Source: Escherichia phage vB_EcoM-P3322
Reading direction: 5' to 3' (one strand)
Sequence record: PV191315.1
Length of the DNA: 64,000 nt
Below the pieces are notes generated by a model, which worked only from the letters and a program-made list of their open reading frames with translations, did no database searches and had not been told where the DNA came from. Position numbers and translations under genes: made by a program. This document shows, in pieces, positions 1-64,000 of this stretch (position 1 is its first letter; every line of letters starts with the position of its first letter).

Positions 1-329
1 ACTGTAAACTTTGCAGTTTTTTCACTCTTAATATTCTTGACTAATAAGTATTCTCCTCCAGGGGCATCTTTATACTGTTTAATAGCTACTATTTCATTTT
101 TGCAAGTGGCTATAATCGAATAAAAAGGACGTTCCGTGTTATCTTCTTTTCCTGTATATGCCTCAACATCTTTACACTCTTCTAGAACACCATTTCCAGG
201 TGTATAGTAAAACTTGTTGCCTGTGATCACAACATCTTTACCAATATCTGTTTTAACTGCTACAAATTTTTGAGCGTAAGTGGTGAAGCTTACGGTAGCC
301 AGCAATGTGGCTAAGATTAATTTTTTCAT
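1..329 (-). CDS. secreted protein, 3' end cut by window edge
   Basis: ATG at 329 on minus strand; signal-peptide-like N-terminus MKKLILATLLATVSFTTYAQ; frame stays open to position 1; absent from ORF track because no stop in window. Confidence 0.45.
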   Translation of the reverse strand, partial: MKKLILATLLATVSFTTYAQKFVAVKTDIGKDVVITGNKFYYTPGNGVLEECKDVEAYTGKEDNTERPFYSIIATCKNEIVAIKQYKDAPGGEYLLVKNIKSEKTAKFT

Positions 330-340
330 AAACTTCCCTC

Positions 341-505
341 CTATTCCCACAACATACAAATCGCAGCGACAAACATATTAGCAATAGCCGCACCAAGAAC
401 TATAAACATCGCCAGTTCAGAACAATATTCACCAACCAGAGGGGATACTATTGCACAAAGTAGTCCCAATGTCAAACACAAGTTGATGATGAAGTTTAAA
501 ATCAT
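341..505 (-). CDS. small hydrophobic membrane protein (54 aa)
   Basis: Hand-translated MILNFIINLCLTLGLLCAIVSPLVGEYCSELAMFIVLGAAIANMFVAAICMLWE; AAGGAGAG Shine-Dalgarno upstream of ATG at 505; below track size cutoff. Confidence 0.4.
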   Translation of the reverse strand: MILNFIINLCLTLGLLCAIVSPLVGEYCSELAMFIVLGAAIANMFVAAICMLWE

Positions 506-514
506 ATTCTCTCC

Positions 515-679
515 TTACAACCAACCCTTTGCCTGGTAGCCTTTAGAAAATCCATCTTCCCATTCTTCGAATTCCTTTTTGTGTGTCTTTGGACAATATG
601 GATTTACTTTATTAAACATACCAAACTTGAACCCTGCGGTATACCCCTTCTTAAAAGCTATTGATTCTAAAGAGATCAT
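515..679 (-). CDS. hypothetical protein
   Basis: Track ORF 515..706; start moved to in-frame ATG at 679 preceded by AAGAGGAG. Confidence 0.45.
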   Translation of the reverse strand: MISLESIAFKKGYTAGFKFGMFNKVNPYCPKTHKKEFEEWEDGFSKGYQAKGWL

Positions 680-692
680 ATTCTTTCTCCTC

Positions 693-944
693 TTAGAATT
701 CGACAATGATTTTGTCTAAGTGTTCTGCTTCAACTTGGGATAATGTTAACACCTGCACCAAACCTCTGTCAATGCCTAATTTGATCACTTGCAAATAATC
801 ACCGAAAAGATCAGAGATTTCAATCTGGTGTTCAGTAACCACCACGACCTCGTTACCCTTGGTATACTCTCTCCAGATTCGTCCACACTTGTAAATGAAA
901 TCTTTCTGGTCTTCACTGATCATCTTAGGCTTAACGCTTAACAT
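693..944 (-). CDS. hypothetical protein
   Basis: Track ORF 83 aa, tightly packed in minus-strand gene array. Confidence 0.5.
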   Translation of the reverse strand: MLSVKPKMISEDQKDFIYKCGRIWREYTKGNEVVVVTEHQIEISDLFGDYLQVIKLGIDRGLVQVLTLSQVEAEHLDKIIVEF

Positions 945-1282
945 TACATACTCCCGTATTCTGGTTCAATATTATGTTTACGACAAATGGTATCCCAACG
1001 TTCATTACCAAAACTTCTTCCATGTAGAGCGTTAAATGCGAAATGCTCTGCCAACCACAATACTACATCATCAGGATCTGTGTCAAGAGGAATTCTAAAC
1101 TCTCGATCATAACGCATACGCAGAATAAAATCCTTATCATCTTCAAGGAGATACATGTGACTTTTAGCCCGTGATGCCAAATCAAAGAAAGGAGACTCAT
1201 CTTTCCAAACGTGACGCTCAACTTCAACACCATGATCAACTACCAGAGTAGCGATTACCTCTCTCATTTCTTTACTAAACAT
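944..1282 (-). CDS. hypothetical protein
   Basis: Track ORF 944..1300; start moved to ATG at 1282 (MFSKEM...) preceded by GGAGG. Confidence 0.5.
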   Translation of the reverse strand: MFSKEMREVIATLVVDHGVEVERHVWKDESPFFDLASRAKSHMYLLEDDKDFILRMRYDREFRIPLDTDPDDVVLWLAEHFAFNALHGRSFGNERWDTICRKHNIEPEYGSM

Positions 1283-1292
1283 ATTACCTCCA

Positions 1293-1469
1293 TTAACCAA
1301 TTAGTTCAACCGATTTGCAAATGTAAATCCAAACTGGAGTGAGCATAAGAGCTGTACCGAATACACAATTCCACTTAATTCCCATTTCCTCTATTAGAGA
1401 CATGATTAAGCCAACAGCACTAATAATCAGATAGATCCCTAAGAAAGCCATTGTGAAGAATTCAGACAT
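1293..1469 (-). CDS. small membrane protein (2 predicted TM helices)
   Basis: Track ORF 1293..1481; hydrophobic segments FLGIYLIISAVGLIMSLI and ALMLTPVWIYI; start at 1469 is a guess. Confidence 0.4.
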   Translation of the reverse strand: MSEFFTMAFLGIYLIISAVGLIMSLIEEMGIKWNCVFGTALMLTPVWIYICKSVELIG

Positions 1470-1471
1470 AT

Positions 1472-1828
1472 TTAGCTCCAAAGATTATCAAAATAACTAG
1501 CGAATAAAAGACGGCCCTCTAATCGTGCCTTCCTTTGATCTTCAGCATACACGATTTCTGGATTACCACTATCAATAAAAGCATTCTCCATCTTTTCTAA
1601 AATATTTAACCACTCTCTTCTACCTGTCTCCTCTTCTTCATCTGTATACGGCGCACTTCTATTTGGATACAAAACACGCATCAGTTTAGTGGGGATCATG
1701 ACAAACGTGCTATTGTTTGCCTTCTCACGGAAGGCTTTAATTCCTGCATAGATTACCTTCCCCAAAGCTGCATCCAAATCCATCAGGTCACTTTCTTCTA
1801 TTTGAATTTCATCGTGTACAATTTTCAT
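1472..1828 (-). CDS. hypothetical protein
   Basis: Track ORF 118 aa. Confidence 0.5.
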   Translation of the reverse strand: MKIVHDEIQIEESDLMDLDAALGKVIYAGIKAFREKANNSTFVMIPTKLMRVLYPNRSAPYTDEEEETGRREWLNILEKMENAFIDSGNPEIVYAEDQRKARLEGRLLFASYFDNLWS

Positions 1829-2112
1829 CGTGCCTTCTCCCGATCTGCATCTAATTTCAACAAGAAAGCTGTATACTCTTCCGAACCTTGGTGTAAAAAC
1901 ATGTGATAAGAGCTTACCAGTTTCTTCGTTGTCGTATAACGTTCCATTTCCCCAACAACACCTCCACCTAGTGTGTAGAGCACAATACCTTCAACTCCAA
2001 CATAGGTTACTACTTCAACCAAATCTGTGTTATCCCAATAGTAGTTAGGTGACACAATAAGATCGCCCACTGCCAGTTTAATGTTTGCTACTTCATCTTG
2101 TGAATAATACAT
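1825..2112 (-). CDS. hypothetical protein
   Basis: Track ORF 1825..2211; start moved to ATG at 2112 (MYYSQDE...) preceded by AGAGGAG. Confidence 0.45.
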   Translation of the reverse strand: MYYSQDEVANIKLAVGDLIVSPNYYWDNTDLVEVVTYVGVEGIVLYTLGGGVVGEMERYTTTKKLVSSYHMFLHQGSEEYTAFLLKLDADREKAR

Positions 2113-2149
2113 TTGGTTCTCCTCTCTTAATTGATGGAAATAGTATACC

Positions 2150-2641
2150 TTACCACATAATCTCGCGCAACTCTTTTTCTTCTTTAAAATTACGCAAGTT
2201 TTCCAGTGCACGGTTTAGGTCTTCTTCCGTCTCTGCTTTCTGGACTTTTTCCATCATTTTCGCAACAATATTTTTCTTAACTTGCAAATCTGGAACAGGC
2301 ATACGTTTTTCCATTTCATAAACTTCTCGTTTATGACGTTCCTCCATCTCTGCTTTTTCTTTTACCCAATCCGCCTCGTCCATTGCACCTTTGCAGACAC
2401 AAGTGTAACCTTTAATAGTATAATCACCATGTTCAATACCAGGTTGAAGAGCTAAGGCTTCATTACCACAATACGCGCACAACGGACGACCCGGCATTTT
2501 CAAAGTTTTGGTAGCCTTAGCGCCACATTGACTATCCCAGCTTGTTTTATAACTGGAACCATCATCTCCGTGAGAACGACCGACTAAGAAGTTACGGAAG
2601 AAGCCAGTAGCACGTTCGTCGATGTAGTCAGGGTAAGCCAT
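2150..2641 (-). CDS. hypothetical Cys-rich protein (possible zinc ribbon)
   Basis: Track ORF 163 aa; AAGGAG SD; Cys pairs CAYCGNE...CVCKG. Confidence 0.55.
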   Translation of the reverse strand: MAYPDYIDERATGFFRNFLVGRSHGDDGSSYKTSWDSQCGAKATKTLKMPGRPLCAYCGNEALALQPGIEHGDYTIKGYTCVCKGAMDEADWVKEKAEMEERHKREVYEMEKRMPVPDLQVKKNIVAKMMEKVQKAETEEDLNRALENLRNFKEEKELREIMW

Positions 2642-2654
2642 TGTATTTCTCCTT

Positions 2655-2948
2655 TCACATTAAGACACGTTTTGTGTCGATGGGTGCATTATCAAACATG
2701 TTAAGAACATTGTCAAGCAGTTTTACTAATTCGTTTGTAATTTGTTCCTTTGAACGGGAGGAAGTGAGCACTTTGCTTTCACCAACAATATGCATAACTT
2801 TTATAGGAGCGTCTAAAATGATGTTGTGCTGACGATCCTCTTCAAAAGAAGCCAACCATTTCTCATTGTTACCGTGCAAGGCTACAATCACACCAAAACC
2901 GTTAATTGTTTCAGAAATATTCTTAGTTGCTAAAGTAATGTTCATCAT
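2655..2948 (-). CDS. hypothetical protein
   Basis: Track ORF 97 aa; first gene of leftward block. Confidence 0.5.
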   Translation of the reverse strand: MMNITLATKNISETINGFGVIVALHGNNEKWLASFEEDRQHNIILDAPIKVMHIVGESKVLTSSRSKEQITNELVKLLDNVLNMFDNAPIDTKRVLM

Positions 2949-2973
2949 CTACCTCTCTTGTTAATGTTCATAC

Positions 2974-3001
2974 ATGATACCTGAAAATAATTTCAGATCA
3001 A
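2974..3001 (-). promoter_or_regulatory. candidate sigma70-type promoter for leftward block (TTGATC-N16-TATCAT on minus strand)
   Basis: Hexamers read on minus strand in the divergent intergenic region; near-palindrome CTGAAAATAATTTCAG (2981-2996) sits in the spacer. Confidence 0.3.
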
Positions 3002-3004
3002 GTA

Positions 3005-3032
3005 TTGACATACTTTTTAATCTTGTTAAGAT
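3005..3032 (+). promoter_or_regulatory. candidate sigma70-type promoter (TTGACA-N16-TAAGAT)
   Basis: Consensus -35 at 3005-3010, -10 at 3027-3032, about 30 nt before the first plus-strand gene. Confidence 0.4.
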
Positions 3033-3062
3033 CAACTCCTACCAAACAAAAGGAGAAAACAA

Positions 3063-3506
3063 ATGCAAAACATCCAAAACATCAAACTGACTTGGCCCGA
3101 AGCTAAAGAAGCAATGAAGGAAGGTAGACGTGTTGAGCACCGCCATTTTTGTGGTGGCGAATGGTTTGAGATGCGAGATGGTGTTATTCTCGACGAACAA
3201 GGTTATAACATGGAAACTTGGTTCAGAGGGGAAGCTTGGCAGGAAGAGGGTTGGTCTGTAATTGAAAAAGAAGACAGTAAGGAAGAAGGCGTGTTGTCTA
3301 ATGTAGAACGCGAGATGAGGGAAACAAAGATACCTGCTTTGGATTTTGTATACCTGGAAGAACTTGTGGCAGCATCTTTTGTAGCAGGAAACCTTTGGAA
3401 TACACCTGTTAGCCGACTGGAGAACCTAAATAACCCGTCTGCTCGTAATCACAAGCTTTATAAGGGTAAAGGTCACAACAAATTAAAGAAAGGAAAGAAG
3501 AAATGA
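3063..3506 (+). CDS. hypothetical early protein; N-terminus recalls DUF2829-type small phage proteins
   Basis: Track ORF 147 aa; strong SD AAAAGGAGAAAAC; motif WPEAKEAMKEGRRVEHRHF; Lys-rich tail. Confidence 0.5.
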   Translation: MQNIQNIKLTWPEAKEAMKEGRRVEHRHFCGGEWFEMRDGVILDEQGYNMETWFRGEAWQEEGWSVIEKEDSKEEGVLSNVEREMRETKIPALDFVYLEELVAASFVAGNLWNTPVSRLENLNNPSARNHKLYKGKGHNKLKKGKKK

Positions 3507-3652
3507 TCTACAAAAACAAGTTCACTGGTTGTCTCCGTAAATTTATCAATAAGAAAGGGTATGTTTCTCTTGACAAGGGTGTTACGTGGGTGCAAAATGG
3601 CACTTCAGAACAACTGATCAAGGCTTTACCTTACTATGAGGAGGTTTTATGA
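3503..3652 (+). CDS. small hypothetical protein (49 aa)
   Basis: Not in track; ATG 3503 overlaps upstream stop (ATGA) and its stop overlaps next start; MIYKNKFTGCLRKFINKKGYVSLDKGVTWVQNGTSEQLIKALPYYEEVL. Confidence 0.4.
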   Translation: MIYKNKFTGCLRKFINKKGYVSLDKGVTWVQNGTSEQLIKALPYYEEVL

Positions 3653-3909
3653 CACTTTATCACGTAACTACAGAAGGCGACTGTGAAGGCCGCACTACAA
3701 AAGATTTGGGGTATGTTGAAGCAGATTCACCTGAACATGCTATCAAATACCTGCATTCCATCGGGAAGTATGCGGGTTATGAGTATACTATCTACGAGGT
3801 TGAAATTATTAACCTTATACAAGTGGCAACTCCTATGGCAGAGTTGAAACATCTTAAGGCAAAAGTAAGACCTGGTATAGTGTCCGATTACAAAGGGGAA
3901 GTAAAGTGA
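3649..3909 (+). CDS. hypothetical protein
   Basis: Track ORF 86 aa; SD GAGGAGG. Confidence 0.5.
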   Translation: MTLYHVTTEGDCEGRTTKDLGYVEADSPEHAIKYLHSIGKYAGYEYTIYEVEIINLIQVATPMAELKHLKAKVRPGIVSDYKGEVK

Positions 3910-4118
3910 GTGGATGGATTAAAGTATCTGGTACCGAGGATGTTCCTATCGGAGAGTGGCTTGTAATCATGGCAAACGGCAAGAAGGGATTCTGTGAAGT
4001 TAACAAAACACGCAATGGCACGATAGCTGTTATCAATGGTCATTTTTATTTTGACTTGGCACCTGTGATCGCATACCATGCACTACCAACATATGAAGAG
4101 GAGATTAACAATGGCTAA
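3906..4118 (+). CDS. hypothetical protein
   Basis: Track ORF 70 aa; GTG start overlapping upstream stop. Confidence 0.45.
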   Translation: MSGWIKVSGTEDVPIGEWLVIMANGKKGFCEVNKTRNGTIAVINGHFYFDLAPVIAYHALPTYEEEINNG

Positions 4119-4428
4119 CAAAGAACCACATGTATATACTGCACTGGTAAAGCACTTGAACAAAGAACGTAACAGGATCATTGCAGATTATCGTAAATTT
4201 AAACGTAATAGTCTAAATCGTAAATACATGCCACATGCAGCTTTTGACGCTACACGTGCAGTATTTCGTGCAAAGATTGCGGAAATGGATAATCTGCTTA
4301 AGCTTGCACGATTATCTATTCATGCATCCAAAGTAACAGGAGTCACTCACTTCTTTGACTTCGATACTAAAGCACTATATGCACCAGAAGCAGGTGAACA
4401 ATTGATTTATCTACTTACCAAAAAATAA
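4111..4428 (+). CDS. hypothetical protein
   Basis: Track ORF 4078..4428; start moved to ATG 4111 (MANKEPHVY) after GAAGAGGAG. Confidence 0.5.
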   Translation: MANKEPHVYTALVKHLNKERNRIIADYRKFKRNSLNRKYMPHAAFDATRAVFRAKIAEMDNLLKLARLSIHASKVTGVTHFFDFDTKALYAPEAGEQLIYLLTKK

Positions 4429-4431
4429 GTG

Positions 4432-4460
4432 TTGACTTTTTTCAAAAAATATGCTACCCT
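4432..4460 (+). promoter_or_regulatory. possible promoter (TTGACT -35 with weak -10); shares 15-nt motif AAAATAAGTGTTGAC with 17354-17368
   Basis: Good -35 but only weak -10 candidates; lies at the start of a 175-nt structured intergenic region. Confidence 0.25.
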
Positions 4461-4604
4461 AACCCCGAAGGGTCGAGCGATAGCGAGTATAGATTATGTA
4501 ATAGATTAATCTCTATCGTTAGATGTTCGAAGAACAGAGATTTAAGTACTTGTTCTTATCGGTAGATGATCGTAAGATCAAGAACAATAATAGGAGAGTG
4601 TGTT

Positions 4605-4802
4605 ATGTTAGTCAGTGAAATACTACCTGACTCTAATGGTAATCAGATCACTGTTGATTGGTTTCCTGGTACTGGTACACTAGATCTAACTGCTGAATGG
4701 TCTGGTGATATTTATGGAGAAGGTGTATTATCATTGTCTACAGAACAAATGATCATCCTTCGTGACTTCTTAATTAGTTTAGATCTAGGAGAAAACAAAT
4801 GA
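4605..4802 (+). CDS. hypothetical protein
   Basis: Track ORF 4566..4802; start moved to ATG 4605 after TAGGAGAG. Confidence 0.45.
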   Translation: MLVSEILPDSNGNQITVDWFPGTGTLDLTAEWSGDIYGEGVLSLSTEQMIILRDFLISLDLGENK

Positions 4803-5068
4803 GTAAAACTTCTGTTGAGTTTATCGAGAAATCCCCTGTTCCAAAGTTATACCGTTTATCTGAAATTGAACCTATGTCTGTTTTCTACTACTACGATTCA
4901 GAAGTAAGTGAACAAGAACGGGACTACTACTTAGCTACAGATACAGGTGCAGTGTGCTTAACAGGTTCTCGTGCAGGAGAATACATTGTGACTAGTCGTT
5001 TTAATGAAGCAGATTACTGTTGGGCTAAGGTTGAAACTAAGATTGTCATCAACATCACTAATCATTAA
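4799..5068 (+). CDS. hypothetical protein
   Basis: Track ORF 89 aa; ATGA overlap with upstream gene. Confidence 0.5.
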   Translation: MSKTSVEFIEKSPVPKLYRLSEIEPMSVFYYYDSEVSEQERDYYLATDTGAVCLTGSRAGEYIVTSRFNEADYCWAKVETKIVINITNH

Positions 5069-5090
5069 GACTAATCTGACAAAGAGTTAC

Positions 5091-5120
5091 TTGACATGTG
5101 CAAAGCTCTTTGTGTAGAAT
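5091..5120 (+). promoter_or_regulatory. candidate sigma70-type promoter (TTGACA-N18-TAGAAT)
   Basis: Consensus hexamers 30 nt upstream of 5151; flanked by inverted repeat ACAAAGAG...CTCTTTGT. Confidence 0.4.
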
Positions 5121-5150
5121 AAAGATTCACTTACTAAGGAGATTTTATAA

Positions 5151-5348
5151 ATGGCTACAAAGAAACAGAAAATGAAATGTCTTACTCTCACTGAACTGGG
5201 TCAAGCTTCCAACTGCGTTACTGTTGGTAAGATTTATTCTACAGTTCTTGATAAAGACAACAACAGTTTTACTTTCAAAGATGATAACGGAAACCCTCAA
5301 GTTGGAATCTACCCTTCCTGTGCTTTTGGTACTTGGGAAAAAGTGTAA
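5151..5348 (+). CDS. hypothetical protein
   Basis: Track ORF 65 aa; SD AAGGAG. Confidence 0.5.
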   Translation: MATKKQKMKCLTLTELGQASNCVTVGKIYSTVLDKDNNSFTFKDDNGNPQVGIYPSCAFGTWEKV

Positions 5349-5391
5349 CTAATTAGAGGGTATACTTGTAAACAAGATTAAGGAGGCATTT

Positions 5392-5565
5392 ATGGGAGAT
5401 AAACAAAGTAACATCCGTTACGCGCTTTATGGAAGAATGGGTGCAGATTGTGAATGGATGCTTCTGTCGCAACGTATACCCTCTTACAAAGAGGCTCTTG
5501 AAAAAAGAGACTATTACAAACAAACATGGCGTTTTGTCATTTGTAAACACTATTTGGAGGCGTGA
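5392..5565 (+). CDS. small Cys-containing hypothetical protein (57 aa)
   Basis: Not in track; SD AAGGAGG 5 nt before ATG 5392; stop overlaps next start; preferred over alternative-frame track ORF 5429..5653. Confidence 0.4.
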   Translation: MGDKQSNIRYALYGRMGADCEWMLLSQRIPSYKEALEKRDYYKQTWRFVICKHYLEA

Positions 5566-5873
5566 TGAGTACATTATCATTAGCAGTTACGGTGCACCAG
5601 TATTACGAAGAAGCTGTAAAAGATTCAGAAAATCCATCTACATTAGTATTTGAAGATCGGACTGGTCTTAAGTGGGTAGAATCTTGTGGTGAACTTTACT
5701 TTTGGTATCCACAAGGTTGCACAAGTAATTCTAATTTGTATAGTTATGAATTGGAGTATCGTGCGCCTGTAGACGAAGATGATAATTACATCATGTATTA
5801 TGTTAATAATGGTTGCGGTGAAACGTTTAATGTAGTATTCTCTAAAGCCTTGAAGTCCGACGAGGAAATGTAA
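5565..5873 (+). CDS. hypothetical protein, tandem paralog 1
   Basis: Track ORF 5562..5873; shares LSLAV..H..Y...VKD...P..L.F and YELE(Y/H)RAP..EDD..IM with the next gene. Confidence 0.5.
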   Translation: MSTLSLAVTVHQYYEEAVKDSENPSTLVFEDRTGLKWVESCGELYFWYPQGCTSNSNLYSYELEYRAPVDEDDNYIMYYVNNGCGETFNVVFSKALKSDEEM

Positions 5874-6178
5874 TGCGGCACAATACGACTTTAAGTTTGG
5901 CAGTTGCAGCCCACATGCTGTACAATGATTCTGTGAAGGATGAGTTGTCGCCTGTGAGTTTAGCTTTCCATCTGATAGACAGGGATTGGATGTTCTCTGG
6001 TGAGGATGAAATCTACTACGTAAATTCACGCGGTTTTATTGAAAGTTTTGAACTTGAACATCGCGCACCAACAGCAGAAGATGATCGTTTTATTATGTTC
6101 TGTGTAAATGATGGTTACGGAGAGGTATATGACGTAGTATTCTTCAAAAACCGACAGAAGACTGAAGAGGAATTCTAA
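5873..6178 (+). CDS. hypothetical protein, tandem paralog 2
   Basis: Track ORF 101 aa; TAATG overlap; paralog of 5565..5873. Confidence 0.5.
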   Translation: MRHNTTLSLAVAAHMLYNDSVKDELSPVSLAFHLIDRDWMFSGEDEIYYVNSRGFIESFELEHRAPTAEDDRFIMFCVNDGYGEVYDVVFFKNRQKTEEEF

Positions 6179-6541
6179 ATGAAAAGGCTACTTTGTGTCC
6201 TGATGTTGATGATTGCCACCAATGCTACAGCCGCCCGTGATGGTTTCAAGATTGGGGTGGAAGGTAGCCAATTCTTCACTTGGTATGGTGGTGAAGCTGT
6301 CTACCAGGTGGATGATAAAAAGTATAACTGTAAGTTTGATCGTATAGATCGTGGAGTGGATAATTGGGGTGACGCTTACAAAGCCACAGGTTTCTATTGC
6401 ACAAAAGATTTATATATTACAGTCAAAGAACCACAAGACAACAGAAAGGTGTTGTTCATTGTGGTAAACCCTGCTAAATTTGAAGAACGTAAAGCTTACT
6501 ATGCAGATATGTTCATTGAATACAAAAAGGAGGAAAAATGA
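6179..6541 (+). CDS. secreted/periplasmic protein
   Basis: Track ORF 120 aa; signal peptide MKRLLCVLMLMIATNATAA. Confidence 0.5.
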   Translation: MKRLLCVLMLMIATNATAARDGFKIGVEGSQFFTWYGGEAVYQVDDKKYNCKFDRIDRGVDNWGDAYKATGFYCTKDLYITVKEPQDNRKVLFIVVNPAKFEERKAYYADMFIEYKKEEK

Positions 6542-6900
6542 GAGAAACAATCGTAGATGTTGTTATTAATGGTCAACGTTATGTGCCTGTTGTAGAGAAA
6601 GCTGAACCAGATGCTTTAGATGTTGTTTTTGAAGACGATGATCTTGGCACTGTTACTGTGCGTGAATATTTCAGACGACTGCTCTCTACGCTTTGGGAAG
6701 AAGAAGATAGTTTCAGTGGAAAACGCCCTTTCGGTAACTCTTGCTGGCAGTTCGATTTGATTATTGGTTTGATCGATGCTGGGTACCTGGAAGGTAAAGT
6801 TTATCGTGACGAAGATGGTGGTATAGAAGATACCGACTATGATCGGGAAGAAGCAGATAAACTCATCCAGGGTCTGATCGCACGTATGTGTTTAGGTTAA
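6538..6900 (+). CDS. hypothetical acidic protein
   Basis: Track ORF 120 aa; ATGA overlap. Confidence 0.5.
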   Translation: MRETIVDVVINGQRYVPVVEKAEPDALDVVFEDDDLGTVTVREYFRRLLSTLWEEEDSFSGKRPFGNSCWQFDLIIGLIDAGYLEGKVYRDEDGGIEDTDYDREEADKLIQGLIARMCLG

Positions 6901-6901
6901 T

Positions 6902-7270
6902 ATGAAGGTATTAAACTTTTACCATTTAGGCAAAACAATCCCAGAGGGTGCTGTTTATATTGGTAGAGCAATGCCACATATGGGACTAAAAGCCTCTAAG
7001 TTTGCAAATCCTTTTAAGTTAAAAGATGATGAACCACGAGGATCAACCATACAAAGGTATAAAGAGTGGTTGTGGGAGCAAATTCGTTGTGGTAAGATCA
7101 CTCTTGAAGATTTATTAGAGTTAGAAGCGAAAGATTTAGTTTGCTTCTGCTCACCTCAACCTTGTCATGGAGATGTATTGGTAGCAGCCGTAGCTTGGGC
7201 TAGAAAAGAGTGGGACAAAAGGCATCCTACTTATGTAGACAATTATTGGATTTGGGAGGAGAATTTTTGA
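6902..7270 (+). CDS. hypothetical protein, possibly DUF4326-like
   Basis: Track ORF 122 aa; motif LVCFCSPQPCHGDVL recalled as typical of that family; unverified. Confidence 0.45.
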   Translation: MKVLNFYHLGKTIPEGAVYIGRAMPHMGLKASKFANPFKLKDDEPRGSTIQRYKEWLWEQIRCGKITLEDLLELEAKDLVCFCSPQPCHGDVLVAAVAWARKEWDKRHPTYVDNYWIWEENF

Positions 7271-7620
7271 AAAATATTATTGATGTAGATGTGTTTGGTA
7301 TCACAACACTACAAGACAAACAAGCAACACTGTATTATCATAAAAAAGAGGACCAAGCTTACATCTACATCGGGGCAGAAAAGTTTGGTGTTGGAGATAT
7401 GGTTTTAAATGTTGAAGGAGATCTTCCTTTAGAACAAAAGTTGAAAGTTTTTCGTTTCACAGGAGATGTTAAACTAGACGGCGTTATCGCAATCCTACAA
7501 GAAGACCATTATTACATGGTAACTTTCGTTACTCCTGCTTTCTCTGGCCTTAATGGAGAAGAAGCTCTTAATGATGTTATTATCTTAAAGATTGGTAATG
7601 CTCTAAACGATGTAAACTAA
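7267..7620 (+). CDS. hypothetical protein
   Basis: Track ORF 7210..7620; start tentatively at in-frame TTG 7267 after GGGAGGAG. Confidence 0.4.
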   Translation: MKNIIDVDVFGITTLQDKQATLYYHKKEDQAYIYIGAEKFGVGDMVLNVEGDLPLEQKLKVFRFTGDVKLDGVIAILQEDHYYMVTFVTPAFSGLNGEEALNDVIILKIGNALNDVN

Positions 7621-7633
7621 AGGAGGAGTGAGT

Positions 7634-8143
7634 ATGTTCTTTGATGCAAATTCTCTTTTTGTATCTACAGCAGGGCAATCTGCTGTTAATGCAGAATTTG
7701 AGGAAAGAGAAGAATGGATTGATAATCACAACTACGATCCAAGTAATTTAAACTGGTGCAGTTTGGATGTTGGTAATCTTAGTAGAGATAATGCACTTAG
7801 AGCATACTACTCTGTATATACTGTTGACAATCTTTATCAATACTACGTGTTTCGTAGTCTTATTGTTAATCTTAATTTAGCTGGACGTTTAAAGAACAAT
7901 AAGGCATTCACATTGGGACATTATATTCCCTTCCGTAAAGGTGGTGTGCATTTTCCATGCAATTGGATTATTCAAACACGAAAAGAAAACAGTTTAGCAG
8001 GAGACACCATGCCAAGATTTAAAGATAAGTGGACATGGGAAAAACAAATGGGGTACATTAATGCACATTTGCCACCTAATCTAAAAGAACCTTACGCCAG
8101 CAGAGCTAAGGAAATGATGAGGATTGTCAAGAGTTTTTATTAA
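7634..8143 (+). CDS. hypothetical protein, possible HNH-type nuclease
   Basis: Track ORF 7628..8143, start ATG 7634 after AGGAGG; weak HNH-like stretch GHYIPFRKGGVHFPCNW. Confidence 0.45.
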   Translation: MFFDANSLFVSTAGQSAVNAEFEEREEWIDNHNYDPSNLNWCSLDVGNLSRDNALRAYYSVYTVDNLYQYYVFRSLIVNLNLAGRLKNNKAFTLGHYIPFRKGGVHFPCNWIIQTRKENSLAGDTMPRFKDKWTWEKQMGYINAHLPPNLKEPYASRAKEMMRIVKSFY

Positions 8144-8157
8144 GAGAGGAGAAATAC

Positions 8158-9750
8158 GTGTCTACACAATTGAGTTTTACACCTACTGATGAACAATACG
8201 CTATTGAAAGCGGGTATAAAGAAAATCGTTTCGTTACAATTCAAGCTAAATCTGGATCAGGTAAAACGTCAACACTGTATATGTTGGCTAATGGCACAAA
8301 TGATAGTATTCTATATTTGGCATTTAACAAAAGTATGGCAGAGGAAGCTCGACGTAAAATGCCGCCCAATGTTATGTGCCGAACGCTACATTCTATTTGT
8401 TACCAGCGTCTTCCACAAAACCTTCGACACAAATTATCTCGTCCAGAAGGTCAATATGTTAACGTAGCTGGAACTGGTAGTGAGATTGCCAAGAAATTCA
8501 AGATTCAGAACTTGATCGATAAGAATGGTAAAGTGCTACTGACTCGTGCAATGATCGGGTTAATGGTAAAACAAACTTTAGCTAAATATGAGTTTTCTGA
8601 CGATGAACATATCGGACATAAACATTTTCCTAAAGTGCACATGTCAGACCTAAAACGTAAAAACATCAACGAACAAAAACTTATTAACGAAGTTGTTAAA
8701 TATGCGAAGCAACTTTGGCGTGAGCGTATTGATCCTAAATCAGAAACCATTATGACTCATGACACCTATGTGAAACTCTTTGAATTGAGCAAAGAAGATT
8801 TAGGATACGATATTATTTTTGGAGATGAATTCCAGGATGTTAACCCTGCATTCCTGTCTATCCTTCGTAATGCTAAATCGGCTAAACGTATTGTTGTTGT
8901 GGGTGATGAATTTCAGAGTATTTATCAGTTCCGTGGAAGCCAGAACATGATGAAGCAAACGGCTACATATGGGGTTGAGTTGCCTCTGACAGCTTGTTTT
9001 CGCTTTGGTTCTAAAGTTGCGGACATTGCTAATGCGATCCTTTCTGATCGTTCACCTCTGAAGCATCCGCTGGTAGGCAAAGGTTATGATACTGTCACTG
9101 GAAGTTTTCATTCTGATGTGGTAGATTATAGTAAACCTTACACCATTATTTTCCGTAAGAATTTGACTCTGTTGCTCGAAGCTATGGACCGAATCGCTAA
9201 CGGAGAAGAGATTATTATTAACGTAGATACCAAAGATTTCATTTCTATGGTTGATAGTGTTAATGCTTTACGTAGAGGTGATTTGGACAAAGTTAAACAT
9301 GAGACAGTTCTCCCTTACACTTCTTGGGAAGAATTTGTAGAGTGTGCAGAATCAGATCCTGATGCAAAACGACTTTTAAACATTGTTGTTTCTGGTAAAG
9401 CTAATAATATTGCATATACTTTACGTATGCACCGTAACTCTCCAACGGCTAAAGTTACTTTAACTACAGCCCACAAATCAAAAGGTTTGGAGTGGGATCA
9501 GGTTATTGTTGCAAATGACTTCCCTTCCAATTATGATAAGAAGGGTGAGTGGGTAGGTCTTGAAGAATCAGAACGAAATCTTCTGTATGTTGCACATACA
9601 CGTTGTATTAAATGTCTGCAATGGAACCGAACTGTTCAAGAGATTTTAGACATGCATCGTTTAGGTAAGAGCACGGCTCCTGTATCTGAAGAAGATAAGC
9701 TTATAGCTGCCCTTGCTCGTAAGATTAATCAAATCAGAGAGGATCGTTAA
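8158..9750 (+). CDS. UvrD/Rep-like superfamily 1 DNA helicase
   Basis: Walker A AKSGSGKTS; motif II FGDEFQD; motif III VVVGDEFQSIYQFRG; motif VI-like TTAHKSKGLEWDQVIV; GTG start with SD. Confidence 0.7.
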   Translation: MSTQLSFTPTDEQYAIESGYKENRFVTIQAKSGSGKTSTLYMLANGTNDSILYLAFNKSMAEEARRKMPPNVMCRTLHSICYQRLPQNLRHKLSRPEGQYVNVAGTGSEIAKKFKIQNLIDKNGKVLLTRAMIGLMVKQTLAKYEFSDDEHIGHKHFPKVHMSDLKRKNINEQKLINEVVKYAKQLWRERIDPKSETIMTHDTYVKLFELSKEDLGYDIIFGDEFQDVNPAFLSILRNAKSAKRIVVVGDEFQSIYQFRGSQNMMKQTATYGVELPLTACFRFGSKVADIANAILSDRSPLKHPLVGKGYDTVTGSFHSDVVDYSKPYTIIFRKNLTLLLEAMDRIANGEEIIINVDTKDFISMVDSVNALRRGDLDKVKHETVLPYTSWEEFVECAESDPDAKRLLNIVVSGKANNIAYTLRMHRNSPTAKVTLTTAHKSKGLEWDQVIVANDFPSNYDKKGEWVGLEESERNLLYVAHTRCIKCLQWNRTVQEILDMHRLGKSTAPVSEEDKLIAALARKINQIREDR

Positions 9751-10002
9751 ATGGCAGGGTATCACATAACAGACATTAAGAAACAATCTTACGGAAGCAT
9801 AGAAAAGATTAAAGAGGAAGTGGAAGAACTTTTCGATGCTGTTGAACAGGATTGCAAAATAATGCAACTTGTTGAACTATCTGATATTATAGGTGCTGTC
9901 GAGGGAGTGTTAGAACAACAGTTCCCAGGTACGACTTTACAAGATTTGATCATTATGTCAAACATTACTAAACGTGCGTTTCGCACAGGAGGAAGGTCAT
10001 GA
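9751..10002 (+). CDS. MazG/HisE-like nucleotide pyrophosphohydrolase
   Basis: 83 aa; paired acidic motifs EEVEELFDAVEQD and ELSDIIGAVEGVLE fit the all-alpha NTP pyrophosphatase pattern. Confidence 0.4.
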   Translation: MAGYHITDIKKQSYGSIEKIKEEVEELFDAVEQDCKIMQLVELSDIIGAVEGVLEQQFPGTTLQDLIIMSNITKRAFRTGGRS

Positions 10003-10556
10003 ACACAGGTGTGATTGCCGAAGCCATCCAGAGTTATGGACGCTTTGCTGAAATGTTAGATGTTCCTTATTTAGTAGATGCAGATATTTTGGCATTCACA
10101 CTGCCACCTGGCAAAGAAGATGCTCCTTTGGGGCATCCTAATGGGAAGTTTTATGTTGCCAGTGCCGAGCAATCATTCTTGCAAATGGAAAAGGATGGCT
10201 ACGAGTTTATCGCTGGTCATCCCTACATGGCCCTGACACCATGTTACCGCACAGAGGAAGTGTTGGATGATTCTCACTTCAACATCTTCTTGAAGCTGGA
10301 GTTGATTGAGTTCTATCCCAGCTTTGGTGAAGTGAAAGAGTATGCCGAAGAAATGCGATACTTCTTCTGGACCTACTACAAAGTCCAAACAAGAATTGTA
10401 GAAACAGAAATAGGGCTTGACGTGGAAGACATGAATGGTTTAGAATTAGGGTCATTCGGAACAAGATTGTCCCCACAAGGTCATCCATATATTTATGCAA
10501 CAGCCATAGCCGAACCTCGTGCATCTATGGCAATTAACAGGAGGAATCATGATTAA
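9999..10556 (+). CDS. hypothetical protein
   Basis: Track ORF 185 aa; ATGA overlap. Confidence 0.5.
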   Translation: MNTGVIAEAIQSYGRFAEMLDVPYLVDADILAFTLPPGKEDAPLGHPNGKFYVASAEQSFLQMEKDGYEFIAGHPYMALTPCYRTEEVLDDSHFNIFLKLELIEFYPSFGEVKEYAEEMRYFFWTYYKVQTRIVETEIGLDVEDMNGLELGSFGTRLSPQGHPYIYATAIAEPRASMAINRRNHD

Positions 10557-11937
10557 TAAATTTGCCCGTAAACAGGAAGTTGCTGAAGCAGCACGTCGCG
10601 CTGGTGTGTATGACAAATTGTGTGAAGGTATTGTGAAGGTGTATGGCTGGGAGGGAGAAGATGATCCAACCTGTTCAGGTGATTTTGCAATGAACGATAT
10701 GACCTTCCCATATATTTCCTACAATGCCTCCACTGGTGAAATAAACGGTGTAACCAGCACCAGTGTTGATCGTTATCCAGACGCAGAACAAACCACAGGA
10801 GGTTACATGTTAGATCTGATTCTTAAGAAATCAGGGTTATTGGGAATCGAAGACGTTTTCGTAGATGCAGATAGTTTATCATTAAGAGATGTTGTTAAAC
10901 TACTGGTAGACTTTAGATTTGCAACAGGTAAAAGCTTCTGGAAGCCAGAAGATGCTGAACGTTTGAAGACAATCGACCCAAGTATGTATGAACTGCCACA
11001 ATATAAAGATAAACAATTCCGCAAGGTTATCTTCTTTGATCGTCAAGCAGGCTTAGATGCAATGCATATTGAAGTTGGGGATTTACCACGCCCACACTCT
11101 GCTGCTACTGGTGATCGCGGCCTTGTAGAAGTCACGGCCCAAGAATTTAAAAATATGTTTGCTGCGAAATACGATGAAGCTGCGCCTGTGCCAAGTATTG
11201 AGGAGCAAGAGGAAGAACAGTTTGTAGCGGAAGATACTGCATTTGAATATCTGCCGAACACAGGTGTTATGCCTTCAGAAGATTTCGTGCAGGTTCGCTT
11301 CAACAATGGTCAAACAGATGTTGCTAAGGGAACAGTATTCACTTGGAATATCGACAATCTGGAAGAGTGGGCGATTAAAGAATACTTCATTCTCCCGCGC
11401 ACGGCAAAATACAACTATAATAATGGTGGACACCGCCCTTGTGGTGGTCACGTAGAAGTTCTCTTTCGTGACGGAACTACGGATAGTGGATCGGCTACGC
11501 ATTTCACTTGGGGTCATGTTGGATATGATCGGGATATTGTTGGTTGGCTTCCAACTAACAACCCTAAACCACGTTACCGTAAGCCTCGTAAGAAGCCGCC
11601 AGTAGGTAAGAAGAGTGTCGTTCGTGTCCTTTACACTACACAGCAGACATACACATTTAAAAATGTGGTAGACGTGCAAGTGACCGAGGAGCGAGTTTAT
11701 ATCCAATATGATCGTGAAGTTACAGAGGGTATTAAAGAATCGGTTACTACCGAAATTGAAAATAAGCTTGTTATGGCAATCATTGTTGAAGAAAGTAAAG
11801 TAGAGAACGGTAAAGCCTACACTGTTCGTGATAGCTTCTTGCGTAACATTGATGGAACTTGGGATTATAATGGACACGATGGGACCGCTGTAAAGAACGG
11901 TAAGATCATGGGAAGACAATTCCTCTCCAAACGATAA
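10549..11937 (+). CDS. hypothetical protein (462 aa)
   Basis: Track ORF 10519..11937; start moved to ATG 10549 (MINKFARK) after AGGAGGAATC; followed by strong terminator. Confidence 0.55.
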   Translation: MINKFARKQEVAEAARRAGVYDKLCEGIVKVYGWEGEDDPTCSGDFAMNDMTFPYISYNASTGEINGVTSTSVDRYPDAEQTTGGYMLDLILKKSGLLGIEDVFVDADSLSLRDVVKLLVDFRFATGKSFWKPEDAERLKTIDPSMYELPQYKDKQFRKVIFFDRQAGLDAMHIEVGDLPRPHSAATGDRGLVEVTAQEFKNMFAAKYDEAAPVPSIEEQEEEQFVAEDTAFEYLPNTGVMPSEDFVQVRFNNGQTDVAKGTVFTWNIDNLEEWAIKEYFILPRTAKYNYNNGGHRPCGGHVEVLFRDGTTDSGSATHFTWGHVGYDRDIVGWLPTNNPKPRYRKPRKKPPVGKKSVVRVLYTTQQTYTFKNVVDVQVTEERVYIQYDREVTEGIKESVTTEIENKLVMAIIVEESKVENGKAYTVRDSFLRNIDGTWDYNGHDGTAVKNGKIMGRQFLSKR

Positions 11938-11943
11938 AACTTA

Positions 11944-11966
11944 AAGGCGCACTTTGCGCCTTTTTT
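11944..11966 (+). terminator. rho-independent terminator
   Basis: Stem AAGGCGCA / TGCGCCTT with 3-nt loop, followed by TTTTTT. Confidence 0.6.
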
Positions 11967-12006
11967 GATTTTCCTCAAAGCTTTTTTCGGTTGGAAGAGG
12001 TAGAAT
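11965..12006 (+). promoter_or_regulatory. nrdDG promoter with FNR-like box TTGAT-N4-CTCAA and -10 TAGAAT
   Basis: Box 11965-11978 (one mismatch to TTGAT-N4-ATCAA) centred about 41.5 nt upstream of the predicted start downstream of -10 (12001-12006); no good -35. Confidence 0.35.
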
Positions 12007-12037
12007 AATAGTTCTACTCACAAAATAAGGATTAATA

Positions 12038-13864
12038 ATGAAAGATTTGTACCAAGATGTTTTTTCTTTTTTAGATCGCACTTCAGAAACATACACTAGA
12101 GAGAATGCAAACAAACCTTCCCACCTCGTTAACACGCATAGGGATCTCTTGGCGGGGATTTTAAGCAAACATATGGCAATGACACAGATACTGCCAAAAA
12201 ACTTGTCAGAATGGCATACAGAAGGTTTTGGACATATTCACGACTTGGATTATCTGCTCTCTCCTCTTACAAACTGTTGTCTTGTTAATTATCAAGATAT
12301 GTTAGAAAATGGTTTTAAGATCGGTGCTGCACAGATAGAAAAACCAAAATCTATTGGAGTAGCTACCACAGTGCTAACTCAAATCATCCAAGCTGTAGCA
12401 TCGAGCCAGTATGGTGGACAGACTTGTGCGCATATTGACGAGGGATTAAAACAATACGTAGAAAAAAGCTACAACAAAATCTTTAATAATCTCAGCAAAA
12501 ATTATCGTGGTCCTAATACAGAGGACTTAGAGAAAAGGGCGATGGAAGTGGTGGACAGTCTTGTTTATGACGCAATGCAAACACTTCTGTATCAAGTTAA
12601 TACCTTGATGAGTGTGAATGGTCAATCACCATTCATCACTATCAGCCTCGGCTTGGACACCTCTGTTTTTGGACGAATGATCACTAAGAACTATTTAAAG
12701 GTTCATACAGGAGGTCTTGGGAAGGATCGCGTGACCCCAGTATTCCCGAAAGTCGTGTTCTTCCTGAAAGACGGGGTGAATATGAAACCGGGTGACCCGA
12801 ATTACGATCTCAAGCAACTGGCAATGGAATGTTGTGCAGAAAGGATTTACCCTGATTTCATCTCTGTTCCACTGAACATGGAAGTCACAGGATCTTCAGA
12901 TGGCAAGGTTACAAGCATGGGTTGCAGAAGCTTCCTTTCTCACTATGCCACCGAACAAGGAGAAAAATACGATGGACGATTCAACCTTGGAGTAGTTTCT
13001 ATCAACTTACCTCTGATCGCTGCGGAAGCGAGAAGTAAAGGAGAATCTTTCACCGATCTTCTTAATAAACATATGGAGATAGCCTACGATGCTCACATGC
13101 TACGTGTAAACCGTATCAGACATACCAAAGCATCTGAAAACCCTATTCTTTTCATGGAAGGGGCTTTAGCTCGTTTAAATGCCAACGATGAAATTGGTGT
13201 TTTGTTTGAAGGTGGTTATGCTTCTATTAGTATTGGTTATGTAGGTCTTGCCGAAGCTTTGGAAATCCTTTATCCAGAAGAAAAAGATAAAAAGGAACTT
13301 GGTAAAAACATTCTGCAACATATGAAAGATGTGTGTGCTGTGTTTAAAGAACGATCTAATTTGGCGTTTAGTCTCTATGGAACTCCAGCAGAATCTTTGT
13401 GCTATAAGTTTGCAACAGCTTTAAATGAAAAATACCCAGGTTTGGTAGAAAGAGACTATCTTACTAACTCTTTTCATCAACCTGTGTGGTTGGTAACAAA
13501 CCCTTTTGAAAAATGGGATTATGAAGCAGGTTTTGCACAGATTAGTAATGGTGGTAACATAAGTTATGTCGAAACACCAAACTTAAAGAATAACTTAGAA
13601 GCTTTGGAAACTTTAGTAGACTACGCTTATGAACATATTCACTATTTTGGTATTAATCAGCCCGTGGATCAATGCTTTAAGTGTGGTTTTCATGGGGAAT
13701 TTAAGGCAACGGCTAAAGGGTTTGAGTGTCCTGATTGTGGCAACCATGAAGAAGAAACTATTTCTGTAGTTAGACGTGTATCAGGGTATCTTTCTGCCCC
13801 TAATTCACGGCCTTATAACAAAGGTAAAATGCAGGAAGTTTTGCAAAGGGAGAAACATTTTTGA
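12038..13864 (+). CDS. nrdD: anaerobic ribonucleoside-triphosphate reductase (class III)
   Basis: 608 aa; C-terminal zinc ribbon CFKCGFHGEF...CPDCGNHEE followed by glycyl-radical-type RVSGYLS; next gene is a radical-SAM activase. Confidence 0.8.
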   Translation: MKDLYQDVFSFLDRTSETYTRENANKPSHLVNTHRDLLAGILSKHMAMTQILPKNLSEWHTEGFGHIHDLDYLLSPLTNCCLVNYQDMLENGFKIGAAQIEKPKSIGVATTVLTQIIQAVASSQYGGQTCAHIDEGLKQYVEKSYNKIFNNLSKNYRGPNTEDLEKRAMEVVDSLVYDAMQTLLYQVNTLMSVNGQSPFITISLGLDTSVFGRMITKNYLKVHTGGLGKDRVTPVFPKVVFFLKDGVNMKPGDPNYDLKQLAMECCAERIYPDFISVPLNMEVTGSSDGKVTSMGCRSFLSHYATEQGEKYDGRFNLGVVSINLPLIAAEARSKGESFTDLLNKHMEIAYDAHMLRVNRIRHTKASENPILFMEGALARLNANDEIGVLFEGGYASISIGYVGLAEALEILYPEEKDKKELGKNILQHMKDVCAVFKERSNLAFSLYGTPAESLCYKFATALNEKYPGLVERDYLTNSFHQPVWLVTNPFEKWDYEAGFAQISNGGNISYVETPNLKNNLEALETLVDYAYEHIHYFGINQPVDQCFKCGFHGEFKATAKGFECPDCGNHEEETISVVRRVSGYLSAPNSRPYNKGKMQEVLQREKHF

Positions 13865-14331
13865 ATTTTGCAGGATACGAACCTGTAGATCTTATTAATG
13901 GTGAGGGAGTTAGGTGCTCCCTCTGGGTTAGTGGTTGTAGCCACGGTTGTCGTGGCTGTTTTAACCAAAAAGCCTGGTCTTATTCTTATGGGAAACCGTT
14001 TACTCACGAAAATGTAGAGCAAGTTTTAAAAGATTTGTCAAGACCGTTTGTAAAAGGTTTAACAATTTTAGGAGGAGAGCCATTAGATCCACAGAATATT
14101 TACAATGTTAAAAACCTTATAGAAAAGGTTAGAGACGTTTATGGGTCAAGCAAAGATATAATGGTGTATACAGGGTATACTTTTGAGGAAGTGCCTTTGT
14201 ATATTAAAAATCTTGTTGACATTATTGTAGACGGAAAGTATGAAATAAACAATCCAACTGCAAAACCTTTCAGAGGGTCAGATAATCAAAGATTATGGAC
14301 CAAAACGGCAAGTGGTTGGCAATCAGATTAA
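13861..14331 (+). CDS. nrdG: anaerobic ribonucleotide reductase activating protein (radical SAM)
   Basis: 156 aa; CSHGCRGCFN cluster near N-terminus; TTG start overlapping nrdD stop. Confidence 0.7.
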   Translation: MNFAGYEPVDLINGEGVRCSLWVSGCSHGCRGCFNQKAWSYSYGKPFTHENVEQVLKDLSRPFVKGLTILGGEPLDPQNIYNVKNLIEKVRDVYGSSKDIMVYTGYTFEEVPLYIKNLVDIIVDGKYEINNPTAKPFRGSDNQRLWTKTASGWQSD

Positions 14332-14344
14332 CTTAGGAGGTTTC

Positions 14345-14536
14345 ATGGTTACATATTTTGCTGTAGGAGATAGAGTAGGGACGGCGGGAGAACTTTTGAA
14401 GAACAGTGATCGGGACGTTAAGGACATTCTTGCAACCCTTGTGGATATTTTACAAAGAAAAGAGTTGCTTTCTGATCGAGATGTTGCTAAATTACTTGAT
14501 ATCGGAGGAGATGAACTTCAAAGACTTCCATTTTAA
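14345..14536 (+). CDS. hypothetical protein
   Basis: Track ORF 14312..14536; start moved to ATG 14345 after AGGAGG. Confidence 0.45.
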   Translation: MVTYFAVGDRVGTAGELLKNSDRDVKDILATLVDILQRKELLSDRDVAKLLDIGGDELQRLPF

Positions 14537-14551
14537 GTGAGGAGATAAGTA

Positions 14552-15157
14552 ATGCAACATAGTGTAGTAGTCAACATGCCGAATAGTGGGGATAAATCTT
14601 TTGGTGTCCCTGCTAAAAAAGTGTGGAAAGCCCATTTTCATCTTACTTTATCTAATGTTAGTTCTGAAGAGTTGATGAAAGCAGCTAAGATTATTGGTGC
14701 CAAATGCACAACAATTGATTTACATCGGGATACAAAGTCTCAACGTGATCGTATGTTAACAAAGTATCAAAGCGATCTCGACACTACTTTAATGTTGCAG
14801 TGTGTAGAAAAACTTGAGAATGCAGGTTTCAATGTTGTTCGTTACAAACTGGAACGAATGTTTAAACATGTTGCCTGTGTTCTTTTCATGGATCTAAGTA
14901 AAGAAAATTACGGAGAAGTTCACATTAAGACTTCAGCAAGTGATCCCGAAGTAGAAACAAACTTCTTCCGTATTTCTTCTAATGCTGAAGAAGTTGATTA
15001 CCGATTTTATAATGCTCGCTTATATTCCGCAGAAGATAAGTTGCGTTTCAATGAAGCGTATGATATGCTCTTGAACAGTGGGATACAGATAAAAGGCTAC
15101 CACATAGAACAAGTGGTAGTGGACAGTAATCTTAACTTAGACGCATGGTGGGCTTAA
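14552..15157 (+). CDS. hypothetical protein
   Basis: Track ORF 201 aa; SD GAGGAG; no recognisable motif. Confidence 0.55.
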   Translation: MQHSVVVNMPNSGDKSFGVPAKKVWKAHFHLTLSNVSSEELMKAAKIIGAKCTTIDLHRDTKSQRDRMLTKYQSDLDTTLMLQCVEKLENAGFNVVRYKLERMFKHVACVLFMDLSKENYGEVHIKTSASDPEVETNFFRISSNAEEVDYRFYNARLYSAEDKLRFNEAYDMLLNSGIQIKGYHIEQVVVDSNLNLDAWWA

Positions 15158-15158
15158 T

Positions 15159-15815
15159 ATGACTATTAAACATATCTCTTTTGATGTATGGAACACACTG
15201 ATCACAGCAAACTCCAATTACGCAGACATGCGAGCCTGGACTATCGCAAAATATGGAGATATTACGGAAGTGGAAGCAAGAGCAGCTTATAAAAAGATCA
15301 AAAAGGAACTGGATAATGCAGCACTTCAAGGCAAAGCCGAGTGTGCAGCATATGCTTGGGAAAGACTTGGTTCTGAACTTGGGATAACGCCTTGGAAGTC
15401 TGCAAAGCTTCGTTTCGAGTGTGAACAGTGGTTCCTTAAGTTTCCACCACACGTAGCCGTGGATCTGCCGATGTACTTGCTGTATCTTTCGGGGCGTTAT
15501 GATTTGAGTATTAAGAGCAATACCAACTTCATATCAGGGGATATCCTGCGTCGTGCTTGTAAGTTTGATAGTTGGAATTGTTTTGAGTTCACCCATTTCT
15601 CGGATGAAGCTTTACTTTGTAAACCAGATCCGCGATTCTTTGCTCGCACGCTCACGTATTCTCCGATCCCTCTGTTAGGGCACGAAGTGTTGCACGTAGG
15701 CGATAGTGAAGAATATGATGGAAAATGTGTTGACTTAGGATTTAACTTCTGTCATATTAAGAACCCTAACGACTTACTAGAGAAACTTAAAAGAGGAGAA
15801 ATTGTAAATGCGTAA
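15159..15815 (+). CDS. HAD-superfamily phosphatase-like hydrolase
   Basis: Motif I-like ISFDVWNTLI near N-terminus and motif IV-like HVGDSEEYD. Confidence 0.5.
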   Translation: MTIKHISFDVWNTLITANSNYADMRAWTIAKYGDITEVEARAAYKKIKKELDNAALQGKAECAAYAWERLGSELGITPWKSAKLRFECEQWFLKFPPHVAVDLPMYLLYLSGRYDLSIKSNTNFISGDILRRACKFDSWNCFEFTHFSDEALLCKPDPRFFARTLTYSPIPLLGHEVLHVGDSEEYDGKCVDLGFNFCHIKNPNDLLEKLKRGEIVNA

Positions 15816-16635
15816 TCAAACTCAAATTTTTGCAAATAAATTTGATGACCTGGAAACTGCTACTTTTGATATCCAAGATTATTCAAAATTGAAATTTGGT
15901 AGTAACCAAGCTGCGCGTCGTATGGGTAAAGAATTGGCACTTCAGTTTTTTGCTCAAGTGGCAATGAAACATATTGGGGAACAATTTGTTATCATTCCTT
16001 CTCCTTATAACCATGTGCATAATGCTGCAACAATGATGACAGATCATTTTATTAATTACTTTAATATGTTGCAATCACAATATGATCAAGGTCGTTCAGC
16101 AGAACTGGACATTATTCATCGTAAAGTTAGCTATATCAACGATTATGGTTTCTTGGATAAAGCTAGTCGTAAGAAACTTATTGATGGGGATACATTCTAC
16201 TGCAACAAAGAATTCTGGGGTGATAAGAAGCTTGTATTCATTGATGATGTAAATATCACTGGAACGCATGAAGACAAACTGATTGAGATCCTTGATGAAA
16301 ATCAAGTTAAAAATGATGTTTACTTCCTGTATTTTGCAAAATACGAAGGTAATCAAGCAGATACCGAAGCTAAACTGAATTTTAACTACATTAATACACC
16401 AGAAGCGTTTGTTAAAATGATTAATGAAGAACGTGATGCACAGTGTCTTGTTCGTCCTATTAAGTATCTTATGGGCCAAAATCATGAAGACTTCAAAATC
16501 ATTCTTAGCCAATTGCCACATTACTATGTAGAGCAACTTTTCTTTGGATGCTTGGGAGAAGGTTACAACCGAATTTCAAAGTATGCTGAAAACTTTGAAT
16601 TCTTGGATCGTTACACAAAACAACACATTCTGTAA
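15808..16635 (+). CDS. phosphoribosyltransferase-like protein
   Basis: PRPP-binding-loop-like KLVFIDDVNITGTHED; overlaps HAD gene by 8 nt. Confidence 0.45.
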   Translation: MRNQTQIFANKFDDLETATFDIQDYSKLKFGSNQAARRMGKELALQFFAQVAMKHIGEQFVIIPSPYNHVHNAATMMTDHFINYFNMLQSQYDQGRSAELDIIHRKVSYINDYGFLDKASRKKLIDGDTFYCNKEFWGDKKLVFIDDVNITGTHEDKLIEILDENQVKNDVYFLYFAKYEGNQADTEAKLNFNYINTPEAFVKMINEERDAQCLVRPIKYLMGQNHEDFKIILSQLPHYYVEQLFFGCLGEGYNRISKYAENFEFLDRYTKQHIL

Positions 16636-16648
16636 TAAGGAGCTAAAA

Positions 16649-17122
16649 ATGCTTAAAATTAAAACAGGTAATCTTATTGATGCCGCTAAAGCAGGTGAAG
16701 TAACTGTTATTGCTCATTGTTGCAACTGTATGTGTAATATGGGGGCAGGTATTGCCCCACAAATCAAACGAGCATTTCCTTACGCATATGCAGCAGACTT
16801 AGACACAATGGCTGGTGATCAAAGTAAACTAGGTTGTTTTAGTTTAGGGGTGCCAGACGAACAATCCGACCCTTTGGTATATAATCTATACGGGCAATAC
16901 CGTTACGGATACAATGCTAAAGGTCGTCAGTTGGACTATGATGCACTTTACGATGCACTAATAGCTATGGCTAACGATTTGCTTCTCCGTGACCAAAAAT
17001 GTAAGATCGGCTTACCTATGATTGGCGCTGGATATGCTGGAGGTAATTGGGCTATCATCCAAGTGATGATTGAAGAAACTTTAGTAAAAACAGGTCACGA
17101 TGTGACTATTTATAAACTTTAA
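16649..17122 (+). CDS. macro-domain protein (ADP-ribose binding/processing)
   Basis: Track ORF 16544..17122, start moved to ATG 16649 after AAGGAG; VIAHCCNCMCNMGAGIAPQIKRAFP aligns with the macro-domain Gly-rich loop, second loop LPMIGAGYAGG. Confidence 0.5.
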   Translation: MLKIKTGNLIDAAKAGEVTVIAHCCNCMCNMGAGIAPQIKRAFPYAYAADLDTMAGDQSKLGCFSLGVPDEQSDPLVYNLYGQYRYGYNAKGRQLDYDALYDALIAMANDLLLRDQKCKIGLPMIGAGYAGGNWAIIQVMIEETLVKTGHDVTIYKL

Positions 17123-17134
17123 GAGGAGATTAGT

Positions 17135-17356
17135 ATGGGTGTTTTTGCAGGTATTGTTGCAGTGGTAAGCTTTTTTGTTATTGCTTTTATGCTTAGTTTG
17201 ATTCCAGCTTGGTTACTGTTGCTGGCTTACAACTATGTTGCTGAAGTTATGGGTCATGCAGATATCACTGTCCCAGTAACCTTCTGGACCGTGGTTTGTG
17301 TTTCGTTTATTCTGGCTGTATTACGAGGAATCTTTTCCTCTCATTCAACAAAATAA
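17135..17356 (+). CDS. small membrane protein (2 TM)
   Basis: Track ORF 73 aa; hydrophobic helices; SD AGGAGA. Confidence 0.5.
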   Translation: MGVFAGIVAVVSFFVIAFMLSLIPAWLLLLAYNYVAEVMGHADITVPVTFWTVVCVSFILAVLRGIFSSHSTK

Positions 17357-17359
17357 GTG

Positions 17360-17387
17360 TTGACATAGTTCTTAAAAAGAGTAAGAT
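17360..17387 (+). promoter_or_regulatory. candidate sigma70-type promoter (TTGACA-N16-TAAGAT) preceded by motif AAAATAAGTG
   Basis: Consensus hexamers in the 80-nt gap before the TerC-like gene. Confidence 0.4.
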
Positions 17388-17399
17388 GTATCACATGAA

Positions 17400-17418
17400 G
17401 CGGGGAATAGTTCCCCGC
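17400..17418 (+). promoter_or_regulatory. 5' leader stem-loop GCGGGGAA-TAG-TTCCCCGC
   Basis: Perfect 8-bp GC-rich stem between promoter and RBS, no T-run after it. Confidence 0.3.
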
Positions 17419-17435
17419 AAAGAGAGGAGAAAAGA

Positions 17436-18410
17436 ATGCAACTTGGTTTCCCAATTATTGATGTAGTTGTTTTAGTTGGTATTTTAGCATTGTCTATTGG
17501 TATTGATTTCTTTGGTCACAAAGAAAATAAAGAAATTTCATTCAAATCCGCAGTTGGTTGGTCGATCTTTTGGATTGGTGTATCATTAGCTTATTATGGT
17601 TTTGTATACTTCCAACATGGTGCCGATTTTGCTAACTTGTTTTTAAGTGGATATGTGTTGGAAAAATCTTTGTCGGTAGATAACTTGGTAGTATTTGTAG
17701 CAGTATTCGCAAGTTTTGGTATTAAAAGCACACACTTGCAGCACAAGATTCTACTTTGGGGTATTGCAGGTGCGATTGTCTTCCGAGGTGTGTTTGTAGC
17801 AGTAGGCACTTACTTGTTAAGTTTGGGCTGGTATGTTAATATCTTCTTCGGTGCGGTCATCCTTTTCTGTGCAGCTAAAATGGTATTTGCTGGAGATAAT
17901 GACGCAGAAGTTGATTACTCTAAACACTGGGCTACCCGTATTGTTCGTAAACTGTTCCCTGTATCTAATAAAATGGATGGGGAGAAGTTCTTCACAATCG
18001 AAAATGGTGTTCGTGTAGCAACTCCAGCTTTGGTTTGCGTATTCGTGATGGAAATGGTGGATGTAATCTTTGCAGTAGATTCGGTTCCAGCGGTGATCGC
18101 AGTGACACAAGAACCCCTGCTTGTATTCTCTTCGATGTTATGTGCAATCTTAGGTCTACGTGCTCTGTTCTTTGTTCTTAGTGTCGCACTGAAGTATCTG
18201 GTTCACTTGGAGAAAGCAGTTATTGTGGTTCTGGTGTTTGTAGGCGTTAAACTGATGTATCACCCGTTTGCAGAAACATTGCATGAGAAAATGAGTTTCC
18301 TGCCAGCACATATTGATCCAACTATTAGTATGTATATCGTGCTTGGTACTTTGGCCCTTGGTGTTATTGCAAGCTTTATCTTCCCTGAAAAAGAAGAAGC
18401 TACTGTTTAA
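17436..18410 (+). CDS. TerC-family integral membrane protein
   Basis: 324 aa polytopic membrane protein; SLSVDNLVVFVAVF motif and paired acidic/His TM segments fit TerC/Alx pattern. Confidence 0.55.
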   Translation: MQLGFPIIDVVVLVGILALSIGIDFFGHKENKEISFKSAVGWSIFWIGVSLAYYGFVYFQHGADFANLFLSGYVLEKSLSVDNLVVFVAVFASFGIKSTHLQHKILLWGIAGAIVFRGVFVAVGTYLLSLGWYVNIFFGAVILFCAAKMVFAGDNDAEVDYSKHWATRIVRKLFPVSNKMDGEKFFTIENGVRVATPALVCVFVMEMVDVIFAVDSVPAVIAVTQEPLLVFSSMLCAILGLRALFFVLSVALKYLVHLEKAVIVVLVFVGVKLMYHPFAETLHEKMSFLPAHIDPTISMYIVLGTLALGVIASFIFPEKEEATV

Positions 18411-18416
18411 TAAATG

Positions 18417-18440
18417 AGCCTCCTTCGGGAGGCTATTTTA
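18417..18440 (+). terminator. rho-independent terminator
   Basis: AGCCTCC-TTCG-GGAGGCT hairpin followed by ATTTTA. Confidence 0.55.
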
Positions 18441-18452
18441 TAGGAGAGACTT

Positions 18453-18803
18453 ATGAGTAATTTTGATGAAATTCAAGAACTTGTTTGGGATTTATCTGGT
18501 GATGTGGATTACATTTCAGATTATCTTTCAAAAGTTTACCCTGGGGTAAGCGTTATGATTGTGACCAAAGATCCAATTAATTTGCCTCCTAACGTGGTAG
18601 CTTGTTGTGGAAGTGGTTCAGGAGAAGTAGAGCCTGTATCTCGTTGGGAATTAACTAAAGCTGTTTCAAAACGAAATGGTGAAGTTTTGAATATTGATAT
18701 CGAACAAATATGGACTTCTCCAGCAGCCAAATGGAATGATCCTAATGGTTGGGATTTGTTCTTCTGGGATAATGAAACTGATGATGAGGTATTTTTAAAA
18801 TGA
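18453..18803 (+). CDS. hypothetical protein
   Basis: Track ORF 116 aa. Confidence 0.5.
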   Translation: MSNFDEIQELVWDLSGDVDYISDYLSKVYPGVSVMIVTKDPINLPPNVVACCGSGSGEVEPVSRWELTKAVSKRNGEVLNIDIEQIWTSPAAKWNDPNGWDLFFWDNETDDEVFLK

Positions 18804-19045
18804 AATACTTGTTGGTTGTGTTTGAAAATATTTGTTTTGCAATAGGGTTGTTTGTTGTAATTTTTGTATTGACAAGCGTAATCAACGGCAGTAAAGTGAG
18901 TTTATACCGAGATGGAGAGCAACTCTATTGCTTCTCTGGAGATTTCAAACACAGATGTATTAATAGTCAAAATGAGGAAAGCAAATATGAAAAAACTAGC
19001 CCTGATTTTAATTGGTTGTATCTTTTTAACAGCTTGCGAGGATGA
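18800..19045 (+). CDS. small protein with N-terminal TM helix; overlaps next gene in another frame
   Basis: Track ORF 81 aa; ATGA overlap with upstream gene; TM FAIGLFVVIFVLTSVI; reality uncertain because of 59-nt overlap. Confidence 0.3.
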   Translation: MKYLLVVFENICFAIGLFVVIFVLTSVINGSKVSLYRDGEQLYCFSGDFKHRCINSQNEESKYEKTSPDFNWLYLFNSLRG

Positions 19046-19424
19046 AACAAATCCTGCACAATACCAACAACCTCCTCAACAATACACTCAACAAGGATCT
19101 GACGGAGATACAACTATTATCAACAATGGTGGCGGTTCTAGTAGTAGTGGTGTTGGTGAGTTTGCTACAGGTATGTTGTTAGGGCATATGATGAGTGGCA
19201 GTAGTAATCGTAGCAGTGGTGATTATAACGATAACAGAACGATTATTAATAAGCATTATAATACACCTAAACCGAAAACTAATTTTTATGGTAAGCCTAA
19301 ACAAGAGATAAAAACTTATGAAAAGCCGAGACAAACTTTTAAAACAAATAGTAGCTATACAACTCGTAAATCTTACAATAGCCCTTTAAGTAAAAAGAGT
19401 TCATCTCGTAGCAAGCGACGTTAA
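18987..19424 (+). CDS. lipoprotein, low-complexity Q/S/N-rich with basic C-terminus
   Basis: Track ORF 18912..19424; start moved to ATG 18987 after GAGGAAAG; lipobox LTAC in MKKLALILIGCIFLTACEDE. Confidence 0.5.
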   Translation: MKKLALILIGCIFLTACEDETNPAQYQQPPQQYTQQGSDGDTTIINNGGGSSSSGVGEFATGMLLGHMMSGSSNRSSGDYNDNRTIINKHYNTPKPKTNFYGKPKQEIKTYEKPRQTFKTNSSYTTRKSYNSPLSKKSSSRSKRR

Positions 19425-19438
19425 TAAGGAGAAAAACA

Positions 19439-20032
19439 ATGACAATTTCTATTCGTACTTCCATCGTAGGTGTTAAAAGGTTGCCTAATGCTTTGCAAAT
19501 CACACGCGCTTTGAGGGATACATTCTCTGCTGTGGACGAGCATAAGATGCTTGATAATCTTTCAAATTGGCCCTATTTCCATTATTTTAAAAATGAAGAT
19601 GACGAGTTTATAGACGCTGTTTCTTATGGTTATGATTTCGGTAAGGAGGTTTCTGCTGAAGAATTTGTAGCTATGGTGTTCCCAAACGGTTTGCCTACTC
19701 GCAGTAAACGTAAAAAAGGACCAAAAAACAAGAAACGTGCTACTAATAAAGCTACCATTTTCTTTACTGATGGCACACAATATACGATTAAAGATTTTGA
19801 AGAGGTATCTTATACAGCAGGTGGGAATCTTTCTTTCTACACCATCAAAAAACAAAACTCTACGTTCAGCCATGTTTCTAACATGATTGAAATGTTAGTA
19901 GAAGATATTGAAAGCGTGGCTGTGTTAGGTATGCATAAAAGCTTTTTAATTACAAATATTTCAGATTTCAGTGCAAGTTTATCTGGCCCTGATTTTGAAG
20001 CCACGACCACGCATTTCGCTTTTAAGGTGTAA
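19439..20032 (+). CDS. hypothetical protein
   Basis: Track ORF 197 aa; SD AAGGAGAAAAAC. Confidence 0.55.
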   Translation: MTISIRTSIVGVKRLPNALQITRALRDTFSAVDEHKMLDNLSNWPYFHYFKNEDDEFIDAVSYGYDFGKEVSAEEFVAMVFPNGLPTRSKRKKGPKNKKRATNKATIFFTDGTQYTIKDFEEVSYTAGGNLSFYTIKKQNSTFSHVSNMIEMLVEDIESVAVLGMHKSFLITNISDFSASLSGPDFEATTTHFAFKV

Positions 20033-20035
20033 GTT

Positions 20036-20626
20036 ATGCATACCGAGAGAGACTTGCAACTCTTGTGGTGGGAAGTGATGCAGGAAATAAAAGAAGATTT
20101 TCCTGCTTACTACAACATGTTACGTGAAGCAGGATATAAAGCTTGTGTTAGAAACAAAGTGAATAACTCTTTCGGTTGGTGCAACTACCGAGATAAAATT
20201 GTTGTTGTAAATTGGCACTTGCATAAGAACTCCACAAGAGATATGATCGTGGATACAATGAAGCACGAAATTGCTCATGCTATTGATGGTTGTATGGGTA
20301 AGTTTAGTAGGCACGGTGCTCATTGGCAAAAACTGGCAGCAGAATTAGGGGCTAATCCTAAAGCCACTTCCAAAGAGCCGTTGAACCACGAATATAAATA
20401 TGTTCTTGTTCTGGTAGATAGGTTTGCGACAAGATGTGTTAGAGGTTATAATCGTAAACCTAATCGCATGTACCCAGGTAAGCAACCTAATATGTGGTTG
20501 AAATCAGATAAAGAAGGGACCGAAGGAAAATTATGGTTGTATAAATGGGACGATTGGGTTAAAGTAGCTAAAGAGTACGGTGTTTCACCATATATAAGAG
20601 ATGCAGAAGAGGAGAATGAAGAATGA
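20036..20626 (+). CDS. SprT-like zinc metalloprotease-domain protein
   Basis: HExxH in TMKHEIAHAI with downstream HGAHW and upstream GWCNYRDKIVVVNWHL, matching SprT-like layout. Confidence 0.5.
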   Translation: MHTERDLQLLWWEVMQEIKEDFPAYYNMLREAGYKACVRNKVNNSFGWCNYRDKIVVVNWHLHKNSTRDMIVDTMKHEIAHAIDGCMGKFSRHGAHWQKLAAELGANPKATSKEPLNHEYKYVLVLVDRFATRCVRGYNRKPNRMYPGKQPNMWLKSDKEGTEGKLWLYKWDDWVKVAKEYGVSPYIRDAEEENEE

Positions 20627-21735
20627 CAAGTCCATTTTTAAAAGCAGCTACTGGTGGTCAGAAGAAGCCTGAAATGAGCGTATTTGCTGCAACAACAGAT
20701 GCAAGTAAATCTGTATTCGCTCCAAGCGTGTTAGATGCCAGTCCTGTTTATGCACCAGCGGCACCGCAAGAAGTTCCAGTTTTGCCTTCTATGACCCGAC
20801 AAGAGATCGAAGAGATTGGGGCAGAGGCAGGAACAACCTTGCGTTCCTTGAATGCCGAGGTATTAAAACATCAACGTAGTAATCAAGGCGATCAGATGAG
20901 TGAACGACTCACAGCTTTGATTAAACAGGCAAAACAACTTGATCCAAACTCTATTAAACAAAGCAAGGGTATTACTAAACTCATTAAAAAAGTTATGGGT
21001 ATGAAAGAAGATCTGTTTGGGGAGTTTGATAATGTTAATAACCGTATTGAAGAGTTGGTAAAGAACCTTCAAATGGATATTCGCAAAGAAGAAGATTCCT
21101 TGGTATATCTTGAAAAGCTACATCAAGCTATTGGACAATATGCTGCAAGTTTGAACCGAGATATGCAGCTTCTAACAGCAACCTATGAAAAAGAAGAACA
21201 AGCTTTGGCTGCTCTTCCAGAAGATGCAGTAGAACAGCGACAAGTGATCCGAGATACTTTGGATCTTCTGGAGATTCGTATTGCAGATTTAAAAGCATTG
21301 CGCCTACTGTGTGTCCAAATGGGACCGCGTGTACAAGGTATGCAAAAAGTTTCTGCAAGCTTAATGCGATCTGCGCGTAACATAGTAAATAATGTTATTC
21401 CTGCTTACTCTGCTAACTTCTCAATGTATATCGAGAGCTTACGTCAAATGAAAGCAGCAGAGACGCAGAATAACGTTCTTGATGAATTTAACCTGGCAAT
21501 TAAACTGGGTAGCGATCTTGCCACACAGAATCAGATCGAAGCAGCAGCACTGGCTAACCGTCAAGTGTTGGATATTGAAACTCTGCGTCACGATCAGGAA
21601 AACTTGGTTAAGATGTTGGAAGAAACTAACCGCATCAATACGGAAGCCCGTGCTGCTCGTGTTGATTATATTAATGAAGTTCAATCTCTGGAAGACGGGA
21701 TGGTAGCTGCTGTGAAACGAGGGCTTGGTAAATGA
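20623..21735 (+). CDS. TelA-like (toxic anion resistance family) coiled-coil protein, tentative
   Basis: 370 aa helical, Gln/Leu-rich with heptad-like stretches; call by size, composition and Ter-gene context only. Confidence 0.35.
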   Translation: MTSPFLKAATGGQKKPEMSVFAATTDASKSVFAPSVLDASPVYAPAAPQEVPVLPSMTRQEIEEIGAEAGTTLRSLNAEVLKHQRSNQGDQMSERLTALIKQAKQLDPNSIKQSKGITKLIKKVMGMKEDLFGEFDNVNNRIEELVKNLQMDIRKEEDSLVYLEKLHQAIGQYAASLNRDMQLLTATYEKEEQALAALPEDAVEQRQVIRDTLDLLEIRIADLKALRLLCVQMGPRVQGMQKVSASLMRSARNIVNNVIPAYSANFSMYIESLRQMKAAETQNNVLDEFNLAIKLGSDLATQNQIEAAALANRQVLDIETLRHDQENLVKMLEETNRINTEARAARVDYINEVQSLEDGMVAAVKRGLGK

Positions 21736-21929
21736 GAATCCGTATCTATATAATTGATGAAGACATTGGTGTCCGTTATGATGACGAAAAACGATTCGCA
21801 CCGATGGGAGGTATATATCCCCCAAGTGTTCTAGCAGTTTGTCGTGATTGTTATATTTATGAAGGTTGTCGTAACTTCCGTAAATTCGAACTCCTTGCAG
21901 ATATTGACTTCAATGAGGAGGAGGAGTAA
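21732..21929 (+). CDS. hypothetical protein
   Basis: Track ORF 65 aa; ATGA overlap. Confidence 0.45.
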   Translation: MRIRIYIIDEDIGVRYDDEKRFAPMGGIYPPSVLAVCRDCYIYEGCRNFRKFELLADIDFNEEEE

Positions 21930-22099
21930 TGAAAATATTACGAGTGAATATTGAAACTGCTTGGTGTGGATGCAATGAGGTTGTGGATATCGAAATTGAA
22001 GATGATATGTCTCAAGAGGATATAGAAGATCTTGCGCACGAAACCTTTCAGGATTATTGTAATTACGGGTTCCATATTTTAGAGGAGGAAGAAGATGTT
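21929..22099 (+). CDS. small acidic hypothetical protein (56 aa)
   Basis: Not in track; TAATG overlap upstream, SD GAGGAGGAG, stop overlaps next start; MKILRVNIETAWCGCNEVVDIEIEDD... Confidence 0.4.
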
Positions 22100-22298
22100 T
22101 AACTACGATAACGATCCTAATATTATCCAGTTAACCCGACAAGAACTGATCACAATCATTGAAGATGCTTTTATTGATGGCTGGAATACACAAGATAATG
22201 ACTGGGGTGGACCCGAAGCTTTTCTGGAACATCATAAAACTTATGGAGACTCTTGTGAAACCACTGTAGCTCTTGATAATCTGAAGGAGGGTTTGTAA
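22095..22298 (+). CDS. hypothetical protein
   Basis: Track ORF 67 aa; SD GAGGAGG. Confidence 0.5.
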   Translation: MFNYDNDPNIIQLTRQELITIIEDAFIDGWNTQDNDWGGPEAFLEHHKTYGDSCETTVALDNLKEGL

Positions 22299-22861
22299 TG
22301 GGTTGTTTTAGCTTTTTGTGCAAAGAATCGGGCAAAGCTGCCCTTTCTACTTCTTTCGACGGATCACCTTGCTACCTCTTTCTTTTGAAGGACGGTGTTG
22401 TTATTGAAGAGATGTATGGCAACTATGATAGTTATGGTTGTGTTTTCTCTGGAAAGGAGGATGAAAACGGCGTTCGTGAACGGTTCGAATGGGCTATGGA
22501 TTGGGGTAAGGTTTGTGATTTGATGCATTCCTCAAATCCAAGGGACGGTATCGCTATGGTGCTGGAAGAGTACTTTACAGGTGAAATCCCTACAGAACAA
22601 TCTGACGGAGATCCTAACCAAGGTTGGGGTGATGGTGAAGAAGATCCAGATTGTTTTTTCAGCACAGAAAAGAATAAGTTTAAACGTGTTGACAACCCTT
22701 ATCACAAAGTGCATAATACTCTCATTGAAACAGAAGATGACAAGATGGAAATTGAAGAAGATGATCCTCTTGTAACACTTCCTATAAGTGAGTTACAAAA
22801 GATCACTAAGGAAGCTTACGATTTGGGCTTCAAAATTGGTAGAGGAGGTATGCGTGTTTAG
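22298..22861 (+). CDS. hypothetical protein
   Basis: Track ORF 187 aa. Confidence 0.5.
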   Translation: MGCFSFLCKESGKAALSTSFDGSPCYLFLLKDGVVIEEMYGNYDSYGCVFSGKEDENGVRERFEWAMDWGKVCDLMHSSNPRDGIAMVLEEYFTGEIPTEQSDGDPNQGWGDGEEDPDCFFSTEKNKFKRVDNPYHKVHNTLIETEDDKMEIEEDDPLVTLPISELQKITKEAYDLGFKIGRGGMRV

Positions 22862-23132
22862 ATTCAATATTCAAGAAGAAAAAAGTCAGGATTTACCTAT
22901 TGCTTTCGAAGATCTTGACGTAGGGGCCACATTCATGTATTATGATGCCTATGAAGACGCAGGGTTGGATACCTACCGTAACTTGGTGTTCATTAAAAAT
23001 TCCACAAACAGTGCGATTTGTATTAATGGATCACTAGCACAACGAGGCTATACTCATTGCATCCCACCAGATACAAATATGGTGGAAGTAGATTTAGAAG
23101 TTACCAATATTACACTTAAGAAGGAGAAATAA
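22854..23132 (+). CDS. small protein, paralog A (of 24154..24423)
   Basis: Track ORF 22788..23132; start moved to GTG 22854 after AGAGGAGG; shares DLDVG(A/D)TF and EV(D/E)L.VT.ITLK with paralog B. Confidence 0.45.
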   Translation: MFRFNIQEEKSQDLPIAFEDLDVGATFMYYDAYEDAGLDTYRNLVFIKNSTNSAICINGSLAQRGYTHCIPPDTNMVEVDLEVTNITLKKEK

Positions 23133-23133
23133 T

Positions 23134-23928
23134 ATGTCCGAGAAAATCAGCCTGAAAAAACGTCAAGAAAACCTTGCTTTCTCTCTGAAAAAGAATAAGA
23201 ACCTGAACGAAGGTAAGATTGTTCTTCGTGTAGCATGTGCTCTAGATATTTCTGGTAGTATGCATGGTCTATATTCTAGTGGGGTAGTGAGTGATTTTGT
23301 AGGTAAACTGCTTCCTTTTGGTATGCTGTTCGACGATAATCAACAAATTGATATGTGGGCCTTCAATACGAGTTCCCAAGAGCTTACTCCAGCAACAGCA
23401 GATGTTTACGATGACTATGTTGGTAAATGTATGCGTAATGTTCGTATCGGAGGTGGAACAAATTACGCCCCTGTAATGGCGGATATCTACGATGAGTATT
23501 TTGGCACTGTTACTAAATATATTACCACTAAACAAGTGGTACAAGAGGAGGCTCCAAAGAAAGGTTTCTTTAATCGTCTACTTGGTAAAACTGAAACAGT
23601 ATCTGTAGAGCGTGAAAAGGTCGTAGCTGTATCTGAACCAGGTGCTGACGTTACCCCTGGTGTTGTATTCTTCCAAACGGATGGTGAGAATGGTGATCCT
23701 AGTGCTGTTCGTCGTCTTATCGAAGAGAATAAGAATAAACCTATTTATTGGTTCATGGTTGGCGTTGGTAATGAGAAGTTTGGCTTCCTGAAAGAACTGG
23801 CAAATGCTTATGATAATGTTGGTTTTATTGGTATTAAAGATTTAGACTTGACAGATTCAGAGCTTTATGACAAACTCTTATCTGAAGAGTTCGGAGAGTG
23901 GGTTGTTAAAGTAGGTGCTAAAAAATGA
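23134..23928 (+). CDS. von Willebrand factor A domain protein, TerY-like
   Basis: MIDAS-type LDISGSMHG after hydrophobic strand VLRVACA; N-terminus EKISLKK echoes TerD N-terminal motif. Confidence 0.5.
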   Translation: MSEKISLKKRQENLAFSLKKNKNLNEGKIVLRVACALDISGSMHGLYSSGVVSDFVGKLLPFGMLFDDNQQIDMWAFNTSSQELTPATADVYDDYVGKCMRNVRIGGGTNYAPVMADIYDEYFGTVTKYITTKQVVQEEAPKKGFFNRLLGKTETVSVEREKVVAVSEPGADVTPGVVFFQTDGENGDPSAVRRLIEENKNKPIYWFMVGVGNEKFGFLKELANAYDNVGFIGIKDLDLTDSELYDKLLSEEFGEWVVKVGAKK

Positions 23929-24173
23929 TCGACGAGCTTGCCTCTCAAGTCATAGAAAATTATTGGCGCGAGAGAGAAGCTTTCATTATGCGCAGTCTCA
24001 AAGAGTATTTCATTGGGACTGTGCGAATGGAAGATATTGTAAGTAGAGTAGAGATTCATGTATGGCCTGATTATGAAGAATGGGTTGACAAAGAAAATGA
24101 AAATGCTATAATTCTTCGTATATACAAACCGGAGATAACATTAGGAGGAAGAAGTGTTAAACTTCGAAATTGA
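23925..24173 (+). CDS. hypothetical protein
   Basis: Track ORF 82 aa; ATGA overlap. Confidence 0.45.
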   Translation: MIDELASQVIENYWREREAFIMRSLKEYFIGTVRMEDIVSRVEIHVWPDYEEWVDKENENAIILRIYKPEITLGGRSVKLRN

Positions 24174-24423
24174 TGAGCAAAAAGTAAATAAACGATGCCT
24201 TACCATTAAAGATTTGGATGTAGGAGATACTTTCGTCTATGAAAATGCATTTGACGAAAATGGTTTAGACCTTAGTGAAATCATTGTTTATTTAAAAGTA
24301 GATGATGGGGAAAACGATTATTCTGCTGTAGAACTAAACCATCATGCACAATTAGTATCAATCCAAAACACATCTAAGCTTTTGGAAGTAGAATTGACTG
24401 TAACTGGTATTACACTTAAATAA
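24154..24423 (+). CDS. small protein, paralog B (of 22854..23132)
   Basis: Track ORF 89 aa; GTG start after AGGAGG; paralog motifs as above. Confidence 0.45.
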   Translation: MLNFEIDEQKVNKRCLTIKDLDVGDTFVYENAFDENGLDLSEIIVYLKVDDGENDYSAVELNHHAQLVSIQNTSKLLEVELTVTGITLK

Positions 24424-24438
24424 TAGAGGAGACAAAAG

Positions 24439-25041
24439 ATGACTGATAAAATTTCCCTGAAAAAAGGCTCTAGCGAAAAAATTTCCCTGAAGAAAGTTGC
24501 TCCGGCTCTGAAAGAACTGCGCCTGGAATTCTCTTGGAAATCTGATTCTAAACTGGATCTGGATGTAAGTGCACTGGTTTGTCGTCATAATGCCGCTGGC
24601 AATCCTGAAATGTTGTCTGCACGTCATCTGGTTTGCTATGCTAACAAGTTTGATCCTGAACGTTCTACCTTCGCTGGTGACGATGTTCGTGATGGAACTG
24701 GTAGCATGGAGCAGATTGATATTACTCTGGCTAAAATCTCTCCTGATGCACAAGAGATTGCCTTTGTTCTGACCATTGATGATGATACAGGTCTGAAACG
24801 TTTTGGTCATGCTTCTGAAGGTATGCTTAAAATCTTCGACTCCGAGCGCAATGTGGAAATTCTGGATTTTGACTTCCTGGCTCCTGAAGTAGCTGGCAAC
24901 ACAATCTGCCACGTGGCTTCCTTGGTTCGTGAAGATGGGGAATGGAAGCTGAAAGCATATGGTGTAGGTAAAGCTGGTCTGGATATTTGTGATGTGGTGA
25001 TGGCCTTCGGTGGTAAAAAAGAATGGTATGAATGTCCATAA
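24439..25041 (+). CDS. TerD-domain protein
   Basis: N-terminal KISLKKG..EKISLKK, central Ca-binding-type AGDDVRDGTGS, C-terminal EWKLKAYGVGKAGL all fit TerD; strong host-like codon bias. Confidence 0.65.
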   Translation: MTDKISLKKGSSEKISLKKVAPALKELRLEFSWKSDSKLDLDVSALVCRHNAAGNPEMLSARHLVCYANKFDPERSTFAGDDVRDGTGSMEQIDITLAKISPDAQEIAFVLTIDDDTGLKRFGHASEGMLKIFDSERNVEILDFDFLAPEVAGNTICHVASLVREDGEWKLKAYGVGKAGLDICDVVMAFGGKKEWYECP

Positions 25042-25059
25042 TAATTAACAAATGATTTT

Positions 25060-25079
25060 GAGGGGGAGAAATCCCCCTC
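25060..25079 (+). terminator. hairpin terminator candidate (GAGGGGGA-GAAA-TCCCCCTC)
   Basis: 8-bp GC stem with tetraloop right after TerD gene; weak T-tract; same stem recurs at 42912-42930. Confidence 0.35.
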
Positions 25080-25108
25080 TTGCAATAAAGCCTCTATCGT
25101 GTTATACT
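25080..25108 (+). promoter_or_regulatory. candidate sigma70-type promoter (TTGCAA-N17-TATACT)
   Basis: Near-consensus hexamers 30 nt upstream of endolysin-like gene. Confidence 0.45.
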
Positions 25109-25140
25109 AGAAATTCGTTAACTTAAAAAGGAGGCAAAAT

Positions 25141-25662
25141 TTGCTGATAAAAAACTTTGTAACAGTTGCGTTACTATCCTTAACTGCTTTTACATTTACA
25201 CCTGTTGTGGCGAAAGCCGAAGCTGCAAACGTAAAAACCGCTAAAGTAGTTCACAAATGTACAAAGCAATATAATGATAAAATTCTATTAGCTTGTGCAA
25301 TTTACGCAGAAGGTCGCGGTCTGGGTAAAAAAGGAATGAATGCCGTTGGGAATGTGGTAATCAACAGAAGAAATGATACATACTTCCCTAACACAGTCAG
25401 AGGAGTCTTGTTCCAGAAAGGGCAATTCTCATATGCGAAAACTTTTAACGTAACAGAGAAAGATAAGTGGCAGGAAGCAAAAGCAATAGCGGAGCGTTTA
25501 CTTTATTTAGAGAAACATTTTCCTGAATTGCGGTCTGTTTTAGATGTTACTAAAGGTGCTCTATACTTCAAGAAACGGAATATAAGAACACACTGGGAAC
25601 GTGATATGCGTCTTGTTTATCGAGATAAAGTGCATGGTTTCTATCTACCAAAGGGGAGTTAA
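25141..25662 (+). CDS. SleB-like cell wall hydrolase (putative endolysin) with N-terminal signal peptide
   Basis: TTG start after AAAGGAGG; signal sequence LIKNFVTVALLSLTAFTFTPVVAKA; core LLACAIYAEGRGLGKKGMNAVGNVVINRRN typical of SleB-type hydrolases. Confidence 0.55.
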   Translation: MLIKNFVTVALLSLTAFTFTPVVAKAEAANVKTAKVVHKCTKQYNDKILLACAIYAEGRGLGKKGMNAVGNVVINRRNDTYFPNTVRGVLFQKGQFSYAKTFNVTEKDKWQEAKAIAERLLYLEKHFPELRSVLDVTKGALYFKKRNIRTHWERDMRLVYRDKVHGFYLPKGS

Positions 25663-25663
25663 A

Positions 25664-25948
25664 ATGCAAGAAGATAATACTGTTGTTGTAGCAAGTTACC
25701 TGGTTGTCGGTCTTACTGAAGAGGATGTATACTACACCCGTAAGCATTTAGAAGCATACGCTACTTTGTTTATGGAAGATGAAAAGGATGTAGATAAATA
25801 TAGCATTGACATGATCAACGACAGTATTTATCCTTGTATGGTTCTTAAAGTAGATGCTGTGTTGTGGGAGCGTTTTGCAAGGACTCATGATGCTGTAGAA
25901 TGCTCCGCAGTAATGTCTCAAAACAACATTTTAGGGGAGATTCATTGA
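25664..25948 (+). CDS. hypothetical protein
   Basis: Track ORF 25601..25948; start moved to ATG 25664 after AAGGGGAG. Confidence 0.45.
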   Translation: MQEDNTVVVASYLVVGLTEEDVYYTRKHLEAYATLFMEDEKDVDKYSIDMINDSIYPCMVLKVDAVLWERFARTHDAVECSAVMSQNNILGEIH

Positions 25949-26178
25949 TGGGAGAAGTCATTGAAGTCAATTTTCGCACTAAACAGAAAGTGCAAAAATA
26001 TGTCGTTATTAAAAACATTTGCGTTGTCTGCTTCAATACGGTAATATACGACTCACGACGCGGAGAAAACGAAAATGAACCTTACATTGAAATTTCTAAG
26101 AACAAAGGTCAATGTATTTGTAAGAACTGTGCAGTAGCTATTAAGGAGGTTGTAAATGAAAACGCTTGGGACCAATGA
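25948..26178 (+). CDS. small Cys-rich zinc-finger-like protein
   Basis: Track ORF 25900..26178; start ATG 25948 overlapping upstream stop; CVVCFN...CICKNC. Confidence 0.45.
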   Translation: MGEVIEVNFRTKQKVQKYVVIKNICVVCFNTVIYDSRRGENENEPYIEISKNKGQCICKNCAVAIKEVVNENAWDQ

Positions 26179-26347
26179 AACTGGCGAGATCTCTCTTCAA
26201 GAAGTGACAAACGACAAACTGATTAAACTACGGGACGTAGCCCGTGACCATCTCCAAGAATCTTTTAAAGAATATATGGAAGCACGAGATCGTGTGATCC
26301 AAATCCAACAAGAAATGATTAAACGTGGGATTGTAGCTGACAGTTAA
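26156..26347 (+). CDS. hypothetical protein
   Basis: Track ORF 63 aa; SD AAGGAGG. Confidence 0.45.
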   Translation: MKTLGTNETGEISLQEVTNDKLIKLRDVARDHLQESFKEYMEARDRVIQIQQEMIKRGIVADS

Positions 26348-26363
26348 TATAACGGAGGGGAGA

Positions 26364-26927
26364 ATGATTTATTATATTACTCCCTATCTGACAGGAAATA
26401 TCGGCAAGGCTATCAATGAAGCCATTGCCGTTCTTCCAGATGATAGTTGGGTGTGTTTAAGAGATACCGATACAATGTTCCTCCTACCTGATCAACCGTC
26501 TATGCTTGAAGAGCTTGTTATGTCAAACCCGCCTTTTGATGTAATAGGTGCAACTTGTAACAGGTTAGGCAGTGGTTATCAACTTTTCTCTAACCAAATT
26601 AACGATGATCCAGATATTCTAAACCATATAGAATATGCTAAGATTGCAAGAGAATATCATAAAGTGAGTGTTGAAGAAGTTCCTTTCGGAACACCTCTGG
26701 CAGGTTTCTTTTTGCTTTTTAGAAAATCATTGTGGAATGAAATTCCTTTCGAAGAAAAATCTATCCAATTCGACTTAATTTTCTCTCGCACTTTACATGA
26801 AAAAGGAAAGAGGTTAGGATTGATGCGGGGAATGTATCTGTTTCACATTTACAGATTAGGTCAAACAAATCCTCAACGGTCTATACATCATTTATTACAC
26901 TGTCATGATCACAGTAAAACTATTTAG
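26364..26927 (+). CDS. glycosyltransferase-like protein (tentative)
   Basis: 187 aa; LRDTDTMF acidic motif; first of four adjacent sugar-transferase-like genes. Confidence 0.3.
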   Translation: MIYYITPYLTGNIGKAINEAIAVLPDDSWVCLRDTDTMFLLPDQPSMLEELVMSNPPFDVIGATCNRLGSGYQLFSNQINDDPDILNHIEYAKIAREYHKVSVEEVPFGTPLAGFFLLFRKSLWNEIPFEEKSIQFDLIFSRTLHEKGKRLGLMRGMYLFHIYRLGQTNPQRSIHHLLHCHDHSKTI

Positions 26928-26935
26928 GAGAGAAA

Positions 26936-27619
26936 ATGGAAAATATTAAAATCGGAGTGGGTGTTATCACTGTAGGTGTCCGTCCACTTAAAGACTACCT
27001 TGTAACAGATCCACGTGCAGATTTTCGAGTATTCAACGATCCAGATCGTAAAGGTGTAGCTTATGCCAGGAATGAACTTATGCACCAGTTTTATGAAGAA
27101 GGTTATGATTATTGGTTTATTTTTGACGATGATTGCTACCCAGTCATGGAGGGATGGGAAACATACTTTGTAGATCAAGCTGTCTCTGGAGGATGGGATT
27201 TCTTTGGTATGCCGGAGTATTTCAAAGATAAAGTTGTTGGAAGCAAAGGAGAAGTTATTCTCTGGGAACTTGCAATGTGTCAATTTGCAATGTATTCTCG
27301 TGCCGTTGTTGAGAAGATGGGTTATTTCCGTCCTTACACTCACGGTTATGGTTTTGAAGATGCTGAATGGGGACACCGTTTGCAAGCTGCTGGTTTGAAT
27401 CATGGTATTCAGGCAACACCTTGTCCACTTCGTATCATGGCTTATATCCACCCAGACGATGTTTTTGGAAACAATCCTATGCCTTTTGCTAACCTGACAA
27501 AAGAAGAGAAAGAGGCTGCTATTGGGATTAACTGGGAAGAATATAAAGCATCTTTAGAGGATATTAAAAATGGGAAAATCCGAATTTCCTATGAGGAGGC
27601 ACTAGCACATGTCAAATAA
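26936..27619 (+). CDS. glycosyltransferase, GT-A-like (tentative)
   Basis: 227 aa; DxD-type YWFIFDDDCYP after a beta-strand. Confidence 0.35.
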   Translation: MENIKIGVGVITVGVRPLKDYLVTDPRADFRVFNDPDRKGVAYARNELMHQFYEEGYDYWFIFDDDCYPVMEGWETYFVDQAVSGGWDFFGMPEYFKDKVVGSKGEVILWELAMCQFAMYSRAVVEKMGYFRPYTHGYGFEDAEWGHRLQAAGLNHGIQATPCPLRIMAYIHPDDVFGNNPMPFANLTKEEKEAAIGINWEEYKASLEDIKNGKIRISYEEALAHVK

Positions 27620-28559
27620 AAAATGGTCTAAACTAAAAATTGATGCAAAACCTCACAGCGGTTGTGACTATCATCGTATTGTTATACCATTTAACAACAA
27701 CAATAATATTCAACCTAAGAAAGATGTTGTTGTGTTTAACCGTATCCACTCTAAAGGTGCAGAATACGTTTTATCTTTGAAACGTCAAGGTGTTAAGGTT
27801 GTTGTAGACTTAGATGATTTTTACCAACTTAATCCAGAACATTATTTAGCAAGTCTATACGAGTCAAACACTCATGCTATTGTAGCTATGGTTAAGCTTG
27901 CTGATGTGGTTATTGTGACTACGGAATATTTGGCATATAAGATCCGTCACTTAAATAGGAATGTTGTTGTGATCCGAAATGCACTTCCTTTTGATAGCGG
28001 ACAATTCACTTTGTCAAATGATCGTTCATCCGGTACCCCTGTTGTATGGGCTGGCGGTGCTAGTCACGAACCAGACTTACGACTAGTCTCTAATACTTTC
28101 GATGATGAACTTCTTACTATTGCGGGATATGAAGCATCACAAAGCATCACGGGACAAGAGTGGATTAAGATTCGCAGAAATTTACCAAATGCCAAATATA
28201 AAGCCGCTGTAAAAGATTTAGATAATTACATGAGTGTTTACGAAAGTCATGCTATTGCTATAGCTCCTTTGGTAGATAATGATTTTAATAATTGTAAAAG
28301 TAATCTCAAAATCCTGGAAGCTGGAGCAAAAGGTATTCCAATTGTTTGTTCTAAGGTATTACCTTATTTTAACCCTGTAGATGCTCGCGCTGTTGCTTAC
28401 GCAGAGAATAAAGCAGAATGGCATTACGAAATTGTTAAGCTTCTTCGCAATCCAAACTATCGGGAAGATCGTGGCTTGTTCTTGGCTGAACATGTTCGAA
28501 CACATTATAATCTGGCAGATGCAAACGAGTTGCGACGCCAGGTTATTGAAAGTTTGTAG
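27609..28559 (+). CDS. glycosyltransferase, GT-B fold, paralog 1
   Basis: 316 aa; C-terminal NNCKSNLKILEAGAKGIPIVCS resembles the GT4-type EGFGL..LEAMA.G.PVI motif. Confidence 0.45.
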   Translation: MSNKKWSKLKIDAKPHSGCDYHRIVIPFNNNNNIQPKKDVVVFNRIHSKGAEYVLSLKRQGVKVVVDLDDFYQLNPEHYLASLYESNTHAIVAMVKLADVVIVTTEYLAYKIRHLNRNVVVIRNALPFDSGQFTLSNDRSSGTPVVWAGGASHEPDLRLVSNTFDDELLTIAGYEASQSITGQEWIKIRRNLPNAKYKAAVKDLDNYMSVYESHAIAIAPLVDNDFNNCKSNLKILEAGAKGIPIVCSKVLPYFNPVDARAVAYAENKAEWHYEIVKLLRNPNYREDRGLFLAEHVRTHYNLADANELRRQVIESL

Positions 28560-28566
28560 GTGAAGT

Positions 28567-29511
28567 ATGGGACAAATAATTCTTGACAATCGTAACGGAA
28601 TCAATTATAGTGTCTGCGATTTCCATAGGGTAGTGCTGCCTTACTCAAGGCAGTTCTCTTCACAACCTAAACACAACGTTTTCGTTTTTAACGGGGTGCC
28701 AACAAAAGGTAAAGAGGGCTTTTTAGCCCTTAAAAACCTAGGCTTTAAAATGGTTATGGATTTGGATGACTCTTTAGTTATTCCAAAAGGACACATGTTA
28801 GAAGGTATTTTTGAATCAGGTATTCGTGAACATTTAAAATGGTTTTTAGAGCACAGCGATCTCGTTACAACTACGACACCTGCTTTGCAAGTTGAACTTT
28901 CACAATACAATGATAATGTGCACATAATCCCTAATGGACTTCCTTACGATGAAGGTCAATTTGTGTTGACCCGTGATCGCTACTCCAAAACTCCATTAGT
29001 CTGGGCTGGAAGTGAAACACATAAACAAGACTTGGCTATCTTGCCCGATTTTGGTAAAGATCTTACAATATGTGGTTTTCGTAGGGATTCTGAAGTTTTA
29101 AGTAGTCGTGAATGGTCTGTGATCAGAGAAAATGTAGCACCAACTTGTGTTTATGAAGGTGTAAGACCATATGCCAACTACATGGAATCTTACGATGGTC
29201 ATCAAATCAGTCTTGCGCCATTGATTGATAACGTGTTTAATAATGCAAAAAGCAATCTTAAAATTCTTGAGGCAGGTGCTAAGGGTTTACCTTTGATCTG
29301 TTCTCCTCGTGAGAATTATCATACACAAGAGTTTAAAGATTTGTTATTCTTTGCTGAAACACCTTCCGAGTGGAAAGATATTACGGAATACTTATTAAGT
29401 GCTCCCGATGTTTGCATGGAGAAAGGATTAGCATTAGCTAAGTATGTCAGGACTCATTATCACATTGATGTGTTGAATGAGCGTCGTAGACTTTTATTTG
29501 AGGAGCTATAA
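28567..29511 (+). CDS. glycosyltransferase, GT-B fold, paralog 2
   Basis: 314 aa; NNAKSNLKILEAGAKGLPLICS; collinear similarity to 27609..28559 (CD(Y/F)HR(I/V)V.P, VVWAG/LVWAG). Confidence 0.45.
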   Translation: MGQIILDNRNGINYSVCDFHRVVLPYSRQFSSQPKHNVFVFNGVPTKGKEGFLALKNLGFKMVMDLDDSLVIPKGHMLEGIFESGIREHLKWFLEHSDLVTTTTPALQVELSQYNDNVHIIPNGLPYDEGQFVLTRDRYSKTPLVWAGSETHKQDLAILPDFGKDLTICGFRRDSEVLSSREWSVIRENVAPTCVYEGVRPYANYMESYDGHQISLAPLIDNVFNNAKSNLKILEAGAKGLPLICSPRENYHTQEFKDLLFFAETPSEWKDITEYLLSAPDVCMEKGLALAKYVRTHYHIDVLNERRRLLFEEL

Positions 29512-29789
29512 TGATTAACACTTTTGATTTTGAATACACCACTCGTAACGGGAAAGCTTTAGTCGTGGAGGTGGATTACTATTATGAAGAGCCTAACCCG
29601 CTTTCTCGTGAAAGTGATTGGGATTACCACGGAGGGCTTTTAATTGACGGTATTCGTTTTTATGAAGGCTCTACAGAAGTTTTTGAAAAAGATTTAAATG
29701 TAACTGTAGCAGAAATTGCTTTCCAATTTAGAAAGCATATGGAAGAACTAGAAGCAGAATATATGATGGAGACTAACGAACCATTTTAA
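29511..29789 (+). CDS. hypothetical protein
   Basis: Track ORF 92 aa; TAATG overlap. Confidence 0.5.
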   Translation: MINTFDFEYTTRNGKALVVEVDYYYEEPNPLSRESDWDYHGGLLIDGIRFYEGSTEVFEKDLNVTVAEIAFQFRKHMEELEAEYMMETNEPF

Positions 29790-29801
29790 CAGGAGAACAA
29801 A

Positions 29802-31580
29802 GTGTCGCACATTATAACTAAATATGGATTTGATGTTGATCTTAGCAAGGAAGGACATACAGGTTGTCCGCGCTGCATGAAAAATGGCAAGGATCGCTCT
29901 CGTAATAACCTGATGGTTTATGGATTAGATTCTAATGGAGAGCATAAAGGTGCTAAGTGCTTTGCGTGTGAATACACTATTCCTAGCGTAGAATGGTTAC
30001 GAGAAAATGGTGAAGTTTTAGAAGAAGAGGAGGAGATTGTGGGTTCGGAATTTAATAAACAGATTCATCGTAAAATTGTTCAAGAAACATCAACCAACCC
30101 ACGTGGTTATCGAGGCATTAAAGAAAAAGTTTCATCTTTCTATGGTGTTCGTTATGAATACCGCCAGGAAGGGGATCAGATGGTAGTAGAAAGTTGTTTA
30201 TATCCAACTACTATCGGTAAAGAATTAGTTGGTTTTAAGCGTCGTATTCATCCTAAAGATTTCAGTAAACCTATTGGTCAAGTAGGTAAAGATGTAGATC
30301 TTTTTGGACAAATTCGTTTTGCAGACCGTTCTCATACTGTGGTAATTACAGGTGGTGAACACGATGCTCTGGCAGCTTATCAAATGCTGTCTGAAAACTT
30401 GGACAACAAATATGAACTTCCAGCAGTAGTTAGTGGCACAACTGGTGAAACCAGTATGTATAAACAAGTTCAGGCACAATATCCTTTCTTTGAAAAATTT
30501 AAGAAGATTATTGTTTGCATGGATAATGACAAAGCAGGTAATGAGGCATTTGAAAATATTGTTAAGGTGTTGCCTCGTAACAAAGTCTACCGTATGCAGA
30601 TGGATCTTAAGGATGCCAATCAGTATCTGGAAGAAGGTCGTGCAAAAGATTTCGTAAAAGCTTTTTGGAGTGCTCGTCTATACACCCCAGCAGGTGTTTA
30701 TGCTTCTAATGTCTTGTATGAAGCTGCATTAGAATGCTTGGAATCCAAGATGATTACCTTGCCTCCTTTTATGCGTGTTGCTGCAAATATGCTGGGTGGT
30801 GGTTTAGTAGAGGAAGAGATTACAGTTATCCTGGCGAAGACCAGTATCGGTAAAACTTTGATGGTGAACGAGATCACCAAACATATTATTGTTGCGCACC
30901 CAGAACATACCCTAGGTATTCTGTCCTTGGAAGCAACTTATAAGAAATATTCTCGTAACCTGTTGTCCTCGTTCCTGCATATTCCTCTACACAGGAAAAC
31001 ACCGGAAGAGAAATTTCAAATCTTGGAAGAGAATAAAGAAAAAATCCTAGATTTTTACGAAAGAGAAGATGGATCACCACGTTTTTATGTGTGTGATGAT
31101 CGTGGAGCAGATGTGGAGTCTATCAAAGAAAAAGTTTTGGAGATGATCATCTATTTTGGAGTAACAATTCTTGTTATCGACCCTTATTCTGATTTGCTTT
31201 CTGGTATGGATGTTCAAGCCCAGGAAGAGTTAGCAACATGGTTGAAGCGCATCATGAAAGAGTATGCTATAACTATTATTGTCATCTCACACGTTAAGAA
31301 ATCGGCTAATGGTGGCAATGAACACTTAACAGAGGACGATGCAATGGGTAGTAGTTTCTTGGCTAAAGGTGCTGGTATTACCTTGGCTTTGGAACGAGAT
31401 AAAGCCGCTGAAGACCCTGTAGAACGCAATACGACTCATTGCTTTATCCTAAAAAACCGTGAGTTCTCAGAAACTGGTCCGGCAGGGCAGTTTTACTATG
31501 ACATTAGAACTGCAACTCTGCATGACAAAGAGCAGTATTTCAACAATCCTGCTAATTTGCCTACGGATAGCAACTATTAA
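29802..31580 (+). CDS. bifunctional DNA primase-helicase (T7 gp4-like)
   Basis: N-terminal zinc ribbon CPRCMKNGKD...CFACEY; TOPRIM-like VVITGGEHDALAAYQ and CMDNDKAGNEA; helicase Walker A AKTSIGKT and Walker B-like LVIDPY. Confidence 0.7.
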   Translation: MSHIITKYGFDVDLSKEGHTGCPRCMKNGKDRSRNNLMVYGLDSNGEHKGAKCFACEYTIPSVEWLRENGEVLEEEEEIVGSEFNKQIHRKIVQETSTNPRGYRGIKEKVSSFYGVRYEYRQEGDQMVVESCLYPTTIGKELVGFKRRIHPKDFSKPIGQVGKDVDLFGQIRFADRSHTVVITGGEHDALAAYQMLSENLDNKYELPAVVSGTTGETSMYKQVQAQYPFFEKFKKIIVCMDNDKAGNEAFENIVKVLPRNKVYRMQMDLKDANQYLEEGRAKDFVKAFWSARLYTPAGVYASNVLYEAALECLESKMITLPPFMRVAANMLGGGLVEEEITVILAKTSIGKTLMVNEITKHIIVAHPEHTLGILSLEATYKKYSRNLLSSFLHIPLHRKTPEEKFQILEENKEKILDFYEREDGSPRFYVCDDRGADVESIKEKVLEMIIYFGVTILVIDPYSDLLSGMDVQAQEELATWLKRIMKEYAITIIVISHVKKSANGGNEHLTEDDAMGSSFLAKGAGITLALERDKAAEDPVERNTTHCFILKNREFSETGPAGQFYYDIRTATLHDKEQYFNNPANLPTDSNY

Positions 31581-31599
31581 GGGCTTCGGCCCTTTTATT
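31581..31599 (+). terminator. rho-independent terminator
   Basis: GGGCTTCGGCCC hairpin followed by TTTTATT directly after primase-helicase stop. Confidence 0.65.
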
Positions 31600-31610
31600 A
31601 AAAATACCTG

Positions 31611-31639
31611 TTGACAACTTTACGGAAGAGACTTATACT
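31611..31639 (+). promoter_or_regulatory. strong candidate sigma70-type promoter (TTGACA-N17-TATACT)
   Basis: Near-consensus hexamers with optimal spacing, about 30 nt before 31673. Confidence 0.55.
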
Positions 31640-31672
31640 TGTCTCATCAACCAAACAAGAGGAGAAGTAAAA

Positions 31673-32104
31673 ATGCGTATGACAATCGATCTGAATGCAA
31701 AAGTTAAAGCTGCTGGTGCTCTGGGTGCTGGTGTTATTAAACACAAACAAGCGTTGGCATTTGCCATCCCACATATGATTGTTGAGGATCATCCTGAAGA
31801 GTTTGCTGTAAAAGTTGTTGAGAACAATGTCTCTGTTATTGAACATCTTCCAACTGGACGTTCTTACCGTGTTGTTTCTTCTAAAGGTTTCCGTTTCGAT
31901 GTAAGCCCTTCTTTCACAAAAGGTGCTGGTCGTAGTAAAGTGGGTATTCTTTCTTACAAATATTATATCGATAAAGTTGCAGATGGTGTCGCATTCTGTC
32001 GTGTAAGTGAAGGTAAAGTAGATATCATCTTTAAAAATACCAAAAACATGGTTATTTCTGACGATGGTAAAGTTGACCTCACTATTGAGTTCGCTAACAA
32101 CTAA
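31673..32104 (+). CDS. hypothetical protein, expression-optimised (143 aa)
   Basis: SD AGGAGAAG; heavy CTG/GGT/GCT/CGT codon usage like TerD and SSB genes; strongest promoter in window. Confidence 0.6.
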   Translation: MRMTIDLNAKVKAAGALGAGVIKHKQALAFAIPHMIVEDHPEEFAVKVVENNVSVIEHLPTGRSYRVVSSKGFRFDVSPSFTKGAGRSKVGILSYKYYIDKVADGVAFCRVSEGKVDIIFKNTKNMVISDDGKVDLTIEFANN

Positions 32105-32113
32105 GGAGGACTA

Positions 32114-32908
32114 TTGAGCAAGTTGAATACACTTGATCAATATTACACTAACCCCGCTTATGCGGGGTTCTTATGTGATAAGATCAAAGAAATTTTTGGA
32201 GAGGAAGCTAACTACGTAGAACCATCTGCGGGAGAAGGAGCTTTCTCTTCTTGTTTTAAAAACATAACTTCTTTTGATATTGACCCTAAGTTTGAAGATT
32301 GTATTGAGGCAGATTTTTTAGCTCAATCTGTTGAGTCTGTTGGCAGTGTAACTGCTTTTGTCGGTAATCCTCCGTTTGGAAAAAATGCTAGTCTTGCCAT
32401 TAAGTTCTTTAACCATTGTGCTGAAATGTTGGATAACGAAGGTGGTATTTGTTTTATCTTGCCTCGCACATTTCAAAAAATCTTTTTTGCACACAAACTA
32501 AATCCCCACATGCATCTTCTTTACGAAGAAGAATGTCCAAAAGGATCTTTTATTCTTCATGGGGAACCTTGGGATGTTCCTTGTGTATTCCAGATATGGA
32601 TTAAACGCAACGAGAAGCGTTCTCCCGTTGTTTTAGGAGAGAATAGACTGTTCGTATTAGGTAACAGTAAAGACTACGATATAGCCGTTAGGAGAGCGGG
32701 AGCAAGTGCAGGTAAAGTGTTATCAGAAGAAGATTCTTTATCTGAAGCATCTACCTACTTTTTAAAAGCCTTGACTTCTGATCTTAAAACACGTATCATT
32801 GAGGCTTACCCGTTACTTAAAGCTGAAGCTAGTAAAACTGCGGGAGTAAGAAGTTTAAGTTTAAAAGAACTTCAGTGGGTTCTGGAGAACATTAGAAAGG
32901 AGGAATAG
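32114..32908 (+). CDS. DNA N6-adenine methyltransferase-like protein
   Basis: 264 aa; catalytic-type FVGNPPFGKN; N-terminal YYTNP..AGFLCD consistent with AdoMet-binding region; TTG start after AAGGAGG. Confidence 0.5.
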   Translation: MSKLNTLDQYYTNPAYAGFLCDKIKEIFGEEANYVEPSAGEGAFSSCFKNITSFDIDPKFEDCIEADFLAQSVESVGSVTAFVGNPPFGKNASLAIKFFNHCAEMLDNEGGICFILPRTFQKIFFAHKLNPHMHLLYEEECPKGSFILHGEPWDVPCVFQIWIKRNEKRSPVVLGENRLFVLGNSKDYDIAVRRAGASAGKVLSEEDSLSEASTYFLKALTSDLKTRIIEAYPLLKAEASKTAGVRSLSLKELQWVLENIRKEE

Positions 32909-35505
32909 TGAGTAAGTTTACATGGGATATTGAAGCAAACGGATTGTTGAATAATGACACTATTGATTATTTAGCTAGTCCTTATCGTCTCAAAGACACA
33001 TTTCAAATGCACTGTATTGTCTTAGAGAACCATGAAACAGGAGAAATAGTAGCTTTCCACGATGGCCCTAAATACATCTTTGATGGGCGTCCTTATGAAG
33101 AGTCAGATGGTAAATACACATATGTTCTTAAAGAGTATGTGGCGCAAGATTACACACATTTTCAACTAAAAGATTTCCCAGATTTTATTAATCATGAAGG
33201 TTATTTTAAAGACAAGCCTGAATATCTGGTTGAAATGGCTGTGGCTCACAACGGTATCAACTACGACTGGTTGGCTACAAAACTGTTTTATGGATTAGAT
33301 TACAGTGTTAAATATAATACGTGGGGCAAAAATAAGGTAAAACTTATTGACTCTTTGATTTTGAGTAAAGTGTTAAACCCAGATAGAAAGATTGAGGGCA
33401 AATCAGGACATAGTTTGGCAGCACTTTCTCGAAAAGCAGGTGGTGATGTAAAAATAGATTTCCGTAAAGAGATTCCAGAAGAAGATCGATTTAAGACTTT
33501 TGCTGCGGATATGCTTTATTACTGTATCTATGACAACAAAGCCAATACGAGCGTATATAATTACCTTATGGAAGAATGGGGTGATTATGATAAATGGGAA
33601 GGTCCATTTGAACTTGAACAACGTGTAGCAGACATTATTACACGCCAGGAACACCGTGGGTTTGCTTTTAACATGAAACAAGCAGAAGAGAACCTTGCTT
33701 TTTTGGATGCAGAAATGGAGCGTCTTCGTTTACTCGTTGAGCCTATTTTGCCACCTAAACCAGCAACAAAAGGTTATCTTAAGGCTTTTATTCCACCTAA
33801 GTTGCAAATTAAAAAGAACTTAGAGCCAACTAACCATATGATCAATTTTGCTAAGAAACACGATGGTCATTTGGAAGAGAGGGATGGCGATTGGTGGTTA
33901 GTTATGTTGGGGAAAGAGTGGAAACTGCCAGTTGCAGCAGATGAACCTCTATGTGATCCTAACATCCCTGCAACATTGAACGATACAACCCATATTAAAA
34001 ACTGGCTTGTAGGATTAGGTTGGGTACCGTCTGAATATAAAGATAAAGACTTGACTCTTAAATCTGGCACCAAGATTAAAAAGAGCGAGGAAGAACTTCA
34101 GAAAGGTATTCGAGCTTACGTTGAGCAAACTCTATCTTCTAATTTTTGTCAGGATCGTTGTGATCATCTGGAGTGCACACCGGAAACCCTGGAAAGGAAG
34201 ATTCAAGAGCGTATAGCAAAAGGTAAAGGTCGCGGTCTTAAAGTATTGACTAACCCATGTTTTACCAAAGGTCAGGAAAAAGAAATTTGTCCTAACCTGC
34301 AAGCTTTGGGTGAGAAGTTTCCTTATGCTACACAGATTGTAGAATACTTAACGTATAAGCATCGTAGGAACTCTATTTTAGGTGGCGGTGCTGATTGGGA
34401 AGAAGACGAAGAAGATCAAGAATACGATAAAGGTTTCTTAGCCGCAGTAAGGGCGGATGGGCGTATTCCTACCCCAGCCGCTACATGTGATGCTGCAACC
34501 TCTCGTATGAAGCATAGATCTGTAGCTAATATTCCTCGTGTCACATCTTTGTTTGGATGGGAGATGCGTAACTTGTTTGGTGTAGAAGTTCCTAAATACT
34601 TCCAGATCGGCTACGACTTCGACTCTTTGGAAGCAAAAATTGAATCACACTACTGTTGGCGGTACGAGCCGGAGCCACACGAATATTGTAACGCTCTGTT
34701 GTTAGAGAAACCTAACGATGTTCACACAATGATGGCAAAACGTATCACTGAAACTATTGGACGTAAATTTGAACGTAGTCCTGCTAAATCTGTTAAGTAT
34801 GGTATTACCTATGGTGCACAAGCCGACAAGGTTGCTAAAACAATTGGTAGCGATAAGTTTACAGGTCAATTGGTGTTTGATGCTTTCTGGGAAGCTGCAT
34901 TCCCATTGGCGCGTCTTAAAGAACGTTTAAACGATTTCTGGGTTAAGACTGGTAAACAATATGTTTTGGGTATTGACGGTCGTAAGGTTCCTACTCGTTC
35001 TGCTCACGCGATTCTTAACTCTCTGTTCCAAAGTGGTGGGGTTATCTGTGCTAAACGTGCAATGGTTATTTATGACGACATGATCGAAGAAGAAGGACTA
35101 AGTGTTGACTTCTTTAAAGATGACTGGAAGAATAAAGACTTCGTACAACAAATGATTGCATATCACGATGAAGCCCAGCTTGAAGTTTCTCGTAACCTTG
35201 TAGAATTCAAATGGTTTTCACCTGAATCGTTAGGTTGGAAGAAAGTGGACGATCCTGAAGAACAAAAGAAAATTGATAAAGAATGCCTTGCTAAAGTTGA
35301 AGAATGGAAGCATAATAAGGAAAAAGAGACGGGGCAAATTTGGGCTAACATTCATGAATCTCCCAAAGGTGGATGGTTTACAGCTTATAGTCGAGCAGGA
35401 GAACTTGCTGCTTTAGCTGTTACTAAAGCCGGAGAATTCTACAATCTTAATGTTCAGCTTACTGCTGGATATGATGTGGGTAACTCCTGGGCCAGTTGTC
35501 ACTGA
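32908..35505 (+). CDS. family A DNA polymerase with 3'-5' exonuclease domain
   Basis: Exo I FTWDIEANGL; motif B RSPAKSVKYGITYGAQ; motif C IAYHDEAQLEV; GTG start after GGAGGAA. Confidence 0.8.
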   Translation: MSKFTWDIEANGLLNNDTIDYLASPYRLKDTFQMHCIVLENHETGEIVAFHDGPKYIFDGRPYEESDGKYTYVLKEYVAQDYTHFQLKDFPDFINHEGYFKDKPEYLVEMAVAHNGINYDWLATKLFYGLDYSVKYNTWGKNKVKLIDSLILSKVLNPDRKIEGKSGHSLAALSRKAGGDVKIDFRKEIPEEDRFKTFAADMLYYCIYDNKANTSVYNYLMEEWGDYDKWEGPFELEQRVADIITRQEHRGFAFNMKQAEENLAFLDAEMERLRLLVEPILPPKPATKGYLKAFIPPKLQIKKNLEPTNHMINFAKKHDGHLEERDGDWWLVMLGKEWKLPVAADEPLCDPNIPATLNDTTHIKNWLVGLGWVPSEYKDKDLTLKSGTKIKKSEEELQKGIRAYVEQTLSSNFCQDRCDHLECTPETLERKIQERIAKGKGRGLKVLTNPCFTKGQEKEICPNLQALGEKFPYATQIVEYLTYKHRRNSILGGGADWEEDEEDQEYDKGFLAAVRADGRIPTPAATCDAATSRMKHRSVANIPRVTSLFGWEMRNLFGVEVPKYFQIGYDFDSLEAKIESHYCWRYEPEPHEYCNALLLEKPNDVHTMMAKRITETIGRKFERSPAKSVKYGITYGAQADKVAKTIGSDKFTGQLVFDAFWEAAFPLARLKERLNDFWVKTGKQYVLGIDGRKVPTRSAHAILNSLFQSGGVICAKRAMVIYDDMIEEEGLSVDFFKDDWKNKDFVQQMIAYHDEAQLEVSRNLVEFKWFSPESLGWKKVDDPEEQKKIDKECLAKVEEWKHNKEKETGQIWANIHESPKGGWFTAYSRAGELAALAVTKAGEFYNLNVQLTAGYDVGNSWASCH

Positions 35506-35523
35506 TCTAACGTATTGTTTTAT

Positions 35524-35543
35524 AAGGGGCTTCTGCCCCTTTA
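35524..35543 (+). terminator. weak terminator/attenuator hairpin
   Basis: AAGGGGC-TTCT-GCCCCTT stem-loop followed by TATAGG; short T-tract only. Confidence 0.3.
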
Positions 35544-35554
35544 TAGGAGAAGAT

Positions 35555-35746
35555 ATGGGTTACGATTTAGATTGTCTTGGTATGCCTTACCTACCAGATG
35601 AATTTGAAGGTGAAGAAGAACGTGAATGGGACGATGGGGATATCCGTTGTTGGTCTTGTGGTAAAGATATGTCTTATGAACAACATATGCACAATGATGG
35701 TTTCTGCATACATTGTTATAATGAAATTGATCTGGAGGAAGATTAA
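35555..35746 (+). CDS. small acidic Cys-rich zinc-ribbon-like protein
   Basis: Track ORF 35450..35746; start moved to ATG 35555 after AGGAG; CWSCGKD...CIHCYNE. Confidence 0.45.
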   Translation: MGYDLDCLGMPYLPDEFEGEEEREWDDGDIRCWSCGKDMSYEQHMHNDGFCIHCYNEIDLEED

Positions 35747-35913
35747 TGGGAAATGGTATCATGATTTGCTATAAAATTGTGCGTATTGTCGGAGACGAAG
35801 TTATCACTCGTTATTTTATGATAGAGTCTCAAGCCGATGAGGTTTACAATGACTGGCTTGAAAAAGGTGGATACGATTTTGTATCTAAAGAAACTTTCCG
35901 TTTAGAAGTATAA
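35746..35913 (+). CDS. small hypothetical protein (55 aa)
   Basis: Not in track; TAATG overlap upstream, SD GGAGGAAG; MGNGIMICYKIVRIVGDEVITRYFMIESQADEVYNDWLEKGGYDFVSKETFRLEV. Confidence 0.4.
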   Translation: MGNGIMICYKIVRIVGDEVITRYFMIESQADEVYNDWLEKGGYDFVSKETFRLEV

Positions 35914-35923
35914 GGAGAAAACA

Positions 35924-36142
35924 ATGCGTAAATTAGTGAGCTTTAATGTTTCAATTCTTGTTGATGAACAAAATGAAGATGTTATTAAAGGTCTTGCAAA
36001 TAAGATTGCAGGTGGAATGACGGAAGCTGAAGTGTGGGAAGAATGTGCTCGACTTTATGAGGAAGGTGTTATTGAGGTCTTGGGAGATGAGATTAATATG
36101 GACGATATTGTTAAAGTAACTGTGGAGCGTATCAATGACTAA
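35924..36142 (+). CDS. hypothetical protein
   Basis: Track ORF 72 aa; SD AAGGAGAAAAC. Confidence 0.5.
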   Translation: MRKLVSFNVSILVDEQNEDVIKGLANKIAGGMTEAEVWEECARLYEEGVIEVLGDEINMDDIVKVTVERIND

Positions 36143-36728
36143 ATCAAAACAAATCAATATTGCCAAAGAAATTCTTACCGTATTAAAGATCGCTGATCCT
36201 AATTCTGTCTTGGCTGGCGGTGCTGTTCGTGATTGGCGTATTCTTGATATTGCTGGACGTGATCTGGATTTCTATACATCCCTTCCTGCACATCGGACTG
36301 AAGAACAAATACAAGGATTAATTGCATCTGCTTTAATGGGAACCAATATTCGTAAACTAGGAAACAAAGAGGCTTCTGACAATTATGAAGGTGTTACTGG
36401 TCTTAAACACGTTTTTGAGTTTGAACGTGATGGTCAGCTTTGCAACCTTATGATTATGGAACCAAGCGTAATGACAACCTTTCTAAATGAGTTCGATCTG
36501 TCCATCTGCCAGGCTGCATTTGATGGGAAGGACTGTTATTATTCTAAAGATTTTGAAACAACCTTGGAAACAGGGATCTGCTTCTTGCACAAAGATGTTA
36601 GAGAAGATGCCAAACATGTTATTAAAATTGCTACACGTTTCCCATATCTTCGTTTTGTGAAAGAGGTTAAGGTTCCACGTCCACCTCAAGTAGATACCAG
36701 ATTGGAAGAAGATGATATTCCTTGGTAA
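36135..36728 (+). CDS. minimal nucleotidyltransferase of the CCA-adding/poly(A) polymerase head-domain type, with SSB-like C-terminal tail
   Basis: 197 aa; LAGGAVRDWRILDIAGRDLDFY matches the GGxVRD...D.D catalytic signature; C-terminus LEEDDIPW resembles the SSB tail DDDIPF. Confidence 0.5.
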   Translation: MTKSKQINIAKEILTVLKIADPNSVLAGGAVRDWRILDIAGRDLDFYTSLPAHRTEEQIQGLIASALMGTNIRKLGNKEASDNYEGVTGLKHVFEFERDGQLCNLMIMEPSVMTTFLNEFDLSICQAAFDGKDCYYSKDFETTLETGICFLHKDVREDAKHVIKIATRFPYLRFVKEVKVPRPPQVDTRLEEDDIPW

Positions 36729-36735
36729 TTAAAGC

Positions 36736-36765
36736 TTGACAATATTAAACATTTTATGATAGGAT
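36736..36765 (+). promoter_or_regulatory. possible promoter (TTGACA-N18-TAGGAT)
   Basis: Good -35, mediocre -10; predicted start almost at the ATG of 36774 and no SD, so the downstream gene may be leaderless. Confidence 0.25.
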
Positions 36766-36773
36766 AGCATTCA

Positions 36774-37166
36774 ATGACTGAACGTTCTAAGATAGCTGTT
36801 GAAACTGTTTATGGAAACTATACCAGTTTGACACTAGTTGAGAAAAATGTTGTAGGTCTTGACAACTCTTTTTATTTTCAAATTTTGGTTATTCAAGGTG
36901 GAAACAAGAAGCTAACTGCTCGTGTTGAAACATCTGAAATAATTGAAACCACTGTTACAAACAAAGAATTCATTTCACTGCAAGATACAATCCGAAACGT
37001 TATAGACGAAGAAGGCAAAGCTGCCACAATTAAACTCGGAGGTTTCCCAGTGCAAATAGTTCATTTTCCTAATGGTGAAATTGGAGTTGGAATAGGTAAA
37101 GGTAAATACCTGTTAGAGCAAGATGATATGGAAAGACTCCGCTCTTTCTGTGCAAAATTAATGTAA
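36774..37166 (+). CDS. hypothetical protein
   Basis: Track ORF 130 aa; no obvious SD. Confidence 0.45.
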   Translation: MTERSKIAVETVYGNYTSLTLVEKNVVGLDNSFYFQILVIQGGNKKLTARVETSEIIETTVTNKEFISLQDTIRNVIDEEGKAATIKLGGFPVQIVHFPNGEIGVGIGKGKYLLEQDDMERLRSFCAKLM

Positions 37167-37182
37167 TGTAGAGGAGATAATA

Positions 37183-38070
37183 ATGTCCGTAATTAATACT
37201 GAAACTGATCGTAAAGGCAAAACCGTAACTTATGCAACTGGTATCGTAGACTACGTTAAACTGGATAAATTCGCTGAACCTAAAACTTTTCATTGGGAAG
37301 GAAAAACGATTGTTTCAACTCACCGAGCCTCTCTTGTTCTGAAAGAGAAAGGTGCTAAACCAGATGAGAAAGGTGTTTGGATTTCTCTTGGTGACATTGA
37401 ACTGAAAGAAGGTTATGAAAACCTGCAAGTCAAAGAAGGTGATAATTGGATCACTATTGAAAAAGGTGTAGAAGTAAGTATTGATATTGATCGCGTTGAT
37501 AATAAAGGCGGTAAAACTTACTACAATACTAAAAAATCTCGTATTACAGTATTGTCTACCGATGGTGTTCAGAAGTCTAACAAATCTTCTGGCAATAAAG
37601 GTTCCAACGATGCTGCTCCTAAGCAGTCCTATAAAAAACGTGATACTGTAGGTCTGGAAACTGGTCACGCAGTAAATGGTGCACTGGAACTGATTCGTAA
37701 TGGTGTTAAAGGCGATGCTTTCGATATCGCTGGGGTTGTTCAATCTGCAACTGTCACACTGAAATCTGAAATTGCTGAATCTCGTGGCGTTGATATTAAT
37801 GATTATGATCTTGGGGCATCTGTTGGTCACGCTATTCTCAATGCTTGTAAAGACCATACCATTAAGACTGTCTCTGTAGAAGATCTGATTGATTCTGCTC
37901 GTAAAGTTCTGGCTCTGTCTGATAAAGTTGCTGCTGCCATTCGTGGTTCCGCAGAACAGCCTAAGAAAGAAGAGAAGAAAGAAGTTAAGAAACCTGAACC
38001 ACAACCAGAACCAACTCCAAGTAATCAAGAAGAACCTCCAATGGACTTCGACGATGATATTCCATTCTGA
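37183..38070 (+). CDS. single-stranded DNA-binding protein-like, with E. coli SSB-type C-terminal tail
   Basis: 295 aa; last residues PMDFDDDIPF match the conserved E. coli SSB tip; Pro/Glu/Lys-rich linker before it; host-like optimal codons; SD AGAGGAG. Confidence 0.5.
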   Translation: MSVINTETDRKGKTVTYATGIVDYVKLDKFAEPKTFHWEGKTIVSTHRASLVLKEKGAKPDEKGVWISLGDIELKEGYENLQVKEGDNWITIEKGVEVSIDIDRVDNKGGKTYYNTKKSRITVLSTDGVQKSNKSSGNKGSNDAAPKQSYKKRDTVGLETGHAVNGALELIRNGVKGDAFDIAGVVQSATVTLKSEIAESRGVDINDYDLGASVGHAILNACKDHTIKTVSVEDLIDSARKVLALSDKVAAAIRGSAEQPKKEEKKEVKKPEPQPEPTPSNQEEPPMDFDDDIPF

Positions 38071-38102
38071 TCTTATTGATTTATAAAGAGTTTTTATAAA
38101 AG

Positions 38103-38132
38103 AAAAGGGAACCTTTGCGGGTTCCCTTTTTT
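38103..38132. terminator. bidirectional rho-independent terminator between convergent early/middle and tail modules
   Basis: GGGAACC-loop-GGTTCCC hairpin flanked by AAAA upstream and TTTTTT downstream, between plus-strand stop (38070) and minus-strand stop (38134). Confidence 0.7.
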
Positions 38133-38133
38133 A

Positions 38134-40809
38134 TTAGTCGTAATATTTCAAACCTGTAATGAACTTCGATCCCCAATCCGCACTTGCGGCGGTGAACGTC
38201 AACATCCAAGTTGTAGCTGTACCAGTGAAGACCTCTCGTTGCACAGTACCATCAGTGTGGTAAATGTCCACGCCAGTATGTCCATTCTTAGGAATAGTGA
38301 AGGTAACAGCACTGGTAGTGTCTCGTGCATAAGAACAAACAAATGGTGTCCCCGCCCAAACTGGATTTGTCATATCACCCATCTCAAGCTGTGGAACCCA
38401 AGCAATAAGACCTGCCGTACCATCTCCTGCGAAAGTGTCTGATCCACTTGCATTCAAAGCTATAATCTCATAGGTTATAGATGCTTGTTTGGCAACTGTC
38501 ACTTTGTGTAGAATTACACGATACCAACCATTCCCCATATCGATTATGTTTGCATCTGCACCTGTAAATGTTCCAGCTACAAGATCATAAGTCCCTTCGT
38601 TAATCTCATCTCCTGAAGTCAATTTGAGTTTCACTTTAGTGATCCCATCTGGCTTCAAGAATACGGATGCCGCCCAGTGCTTACCTGCTGTAATATCAGA
38701 AGCTGTATTCACTGCTGATAAAATATGTTGTCCTGAAGTTGTAGAAGGTGTTAACTTGTAAGTGTTAGCCGTAGTTCCAACCGGAGAGTTGATTGTTGAT
38801 GCTGTGACTGTCAAGTTCGTCTTCAACCACGGGGAAGCTGTTGTCAAGTTATTGTTGATAAAGATATGTGTACGGTTGGCTGCTACAACACGTCTACCTT
38901 GTGGAGTTGTACCAACATATTCTAAAGGTGCTACGGGAGCAGAACTCTCTGTAGGTACAAGGATATCTCCAGAAGCCCTGGCATAACGGTTACTCCTGTT
39001 GACCTTTACATCCGCCGGAATAGTTTCTTGCGTCAAATCATAATCCATCACAATCACCACAGCATTCACTGTGAGATAAGAACTATCTTCGGCAGTTACC
39101 ACACCTTGATAAGTTGCTCTACAACCGATACGACAACCTCCATCAGCAACCGCTGTAATAACGCCTGTAACAGGGTCAACTGTTGCTACCGTAGGGTCAT
39201 TAGAGAAATACTCAACAACCATACCAGGTAAGCTTGCTGCTCCTGTTGGCGTTATTTCTGCTACCATTGTTTGTGTTGTTCCTACATCCATCGCAGATAA
39301 GCTAGGGGTGTAAACACTCAATGTTGAAGCATATCCTCCAGAGGTATCTGATAAAGTTGTTCCTTCGGCGTTTAAGGCTGTCATACCTGCATCAAAACCA
39401 CCTTCTGCATGGAAAGTCATTAAACCAGTAGATGATATTGTCATGTTTGCAGGGGCAGAAGAAGTGTATTTAATATTGAAAAGTTTACCTCCTTCTGGGC
39501 TAACAGAATGTGTCAACTGTTTAGTTCCACCTACAATACAAATTCCTAAAGAATCTGTAGTTAAGCCAGTTGCCAGAATATCACCCGTAATCACGGAGCT
39601 TGCTATTGGTGTGAATTTATTATAGTTTAGACCGCTATTGAACAGATACGAGGCTTTCCCATCTTTCCAAATACCGGAATAATACATATCTCCATTATAA
39701 ACGAAAAAGGTTCCTTGATAACCTAATTGGTTAGTAACATCCATATTCAGCGTATGAACGCTTGTGAGCTTGTTTATATCCCAAGAACCAACTCCTTCAG
39801 GTTTAACTGGTTTTCCCACTTGGAGTGGATCTCCGCTCGCAGAATCATACCCCAAACCTAAGTTTGCAGTGTAGTTCTTACCAATAGCCCACAAGGAATT
39901 ATTGATCCCAACGAAAAAAGAGTGGCGGCTTGGTGGAAACTTCCATGTTGAGAAACCTGCTGCAAAGGTATCCAGTTTAGTGTAGGTTGTTTCTGTATTA
40001 GACCTAACATATAAGTAGTTTACTGTACCCGTGCCACCGGAGGTATCTCCTACAACTATTGTCTGGGAAACTGTATTGATGTAATCTTTGACATACACTG
40101 TTTCAGTAGCGGATATCTTAGCATTGACAAAAGCTGTTGTTGTGTTATTATTACCTGCTAAACCTTTACTAGCTCCACAAACACGCAAGGTTCCCACATT
40201 GTTGACATAAGAGCATTGGTTGTAACCTGCATCAAAAGCAACTGCTGCACTTGTTATCTGACGAGGAGTAGAAACTTCGTTAGTAGTACTTGCACCTAAA
40301 CTGCCTACTGTGTTTTGACCTGATCCATAAAGAACACCACTATTCATTAACCAGAGAGTGTTGTTATATCCTCCCTTAACCTCTTTAAGATTAGCTAAAG
40401 AGATAGTCCCTGTTATTACAGATGGAAAGCTGGTCCAAGTAGTTACACATGCGTCCGTACCACCTGCTGCTATAGATCCTACCAATCCTGCTGTCAATCC
40501 TGAATATTGCCATCCTCCACTGTTAGTTTTAATAACAAAACAACGATCTGCGGTAAACACATCCGCTACTACAGTAGAAGCCAAGTGGAAATTATTGAAT
40601 CGTGCACTACGAGTTCCATCTGCAATCTCACCAAAAAGGTTTGCGCCTTGAGTAAACAATCTACCATCATTAAGCAAAATTGCTAAACTGCTGTTAGAAT
40701 TACCAGCATTATCTGGGTAATCTAAAGTGATTACTTTTTTAACAATACCCGCTGGCAGAGGAACGACACCAGTGCTGGTCATAATAGTAAATATTGGAAT
40801 TGGAAACAT
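38134..40809 (-). CDS. tail fibre / receptor-binding protein (891 aa)
   Basis: Large Gly/Thr/Ser/Asn-rich beta-type protein at the distal end of the tail module; SD GGAGGG. Confidence 0.45.
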   Translation of the reverse strand: MFPIPIFTIMTSTGVVPLPAGIVKKVITLDYPDNAGNSNSSLAILLNDGRLFTQGANLFGEIADGTRSARFNNFHLASTVVADVFTADRCFVIKTNSGGWQYSGLTAGLVGSIAAGGTDACVTTWTSFPSVITGTISLANLKEVKGGYNNTLWLMNSGVLYGSGQNTVGSLGASTTNEVSTPRQITSAAVAFDAGYNQCSYVNNVGTLRVCGASKGLAGNNNTTTAFVNAKISATETVYVKDYINTVSQTIVVGDTSGGTGTVNYLYVRSNTETTYTKLDTFAAGFSTWKFPPSRHSFFVGINNSLWAIGKNYTANLGLGYDSASGDPLQVGKPVKPEGVGSWDINKLTSVHTLNMDVTNQLGYQGTFFVYNGDMYYSGIWKDGKASYLFNSGLNYNKFTPIASSVITGDILATGLTTDSLGICIVGGTKQLTHSVSPEGGKLFNIKYTSSAPANMTISSTGLMTFHAEGGFDAGMTALNAEGTTLSDTSGGYASTLSVYTPSLSAMDVGTTQTMVAEITPTGAASLPGMVVEYFSNDPTVATVDPVTGVITAVADGGCRIGCRATYQGVVTAEDSSYLTVNAVVIVMDYDLTQETIPADVKVNRSNRYARASGDILVPTESSAPVAPLEYVGTTPQGRRVVAANRTHIFINNNLTTASPWLKTNLTVTASTINSPVGTTANTYKLTPSTTSGQHILSAVNTASDITAGKHWAASVFLKPDGITKVKLKLTSGDEINEGTYDLVAGTFTGADANIIDMGNGWYRVILHKVTVAKQASITYEIIALNASGSDTFAGDGTAGLIAWVPQLEMGDMTNPVWAGTPFVCSYARDTTSAVTFTIPKNGHTGVDIYHTDGTVQREVFTGTATTWMLTFTAASADWGSKFITGLKYYD

Positions 40810-40820
40810 TTAAACCCTCC

Positions 40821-40849
40821 ATAAAAAGAAAGCCCCTTTCGGGGCTTCT
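40821..40849 (-). terminator. intercistronic terminator/attenuator (minus strand)
   Basis: On minus strand GAAGCCCCGAAAGGGGCTTTC hairpin followed by TTTTTAT, then RBS of next gene. Confidence 0.45.
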
Positions 40850-40850
40850 G

Positions 40851-42875
40851 TTATCGTGTTACAACAACCATGTCCACGATATCACCCACACCAGGATACG
40901 TTAATTGCAAAATTGTTACTGCGTTAGCAGTAGTTGCTATTTCTGTATCATTTAGTGCTCCATAAGACGCATCTAGTGTAACCGTGTGTCCCGTTGTATC
41001 TTGAATCAAATAAATCATTGCTGAAAACGCTTTAGGTTTTGTAGAGCCAGTGACACCAGGCCATGCTCCAACTGTCAGAGCGTCAGTTACTGTAACAACA
41101 TACATATTGGAAGTTCCAGGAGGAGTCCAAGATGCTCCAGAGTTGGCAGTAGTTGTTTCAAGTTCCATGAAACCTGCTGTAACTCTAGTTGGTGTTATAG
41201 CTTCCGTAGGATCTGATCCTGATATTTCGATCCAGTTTCCATCAGAACGACCATACGTCAAGCCGTCTTGAGGGGCTTCTGGTATACTAGGAAGAGTTCC
41301 TATAAGTGTCCACGTAGAAGAATCTGTTTTCTTAAACACTGCTCCAGTGGTAGTATTGAAGGCGTAATCATTGATAACACCGTCTCCTGCGACTGGATTA
41401 GTTGTTGCTACAAACCACTGTGCGCCGTCCTTACCGTTGGTCCCATCAGTACCGTTGGTTCCATTTGTTCCAGGATCACCCTTATCACCTTTGTCGCCCT
41501 TCTCACCTTTGTCACCTTTAATACTTCCCATGTCAACAAAAGATGCGGAATTGGTGTCTTGATCGTAAGTATAGATGTAAAGATTACTAGTGTCTTCAGT
41601 TAAGTAAGCATCACCATAGTTATTGTAAACAGGGAGAGCTTCACTGTTCGGAACATGACCTTTAGCTGTAATTGATGTTCCTCCAAGACTGCCAACATTC
41701 ATCCATTCCGTAGCATCTTGGACCCAAACATACAAATCATTATTAATTTTATATGCATCACCTACTTCTCCAGTCGGGGGAAGTTCAGCTTCGCTGTTCA
41801 GAACCCCGATAATCTCTAAGCCTGATCCTGTTGCACCAACTGGTCCTTGTGGACCTAATTCACCTTGTGGACCTTGCTCTCCTTGATCACCCTTGTCTCC
41901 TTTTGGACCTTTAAGCGAGGCAATGAAATCTACTTCTGTCCCTTCATTACCAGCATCCAGCCAACTTTGATATGCAGATTTCCCTTCATCTCCATCTGTT
42001 CCATCTAGACCGTCTTTACCTGCCTCACCTTGTGGACCTTGAGGACCAACAATATTACCCATGTTGACCCAAGCTGTCCCATTAGAGACATAAAGATTAC
42101 CATTGATAGAGTAAGCTTGGCTTACGTTTTCAGAGTTAGGTTGTGGTAAGTTACTTGTAGAAGGCAAATCCCCACGATAATCAAAACCGTTGGCGTTAAC
42201 ACCAGGTGCTCCCTGTGGCCCTGTAGGACCAACATCGCCTTTATCACCTTTTATAGAGGTAAGAAAATCATAAACAGACCCTGTATTACCATCTGCCAAC
42301 CATACCTCGTAAGCTGATTTACCTTCTGGCCCAAGAGAAGAAATAAGTTTCCAAACAGAACCATCCCAAGCGTAGATTACATCACCTACGATATAACCAT
42401 CCCCTGCAACGTTACCTGTAGATGGTAGTTCACTAGTGCTTGCTAATGATCCTTTAATATTAAGTTGAGCACCAGTATCCCCTTTCAAAGAAGCAAGCCA
42501 TTGTGCTTCTGTTCCAACAAAACCATTATCAAGTGCGATCTGATAAGCCGATTTACCAGCTTCAGGTATTGTTTCCGACAGATCATCAATCTGTTGCTGC
42601 ATTGCCGTAAACTTGGCATTGATAATTGCTATATCATCAGCGGTCCCAACACTTTGCCATGCAAGGGAAGAAATACCACCTGTGGTGGCTGGCGTAGAGT
42701 TTGCTGGAACTACTTTAGGAAAAGTTCCTTTCCATTGGTAATAATTCCCTTCTGCTGCTAACAGCAAAACTTCACGGGAATTACGTAATGTAAAACCTGC
42801 CTCAAAGCTGCGACGTTTTCGATAAGTAGCTTCTACCAGATCGGCTATCGCACTATTAGGTCTTGTTAAATTCAT
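40851..42875 (-). CDS. tail fibre protein with collagen-like Gly-X-Y repeats
   Basis: Four interrupted Gly-X-Y runs; a module GKSAY(Q/E)..L..G..G....(F/W)L.S(L/I)KG repeated three times, as in many phage side tail fibres. Confidence 0.55.
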   Translation of the reverse strand: MNLTRPNSAIADLVEATYRKRRSFEAGFTLRNSREVLLLAAEGNYYQWKGTFPKVVPANSTPATTGGISSLAWQSVGTADDIAIINAKFTAMQQQIDDLSETIPEAGKSAYQIALDNGFVGTEAQWLASLKGDTGAQLNIKGSLASTSELPSTGNVAGDGYIVGDVIYAWDGSVWKLISSLGPEGKSAYEVWLADGNTGSVYDFLTSIKGDKGDVGPTGPQGAPGVNANGFDYRGDLPSTSNLPQPNSENVSQAYSINGNLYVSNGTAWVNMGNIVGPQGPQGEAGKDGLDGTDGDEGKSAYQSWLDAGNEGTEVDFIASLKGPKGDKGDQGEQGPQGELGPQGPVGATGSGLEIIGVLNSEAELPPTGEVGDAYKINNDLYVWVQDATEWMNVGSLGGTSITAKGHVPNSEALPVYNNYGDAYLTEDTSNLYIYTYDQDTNSASFVDMGSIKGDKGEKGDKGDKGDPGTNGTNGTDGTNGKDGAQWFVATTNPVAGDGVINDYAFNTTTGAVFKKTDSSTWTLIGTLPSIPEAPQDGLTYGRSDGNWIEISGSDPTEAITPTRVTAGFMELETTTANSGASWTPPGTSNMYVVTVTDALTVGAWPGVTGSTKPKAFSAMIYLIQDTTGHTVTLDASYGALNDTEIATTANAVTILQLTYPGVGDIVDMVVVTR
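41427..42251 (-). repeat. collagen-like Gly-X-Y repeat-encoding segments within tail fibre gene
   Basis: Runs KGDKGDVGPTGPQGAPG, GPQGPQGEAGKDGLDGTDGDEG, GPKGDKGDQGEQGPQGELGPQGPVGATG, KGDKGEKGDKGDKGDPGTNGTNGTDGTNGKDG; opposite strand gives a Pro/Leu/Ser-rich pseudo-ORF. Confidence 0.6.
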
Positions 42876-42911
42876 TTATCTCTCCTATCATTAGACCATT
42901 CTATTGGAAGA

Positions 42912-42930
42912 AGAGGGGGAATCCCCCTCT
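42912..42930 (-). terminator. intercistronic hairpin (AGAGGGGGA / TCCCCCTCT)
   Basis: GC-rich inverted repeat between tailspike-like and collagen-like fibre genes; no clear U-tract. Confidence 0.3.
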
Positions 42931-42936
42931 ATTCCA

Positions 42937-45900
42937 TTAGGTTGTTGGCACATCTACTACTGGCGTTGGGCGAATAACCGCAGTATTACCTACAGAAACA
43001 TTACTGGAATCATTAGGTATGGTTTTAATTCTAACTCCAGCACTTGTAGGCGTTACAATTGGATCTGCAATGTCTATTTTAACTGGGTTAGTCCACGTAT
43101 CATTATCTTGATAAGGTGCACGAGTAATAACTGTGTCCAAATCTGCTCCACCTACGCCAGCACCAGGAATACGGATACGTGTCCCTGCTGACAGAGGGTA
43201 ATGATACAACCAAGAAGCATTTGTTGCTGTCCCGTTAGGAGTCAAGTTCTGTGTCAGGAAGGTATCTCCTGCCTGTGTAGCTCGAATACCGAAAGCTGGG
43301 ATATCTGGAATATATGCCCCACTTGTTGTTACAAGGAAGAACGTATTATCCGCCTTGACTATCATATCACCTTTGTCAAACTCTTTCCCTGTTGGGAAAT
43401 GCATTCCATCAATGTTTCGACTAGGATTAGGCTCTAAGTAATAAACTTTGCCCGTTGTCCCTACAATAGCTCCAATACCACCTGCGATATTGGTATACAT
43501 ATTAGCTTCAACATTACAGTTGACACGATGAATATCCGAGTAACGGCAACGGCTCCACTGTGGACGACCAGTAACCATCGTCTTGCCATCTGGGTAACAG
43601 TTTACGTTAACCATTTCAAGAACAGATTTTTCTCTACGGAAGAATCCATCATAAAATGTCCCTGGACCAGATTCAGGTTGACCAACACAATCGAAGATAT
43701 TACAGGTGATGTTAGACATTGAAAGCCAAGAAGCTATACCGAACAACTGCAATGCAGCGCAACGAATATTTTCAAAGCTAACTCTGTTTTCATAACCTGG
43801 CCCAGCGGAAACTCCCGCAAAAACACGCCCAGTTTTGGTGTGAATGTTACGAACAGAATAGTTAAAGCATGGGTTTGAAGGTCTACCCTGTGCCGGAACT
43901 ACCGGATTACCCTCTTCGTCCAGAACTGCGTTAGTTCCCCACTCCAAATAAATCATACGGATATTACTTGCAAGTGTGCTACCGTCTGTTTTAGGCTCTC
44001 CGTAAACACCGTCAATCGTAAAATCTTTACTTCCATACATTACAACTGCGCCAGTTGCCAAACCTGTCCCAACAGATACGGTTTGATCTGGATCGCCATG
44101 AATGTTTTCGATAGAGATATTACGACCAACTTCTACGTGGACAATCTGACGACAACGTTTTGCAAAAACGTTACGAATTGTAATATTCTTGCAATATTGA
44201 TCATCAGGGATTCCGTAACCATATGGTCCTTTACCAGCTACACCGATACCGATACCCCAGTTGGACAGAGGAATAGGAGCGTTAGTCCCATCGATATTAG
44301 ACAGGTAAATATTCTCAATCACACAACCATCGTCATAATGTTTATTGATGACGTTCAGTTCTATTGCATCACCTTGCATGTCCATGAAGGTAAGGTTACG
44401 GAAGACACCACGTGTTACTGGTTCCCCTGTTCCTTGTTGAAGGATGCCATACAACCCGTTTTTAAAAGTACAGTTATCAATTTCAAAAGTACCTGATATT
44501 GGGTTGCCTTGGAATACCAAGCTACCAACTTGACCTGGGCGAGGAGCACCGTCCCACAAACAATCGAACATGCGCACAGCACCACCCCAATACATAACAC
44601 GAGAGTTACGGAAAGTTGTGCCTTCTACTGTAGCATTCTGCACACGATAGTCGCGTTGACCACGGAACACACCACCACGCAAAGTGATATCTTGAATATC
44701 AAAAGAGCTTGTCGTGAAAGTCATATCGCAACCATAAGCATCGAGAATCTTGCTTTTCGAAGCTTTTGCTGCTAACAGTGCCGCTTGGAAAGCTGCTTCT
44801 GGTGTGGTATATGTTGTTGTGTTGTTAGCAAATTCTGATAAGTAGACAACATCGAATAAATCGTTGTATGTTCCACCACGAGGGGTTAACAGTCCTTCTG
44901 TATTGGTCAGAACCCATGCATTTGGACCTAATCCACCGCTTGTCTCCAATGTATCGGAGGCCAAAATACTTTTTGGTAAACTTCCAGCCCAACGATAACG
45001 ACCAGCACCACGCCCAATCGTCTGATTTTTAGCTGTCAGAGTTACGTTATTACCAAAGCTTGTAGGCAAATGAACAAACTGTCCACGTTCAACAGCTAGT
45101 GCAGAAAGATCTACAGACCCCCCAGAATAAGTCATTACTCCAGAAACAGACAAGGATGTTAAAGTTCCTGTGATGTTAGGAGGTAATGTGTAGGAAGACT
45201 GTGCTACTGGATCATACAGAGCTTTAATCCCTGTTAACGATTGACCTGCTGTTGCGTAAGCCACCTCATCATCTAACAAACCATATTTACGAGCAATAGT
45301 TTGCAGAGGGACTTTATCCATGCTTTCTGTTAGTTCTTCCGTTTTTGTTTCTAAACTAACAAGACGGTTCTCTAGATTAGGATCTGTATCTGCTGAAGCT
45401 ACGATTTTACCAATATAAGCAAAAAGCTTGTTTGGCAGTCCTGTTGCAGGATCGTGTCCCAAAGGTTCAGATAAGATGATCTTACTATCTTCTATACGGA
45501 AAGCTTCCCCCAGAACCTGAATAACACCATTGATCGTAACAATAGCACTATCAAAGATGTAAGGAGGACTAATTACTGTTTCATAACCAGTTGCACCAGA
45601 ATATACCCAAGGGGTGACTTCTGTTGCCAATTGTTCTGTCTTCAGTCCCCACAATACCCAGTTGTTATCTCCTACTGGAGTCCCTTGCATAGGGATAGGG
45701 TTAACCAATGTAGCGTTAGGAGCATAGTAATAACCGCTCAATACTCCATTCTGGAAATAACGAAGTTGGTTAAAAACCGTTTCATTTGTGCCTTGCGCCC
45801 AATCCAATGGGCTTTTAAAGAAAAAGTTATCAACAAGGGCTTTTCTCAGGGTTGGTATCAACCCTGATTCTGTTTCAATACTCTCTGTAGCACTTCCATT

Positions 45901-45990
45901 AATAACGTCATGGAGTTGGTTAGATGAGAAAATAACCAGGTCTACGCCCTGTTCGAGAGACGTTGCTGGATATGTTGGGAATGTTGCCAT
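42937..45990 (-). CDS. large tailspike-like protein (1017 aa)
   Basis: Very long beta-rich protein with many N-x-T/S and Gly-rich turns; possible depolymerase, enzymatic motif not confirmed. Confidence 0.45.
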   Translation of the reverse strand: MATFPTYPATSLEQGVDLVIFSSNQLHDVINGSATESIETESGLIPTLRKALVDNFFFKSPLDWAQGTNETVFNQLRYFQNGVLSGYYYAPNATLVNPIPMQGTPVGDNNWVLWGLKTEQLATEVTPWVYSGATGYETVISPPYIFDSAIVTINGVIQVLGEAFRIEDSKIILSEPLGHDPATGLPNKLFAYIGKIVASADTDPNLENRLVSLETKTEELTESMDKVPLQTIARKYGLLDDEVAYATAGQSLTGIKALYDPVAQSSYTLPPNITGTLTSLSVSGVMTYSGGSVDLSALAVERGQFVHLPTSFGNNVTLTAKNQTIGRGAGRYRWAGSLPKSILASDTLETSGGLGPNAWVLTNTEGLLTPRGGTYNDLFDVVYLSEFANNTTTYTTPEAAFQAALLAAKASKSKILDAYGCDMTFTTSSFDIQDITLRGGVFRGQRDYRVQNATVEGTTFRNSRVMYWGGAVRMFDCLWDGAPRPGQVGSLVFQGNPISGTFEIDNCTFKNGLYGILQQGTGEPVTRGVFRNLTFMDMQGDAIELNVINKHYDDGCVIENIYLSNIDGTNAPIPLSNWGIGIGVAGKGPYGYGIPDDQYCKNITIRNVFAKRCRQIVHVEVGRNISIENIHGDPDQTVSVGTGLATGAVVMYGSKDFTIDGVYGEPKTDGSTLASNIRMIYLEWGTNAVLDEEGNPVVPAQGRPSNPCFNYSVRNIHTKTGRVFAGVSAGPGYENRVSFENIRCAALQLFGIASWLSMSNITCNIFDCVGQPESGPGTFYDGFFRREKSVLEMVNVNCYPDGKTMVTGRPQWSRCRYSDIHRVNCNVEANMYTNIAGGIGAIVGTTGKVYYLEPNPSRNIDGMHFPTGKEFDKGDMIVKADNTFFLVTTSGAYIPDIPAFGIRATQAGDTFLTQNLTPNGTATNASWLYHYPLSAGTRIRIPGAGVGGADLDTVITRAPYQDNDTWTNPVKIDIADPIVTPTSAGVRIKTIPNDSSNVSVGNTAVIRPTPVVDVPTT

Positions 45991-45993
45991 TAA

Positions 45994-46329
45994 TTACCCC
46001 TTATTCTGTGTACGTTTAACTATGTCATCTAGCATCATTTGGATAGTCGCATTCTTGAGGTCCATAATCTTTTCAATTTTTTGCTCAAGGGTGTTGTTAT
46101 TTGCCATTAATGTAGAGTTAATTTGATTTAGCATCTGGGTAAGTTCGGCTTTAGTTGCGTAAGTTGATTCAACAAAGACCAACTTCTTCTCTAGCTCTCG
46201 ACTTTTCTCCTCCATTTCCTCAAGATCAGAGCCGAATTTATCCATTTTTTGTTTGAAAAAGAACCAGATGACTCCGATTAAAGGGATTATTGCATCCTTT
46301 GCAAGTCCCCATGCTTCTTGAAATTCCAT
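45994..46329 (-). CDS. small protein with N-terminal TM helix and coiled coil
   Basis: Track ORF 111 aa; IIPLIGVIWFFF then heptad-rich charged region. Confidence 0.45.
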   Translation of the reverse strand: MEFQEAWGLAKDAIIPLIGVIWFFFKQKMDKFGSDLEEMEEKSRELEKKLVFVESTYATKAELTQMLNQINSTLMANNNTLEQKIEKIMDLKNATIQMMLDDIVKRTQNKG

Positions 46330-46338
46330 AATGATCCC

Positions 46339-46884
46339 TTATTCCGTTGGTAATGTAGGCCAATCTATAGTGTAAGGATAGTCTTTTTGAAGCGGAACAC
46401 GGTTTAGTTTAACCACATAAACTTGAAGATTTTTAAGATAAGCTAATTCATCTTCAGTAGCCATTTCTAAATCTTTAGCATACTGTAAAGGTGTTATAAG
46501 TGCTACCGCTGTTTCTTGTAAAGAGCGAATTTTTGCACTAACTTGTGTCATCAACTCTTCACGGGAATACTCTTTATCCTTAAGAGTCAAAGTTTCTAAA
46601 TCCAGAACCTTGTTTCTAATATCCTCAAAAGTGTCTATATTAAAGTCCACTTGTGCTATAGAAAGATCTTCAGGGCAAAGTAATGTAGGATCAGTGTTCC
46701 AAAACACAATACGATTTTGATCGTCAAAAACGACTTTCATTTTATCGTTATTGAATTCTGTGCTACGTAAATCATACCAATCGTAACCTTGATCGCAACG
46801 AAGAAAAAGAATGTTCTCTACTTCTACCAATTCTTTTAGTTCGGGATCTTCGGGAATATATCTTTTAAAATTTGTAAATATCAT
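46339..46884 (-). CDS. tail fibre assembly/chaperone-like protein (tentative)
   Basis: 181 aa immediately after a fibre gene; call by position only. Confidence 0.3.
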   Translation of the reverse strand: MIFTNFKRYIPEDPELKELVEVENILFLRCDQGYDWYDLRSTEFNNDKMKVVFDDQNRIVFWNTDPTLLCPEDLSIAQVDFNIDTFEDIRNKVLDLETLTLKDKEYSREELMTQVSAKIRSLQETAVALITPLQYAKDLEMATEDELAYLKNLQVYVVKLNRVPLQKDYPYTIDWPTLPTE

Positions 46885-47946
46885 TTAGCCTCCGATATCG
46901 TACCAGTTTCCGTTAACGTTGCGCTGGAGGCGTTTGAAATAAACCCCACCGATGTTATCCGCAGAACTACGTCCTGTTTCCTGTACAATAATACCAGAAA
47001 GAACATAACCAGAAGAACAGATATAAGTCCAAGAAACCTCGTTCCCTGGTGGATAATACACACCTTGGCTAGTATAACGAATATCTCTTACAAAGGTTCC
47101 GTTAGCATAATTGTAGTTGTTTGTAATCTGACTTTGATGATTACTTTCTACATTGTTTATACGGGAAGAGAGGTTGCTGTTAACACTATTCAGGTTGTTT
47201 TGAACAGTGTTAATATTCGTCTGCAATGTGTTCTGAAGAGAAGTCAAACGAGAATTCAGATAATCTAAGCGAACTAAAGCATTTCCGTTAGAAGTATCTT
47301 GTCCACTGTTTGATCTTGGACTGTCTATTAGAACATAACCTGCATCATATAAACGAACACCTGCTGATACACTACCTGTGCTAGGATTTCTACGATAGAT
47401 GTAAAGCTGACCTCCGCTTTGATACTCGGCAGAAATCTCACCATTTGTTTGTCCTGCAAAGTTTTTGAAGAACAGTGTTGCAGGATCTGTTGTGGAAGTA
47501 CCGTTAACATAAACATCACCACCATAAATAGCACCACCCGCATCACGTTTTACCAACACGTTTGGTGTTACTGTTGAACTAGTAGCATCTGTAATGTTTG
47601 CTGACAAGTGATTATGACTGTTATCTTGAACTTGGATAGATAAAGTAACTTCTTTGTTACCGTTCCAAGTGGCCTCACCAGTAGCATCACCCGCCATTGT
47701 AATCTTAGTTCCCACTAAAGGCAAGTAGGTATTAGGTAAAGTTGGAAGAAAATCATCCACCAAATAGCGAATCCATAAACCGATATTATTAAGAATCCAG
47801 TTCATCTCTTCGCAAGTCATGATTTGACCATAATCCATACCAATTGTGCGGATGGTTTCTTTAGGTCTAATTTTGTTTGTGTTTAAAGTTCCTGGGAGCG
47901 TTACAGTTTGTGTAGCCCAGTCAGGATAATATATTGGCTTCGCCAT
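46885..47946 (-). CDS. tail fibre protein
   Basis: 353 aa; Asn/Ser/Thr/Gly-rich with repetitive N..N..S tracts; follows baseplate-like genes. Confidence 0.4.
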   Translation of the reverse strand: MAKPIYYPDWATQTVTLPGTLNTNKIRPKETIRTIGMDYGQIMTCEEMNWILNNIGLWIRYLVDDFLPTLPNTYLPLVGTKITMAGDATGEATWNGNKEVTLSIQVQDNSHNHLSANITDATSSTVTPNVLVKRDAGGAIYGGDVYVNGTSTTDPATLFFKNFAGQTNGEISAEYQSGGQLYIYRRNPSTGSVSAGVRLYDAGYVLIDSPRSNSGQDTSNGNALVRLDYLNSRLTSLQNTLQTNINTVQNNLNSVNSNLSSRINNVESNHQSQITNNYNYANGTFVRDIRYTSQGVYYPPGNEVSWTYICSSGYVLSGIIVQETGRSSADNIGGVYFKRLQRNVNGNWYDIGG

Positions 47947-47955
47947 TTAAACTCC

Positions 47956-48585
47956 TTAATCTATTTGCTTGAGAAGCGTACACATGCGTCCTGTTTCATC
48001 CCCAGTAGATTCCATGTACAGGGAACCTAAACCACCAATACCATGAGGCGGTTTGGTAGCATAATAAGAACTAAAACCAAAAGCTGATCCTGCTTTTGCT
48101 CCAAGACGGTAGCTACTAATAATAGGGAAAACACTTAGCAACTGCTCTAAAGCTTGATCAGATTGAAGACACAGGTTGTAGAAAAACACATCAAAGGTTT
48201 TATTCAAACCTACGTAAGTATTAAGCGTTTCACGTTCTGTTCCTGTGAAACGGGCGAAGATATCAATTATGTCACCACGAGTCCCCGACGAGGCTACGCG
48301 GTAAGCCCTGATTTTTAATATTGTTCTATACTCTTCATCATCAGAGCCATTACGTTCGATCCCCATTTCTTCTCCTAAGATATCTAGGTATTTGCCTGTG
48401 GCTGTGGAGATCAAGCGGTGTTTAGCAAGATAGATCATTGCCTGATCTATCTTTTGCTTTTCACTGGATACGATGTAGAGGAGCTTGACAATGTTAGGAG
48501 AAGATTTAAAATCTTCAATCAGAAGGTTTTTAACGTCTTCATTGATACTGGCCCAAGTTGTTACATGGTCAACACTCACTGCCAT
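47956..48585 (-). CDS. baseplate protein, gpI/YmfQ-like (tentative)
   Basis: 209 aa; YLDILGEEMGIERNGSDDEEYRTILK resembles the family signature. Confidence 0.35.
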   Translation of the reverse strand: MAVSVDHVTTWASINEDVKNLLIEDFKSSPNIVKLLYIVSSEKQKIDQAMIYLAKHRLISTATGKYLDILGEEMGIERNGSDDEEYRTILKIRAYRVASSGTRGDIIDIFARFTGTERETLNTYVGLNKTFDVFFYNLCLQSDQALEQLLSVFPIISSYRLGAKAGSAFGFSSYYATKPPHGIGGLGSLYMESTGDETGRMCTLLKQID

Positions 48586-48587
48586 TT

Positions 48588-50075
48588 TTACACTCCATAC
48601 TCGTAAGAAATGTTATCAAGGTCAAAAGAAGGGACAACATTATAAGCAGGAACTATATTATTCTCTGTATATTTACTGTCATCCTCAGTATTAAGTTTAA
48701 CATAAACACGAAGAGAAGTCAAGCGTCCAAAAGCAAGTGCTGCATAAATAACACCTTTGATTTGATCGTTCGTTACTGAAGAACCTAACTCAAAGTAAGC
48801 TTGTAGGTTTTGTAGAGCTTCTACGATGTTTTGTTTTTCTGTTCCACTTAAAGTTGTTCCGTTGACAGTTTGATAAACAAGTTTTACGGAATACATAGCA
48901 GAAGCACCAGGAGAGAAGCGAATAATTTCTTGTCCTCCGTCTTCTGTTGTAACTGTTATGTTAGTTGTTCCGTGTGTCAAAGTGTTGATTGGCTTGGTTT
49001 TATAGATAACATTTGCAATTTCTTCTGCACTGCCACCATAAACTATAGTCTGGAAAGTCATAGCTGGAGCATGTTCTTGATCATGTAATGTAGGGTTATC
49101 ATAAATCTTCACCTTAGTAACACCATCTGTAAGTAGCAGAGCTTTCACAATAGCTGCTCGTGTCCCTGCGTTAGCTTCGTCAACGTTGTCATTGAAACGA
49201 GAGCGGAATTCTGCGTCTGTCTCAACATCTCGACCAGGGGAAAATGAATAGAAGTTACCACTATCAAGATAACCTGTAAAGGTAGAAGATATCCCTGTAA
49301 TAGACTCCACACCAACAGGATTGTATCCTTTCTCTGCTGCAACTACCGGAATCTCACTCCACTTGGTTCCAACCGGAACACTAGCATAAAATTTAATAGG
49401 AGTTACCAGCCCCACTGGAGTATCACTGGTTAAAGAAGTAAAACCAATTGATAAGTTACCTGAATCAGAAAATACAAGACTACGATCAGCTTCTGTTAAA
49501 TTCGCCTTGATAAAAGTTTCAAGATCGGTTATAAATGTAGAAGAACCAGGTGCAAGTGTTTTACTGTTTAGTCCTCCATCCACCGCACTTTGTGCATAAA
49601 AAGTAATATTTGGAACACCTGTAGCAGTTGCATTAGCACGAGAGATTTGATAAGCTGCAATCTTAGCATTCAACATAGTTGGTGTGCTAACATAGTAGTT
49701 CATATCACTATCAGAGTTGAAGTAAATATCCGTGCCTAACTCATAAGTCCAAGCTGCTTTGTTATTACTCTTAACATATGCATAACCTGTACTTGCTGCT
49801 GCCCCTGCTCGATAGAAACCGCGTTTAGAAAAGATTTCGTCAAGATAAATACCTTCTGCACCATCCAGTGTTTGAGTATTATAAACACCTTGCATACCTT
49901 CCCACAATGTGTAATCTGTGTATGCAATTATTCTAAACAGTTGCCCGATCACAGTATCTTCCGAAGTGGCTGCATCTGCACCAAATGTGTTTTTTACTGC
50001 TGTCATGTAGTTGTTTAAAACATCGTCAAAAGTCGGGATTACAAATCCCGCATCTGTCAAACCATATTCGTCCAT
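48588..50075 (-). CDS. baseplate J-like protein (tentative)
   Basis: 495 aa directly upstream of gpI-like gene; N-terminal region of the J type. Confidence 0.35.
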   Translation of the reverse strand: MDEYGLTDAGFVIPTFDDVLNNYMTAVKNTFGADAATSEDTVIGQLFRIIAYTDYTLWEGMQGVYNTQTLDGAEGIYLDEIFSKRGFYRAGAAASTGYAYVKSNNKAAWTYELGTDIYFNSDSDMNYYVSTPTMLNAKIAAYQISRANATATGVPNITFYAQSAVDGGLNSKTLAPGSSTFITDLETFIKANLTEADRSLVFSDSGNLSIGFTSLTSDTPVGLVTPIKFYASVPVGTKWSEIPVVAAEKGYNPVGVESITGISSTFTGYLDSGNFYSFSPGRDVETDAEFRSRFNDNVDEANAGTRAAIVKALLLTDGVTKVKIYDNPTLHDQEHAPAMTFQTIVYGGSAEEIANVIYKTKPINTLTHGTTNITVTTEDGGQEIIRFSPGASAMYSVKLVYQTVNGTTLSGTEKQNIVEALQNLQAYFELGSSVTNDQIKGVIYAALAFGRLTSLRVYVKLNTEDDSKYTENNIVPAYNVVPSFDLDNISYEYGV

Positions 50076-50317
50076 TAGTCATCCTCTTTGGTAGATTGTG
50101 ATCTGCCCCAACGTAAATCAATAAGATTTTTCATGAGGCGAGAAGGGGTTATCATGAAAACAAAAGCCCAACCCATCCATTCAGGAATTTCTTTTTCTAT
50201 TCCTAAAAAGATAAACATGCCTGTCATAACCGACATGCCTACAGCGTTCCAGACTTTCGTAGAACTGACTTTATTATCAGGATATGTACAGAACATACCT
50301 ATTAAAAATTTTCTCAT
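50075..50317 (-). CDS. small membrane protein (2 predicted TM), holin-like topology
   Basis: 80 aa; hydrophobic segments MSVMTGMFIFLGI and WMGWAFVFMI; charged C-terminus. Confidence 0.4.
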   Translation of the reverse strand: MRKFLIGMFCTYPDNKVSSTKVWNAVGMSVMTGMFIFLGIEKEIPEWMGWAFVFMITPSRLMKNLIDLRWGRSQSTKEDD

Positions 50318-50622
50318 AGTGCGTTCTCATTACTTTTTAAATCACGATATACAGCTAATTCCCCAAGGTCTACAAAACCCGCTGAATGCACAAGTACAGC
50401 AGCACTAAGACTAATGGCAGTAGTACCTGGGGCAATATCAGCAGGTAGGGAATACGCCCTTTGCGTCTCCTTATCATAGATAACCTTATACCCACCCAAA
50501 TCCACACCTACTGAGAAGTAAACAACCTCAGATTGTTTAACTCCAAAGTGACGGGCTACTGCTTGTTTATTGGTTAAGATTCCGGTTGAACCTTTACCAC
50601 CTTGGGAGAACATTTCGTTCAT
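50314..50622 (-). CDS. hypothetical protein
   Basis: Track ORF 102 aa; SD AAGAGG; preceded by leader hairpin. Confidence 0.5.
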   Translation of the reverse strand: MNEMFSQGGKGSTGILTNKQAVARHFGVKQSEVVYFSVGVDLGGYKVIYDKETQRAYSLPADIAPGTTAISLSAAVLVHSAGFVDLGELAVYRDLKSNENAL

Positions 50623-50644
50623 AACAACCTCTTTGTTTTTCTAA

Positions 50645-50670
50645 GTAAGCCCCTCCAAAGAGGGGCTTAC
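50645..50670 (-). promoter_or_regulatory. 5' leader stem-loop (11-bp stem) just upstream of RBS of 50314..50622
   Basis: GTAAGCCCCTC-CAAA-GAGGGGCTTAC inverted repeat; no U-tract; same position relative to RBS as the TerC leader hairpin. Confidence 0.3.
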
Positions 50671-50849
50671 AGTGGTAGTGACAACACTTTGAGTTAGTAC
50701 GATAGTAACTAAAGACAAGATTAACCCTGCTACGATATGTTTTCATCATTTTATCACATGGCGATGATATGCGCTTGCAGGACATAGCTTGTGTGGATTG
50801 TGCTGAATGCAATTTTGGCCTATTGTCATCAGTAAGAAAGCATTCATTC

Positions 50850-50873
50850 CCCCGCCGAAGCGGGGTTTTTGTT
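50850..50873 (-). terminator. hairpin terminator after 50872..53160 (A-tract/hairpin/T-tract, possibly bidirectional)
   Basis: CCCCGC-CGAA-GCGGGG stem; T5 on plus side, A-run on the other; related stem at 62283-62298. Confidence 0.4.
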
Positions 50874-53160
50874 ATATAACTGAAGTAACAACACCATTGA
50901 TTGTTGCTTTTATCTGTGCAGTTGGATGAGGTCTAACATTAATGGTGCCTCTATTACTTGATGCCCCAATAAATACATCATACCCTGAAGTTGCGTTGAA
51001 ATCCGAGAACAGGCTAACCGGGCTTGCATTCTGAGTGGCAGGCACAGCAGATGAGGTTCCACAACGCTTCAGGATACCTGGTGTTGCTAAGGATGATGCA
51101 GCATCGCGACGGCAAGTAACGTCAAGATCAAATGTGTATCCATCAAATCCGTATTGTGTTGAATCCTGATAAAGTTTCATTACTTCTACTGTTGAACCTC
51201 CGGCAGAAGAGTTATGGTTGAGTCCTGTGAACTTCATTCTGGTAAATCGATTGTCCTGCACAACTGTATCGAATGTCTTTTCAATTTTAAGACTGCTTAA
51301 ACCGTATACACCGTTCAGAAGTATAGGGTTCTGGACACGCGTACTCATGCTTATATCAATAGTCGGCGCGTTATACAGGTCAATCCTGTCACCAATGGAA
51401 CCTGAACGATCTTTGATATTTACGGCAATAGAAAATGTAGCATCATTATTATCAATTTTTATTGTCGATCTCTTATCTACCTCTATTGTCATAGATGGAG
51501 ATGACTCTGCTACTGAAGTTCCTGTTATTGTCAAAGAACGTGGATATTTAGTTACATATATTTTTGCTTCTTCGCTATAGTTTCCCGCCACAAAGGTTGC
51601 CTGGCTGTCTCCTATGCGTATTTCACCAGTTTCAACAGTTGCAGCAATGACAGACGTTCCAATAATCGGAACCTCTACTTTAGTTCCGGAAGGGAAATCA
51701 GATGTCATTGCTCGATCAAGAGTAATGACGTTTCCCGATATTGCTGTAATTCTTCGAGTCTCAACACCGCCAGTCGAGTTTGTAAAAGCAATCTCAAACC
51801 AGGTATCAAAACCAGAGGCATCTGCAACAGTAACAGTGTTGTCATTGATAGATGCTGGCGATGTCAGTGTGGTGCTCATACCCTCAATAGACAAAGTACA
51901 TTGGGCTTTGTCACTACTACCAATGTAACCCATCAACTTGATGGAGTTATTACGAACTCGAACACCGTACTTAGTTCTGGTGGAGCCGTTTTTTGTTCCC
52001 TGTGAGTGTCCATACCAATACATAACAAGATGTAAAAGATCGTAGTTGCTGATACGGTGATCAATTGATTTATTACGAACAGTAGCATAAGGCGCAGTAT
52101 AGATAGCTCTGGCTGCTGCGCTGGCACCATTATTAGAAATGTTTCCATTTACGGTGAAACCTTCAACTGTTTGGTGCCAGTGGAGACGATCTCTGCTCCT
52201 GTCACGCGGATCAATTCCGACATGGTGCAGTGAAATGTCAGATGACGTTGACATGATTATTGTTGCGTCATTTCCGGCACCGGAAAAAGTAAATCCTCGA
52301 CGATCAACATCAAGGTTGATTGTATTTGATAGATAGCTTCCGGAAGGGAATGATAACTTAGATATTATACTGTTAGCCCTTGCAACCCTGTTTGCTTCAT
52401 CTATAGCAACTGAGTTTTCATCTGCGTCTGCACCGCCAAAACCAAATTCATCATACCCCATGCTCTCTCTTACAATTAAGTTGGCATTAAACCCGCCCGC
52501 TATTGGGATTGAGTATGTATCATCATTTTGTGTTGTTGATATTAACCATTCTGACTCAGATCTTATTCCATGTTTGTTTTTATATGTTTTTACAATCATC
52601 CCTTCGCTGAATGTGGCACCATCCCCTGATGGCAGAATTCCAGATATTAACTCTGAAACGCTATTAAATATTATAGTTGTGTTTTTATTAACCCACAATC
52701 TCAAAGAAGCATCGCCAACACTAACCCACGCACTAGGACCAACGCCACCAGTTGATGTAGGGGTTGATTTAGGTGGTACATCTTTAGGGAAACCAGACCC
52801 CCATGTGTAGCACTGAGCACCCGCTATGTACCAGACAGCATCAGTTACACTGCCCACTGTAGCCCCTTCTTCAAAACTACCATCAACAAGAGTTAACCCA
52901 GCCTCGGCAAGACTACGACGCCACTGTTCACGATCATTAAGAAGATTGTTATTCAACTCTTCCTGAACAGTATTACCATTTGAAGATTGTATGAAATCTG
53001 CTCCATCTGTATCTTTCAACTGGGTGGCTAAAACCACCCCAGTGTCAGTAAGAAAGTTGGAAACTGTGCTTTTAACAGTCTTATCAGGTTGGTCTAAAAC
53101 CAGGTAATCAGAATCATTAACTTTTGATGTTTCGGGTAAATTAGTAATTGTAGTTGACAT
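50872..53160 (-). CDS. tail fibre/tailspike-like protein (762 aa)
   Basis: Large beta-rich Ser/Thr/Asn/Gly-rich protein in the tail module. Confidence 0.4.
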   Translation of the reverse strand: MSTTITNLPETSKVNDSDYLVLDQPDKTVKSTVSNFLTDTGVVLATQLKDTDGADFIQSSNGNTVQEELNNNLLNDREQWRRSLAEAGLTLVDGSFEEGATVGSVTDAVWYIAGAQCYTWGSGFPKDVPPKSTPTSTGGVGPSAWVSVGDASLRLWVNKNTTIIFNSVSELISGILPSGDGATFSEGMIVKTYKNKHGIRSESEWLISTTQNDDTYSIPIAGGFNANLIVRESMGYDEFGFGGADADENSVAIDEANRVARANSIISKLSFPSGSYLSNTINLDVDRRGFTFSGAGNDATIIMSTSSDISLHHVGIDPRDRSRDRLHWHQTVEGFTVNGNISNNGASAAARAIYTAPYATVRNKSIDHRISNYDLLHLVMYWYGHSQGTKNGSTRTKYGVRVRNNSIKLMGYIGSSDKAQCTLSIEGMSTTLTSPASINDNTVTVADASGFDTWFEIAFTNSTGGVETRRITAISGNVITLDRAMTSDFPSGTKVEVPIIGTSVIAATVETGEIRIGDSQATFVAGNYSEEAKIYVTKYPRSLTITGTSVAESSPSMTIEVDKRSTIKIDNNDATFSIAVNIKDRSGSIGDRIDLYNAPTIDISMSTRVQNPILLNGVYGLSSLKIEKTFDTVVQDNRFTRMKFTGLNHNSSAGGSTVEVMKLYQDSTQYGFDGYTFDLDVTCRRDAASSLATPGILKRCGTSSAVPATQNASPVSLFSDFNATSGYDVFIGASSNRGTINVRPHPTAQIKATINGVVTSVI

Positions 53161-53168
53161 TTTTACTC

Positions 53169-55322
53169 CTATATATAAAATTTTTGTGTTGTTACTAAAT
53201 CTTCTCCAGATTTAGTAGCTAATGTAATTCCACTTATGGTAGCAATCTCAACATTTGCTTGTTTAAGAGTGATATCTTGCAAATAACAATTCAAAGGCAC
53301 ATTACCCATATAGAAAACTTGGGATTGAGAATTAACTACCGTGATGGAATCATGCATTATTTGAGGATAGGCCCATATATATTGTGTAAGCCCATTGAAC
53401 TTATTGGCGTTCAACACTATATTACCTATAATCATTTTCCAAAGATACGTGCGGTAGTTTGATTCAGGATCGAAGCCATACAAAGGTGCAAGAGTAGCAT
53501 CTGGAACAAAACCCGAAAGATAGTGAATATCAGAATATTCAAAACCTAATTTTTCATGTGGTATGGTAATTGCATCGAATGCTTTCATCATTTTACCTTC
53601 CAGAAGCCAGTCGTAACACTCTGAACAGTAAAAATCAAAAGTTTCAGGAATGTAGTAATCAGACGGAAAGTTAACTTTCTCCATCAAACCGTTGCCAATA
53701 ATTGACGGTAAGAACGGAAGCAATGTTACTTTAGCTCCTGGATAAGTTGCTCTAGTGTCTGTTGCAAACTTTGTAACTCTTAATCCTAGTTTACGAGACA
53801 AAAATGCATAGTATTCGTCAAACGGTGTTCCTGTTTTATAATTATCTATTGTTCCTGCATCTTGTGCAAATAAGCCTGTTTCTGTATTGAATGCTAGTTT
53901 GGTAGTGTAATCATATATACAAGGCATTTTACTTGCTGTATTATACCACCACCAAGGTTCACCAATTTGAATGACGACTGGAATATTGTTAGTTTGAGAA
54001 ATAGATGCTATTTTGTTAATAACATTTTGCAAATATTCCATACCTTCATCAATAGTTGGAGACAACACGTAACTAGGAGGCTTATACCCTGTTGCTGCAA
54101 GAGCATCGTTCCAATCATGCTGGACCCATTCAACAGGACAAACTGTGCTCATCAACTCAAAACTCAAAGAGTTCATTATTGTGTAGCCATTTTCATTAGC
54201 TATAGAATGGAAACTGTTAAGCCAAGCTTCTGTAGCCGGATTCAGGAAAACAGATCTATTTAAAGCCCAAGATGTTCCGTTCCATGAGAACTCATAATAG
54301 TGAGACATTCCGTTGTAATGGTTAATCATTCCACGATAACCTAGTGCATATGTATTATAAATAACTCTCTCTGGAGTCAGGTTATACATATCATCATAAG
54401 ATGTGCACATGCGAATATCATGTTCAGGCTGGACAAGGTTGCTGACTTTCATCATACTGTAACCAGAAGTAGGTTCAAGAAGAGTGAAAGTAAACCAAGC
54501 CTCTTGACTGGCAATAGGTACAATCTCTTCTATTTCTTCATACCTTGCTGTAATCAAAGAGAAGAAAATATTATCTACAGCATTCATATCCAAAGGAATA
54601 TCATTATTAGGGCCAGAAAAGATATTACCAAAATCTAACTTTATTGTGGCTGTTTTACCATCTTCTGAAATATCTGAAGCGTAGAATCCTAAACTGACAT
54701 AATGAACACTTTTATCCAGGAGAGTTACAGTCAAAGTCGGCACCAAAGGTTCTTCTTTAAAACCTGGCATGTTTTGACTAATTTCCATTTTAAACCAAAG
54801 TTTCTCTGAACTTAAATCTGTGTGAGGCAAATACCCAACACCTTTATGGTCATATTTGTCAACTGTGCTCCAGATAACCCCTGCCAAACCTGCTGTTGTT
54901 CTGTTTACAAATCTTGCAGTAAAAGAGTCTCCATGAGATACAATAGAACAACTTTCCGTTGCTTGAGAATCTATTGTCCAATACATAGGAGAGAACATTT
55001 TAACGTCTTTTGTAGTCCAAGTTATTGGAGTAGTGTTTTCTTGGATAGTAGTTATAATACAATTGATGGTTGTTTCAACCATCATGTTATTTTGACTAAT
55101 CCCTGAAACTTGGAGGGAGAAGTTAAGATCTATTGAGTTCTTTGGTCGTTCAAATACTTCAACCACAATAGTAGCAGAATCAGCATCATCAGGGAACACA
55201 AGTGTTCCCGATTTTGCAATATAATCTCTACCAGCGACTGCTGTTCCGTCAACAGTCGTGTAGTTAAATGAACTCGCATTTACTCTCTTGTCTCGCGTGA
55301 CAGTAAATATAGCTTGTTTCAT
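53169..55322 (-). CDS. large virion structural protein (717 aa)
   Basis: Track ORF with strong coding continuity in structural operon; no motif recognised. Confidence 0.45.
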   Translation of the reverse strand: MKQAIFTVTRDKRVNASSFNYTTVDGTAVAGRDYIAKSGTLVFPDDADSATIVVEVFERPKNSIDLNFSLQVSGISQNNMMVETTINCIITTIQENTTPITWTTKDVKMFSPMYWTIDSQATESCSIVSHGDSFTARFVNRTTAGLAGVIWSTVDKYDHKGVGYLPHTDLSSEKLWFKMEISQNMPGFKEEPLVPTLTVTLLDKSVHYVSLGFYASDISEDGKTATIKLDFGNIFSGPNNDIPLDMNAVDNIFFSLITARYEEIEEIVPIASQEAWFTFTLLEPTSGYSMMKVSNLVQPEHDIRMCTSYDDMYNLTPERVIYNTYALGYRGMINHYNGMSHYYEFSWNGTSWALNRSVFLNPATEAWLNSFHSIANENGYTIMNSLSFELMSTVCPVEWVQHDWNDALAATGYKPPSYVLSPTIDEGMEYLQNVINKIASISQTNNIPVVIQIGEPWWWYNTASKMPCIYDYTTKLAFNTETGLFAQDAGTIDNYKTGTPFDEYYAFLSRKLGLRVTKFATDTRATYPGAKVTLLPFLPSIIGNGLMEKVNFPSDYYIPETFDFYCSECYDWLLEGKMMKAFDAITIPHEKLGFEYSDIHYLSGFVPDATLAPLYGFDPESNYRTYLWKMIIGNIVLNANKFNGLTQYIWAYPQIMHDSITVVNSQSQVFYMGNVPLNCYLQDITLKQANVEIATISGITLATKSGEDLVTTQKFYI

Positions 55323-55330
55323 TTTACCCC

Positions 55331-58207
55331 TTACTCGGTAACGTCCACACTAATGTTTGCCATTGTCAAAACAGTAAGTGCAGGAATATTGCTCGAATCC
55401 AAAACAGGTAATGCATTTTGGGGATTAAGTTTTTTGTATAAAGCATACAACCCAAAACCACGTAACAACTCTCCGGCGTGGAAGCCAAAGAAGACTCCGT
55501 TATCACTGTCTGGTCTAGGGGCAGCACTCCAACAACCATTCATAACGTGATTAGGACCAAGAACAATATAATTTTCCTGAATAAGTTCAAAACAGCGATC
55601 TGCTACTATTTTAATGTTAGGAATTTCTGAATCATATCCAGCCATCCCCATTATAGCACATCCCGCCATAAAGAGCGCAGACATGTGACTTGTAAAGTCA
55701 TCTACAGGCGCAGCCACTTCTCCGTTGGGATAAAATATTGTTGGTGTTCTTCCTTCGTTGTTATCTTGGAACCACTTCAGATAATTGATCCAGTTTTTAC
55801 AAACTGTTAAAAGTTTTGCAGGAACTTCTGCTCCTCGTTGCTTCAGTTCGTATACTGTATGACACGCACAGAAGAATGCTCGTGCTTCATAACCATCCCA
55901 AGCTTTATCGTTCCAATGATACATTGTGAACTCATTCTTGTTTCCGTATTTATGAGCATCCCAACGATCCCAAACATAAGCTTGTGCCATTGGCCCAGGC
56001 ATCACAGGGGCAAACTTATTATAAAACCACATTTGTGAATCATATAAAAAGTCTATACTGTTGTTCATACGAACCCAATCAATATCTCTCCCTTTAAAAC
56101 AATATAAGGATGGGTATTGATAACCTGGGTAAGGAATACCACGCCAACCGTCATATAAGGCTGTGTTAGGATCACTGATATTGGAAAATGGAATGATTCC
56201 TGGAGTATAATTCAAACTGTTAAGTTTGTAGTCCAGTATTGTACAATCTCCAAGTTTTGCTGTATAAGGATTTTCAGATGAAACTGTAACCCTGAAATAC
56301 ATTGTGTAATCATCACCAGTGGCTGAAGAATACAAAGATGGGATATCGTTAACGCAATAAAAATCGATTGCCCCTGTCAAGCCATTTGCAGGTTCAGAAT
56401 CCAATGCAATATTGATCTGATCAACAGCAGTCAGGTTTATTGACGAAGGTTTTGCCTCTGTGTCTTCGTGATTAGGTTGCCAAGTACTTAATTTGAAATC
56501 GGCAGGACTTAAAGCTTTAGTAACCCATGCAGAATTTGTTTTTTCTAACATGGCCCACCATCTCCAACCTGCGGAATCCGTAATAGTGATGTTAAAATCA
56601 TCTGCGTATGAACGATACGTAATAGATTTTAAATTGGCTGTTTTAGTTGGTGTTAACCAAAACCCAACAGTAAAACCACCATCTGAATCCATATTAGCAG
56701 AAACTATCTGATCACTATTTGTCCCAGCAATACCAGTTGCATATTTATATTGTATCACAGTATTGCTTCCCCAGTCAACAATAATTCTGGGTTCAGCAAT
56801 AATATATACACCACCTCCAGGAGGTTCGGTGCGCATAAAACTAGATAAAGGTATATCCATCTTAGTCATATTAGCTGCACCAAGAGGTAAGCCACAACGA
56901 TATGTCACTGTGTCTGTTTCACTCTTAGTTTTGCTTAATTCTAGCTCTGGACGGAAAAGAACACCTTCCCCTGCATCATCTACACCTTGAAACTCAATAC
57001 GCAGTTTTGAATTCTGATCTACTCTGAACCAAACTGCCTGTTGTTCTAGAGTTGTTTGTGCTGCAACATCTTGGCGAATTACTGTGTATCCTAACTCGTC
57101 ACGAGAATATTTAGGTATTGCTGTAGATGGGTATGAGTAATCATACGAGATACCATCTGTAAAAGGAATTATTGCTGTCGTAGATCTACGGAAGAATTTA
57201 TCAAACATATCGATGTTTGAGTAGTCTTGACACAACAATAAAGAAGATTGCCAGCAAAGCCAGTATTTTCTCTCTCCTGTGATTTGATACATCAAGTAGT
57301 TTGCATCACACCACCACGTTTCAGCATCGGAAGCATTATCTTGATAGCCTAACTCTACCGGAACGTTTACAGGACGGTTATGCCACATCTCATTACGCTT
57401 AAGCAGATATCCACCGTGTTCTACAGGATTGCATGTAGCGTAGTTGAATTTATAGTCCCCGTTCACAGAAGCATTTTTAAGTTGCACTGTTCCATATTCT
57501 GCAAAGCTATGACCAGTAGATAAAATGTTACCATCCCAATCAACTTTACGTCCTAGACGGTCTATAATCCATTCAACGTCCCACTGATCTCCATATTCTT
57601 TCCAGTTGGTTGAACCATCTGGGTTAGTTGCATAAACTGTTGCGTTAACGGAGTTCCAACCAAGATTGCCATTGAAAGCAAACCAAGCTTTATCTAAGTA
57701 TTCCCCCCAATGCGGTGCACCTTTAGGAATAACAGTCCTTCCGTTAATCCAAGTCATCATGCTACCTTTGAACCCGCCGTGCGTAGGATACCCATCATCT
57801 GTGAGAGGGTAATGTGCTAAACGTGGTTCTTTACCATTGATGATCCAATTGGGACGATATTTAGCTGGAGGATCAGGAATAGGTTGGCCCCCGAAGAAGT
57901 GATCTATATAGGCTTGCCAATACTTCTCGGCAGATTCAAGATATTTTTTATCCCCTGTAGCCAAATATGCATAAGCAAAACCAGTGATAAGCACAGATTG
58001 ACCTTCGGTAGTAGCGTCACCGTTTGGTTGCCCTTCCTGCGCTGTCCAGTTAATAAAGTGTCTGTTGTTCGCCAATACGTTTTGTGGGTTGATAATGTAA
58101 TGCTGAACCGTAGGATCTATGGTAAGCCCAGTATTTCTTTCCAAAAACTGAACCAACCCTTCAATCAACTGAAACGTGTTGTCAATATTGTGCTTAACTC
58201 TTGACAT
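55331..58207 (-). CDS. large virion structural protein (958 aa), aromatic-rich, possible carbohydrate-active domain
   Basis: Trp/Tyr/Asn-rich composition typical of glycan-binding or glycosidase-like tail proteins; unverified. Confidence 0.45.
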   Translation of the reverse strand: MSRVKHNIDNTFQLIEGLVQFLERNTGLTIDPTVQHYIINPQNVLANNRHFINWTAQEGQPNGDATTEGQSVLITGFAYAYLATGDKKYLESAEKYWQAYIDHFFGGQPIPDPPAKYRPNWIINGKEPRLAHYPLTDDGYPTHGGFKGSMMTWINGRTVIPKGAPHWGEYLDKAWFAFNGNLGWNSVNATVYATNPDGSTNWKEYGDQWDVEWIIDRLGRKVDWDGNILSTGHSFAEYGTVQLKNASVNGDYKFNYATCNPVEHGGYLLKRNEMWHNRPVNVPVELGYQDNASDAETWWCDANYLMYQITGERKYWLCWQSSLLLCQDYSNIDMFDKFFRRSTTAIIPFTDGISYDYSYPSTAIPKYSRDELGYTVIRQDVAAQTTLEQQAVWFRVDQNSKLRIEFQGVDDAGEGVLFRPELELSKTKSETDTVTYRCGLPLGAANMTKMDIPLSSFMRTEPPGGGVYIIAEPRIIVDWGSNTVIQYKYATGIAGTNSDQIVSANMDSDGGFTVGFWLTPTKTANLKSITYRSYADDFNITITDSAGWRWWAMLEKTNSAWVTKALSPADFKLSTWQPNHEDTEAKPSSINLTAVDQINIALDSEPANGLTGAIDFYCVNDIPSLYSSATGDDYTMYFRVTVSSENPYTAKLGDCTILDYKLNSLNYTPGIIPFSNISDPNTALYDGWRGIPYPGYQYPSLYCFKGRDIDWVRMNNSIDFLYDSQMWFYNKFAPVMPGPMAQAYVWDRWDAHKYGNKNEFTMYHWNDKAWDGYEARAFFCACHTVYELKQRGAEVPAKLLTVCKNWINYLKWFQDNNEGRTPTIFYPNGEVAAPVDDFTSHMSALFMAGCAIMGMAGYDSEIPNIKIVADRCFELIQENYIVLGPNHVMNGCWSAAPRPDSDNGVFFGFHAGELLRGFGLYALYKKLNPQNALPVLDSSNIPALTVLTMANISVDVTE

Positions 58208-58680
58208 TAAATAACTCCTGCTAAAACTAAGCTACCTGTCCAAGTTGCTCCATTATCATAACTGATAAACTCAAAAGTGTCTGTTGCACCTTGACGATAA
58301 CTCAAAACTGGGGAACGACCAAAACTCCATTTTACAGAAGAAGGCCATACGACTTTATTTGCACCACTTCCTTGACGCAAAGCTAAAGTAAAGTTTAAAA
58401 CTGCATTTGTTGCTACTGGAATATTAGTAAAACTAATTGTGCATGTTGCAGAAGATAAAGTTGCCGAAAAATATTCTGCTGAACTAATATCTAATGCCAA
58501 GGTGCTAGTTACTGTTCCACGTGCATTTAAACGGTTTCTAGTTACCCCTGCACCACTCAACAGCACTTTCAAAGAAGTTTTCTTTGTTATTCCAGCCTGA
58601 TCTGTTACAAAGAAATCTGTATCAGACACAGAGGTTGTTTGTGTAAGATCAGAAATTTTGATCGTAGTTAAATCTGCCAT
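58207..58680 (-). CDS. hypothetical structural protein
   Basis: Track ORF 157 aa; ATGA-type coupling to neighbours. Confidence 0.45.
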   Translation of the reverse strand: MADLTTIKISDLTQTTSVSDTDFFVTDQAGITKKTSLKVLLSGAGVTRNRLNARGTVTSTLALDISSAEYFSATLSSATCTISFTNIPVATNAVLNFTLALRQGSGANKVVWPSSVKWSFGRSPVLSYRQGATDTFEFISYDNGATWTGSLVLAGVI

Positions 58681-59306
58681 TACTCTTCTACTCCTGTCAT
58701 AGCTGTTATACCGAAATTATTGTTTGTAGCTAATGCATCACCTTTTTCGTTAACCATGATTCTTTCCACTGATGACTCTGTAGACCATTCATTCCACCAA
58801 GTAGAGTAGGTATCACGTGGCAAACCAACAAAGTTGATAAAGCGATAAAGTCTATTCGAATTCTCAACAATACTGTAAGCTTCACAAATGATCGCTGCAT
58901 TGTCTTCACCAGCTTCAGGGTAAATAAACTCTTCAGAAGGTTGAGTATTGAATATAGATGTTACTGTATCTGCTCCAACTGTGACCATAACTGTCATTGA
59001 GTAATAACGTTGATCCATGTCATAAGCAGATTTATAACTGTTTATTGTATCTATGTAAACGTTTTTGGCAATCTCTGCTAAAAATATTCTGTCTACAATA
59101 TCTTTCTTTCTAGCAACACCAATAATCTCTTGTAAGTAAGGAACACCGAAGTTAGTATTTAAAAACCACTCCCCACGATACGTGTTCAGAGTTATCCCAA
59201 GAGTTTGTGCTGCAATTTCTGTTCTGGTTGTAGTGAGGACCAAATCCCCATCATCCATGATGAGGTCGTTGTTTGGTCCAAGTTTTAAGTCAAAAGGGAT
59301 TCCCAT
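58680..59306 (-). CDS. baseplate wedge-like protein (gp25/GpW-type region, tentative)
   Basis: 208 aa; N-terminal DDGDLVLTTTRTEIAAQTLGITLNTYRGEWFLNTNFGVPY resembles the small baseplate wedge family. Confidence 0.3.
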   Translation of the reverse strand: MGIPFDLKLGPNNDLIMDDGDLVLTTTRTEIAAQTLGITLNTYRGEWFLNTNFGVPYLQEIIGVARKKDIVDRIFLAEIAKNVYIDTINSYKSAYDMDQRYYSMTVMVTVGADTVTSIFNTQPSEEFIYPEAGEDNAAIICEAYSIVENSNRLYRFINFVGLPRDTYSTWWNEWSTESSVERIMVNEKGDALATNNNFGITAMTGVEE

Positions 59307-59307
59307 G

Positions 59308-60042
59308 TTAGGCTCCTGTTGGTTTTAAGGACTCGGCACTTGAGCTACCGCTCTGAATGTTACGAACCGTGTGCGTGTGAGTATGGAATCCGATGCCATT
59401 ACCATCTGTCATCAAACCGTTCTGATCTATTTTAAGACCATTGATATCTGCCACGCCGCCTTTGAAAGTTAAATTACCACCTTTTAGATCCAAAGTCCCT
59501 GTGCCATCTGTAATAGTAATACCGGAGGTAGTAATATCTATTTTCATCCCTTGACTATTCCATATTGAAATATTACCTGTAGGGTCGAAAGAAGCGTACG
59601 TGTTTTTGTTATTAGAAATAACTACCTTTTCAGAATCTACAGCTTCTGTTGAATCTGTTCCTGTAGCTATTTTGGGAATAAAACAAATAGGGTATAATCC
59701 ACAAGGCTGCATAAAAGTGGATGATGAAGAGGTTTCTCCACTAGTTTGCAGTGCATTAGAAGGATCTCTTTCAGAAAATATAACAGTTCCTAAATCGCCA
59801 GCTTTAATAGGGAATGAGATTCTTCCTGTCCCACCACCATTAACCATAAAAGGAACATCTTCAAAAGTAGGGTAATCTATTTCATCTTCGCTAGATCGTG
59901 TGTTTTTAACAATAGATTCTAAGGTGACAGTCTTAGCACCATAATTAACACCAGTCACACGGACTGGCAGGGCTGTATGGACTTCTGCTAATTGTTCTGT
60001 CATTAAGCCACGCATTGCTGTGACAAAATTCAATGCATCCAT
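59308..60042 (-). CDS. baseplate central spike protein (gpV/gp5-like)
   Basis: 244 aa; OB-fold-like N-terminus, Gly/Thr-rich beta-helix-like repeats, C-terminal HTHTHT as in metal-binding spike apex domains. Confidence 0.4.
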   Translation of the reverse strand: MDALNFVTAMRGLMTEQLAEVHTALPVRVTGVNYGAKTVTLESIVKNTRSSEDEIDYPTFEDVPFMVNGGGTGRISFPIKAGDLGTVIFSERDPSNALQTSGETSSSSTFMQPCGLYPICFIPKIATGTDSTEAVDSEKVVISNNKNTYASFDPTGNISIWNSQGMKIDITTSGITITDGTGTLDLKGGNLTFKGGVADINGLKIDQNGLMTDGNGIGFHTHTHTVRNIQSGSSSAESLKPTGA

Positions 60043-61052
60043 TATTTCTCCTTAGTCATTATTTCAGACACGGATACACACTCCACTTCAGTAACCCACT
60101 CTTTACCCTCTTTATCCCCATTGTGAGAAACAGAAACAACTTTAAACGGACCATCATAATCTCGGCTTTTTAACCAGATTGTTTTTTCTGGTAATATTGC
60201 ACCATTCATTTGGCATTTGAATTTAACACCGTCTGTAGGTTTCTTTGCCTTCTTAGAGGATTTGGTAACTTTTTTAGTAGGTTTTATATCGTTGTGGAAT
60301 GGTTCTGGACTTCCTATCAGACCAGTTTCAGGGCTAATATAGGCGCTACGTGCACTAGACATTTGTGAACGAGGAGTGACATAAACAGATCCATCTTGTA
60401 TTGACACATTGTGATCAATACTTTTACAAATATGTTCTAGGTAATGTGAAGTGTTTCCACACATAGCTGTTGCTGAAGATAAGGTTTGATCATTATCTAC
60501 GTGTATATTACCTTCTGTAGTTCCTAAATCCTTTACCAAATCTGTCACAACACGTTTGATTTTAGTTCCTTTTGGATAACTGCGGCTTGTTCTTGCTTCT
60601 GCAATGTTAATACCGCCATCCAAACAGTGTAAAGTGGTTTTCCTGTCTACCGAGTCAAAAGTATCACTAACCCACTGGATAGTTCCTTTGAAGATCATAA
60701 CCAACTCTTCACCTTCGTATCCTACCGCTAAAGCAACAGCCAAGTTATTTCGGATACCACGGTTTATATAGTTAACAGTATCATCTGAAAGGTTATAAAC
60801 TACAATCTCTGCTTGGTTAGGATCTTTGTTATTATCTTTCTTAATACTGAAGGTTATTTGATGGTCTTGCAACAAATACAAATTAGAAGAGGATTTTTCT
60901 GTTGTCCCTAACTTGGTATCCAAATCTACTGTAGATTTAAATGCCGAGTTCTTAGTTCTCTTCTGTATTGTGTTTGTGGCAGAACCAATTAATAATTTGT
61001 ATGCCCTGTTTAAATTAGGGGCAGGAGCTTTTGTATACTCTCTTTCTGCCAT
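60042..61052 (-). CDS. baseplate hub-like protein (tentative)
   Basis: 336 aa between tail-completion-like genes and spike. Confidence 0.3.
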   Translation of the reverse strand: MAEREYTKAPAPNLNRAYKLLIGSATNTIQKRTKNSAFKSTVDLDTKLGTTEKSSSNLYLLQDHQITFSIKKDNNKDPNQAEIVVYNLSDDTVNYINRGIRNNLAVALAVGYEGEELVMIFKGTIQWVSDTFDSVDRKTTLHCLDGGINIAEARTSRSYPKGTKIKRVVTDLVKDLGTTEGNIHVDNDQTLSSATAMCGNTSHYLEHICKSIDHNVSIQDGSVYVTPRSQMSSARSAYISPETGLIGSPEPFHNDIKPTKKVTKSSKKAKKPTDGVKFKCQMNGAILPEKTIWLKSRDYDGPFKVVSVSHNGDKEGKEWVTEVECVSVSEIMTKEK

Positions 61053-61061
61053 ATTATCTCC

Positions 61062-61475
61062 TTACGCCTGATTAGGTTTGTTATCAATATAAACCAATAC
61101 AAAACGTTTATCTCGACCTGTAGTTGTATACCCAGGACGACCATTAATCTTGACTGTATCTACTATATATAATTGACCATCTGGCACACTTTCAAGATAT
61201 TTATAAGGTTTAAGAAGATCTAAACCATTTGTAACTTTGAAACTTATACTCGGATCATCCCCAGATAATCCCATCTGACATTGCCAAGATTCGTCCCTAG
61301 TGTTCCACCTTAAACGAATGTCATAATCAACCCCATCCAATGTAACTGTATATGTTTGATCAGGGTACTCTTCAGTTTTCAGATACCATGCAAAATAAGT
61401 AGAATGGTCCTCCAGATAAACTGCACTGTAGCCAGTGTTACTTGTAGACCTTGTTGTTTTAGAATAAGTTGTCAC
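61062..61475 (-). CDS. hypothetical tail protein
   Basis: Track ORF 137 aa. Confidence 0.45.
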   Translation of the reverse strand: MTTYSKTTRSTSNTGYSAVYLEDHSTYFAWYLKTEEYPDQTYTVTLDGVDYDIRLRWNTRDESWQCQMGLSGDDPSISFKVTNGLDLLKPYKYLESVPDGQLYIVDTVKINGRPGYTTTGRDKRFVLVYIDNKPNQA

Positions 61476-61477
61476 TA

Positions 61478-62179
61478 TTAACCTCCGTTGTTTGTTGGGG
61501 TATTAGTAGCTTTGCCAGTTCTTACTGTAATATCTGACTTAGGACCATCTGAAGAAACTTGTCCTTTCACATCACCACCAGTTGACTTATTTGGTGCTGT
61601 TTTTACAGCGATAGCGTTAGTAGTGGCCTTAGAGACTAGACGGATTTGTTCGAACTCTAAATCAAATTGCATAGCAAATTCAGATTTATAATCATAAGAG
61701 TAGCCTTTGAGAATAACATTTTCAAAAGTTCTGTGTTCTGTCAAAAGAACTATTGGTTGTCTTGACTCAAATATTTGGTCCAGATATTCTATTGCTTGAG
61801 AAATCCTTGCTCCATTTACACCTGCACTATATAATTGATCTCGCATAAGTCGAATTGGTGTTTCGGTAATTATACCTGAAAGTTTAAATCTGTTATTTTT
61901 TATCTGAACGTGATCGCTTACATCCGATCCTGATTCCACAGGAAAACTTGTAACATCTGCTTCACGAGTTACACCTATTTCAGGGACTGAATCGAAAGTA
62001 ATTGCTTTAAAGTTTTGAATGTATTGATCGCTTGAACTATTATAAACACTTGCTAAAATACAGAAACCATTATCACCCTTTACGGTAGATGCCGAGGTAT
62101 TTTTATTCTCGGTAGAGTTGATTTCCTGTTCTGCCTTGTAGACGGCTCTCACCGACTGTTGTGGAGTCATTGCTGCCAT
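61478..62179 (-). CDS. hypothetical tail protein
   Basis: Track ORF 233 aa; first gene after internal promoter. Confidence 0.45.
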   Translation of the reverse strand: MAAMTPQQSVRAVYKAEQEINSTENKNTSASTVKGDNGFCILASVYNSSSDQYIQNFKAITFDSVPEIGVTREADVTSFPVESGSDVSDHVQIKNNRFKLSGIITETPIRLMRDQLYSAGVNGARISQAIEYLDQIFESRQPIVLLTEHRTFENVILKGYSYDYKSEFAMQFDLEFEQIRLVSKATTNAIAVKTAPNKSTGGDVKGQVSSDGPKSDITVRTGKATNTPTNNGG

Positions 62180-62238
62180 GATAACCTCGTGGTAATGATA
62201 ATGCCAAAAGGAAGATGCAAGATCTTCCCATATTGATT

Positions 62239-62268
62239 ATTGTAACACATATAGAAACTTCGTGTCAA
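62239..62268 (-). promoter_or_regulatory. candidate sigma70-type promoter inside tail module (TTGACA-N18-TACAAT on minus strand)
   Basis: Hexamers read on minus strand just downstream of the tape-measure terminator; inverted repeat GGAAGATCTTGCATCTTCC in the leader. Confidence 0.35.
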
Positions 62269-62276
62269 GGGAAACG

Positions 62277-62298
62277 AAAAAACCCCGCCGAAGCGAGG
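62277..62298 (-). terminator. rho-independent terminator after tape-measure gene (minus strand)
   Basis: On minus strand CCUCGC-UUCG-GCGGGG (one G-U pair) followed by UUUUUU. Confidence 0.5.
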
Positions 62299-62305
62299 TA
62301 TTTTA

Positions 62306-64000
62306 TTAACCACCAGTGTTAGATTGTCCACTTAGAGTTGAAAGAGATAAACGTTGGAAAATACTATTTCCGCTATTTTGAATTCTTGCATCAAGAATAT
62401 TTCCAAACTCTGAAGAAGGGCTGATCGTAACTTTGATAAGATCACTTGGTATTGCTACCGTATTCTCAACAACAGGTTGATTACGAGCCAAACTTACATT
62501 AGGTGTATATGCCGACTGACGTAAATCTTCCAGAGGATTACCAAATCCAAAAGCACGTGTCCTTGTTTGTTCTCCTCTCCACATACGACCAATATCTTGT
62601 GTATCAATACCTGTTAAATTGTACAACCAATCTGCTACAGGATTGCTGTCTCCACTTTGCGTTGCCTCGTATGCTTTTTGTGCCAAAGATTTATTAGGAT
62701 CTGTGTTGTCTCCGAAGGTATCTGGGAATGTTTCTTTAAGCCAATTGGTAAAAGATCCGAAACCATCTCCTAATTCTTTAGCAAAACCACCAAGTTGAAC
62801 TGTTGTTTTACCAAGTTCTTCACCTAAATCTTTGGCGAACTGATCTAGCACTTTAACGTTATCCAACCAAGAATCATCTTTAGGTAAAGCTTTTACAAAA
62901 CCTTCTAAGAAATGGTTCTGCATACCTTGACCTACAAGCTGAACTGTTGCAGCAAAACGAGTAAACTCTTTAGAAGCGTCTATTTGTTCTTGAGTTAATG
63001 TTGCACCTGTTCTTTGAAGCATTTTCAATGTTTCATTGTATCCTTCGCCGTTTTTACTAAACATTCGTTGGTAGTGCATAAGGTCGTCACCAAGGTTTTC
63101 AAGAAGTCGCCCGATTTGAGCAGAGTTCATACCTCGACGCTCACCCTCATTAACAGTAGCCTGAATAAAAGCTAAAGGATCGTTCTGTAAAGGTTTAAGC
63201 TGTTCTGGATTCCATCCAAACAAGTTCATAATGTCGTTTATGCCATTATCACCGCCTTTCCACTTCCCTTCTTTCTCATTCCATTTTGAGGCTAAAACTG
63301 TATTACCAAGACGTTCACGAACGTCTTTAATATTATCTATTGACTTAATAATATTTGCAGAGTCTACACCGTTCTGTTCACCCCAAGCTGTCATCGTTAA
63401 AATAGAGTTGGCGTTTGTCTGAACGTTTTCAGCGCCACGGCTTACAAGTTTAATTCTTTCGTTAGTATTCATCAAAGTGTTACCAACTACAGAACCACCT
63501 GCAAACAGTCCAGCACCGATCAAAGAGGATGCAATCATGCGTGGATTAAGACCTGCTGCACCTTCTTTTAATTGTCCATATCGACGATCACGATCACGTT
63601 TTTGTTGAGCTAATTCACGCTTACGGTTGCGTTCTATATCTCTAAGTTCACGATTTCGCATACGTATACGCATTTTAGCTTCTGCTTCTAGCTCTCTACG
63701 AATACGGCGACGACCGCGAACCTCGTCTTCTATTTCAGCATTCTTTTCACGATGAGATCTGCGTAAAGCATCCAACTGGTGAGCAAGAGCTTGGTTCATA
63801 CGTTGAAGAGTTATTTCACCCTTTTTGTATTGCTCTACAGCTTTACCCATAACGTCTCTAGCTTCTTGCATAGCGCCAGGACTAGCTTTACTAAATGCTC
63901 TTGCTCGATAGTTAAAGTTCTGCAAACGAAGATTACCTAAATCTTCCCTACGTGCTGCTGCTTTAGCTTCGCGTTCAGCAGCTTTACGAGCTTTTTCTTC
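62306..64000 (-). CDS. tail tape measure protein, N-terminal part beyond window
   Basis: Track ORF 62306..63925 begins at an internal TTG; frame stays open to 64000; Arg/Glu/Lys-rich coiled-coil stretches and Gly-rich hydrophobic segment IASSLIGAGLFAGG; sits upstream of baseplate genes. Confidence 0.45.
   Translation of the reverse strand, partial: EEKARKAAEREAKAAARREDLGNLRLQNFNYRARAFSKASPGAMQEARDVMGKAVEQYKKGEITLQRMNQALAHQLDALRRSHREKNAEIEDEVRGRRRIRRELEAEAKMRIRMRNRELRDIERNRKRELAQQKRDRDRRYGQLKEGAAGLNPRMIASSLIGAGLFAGGSVVGNTLMNTNERIKLVSRGAENVQTNANSILTMTAWGEQNGVDSANIIKSIDNIKDVRERLGNTVLASKWNEKEGKWKGGDNGINDIMNLFGWNPEQLKPLQNDPLAFIQATVNEGERRGMNSAQIGRLLENLGDDLMHYQRMFSKNGEGYNETLKMLQRTGATLTQEQIDASKEFTRFAATVQLVGQGMQNHFLEGFVKALPKDDSWLDNVKVLDQFAKDLGEELGKTTVQLGGFAKELGDGFGSFTNWLKETFPDTFGDNTDPNKSLAQKAYEATQSGDSNPVADWLYNLTGIDTQDIGRMWRGEQTRTRAFGFGNPLEDLRQSAYTPNVSLARNQPVVENTVAIPSDLIKVTISPSSEFGNILDARIQNSGNSIFQRLSLSTLSGQSNTGG

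Follow-up and report, generated by a model that had tools for sequence, protein, structure and literature searches.

The stretch of DNA considered here, referred to as the window, comprises 64,000 nucleotides of Escherichia phage vB_EcoM-P3322 (PV191315.1), in which, by the ORF map, the late morphogenesis genes run along the minus strand between 64000 and about 38134. The area round the junction that is the subject of this study is 97-98% identical to Escherichia phage phAPEC8 and to about 60 other genomes of Phapecoctavirus, a genus of Stephanstirmvirinae whose members are myoviruses of roughly 150 kb. Matches to 61400-63400 in a phage collection further include 96-98% identical genomes labelled Campylobacter phage B15, A150 and A110a, Acinetobacter phage vB_AbaM_ABPW7, Pseudomonas phage PsgM04F and 'Dompiswa phage TSP7_1', and these host labels look doubtful. 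Upstream of the junction lies the 3' part of the tail tape measure gene (62306-64000, minus strand), so named in the RefSeq entry of phAPEC8 and matching phrog_16051, 'tail length tape measure protein' (E=0). The alignment covers positions 126-660 of the 660 positions in the PHROG profile, and the 5' part of the gene therefore lies beyond the end of the window. The reading frame closes with a double stop, TAA TAA, at 62308-62303 (first TAA at 62308-62306), and an intergenic gap of exactly 126 nt, 62180-62305, separates it from a Dit-like gene.

This gene (61478-62179, minus strand), which encodes a tail tube initiator or distal tail protein, starts with an ATG at 62179 and is the first of the downstream unit. 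It matches the Pfam family Dit_like (PF21821, 9.4e-27) and phrog_817. In RefSeq and in the PHROG-derived annotation it is named 'tail fiber protein', and one record names it tail tube initiator; the RefSeq name is probably a mislabel, as a position directly after the tape measure suits a distal tail or tube initiator protein. Directly after it come a Pam3-gp18-like plug, the baseplate hub, the spike and more tail proteins (Pfam, PHROG). Together with wedge-like and large tail proteins, these baseplate and tail genes occupy 50872-61475 on the minus strand (ORF map, Pfam, PHROG) with no gap of more than 10 nt, and they are presumably co-transcribed from the promoter predicted at the junction.

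A first-pass annotation of the gap had placed a UUCG-loop hairpin with a U6 tract on the minus strand right after the tape-measure stop, and such a structure indeed occupies 62299-62277. It begins 7 nt past the tape-measure TAA, in the sense orientation, with the arms ACCTCGC (62299-62293) and GCGGGGT (62288-62282) round the loop TTCG (62292-62289), and runs into six Ts (62282-62277) followed by CGTTT. In RNA the stem ACCUCGC/GCGGGGU has 7 bp, five of them G-C and one U.G; the first T of the U6 tract can double as the partner of A62299 in the bottom pair of the stem, which is the sole correction that the earlier description requires. The fold is predicted at -11.2 kcal/mol (z = -3.25 against shuffles) and a consensus scanner lists the hairpin as terminator-like. 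A GC-rich stem-loop and a U-tract on the transcribed strand just 3' of a stop codon are the hallmarks of a Rho-independent terminator, and transcripts would be expected to end at this U-tract, fully or partly. The terminator is already on deposit, with a sequence identical to that in the window, for phAPEC8 (JX561091, 76837-76854; ARNold), Schickermooser (ARNold) and ASO2A (TransTermHP/WebGeSTer). A search of Rfam gave sub-threshold matches only, the istR match (21 bits against a gathering score of 45 bits) being driven by the terminator. Among close relatives, AV125 replaces the U.G of the stem by U-A. RNA read from the opposite strand would have a mismatch, C.A, where minus-strand RNA has the U.G, which together with the AV125 pair fits action in the sense transcript. 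KKP 3954 has UAUUUU in place of U6, from which it appears that a strong terminator is not strictly required.

Eight nucleotides past the U-tract begins a promoter-like element, also on the minus strand, and the TTGACA-N18-TACAAT that the earlier description had given is found at 62268-62239. A perfect -35 hexamer, TTGACA (6/6; 62263-62268), is followed by a spacer of suboptimal length, 18 nt, that ends in TGt (62247-62245) and forms with TACAAT (5/6; 62244-62239) an extended -10 element (62239-62247), the TG of which had previously gone unremarked. Hexamers 16-18 nt apart with a TG at -15/-14 define the extended -10 class of sigma70 promoters, to which the site would belong with 11 of 12 consensus positions. 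By standard sigma70 promoter geometry transcription would start 6-8 nt past the -10, at 62231-62233. The site is the top promoter match of the consensus scanner in 54-64 kb, and no other match on the minus, or late, strand of 38-64 kb reaches 11/12; a match of 11/12 with TG turns up in 0.2% of random segments of the window, each of 126 nt, and in 0.01% of shuffles of the gap. The T4-type late promoter, read by gp55/gp33/gp45, is a different element: it has TATAAATA without a -35, and the junction has TACAATAA with a consensus -35. A second site, TTGGCA-N18-TATCAT at 62207-62178, was put down to chance, given that its -10 overlaps the start codon and that the site is not conserved. While the terminator had been annotated before, neither the promoter nor the leader hairpin described below is annotated in the records of phAPEC8, Schickermooser and ASO2A.

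The conservation of these elements could be followed, with the Dit-like protein as anchor, through 14 junction sequences representing 12 lineages of two subfamilies, Stephanstirmvirinae and Vequintavirinae. All 14 have the motif TGnTAnnAT in the space from the tape-measure stop to the Dit-like start, and it is kept down to about 27-30% protein identity, in rV5, Av-05, CR8 and phiTE. A terminator is found in 12 of the 14, with stems that vary in sequence and stay complementary (GGGGC/GCCCC, ACCCGC/GCGGGT, GGGGGC/GCCCCC and others; the differing stems are those of L003, L014, 05F01, rV5, Av-05 and CR8), which is the structural behaviour expected of a functional hairpin; none was found at the junction of the KP2025/L008 lineage. 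The consensus -35 is limited to Stephanstirmvirinae, mostly as TTGACA, with TTGACT in L014 and TTGCCA in 05F01, and the Vequintavirinae sequences (rV5, Av-05, CR8, phiTE) have a poor -35 or none (8-9/12).

Pairwise identity was computed over the five independent Stephanstirmvirinae lineages with an N18 spacer, KP2025, which also has TTGACA, being close to L008. It amounts to 100% for the -35, 100% for the TG and 75% for the -10, of which TA..AT is invariant, as against 43% across the 15 nt of the spacer and 10% at the 'n' of TGn, in lineages whose proteins are 69-80% identical. An invariant -35 and TG round a drifting spacer is the signature of selection on promoter function. Within the genus, 64 records span the junction, with an identity of at least 97.9%. 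In seven aligned sequences (three further relatives and four variable records), the seven substitutions all miss the 18 positions of the -35, TG, -10 and Shine-Dalgarno sequence; zero hits against about one expected by chance is consistent with constraint, and not significant.

These figures bear on the possibility that the promoter match is fortuitous and that only the terminator is functional, the downstream genes being reached by read-through. It is true that promoter-like sites as such are no more frequent in 54-64 kb than in shuffled sequence (32 found, 28.7 expected). It is also true that smaller relatives express these two genes without an intervening promoter: at 29 loci (L009-L013, L015-L037), on IMG/VR contigs of 16-76 kb that are probably prophage-like, the two genes abut or lie 30-50 nt apart. 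Yet the rarity of an 11/12 match with TG, the fixed -35 and TG and conserved -10 beside a drifting spacer, and the persistence of TGnTAnnAT at 27-30% protein identity all speak against coincidence, and we consider this explanation extremely improbable. Given its absence from the smaller relatives, the terminator-promoter module looks like an addition of the large lytic lineage. At L015-L026, a hairpin, GGCGGG-TAATT-CCCGCC, spans the tape-measure stop codon in place of the module.

Several junctions of other lineages have features of their own. The stretch from the terminator to the -10 is 84% identical between L006 and the window, against 58% and 70% for the flanking tape-measure and Dit-like coding DNA, and in L003 the same stretch is 29 nt longer (96 against 67 nt) and holds a C-rich run. 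In L008 (1390-1470) and in Klebsiella phage KP2025 (L041, 592-660), TTGACA-N18-TGnTATCAT is set between the arms of an 11-12-bp inverted repeat (GTTGTACATCAG ... CTGATGTACAA), the 3' arm of which covers the first in-frame ATG, about 8 nt past the -10. The start could be sequestered in read-through RNA of these phages, and RNA made from the promoter could be leaderless or nearly so.

How the junction sits among the other signals of the late cluster can be read from phAPEC8, where a hairpin or terminator is found behind the major head, sheath and tube genes and the next gene begins within 24-40 nt, without a promoter. Over its 20-kb head-to-tail stretch, only the junction of the tape-measure and Dit genes combines room for a promoter with a strong match, which makes this junction the one point at which transcription would re-start. 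Further upstream on the late strand, phAPEC8 has consensus -35 promoters, three in the tRNA region and one before gp123, as well as TTGACA-N17-TATTAT upstream of the portal gene and TTGACA-N17-TAGACT upstream of gp117; with several such promoters on that strand, host-type signals would seem to be the rule in the late cluster. In the window itself, the gaps between tail genes at 42.9 and 40.8 kb have terminator-like hairpins and no promoter. On the plus strand, a perfect 12/12 sigma70 consensus with TG, TTGACA-N16-TATAAT, is found at 24085-24112, in an intergenic region of a plus-strand gene block.

The first-pass annotation had taken host-type signals between late tail genes to be unexpected if late transcription uses a phage-specific factor, and this premise finds no basis in what is known of the group, nor in the other sigma70 promoters of phAPEC8. 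The rV5 genome paper reports 33 sigma70-type promoters, 11 of them with an extended -10, distributed genome-wide and including late genes. It finds no homologues of gp33, gp45 or gp55 and suggests that a T4-like reprogramming of the polymerase might not occur (PMC3606486). Likewise, the paper on the Certrevirus CB7 found no phage RNA polymerase and inferred total dependence on the host enzyme (PMC7344957), and the phage group appears to rely on host RNA polymerase throughout. Published transcriptome or start-site data for Phapecoctavirus or Vequintavirinae were looked for in the literature and none were found. As for the proposal that the late tail genes are split into transcription units with host-type signals, it now has the conservation of the terminator and of the -35, TG and -10 behind it, all at the level of sequence, and a terminator and a host-type promoter most likely do divide these genes into separate units.

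The closest known counterpart is in rV5 itself, on which the wider group was founded and for which a terminator, t049, and a putative late promoter, P048, were predicted at the equivalent junction, in the same order of tape measure (gp049), terminator, promoter and Dit-like gene (gp048) (Kropinski et al., 2013; Table S4, PMC3606486). The junction promoter is a new annotation for Phapecoctavirus, the rV5 equivalent having been predicted in 2013. Both phages combine a GC-rich hairpin and U-tract with a -10 of the type TGnTACAAT, and both sites are bioinformatic predictions. They differ in that rV5 has a weak -35 (TTGTAA, N17, 9/12), compared with the consensus TTGACA and N18 in the window, and has no 5' leader hairpin, which the window does have. 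The flanking protein is about 27-30% identical to its Vequintavirinae matches Av-05, A73 and UPEC06, rV5 itself not being among the matches listed. In the rV5 sequence (L040, 515-626, minus strand), P048 as published has TGTTGTAAAAAC at its centre, and a better site, TTGTAA-N17-TGaTACAAT, lies about 20 nt downstream of that core and aligns with the promoter in the window.

An extended -10 kept where the -35 is not raises the question of timing. The TGn element might act independently of sigma region 4 and fire late, once a putative phage factor blocks recognition of the -35, in which case the TTGACA of Stephanstirmvirinae would be an add-on. Apart from the 14 of 14 junctions with TGnTAnnAT and the poor or absent -35 of the Vequintavirinae, this idea draws on the 'late' motif of rV5, TggTAaAAtA, which amounts to an extended -10, and on the concentration of full -35/-10 promoters in the early regions of Certrevirus (PMC7344957). 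There is also precedent: the late structural genes of the Thermus phage P23-45 are read by the host primary-sigma holoenzyme from TG-extended -10 promoters, and such promoters are spared both by its gp39 and by AsiA of T4 (PMC3950348). The late promoters of P23-45, however, have no -35, while the one in the window has a perfect one, and its invariance in Stephanstirmvirinae argues that the contact with region 4 is used. Moreover, a factor that blocks the -35 is known for none of this phage group, and the TG does not separate promoter classes, occurring in 5/8 promoters on the late strand and 3/7 on the early/middle strand (phAPEC8 and window). One lead taken from the rV5 paper, the Srd-like gp11 of that phage, a possible anti-sigma factor, was dropped: tblastn gave no match in the roughly 99 kb searched (the window and the phAPEC8 loci), and RefSeq has the protein as an HNH endonuclease. 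On balance, such phage-timed use of the promoter is unlikely. It is somewhat more doubtful again that the TGn extended -10, invariant across Vequintavirinae and Stephanstirmvirinae, marks a real late-promoter class of rV5-like phages, read by sigma70 independently of region 4 while a putative factor like AsiA or gp39 switches off the promoters that depend on a -35. If it did, late genes would be timed without a phage sigma factor or RNA polymerase.

The pairing of a stem-loop or terminator with a sigma70-type promoter within about 70 nt also recalls the promoter-early stem-loops (PeSLs) of T4-type phages (PMC2839356, PMC4122927). By this analogy, the junction would be a mobile or recombinogenic cassette that marks a module boundary rather than serving mainly to tune expression. 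The composite build (PMC4122927) would suit such an origin, as would the mosaic conservation, with 84% identity in L006 against 58-70% in its flanks and, in L003, a leader 92% identical next to a terminator-to--10 stretch at 51%. The core of the terminator hairpin, the 13-mer CGCTTCGGCGGGG, also recurs at 50850-50862. PeSLs, however, are multi-copy, homologous to one another and sited in hyperplastic regions beside indels, whereas the junction element is effectively single-copy and lies between core structural genes of the tail whose order is constant in all relatives. The 64 kb hold two pairs of a terminator followed by a strong promoter, without extended homology to each other, and only the 13-nt hairpin core repeats; membership in the PeSL cassettes was rejected on these grounds. 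Purifying selection on short elements explains the mosaic equally well, and a mobile cassette is very unlikely.

The other pair, at 31580-31640 on the plus strand in an early/middle gene region, consists of AGGGC-TTCG-GCCCT with a T-run and, after 17 nt, TTGACA-N17-TATACT (11/12). The recurrent core lies in a 249-nt non-coding gap on the minus strand within the tail-gene cluster (50623-50871). There a CCCCGC-UUCG-GCGGGG hairpin follows a stop codon without a U-tract on the minus strand; a T-run stands on the plus strand instead, which makes the hairpin terminator-like for antisense transcription. Also in this gap are an extended -10 that lacks a -35 (TGATAAAAT, at 50756) and, just upstream of the Shine-Dalgarno sequence of a gene of 102 aa, the 11-bp hairpin GUAAGCCCCUC-UUUG-GAGGGGCUUAC.

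Between the predicted start and the Dit-like gene is the leader, in which the previously noted inverted repeat is readily found: GGAAGAT-CTTGC-ATCTTCC, with perfect 7-bp arms, at 62228-62210 on the minus strand. In RNA it would extend to a 5'-proximal hairpin of 8 bp, one of them G.U, with the loop CUUGC (62209-62229; -8.7 kcal/mol), and lies 2-4 nt from the transcript start predicted from the sequence. A Shine-Dalgarno sequence, GAGG (62185-62188), invariant within the genus, stands 5 nt before the ATG. Two reading frames in the leader, of 42 aa (62103-62231, starting at the predicted +1) and 54 aa (62167-62331), were rejected as genes, since the frame closes after 14 codons in L003 and after 7 in L006. 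The same hairpin is present at L003, where the leader is 92% identical, while the coding flanks reach 73-78% and the terminator-to--10 stretch 51%, and Justusliebigvirus has an unrelated 11-bp hairpin at the equivalent position (z = -2.6). In the fold comparison no leader hairpin appeared at the junctions of L006, L014, rV5 and Certrevirus, which puts it outside the conserved core. As far as predicted folds go, it is specific to just two or three lineages.

Stabilising stem-loops of the type in the 5' UTR of E. coli ompA were reportedly described by Emory, Bouvet and Belasco in 1992, and a 5'-terminal stem-loop of this kind has at most about 4 unpaired nucleotides between it and the true 5' end of the mRNA. 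The hairpin in the window would resemble them in being stable and within a few nucleotides of the 5' end, if that end lies where it is predicted. A role as 5' stabiliser of the mRNA is probably the best account of it, and we favour this reading with low confidence. The main alternative is that the repeat acts as DNA, as an operator from about +3 to +22 at which a dimeric phage or host protein would hold the promoter off until late. Perfect palindromic arms centred just downstream of the predicted start would suit such a site, as would the strong conservation of the L003 leader relative to its coding flanks and the different palindrome at the same position in Justusliebigvirus. Against it, the promoter is kept in L006, L014, rV5 and Certrevirus where the repeat is absent, and no candidate binding protein is known. 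Further, the anhysbys variant changes a U-A of the leader stem to U.G, which keeps the pairing in RNA and breaks the symmetry of the DNA. An operator is, in our view, quite improbable.

Taken together, the junction is likely to be a compact piece of punctuation, a terminator and then a promoter, within the late morphogenesis genes of a myovirus of the phAPEC8 type. Transcripts arriving from the head, sheath, tube, chaperone and tape-measure genes would stop, wholly or partly, at the Rho-independent terminator, and the host sigma70 promoter beyond it, with its -35, N18 and TGtTACAAT, would begin a new mRNA near 62231-62233. This mRNA would carry a leader of about 53 nt and then the genes for the Dit-like, plug, hub, spike and other tail proteins, and its hairpin would most likely shield it from 5'-end-dependent decay. 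In this way the baseplate and fibre genes could have an expression level of their own, separate from that of the head and tube genes, which are heavily transcribed and terminator-attenuated. Termination, the initiation of transcription and its start point, the timing and the role of the hairpin are all predicted here from the elements, their statistical rarity and their pattern of conservation. The suboptimal spacer, the weakened U-tract of KKP 3954 and the lack of a terminator in KP2025/L008 count against the proposal.

Overall, the junction is, on the evidence of its sequence, a genuine, conserved and ordinary regulatory site, and it reveals no new mechanism. Phapecoctavirus phages are widely isolated as coliphages for therapy, and adding a well-supported, unannotated promoter and a candidate 5' stabiliser hairpin to their genomes is of modest practical value. 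The pair of a terminator and an extended -10 after the tape-measure gene emerges as a conserved landmark of rV5-like phages. Moreover, a defined fragment of 126 nt would offer a handle on how these phages time their late genes by host polymerase alone.
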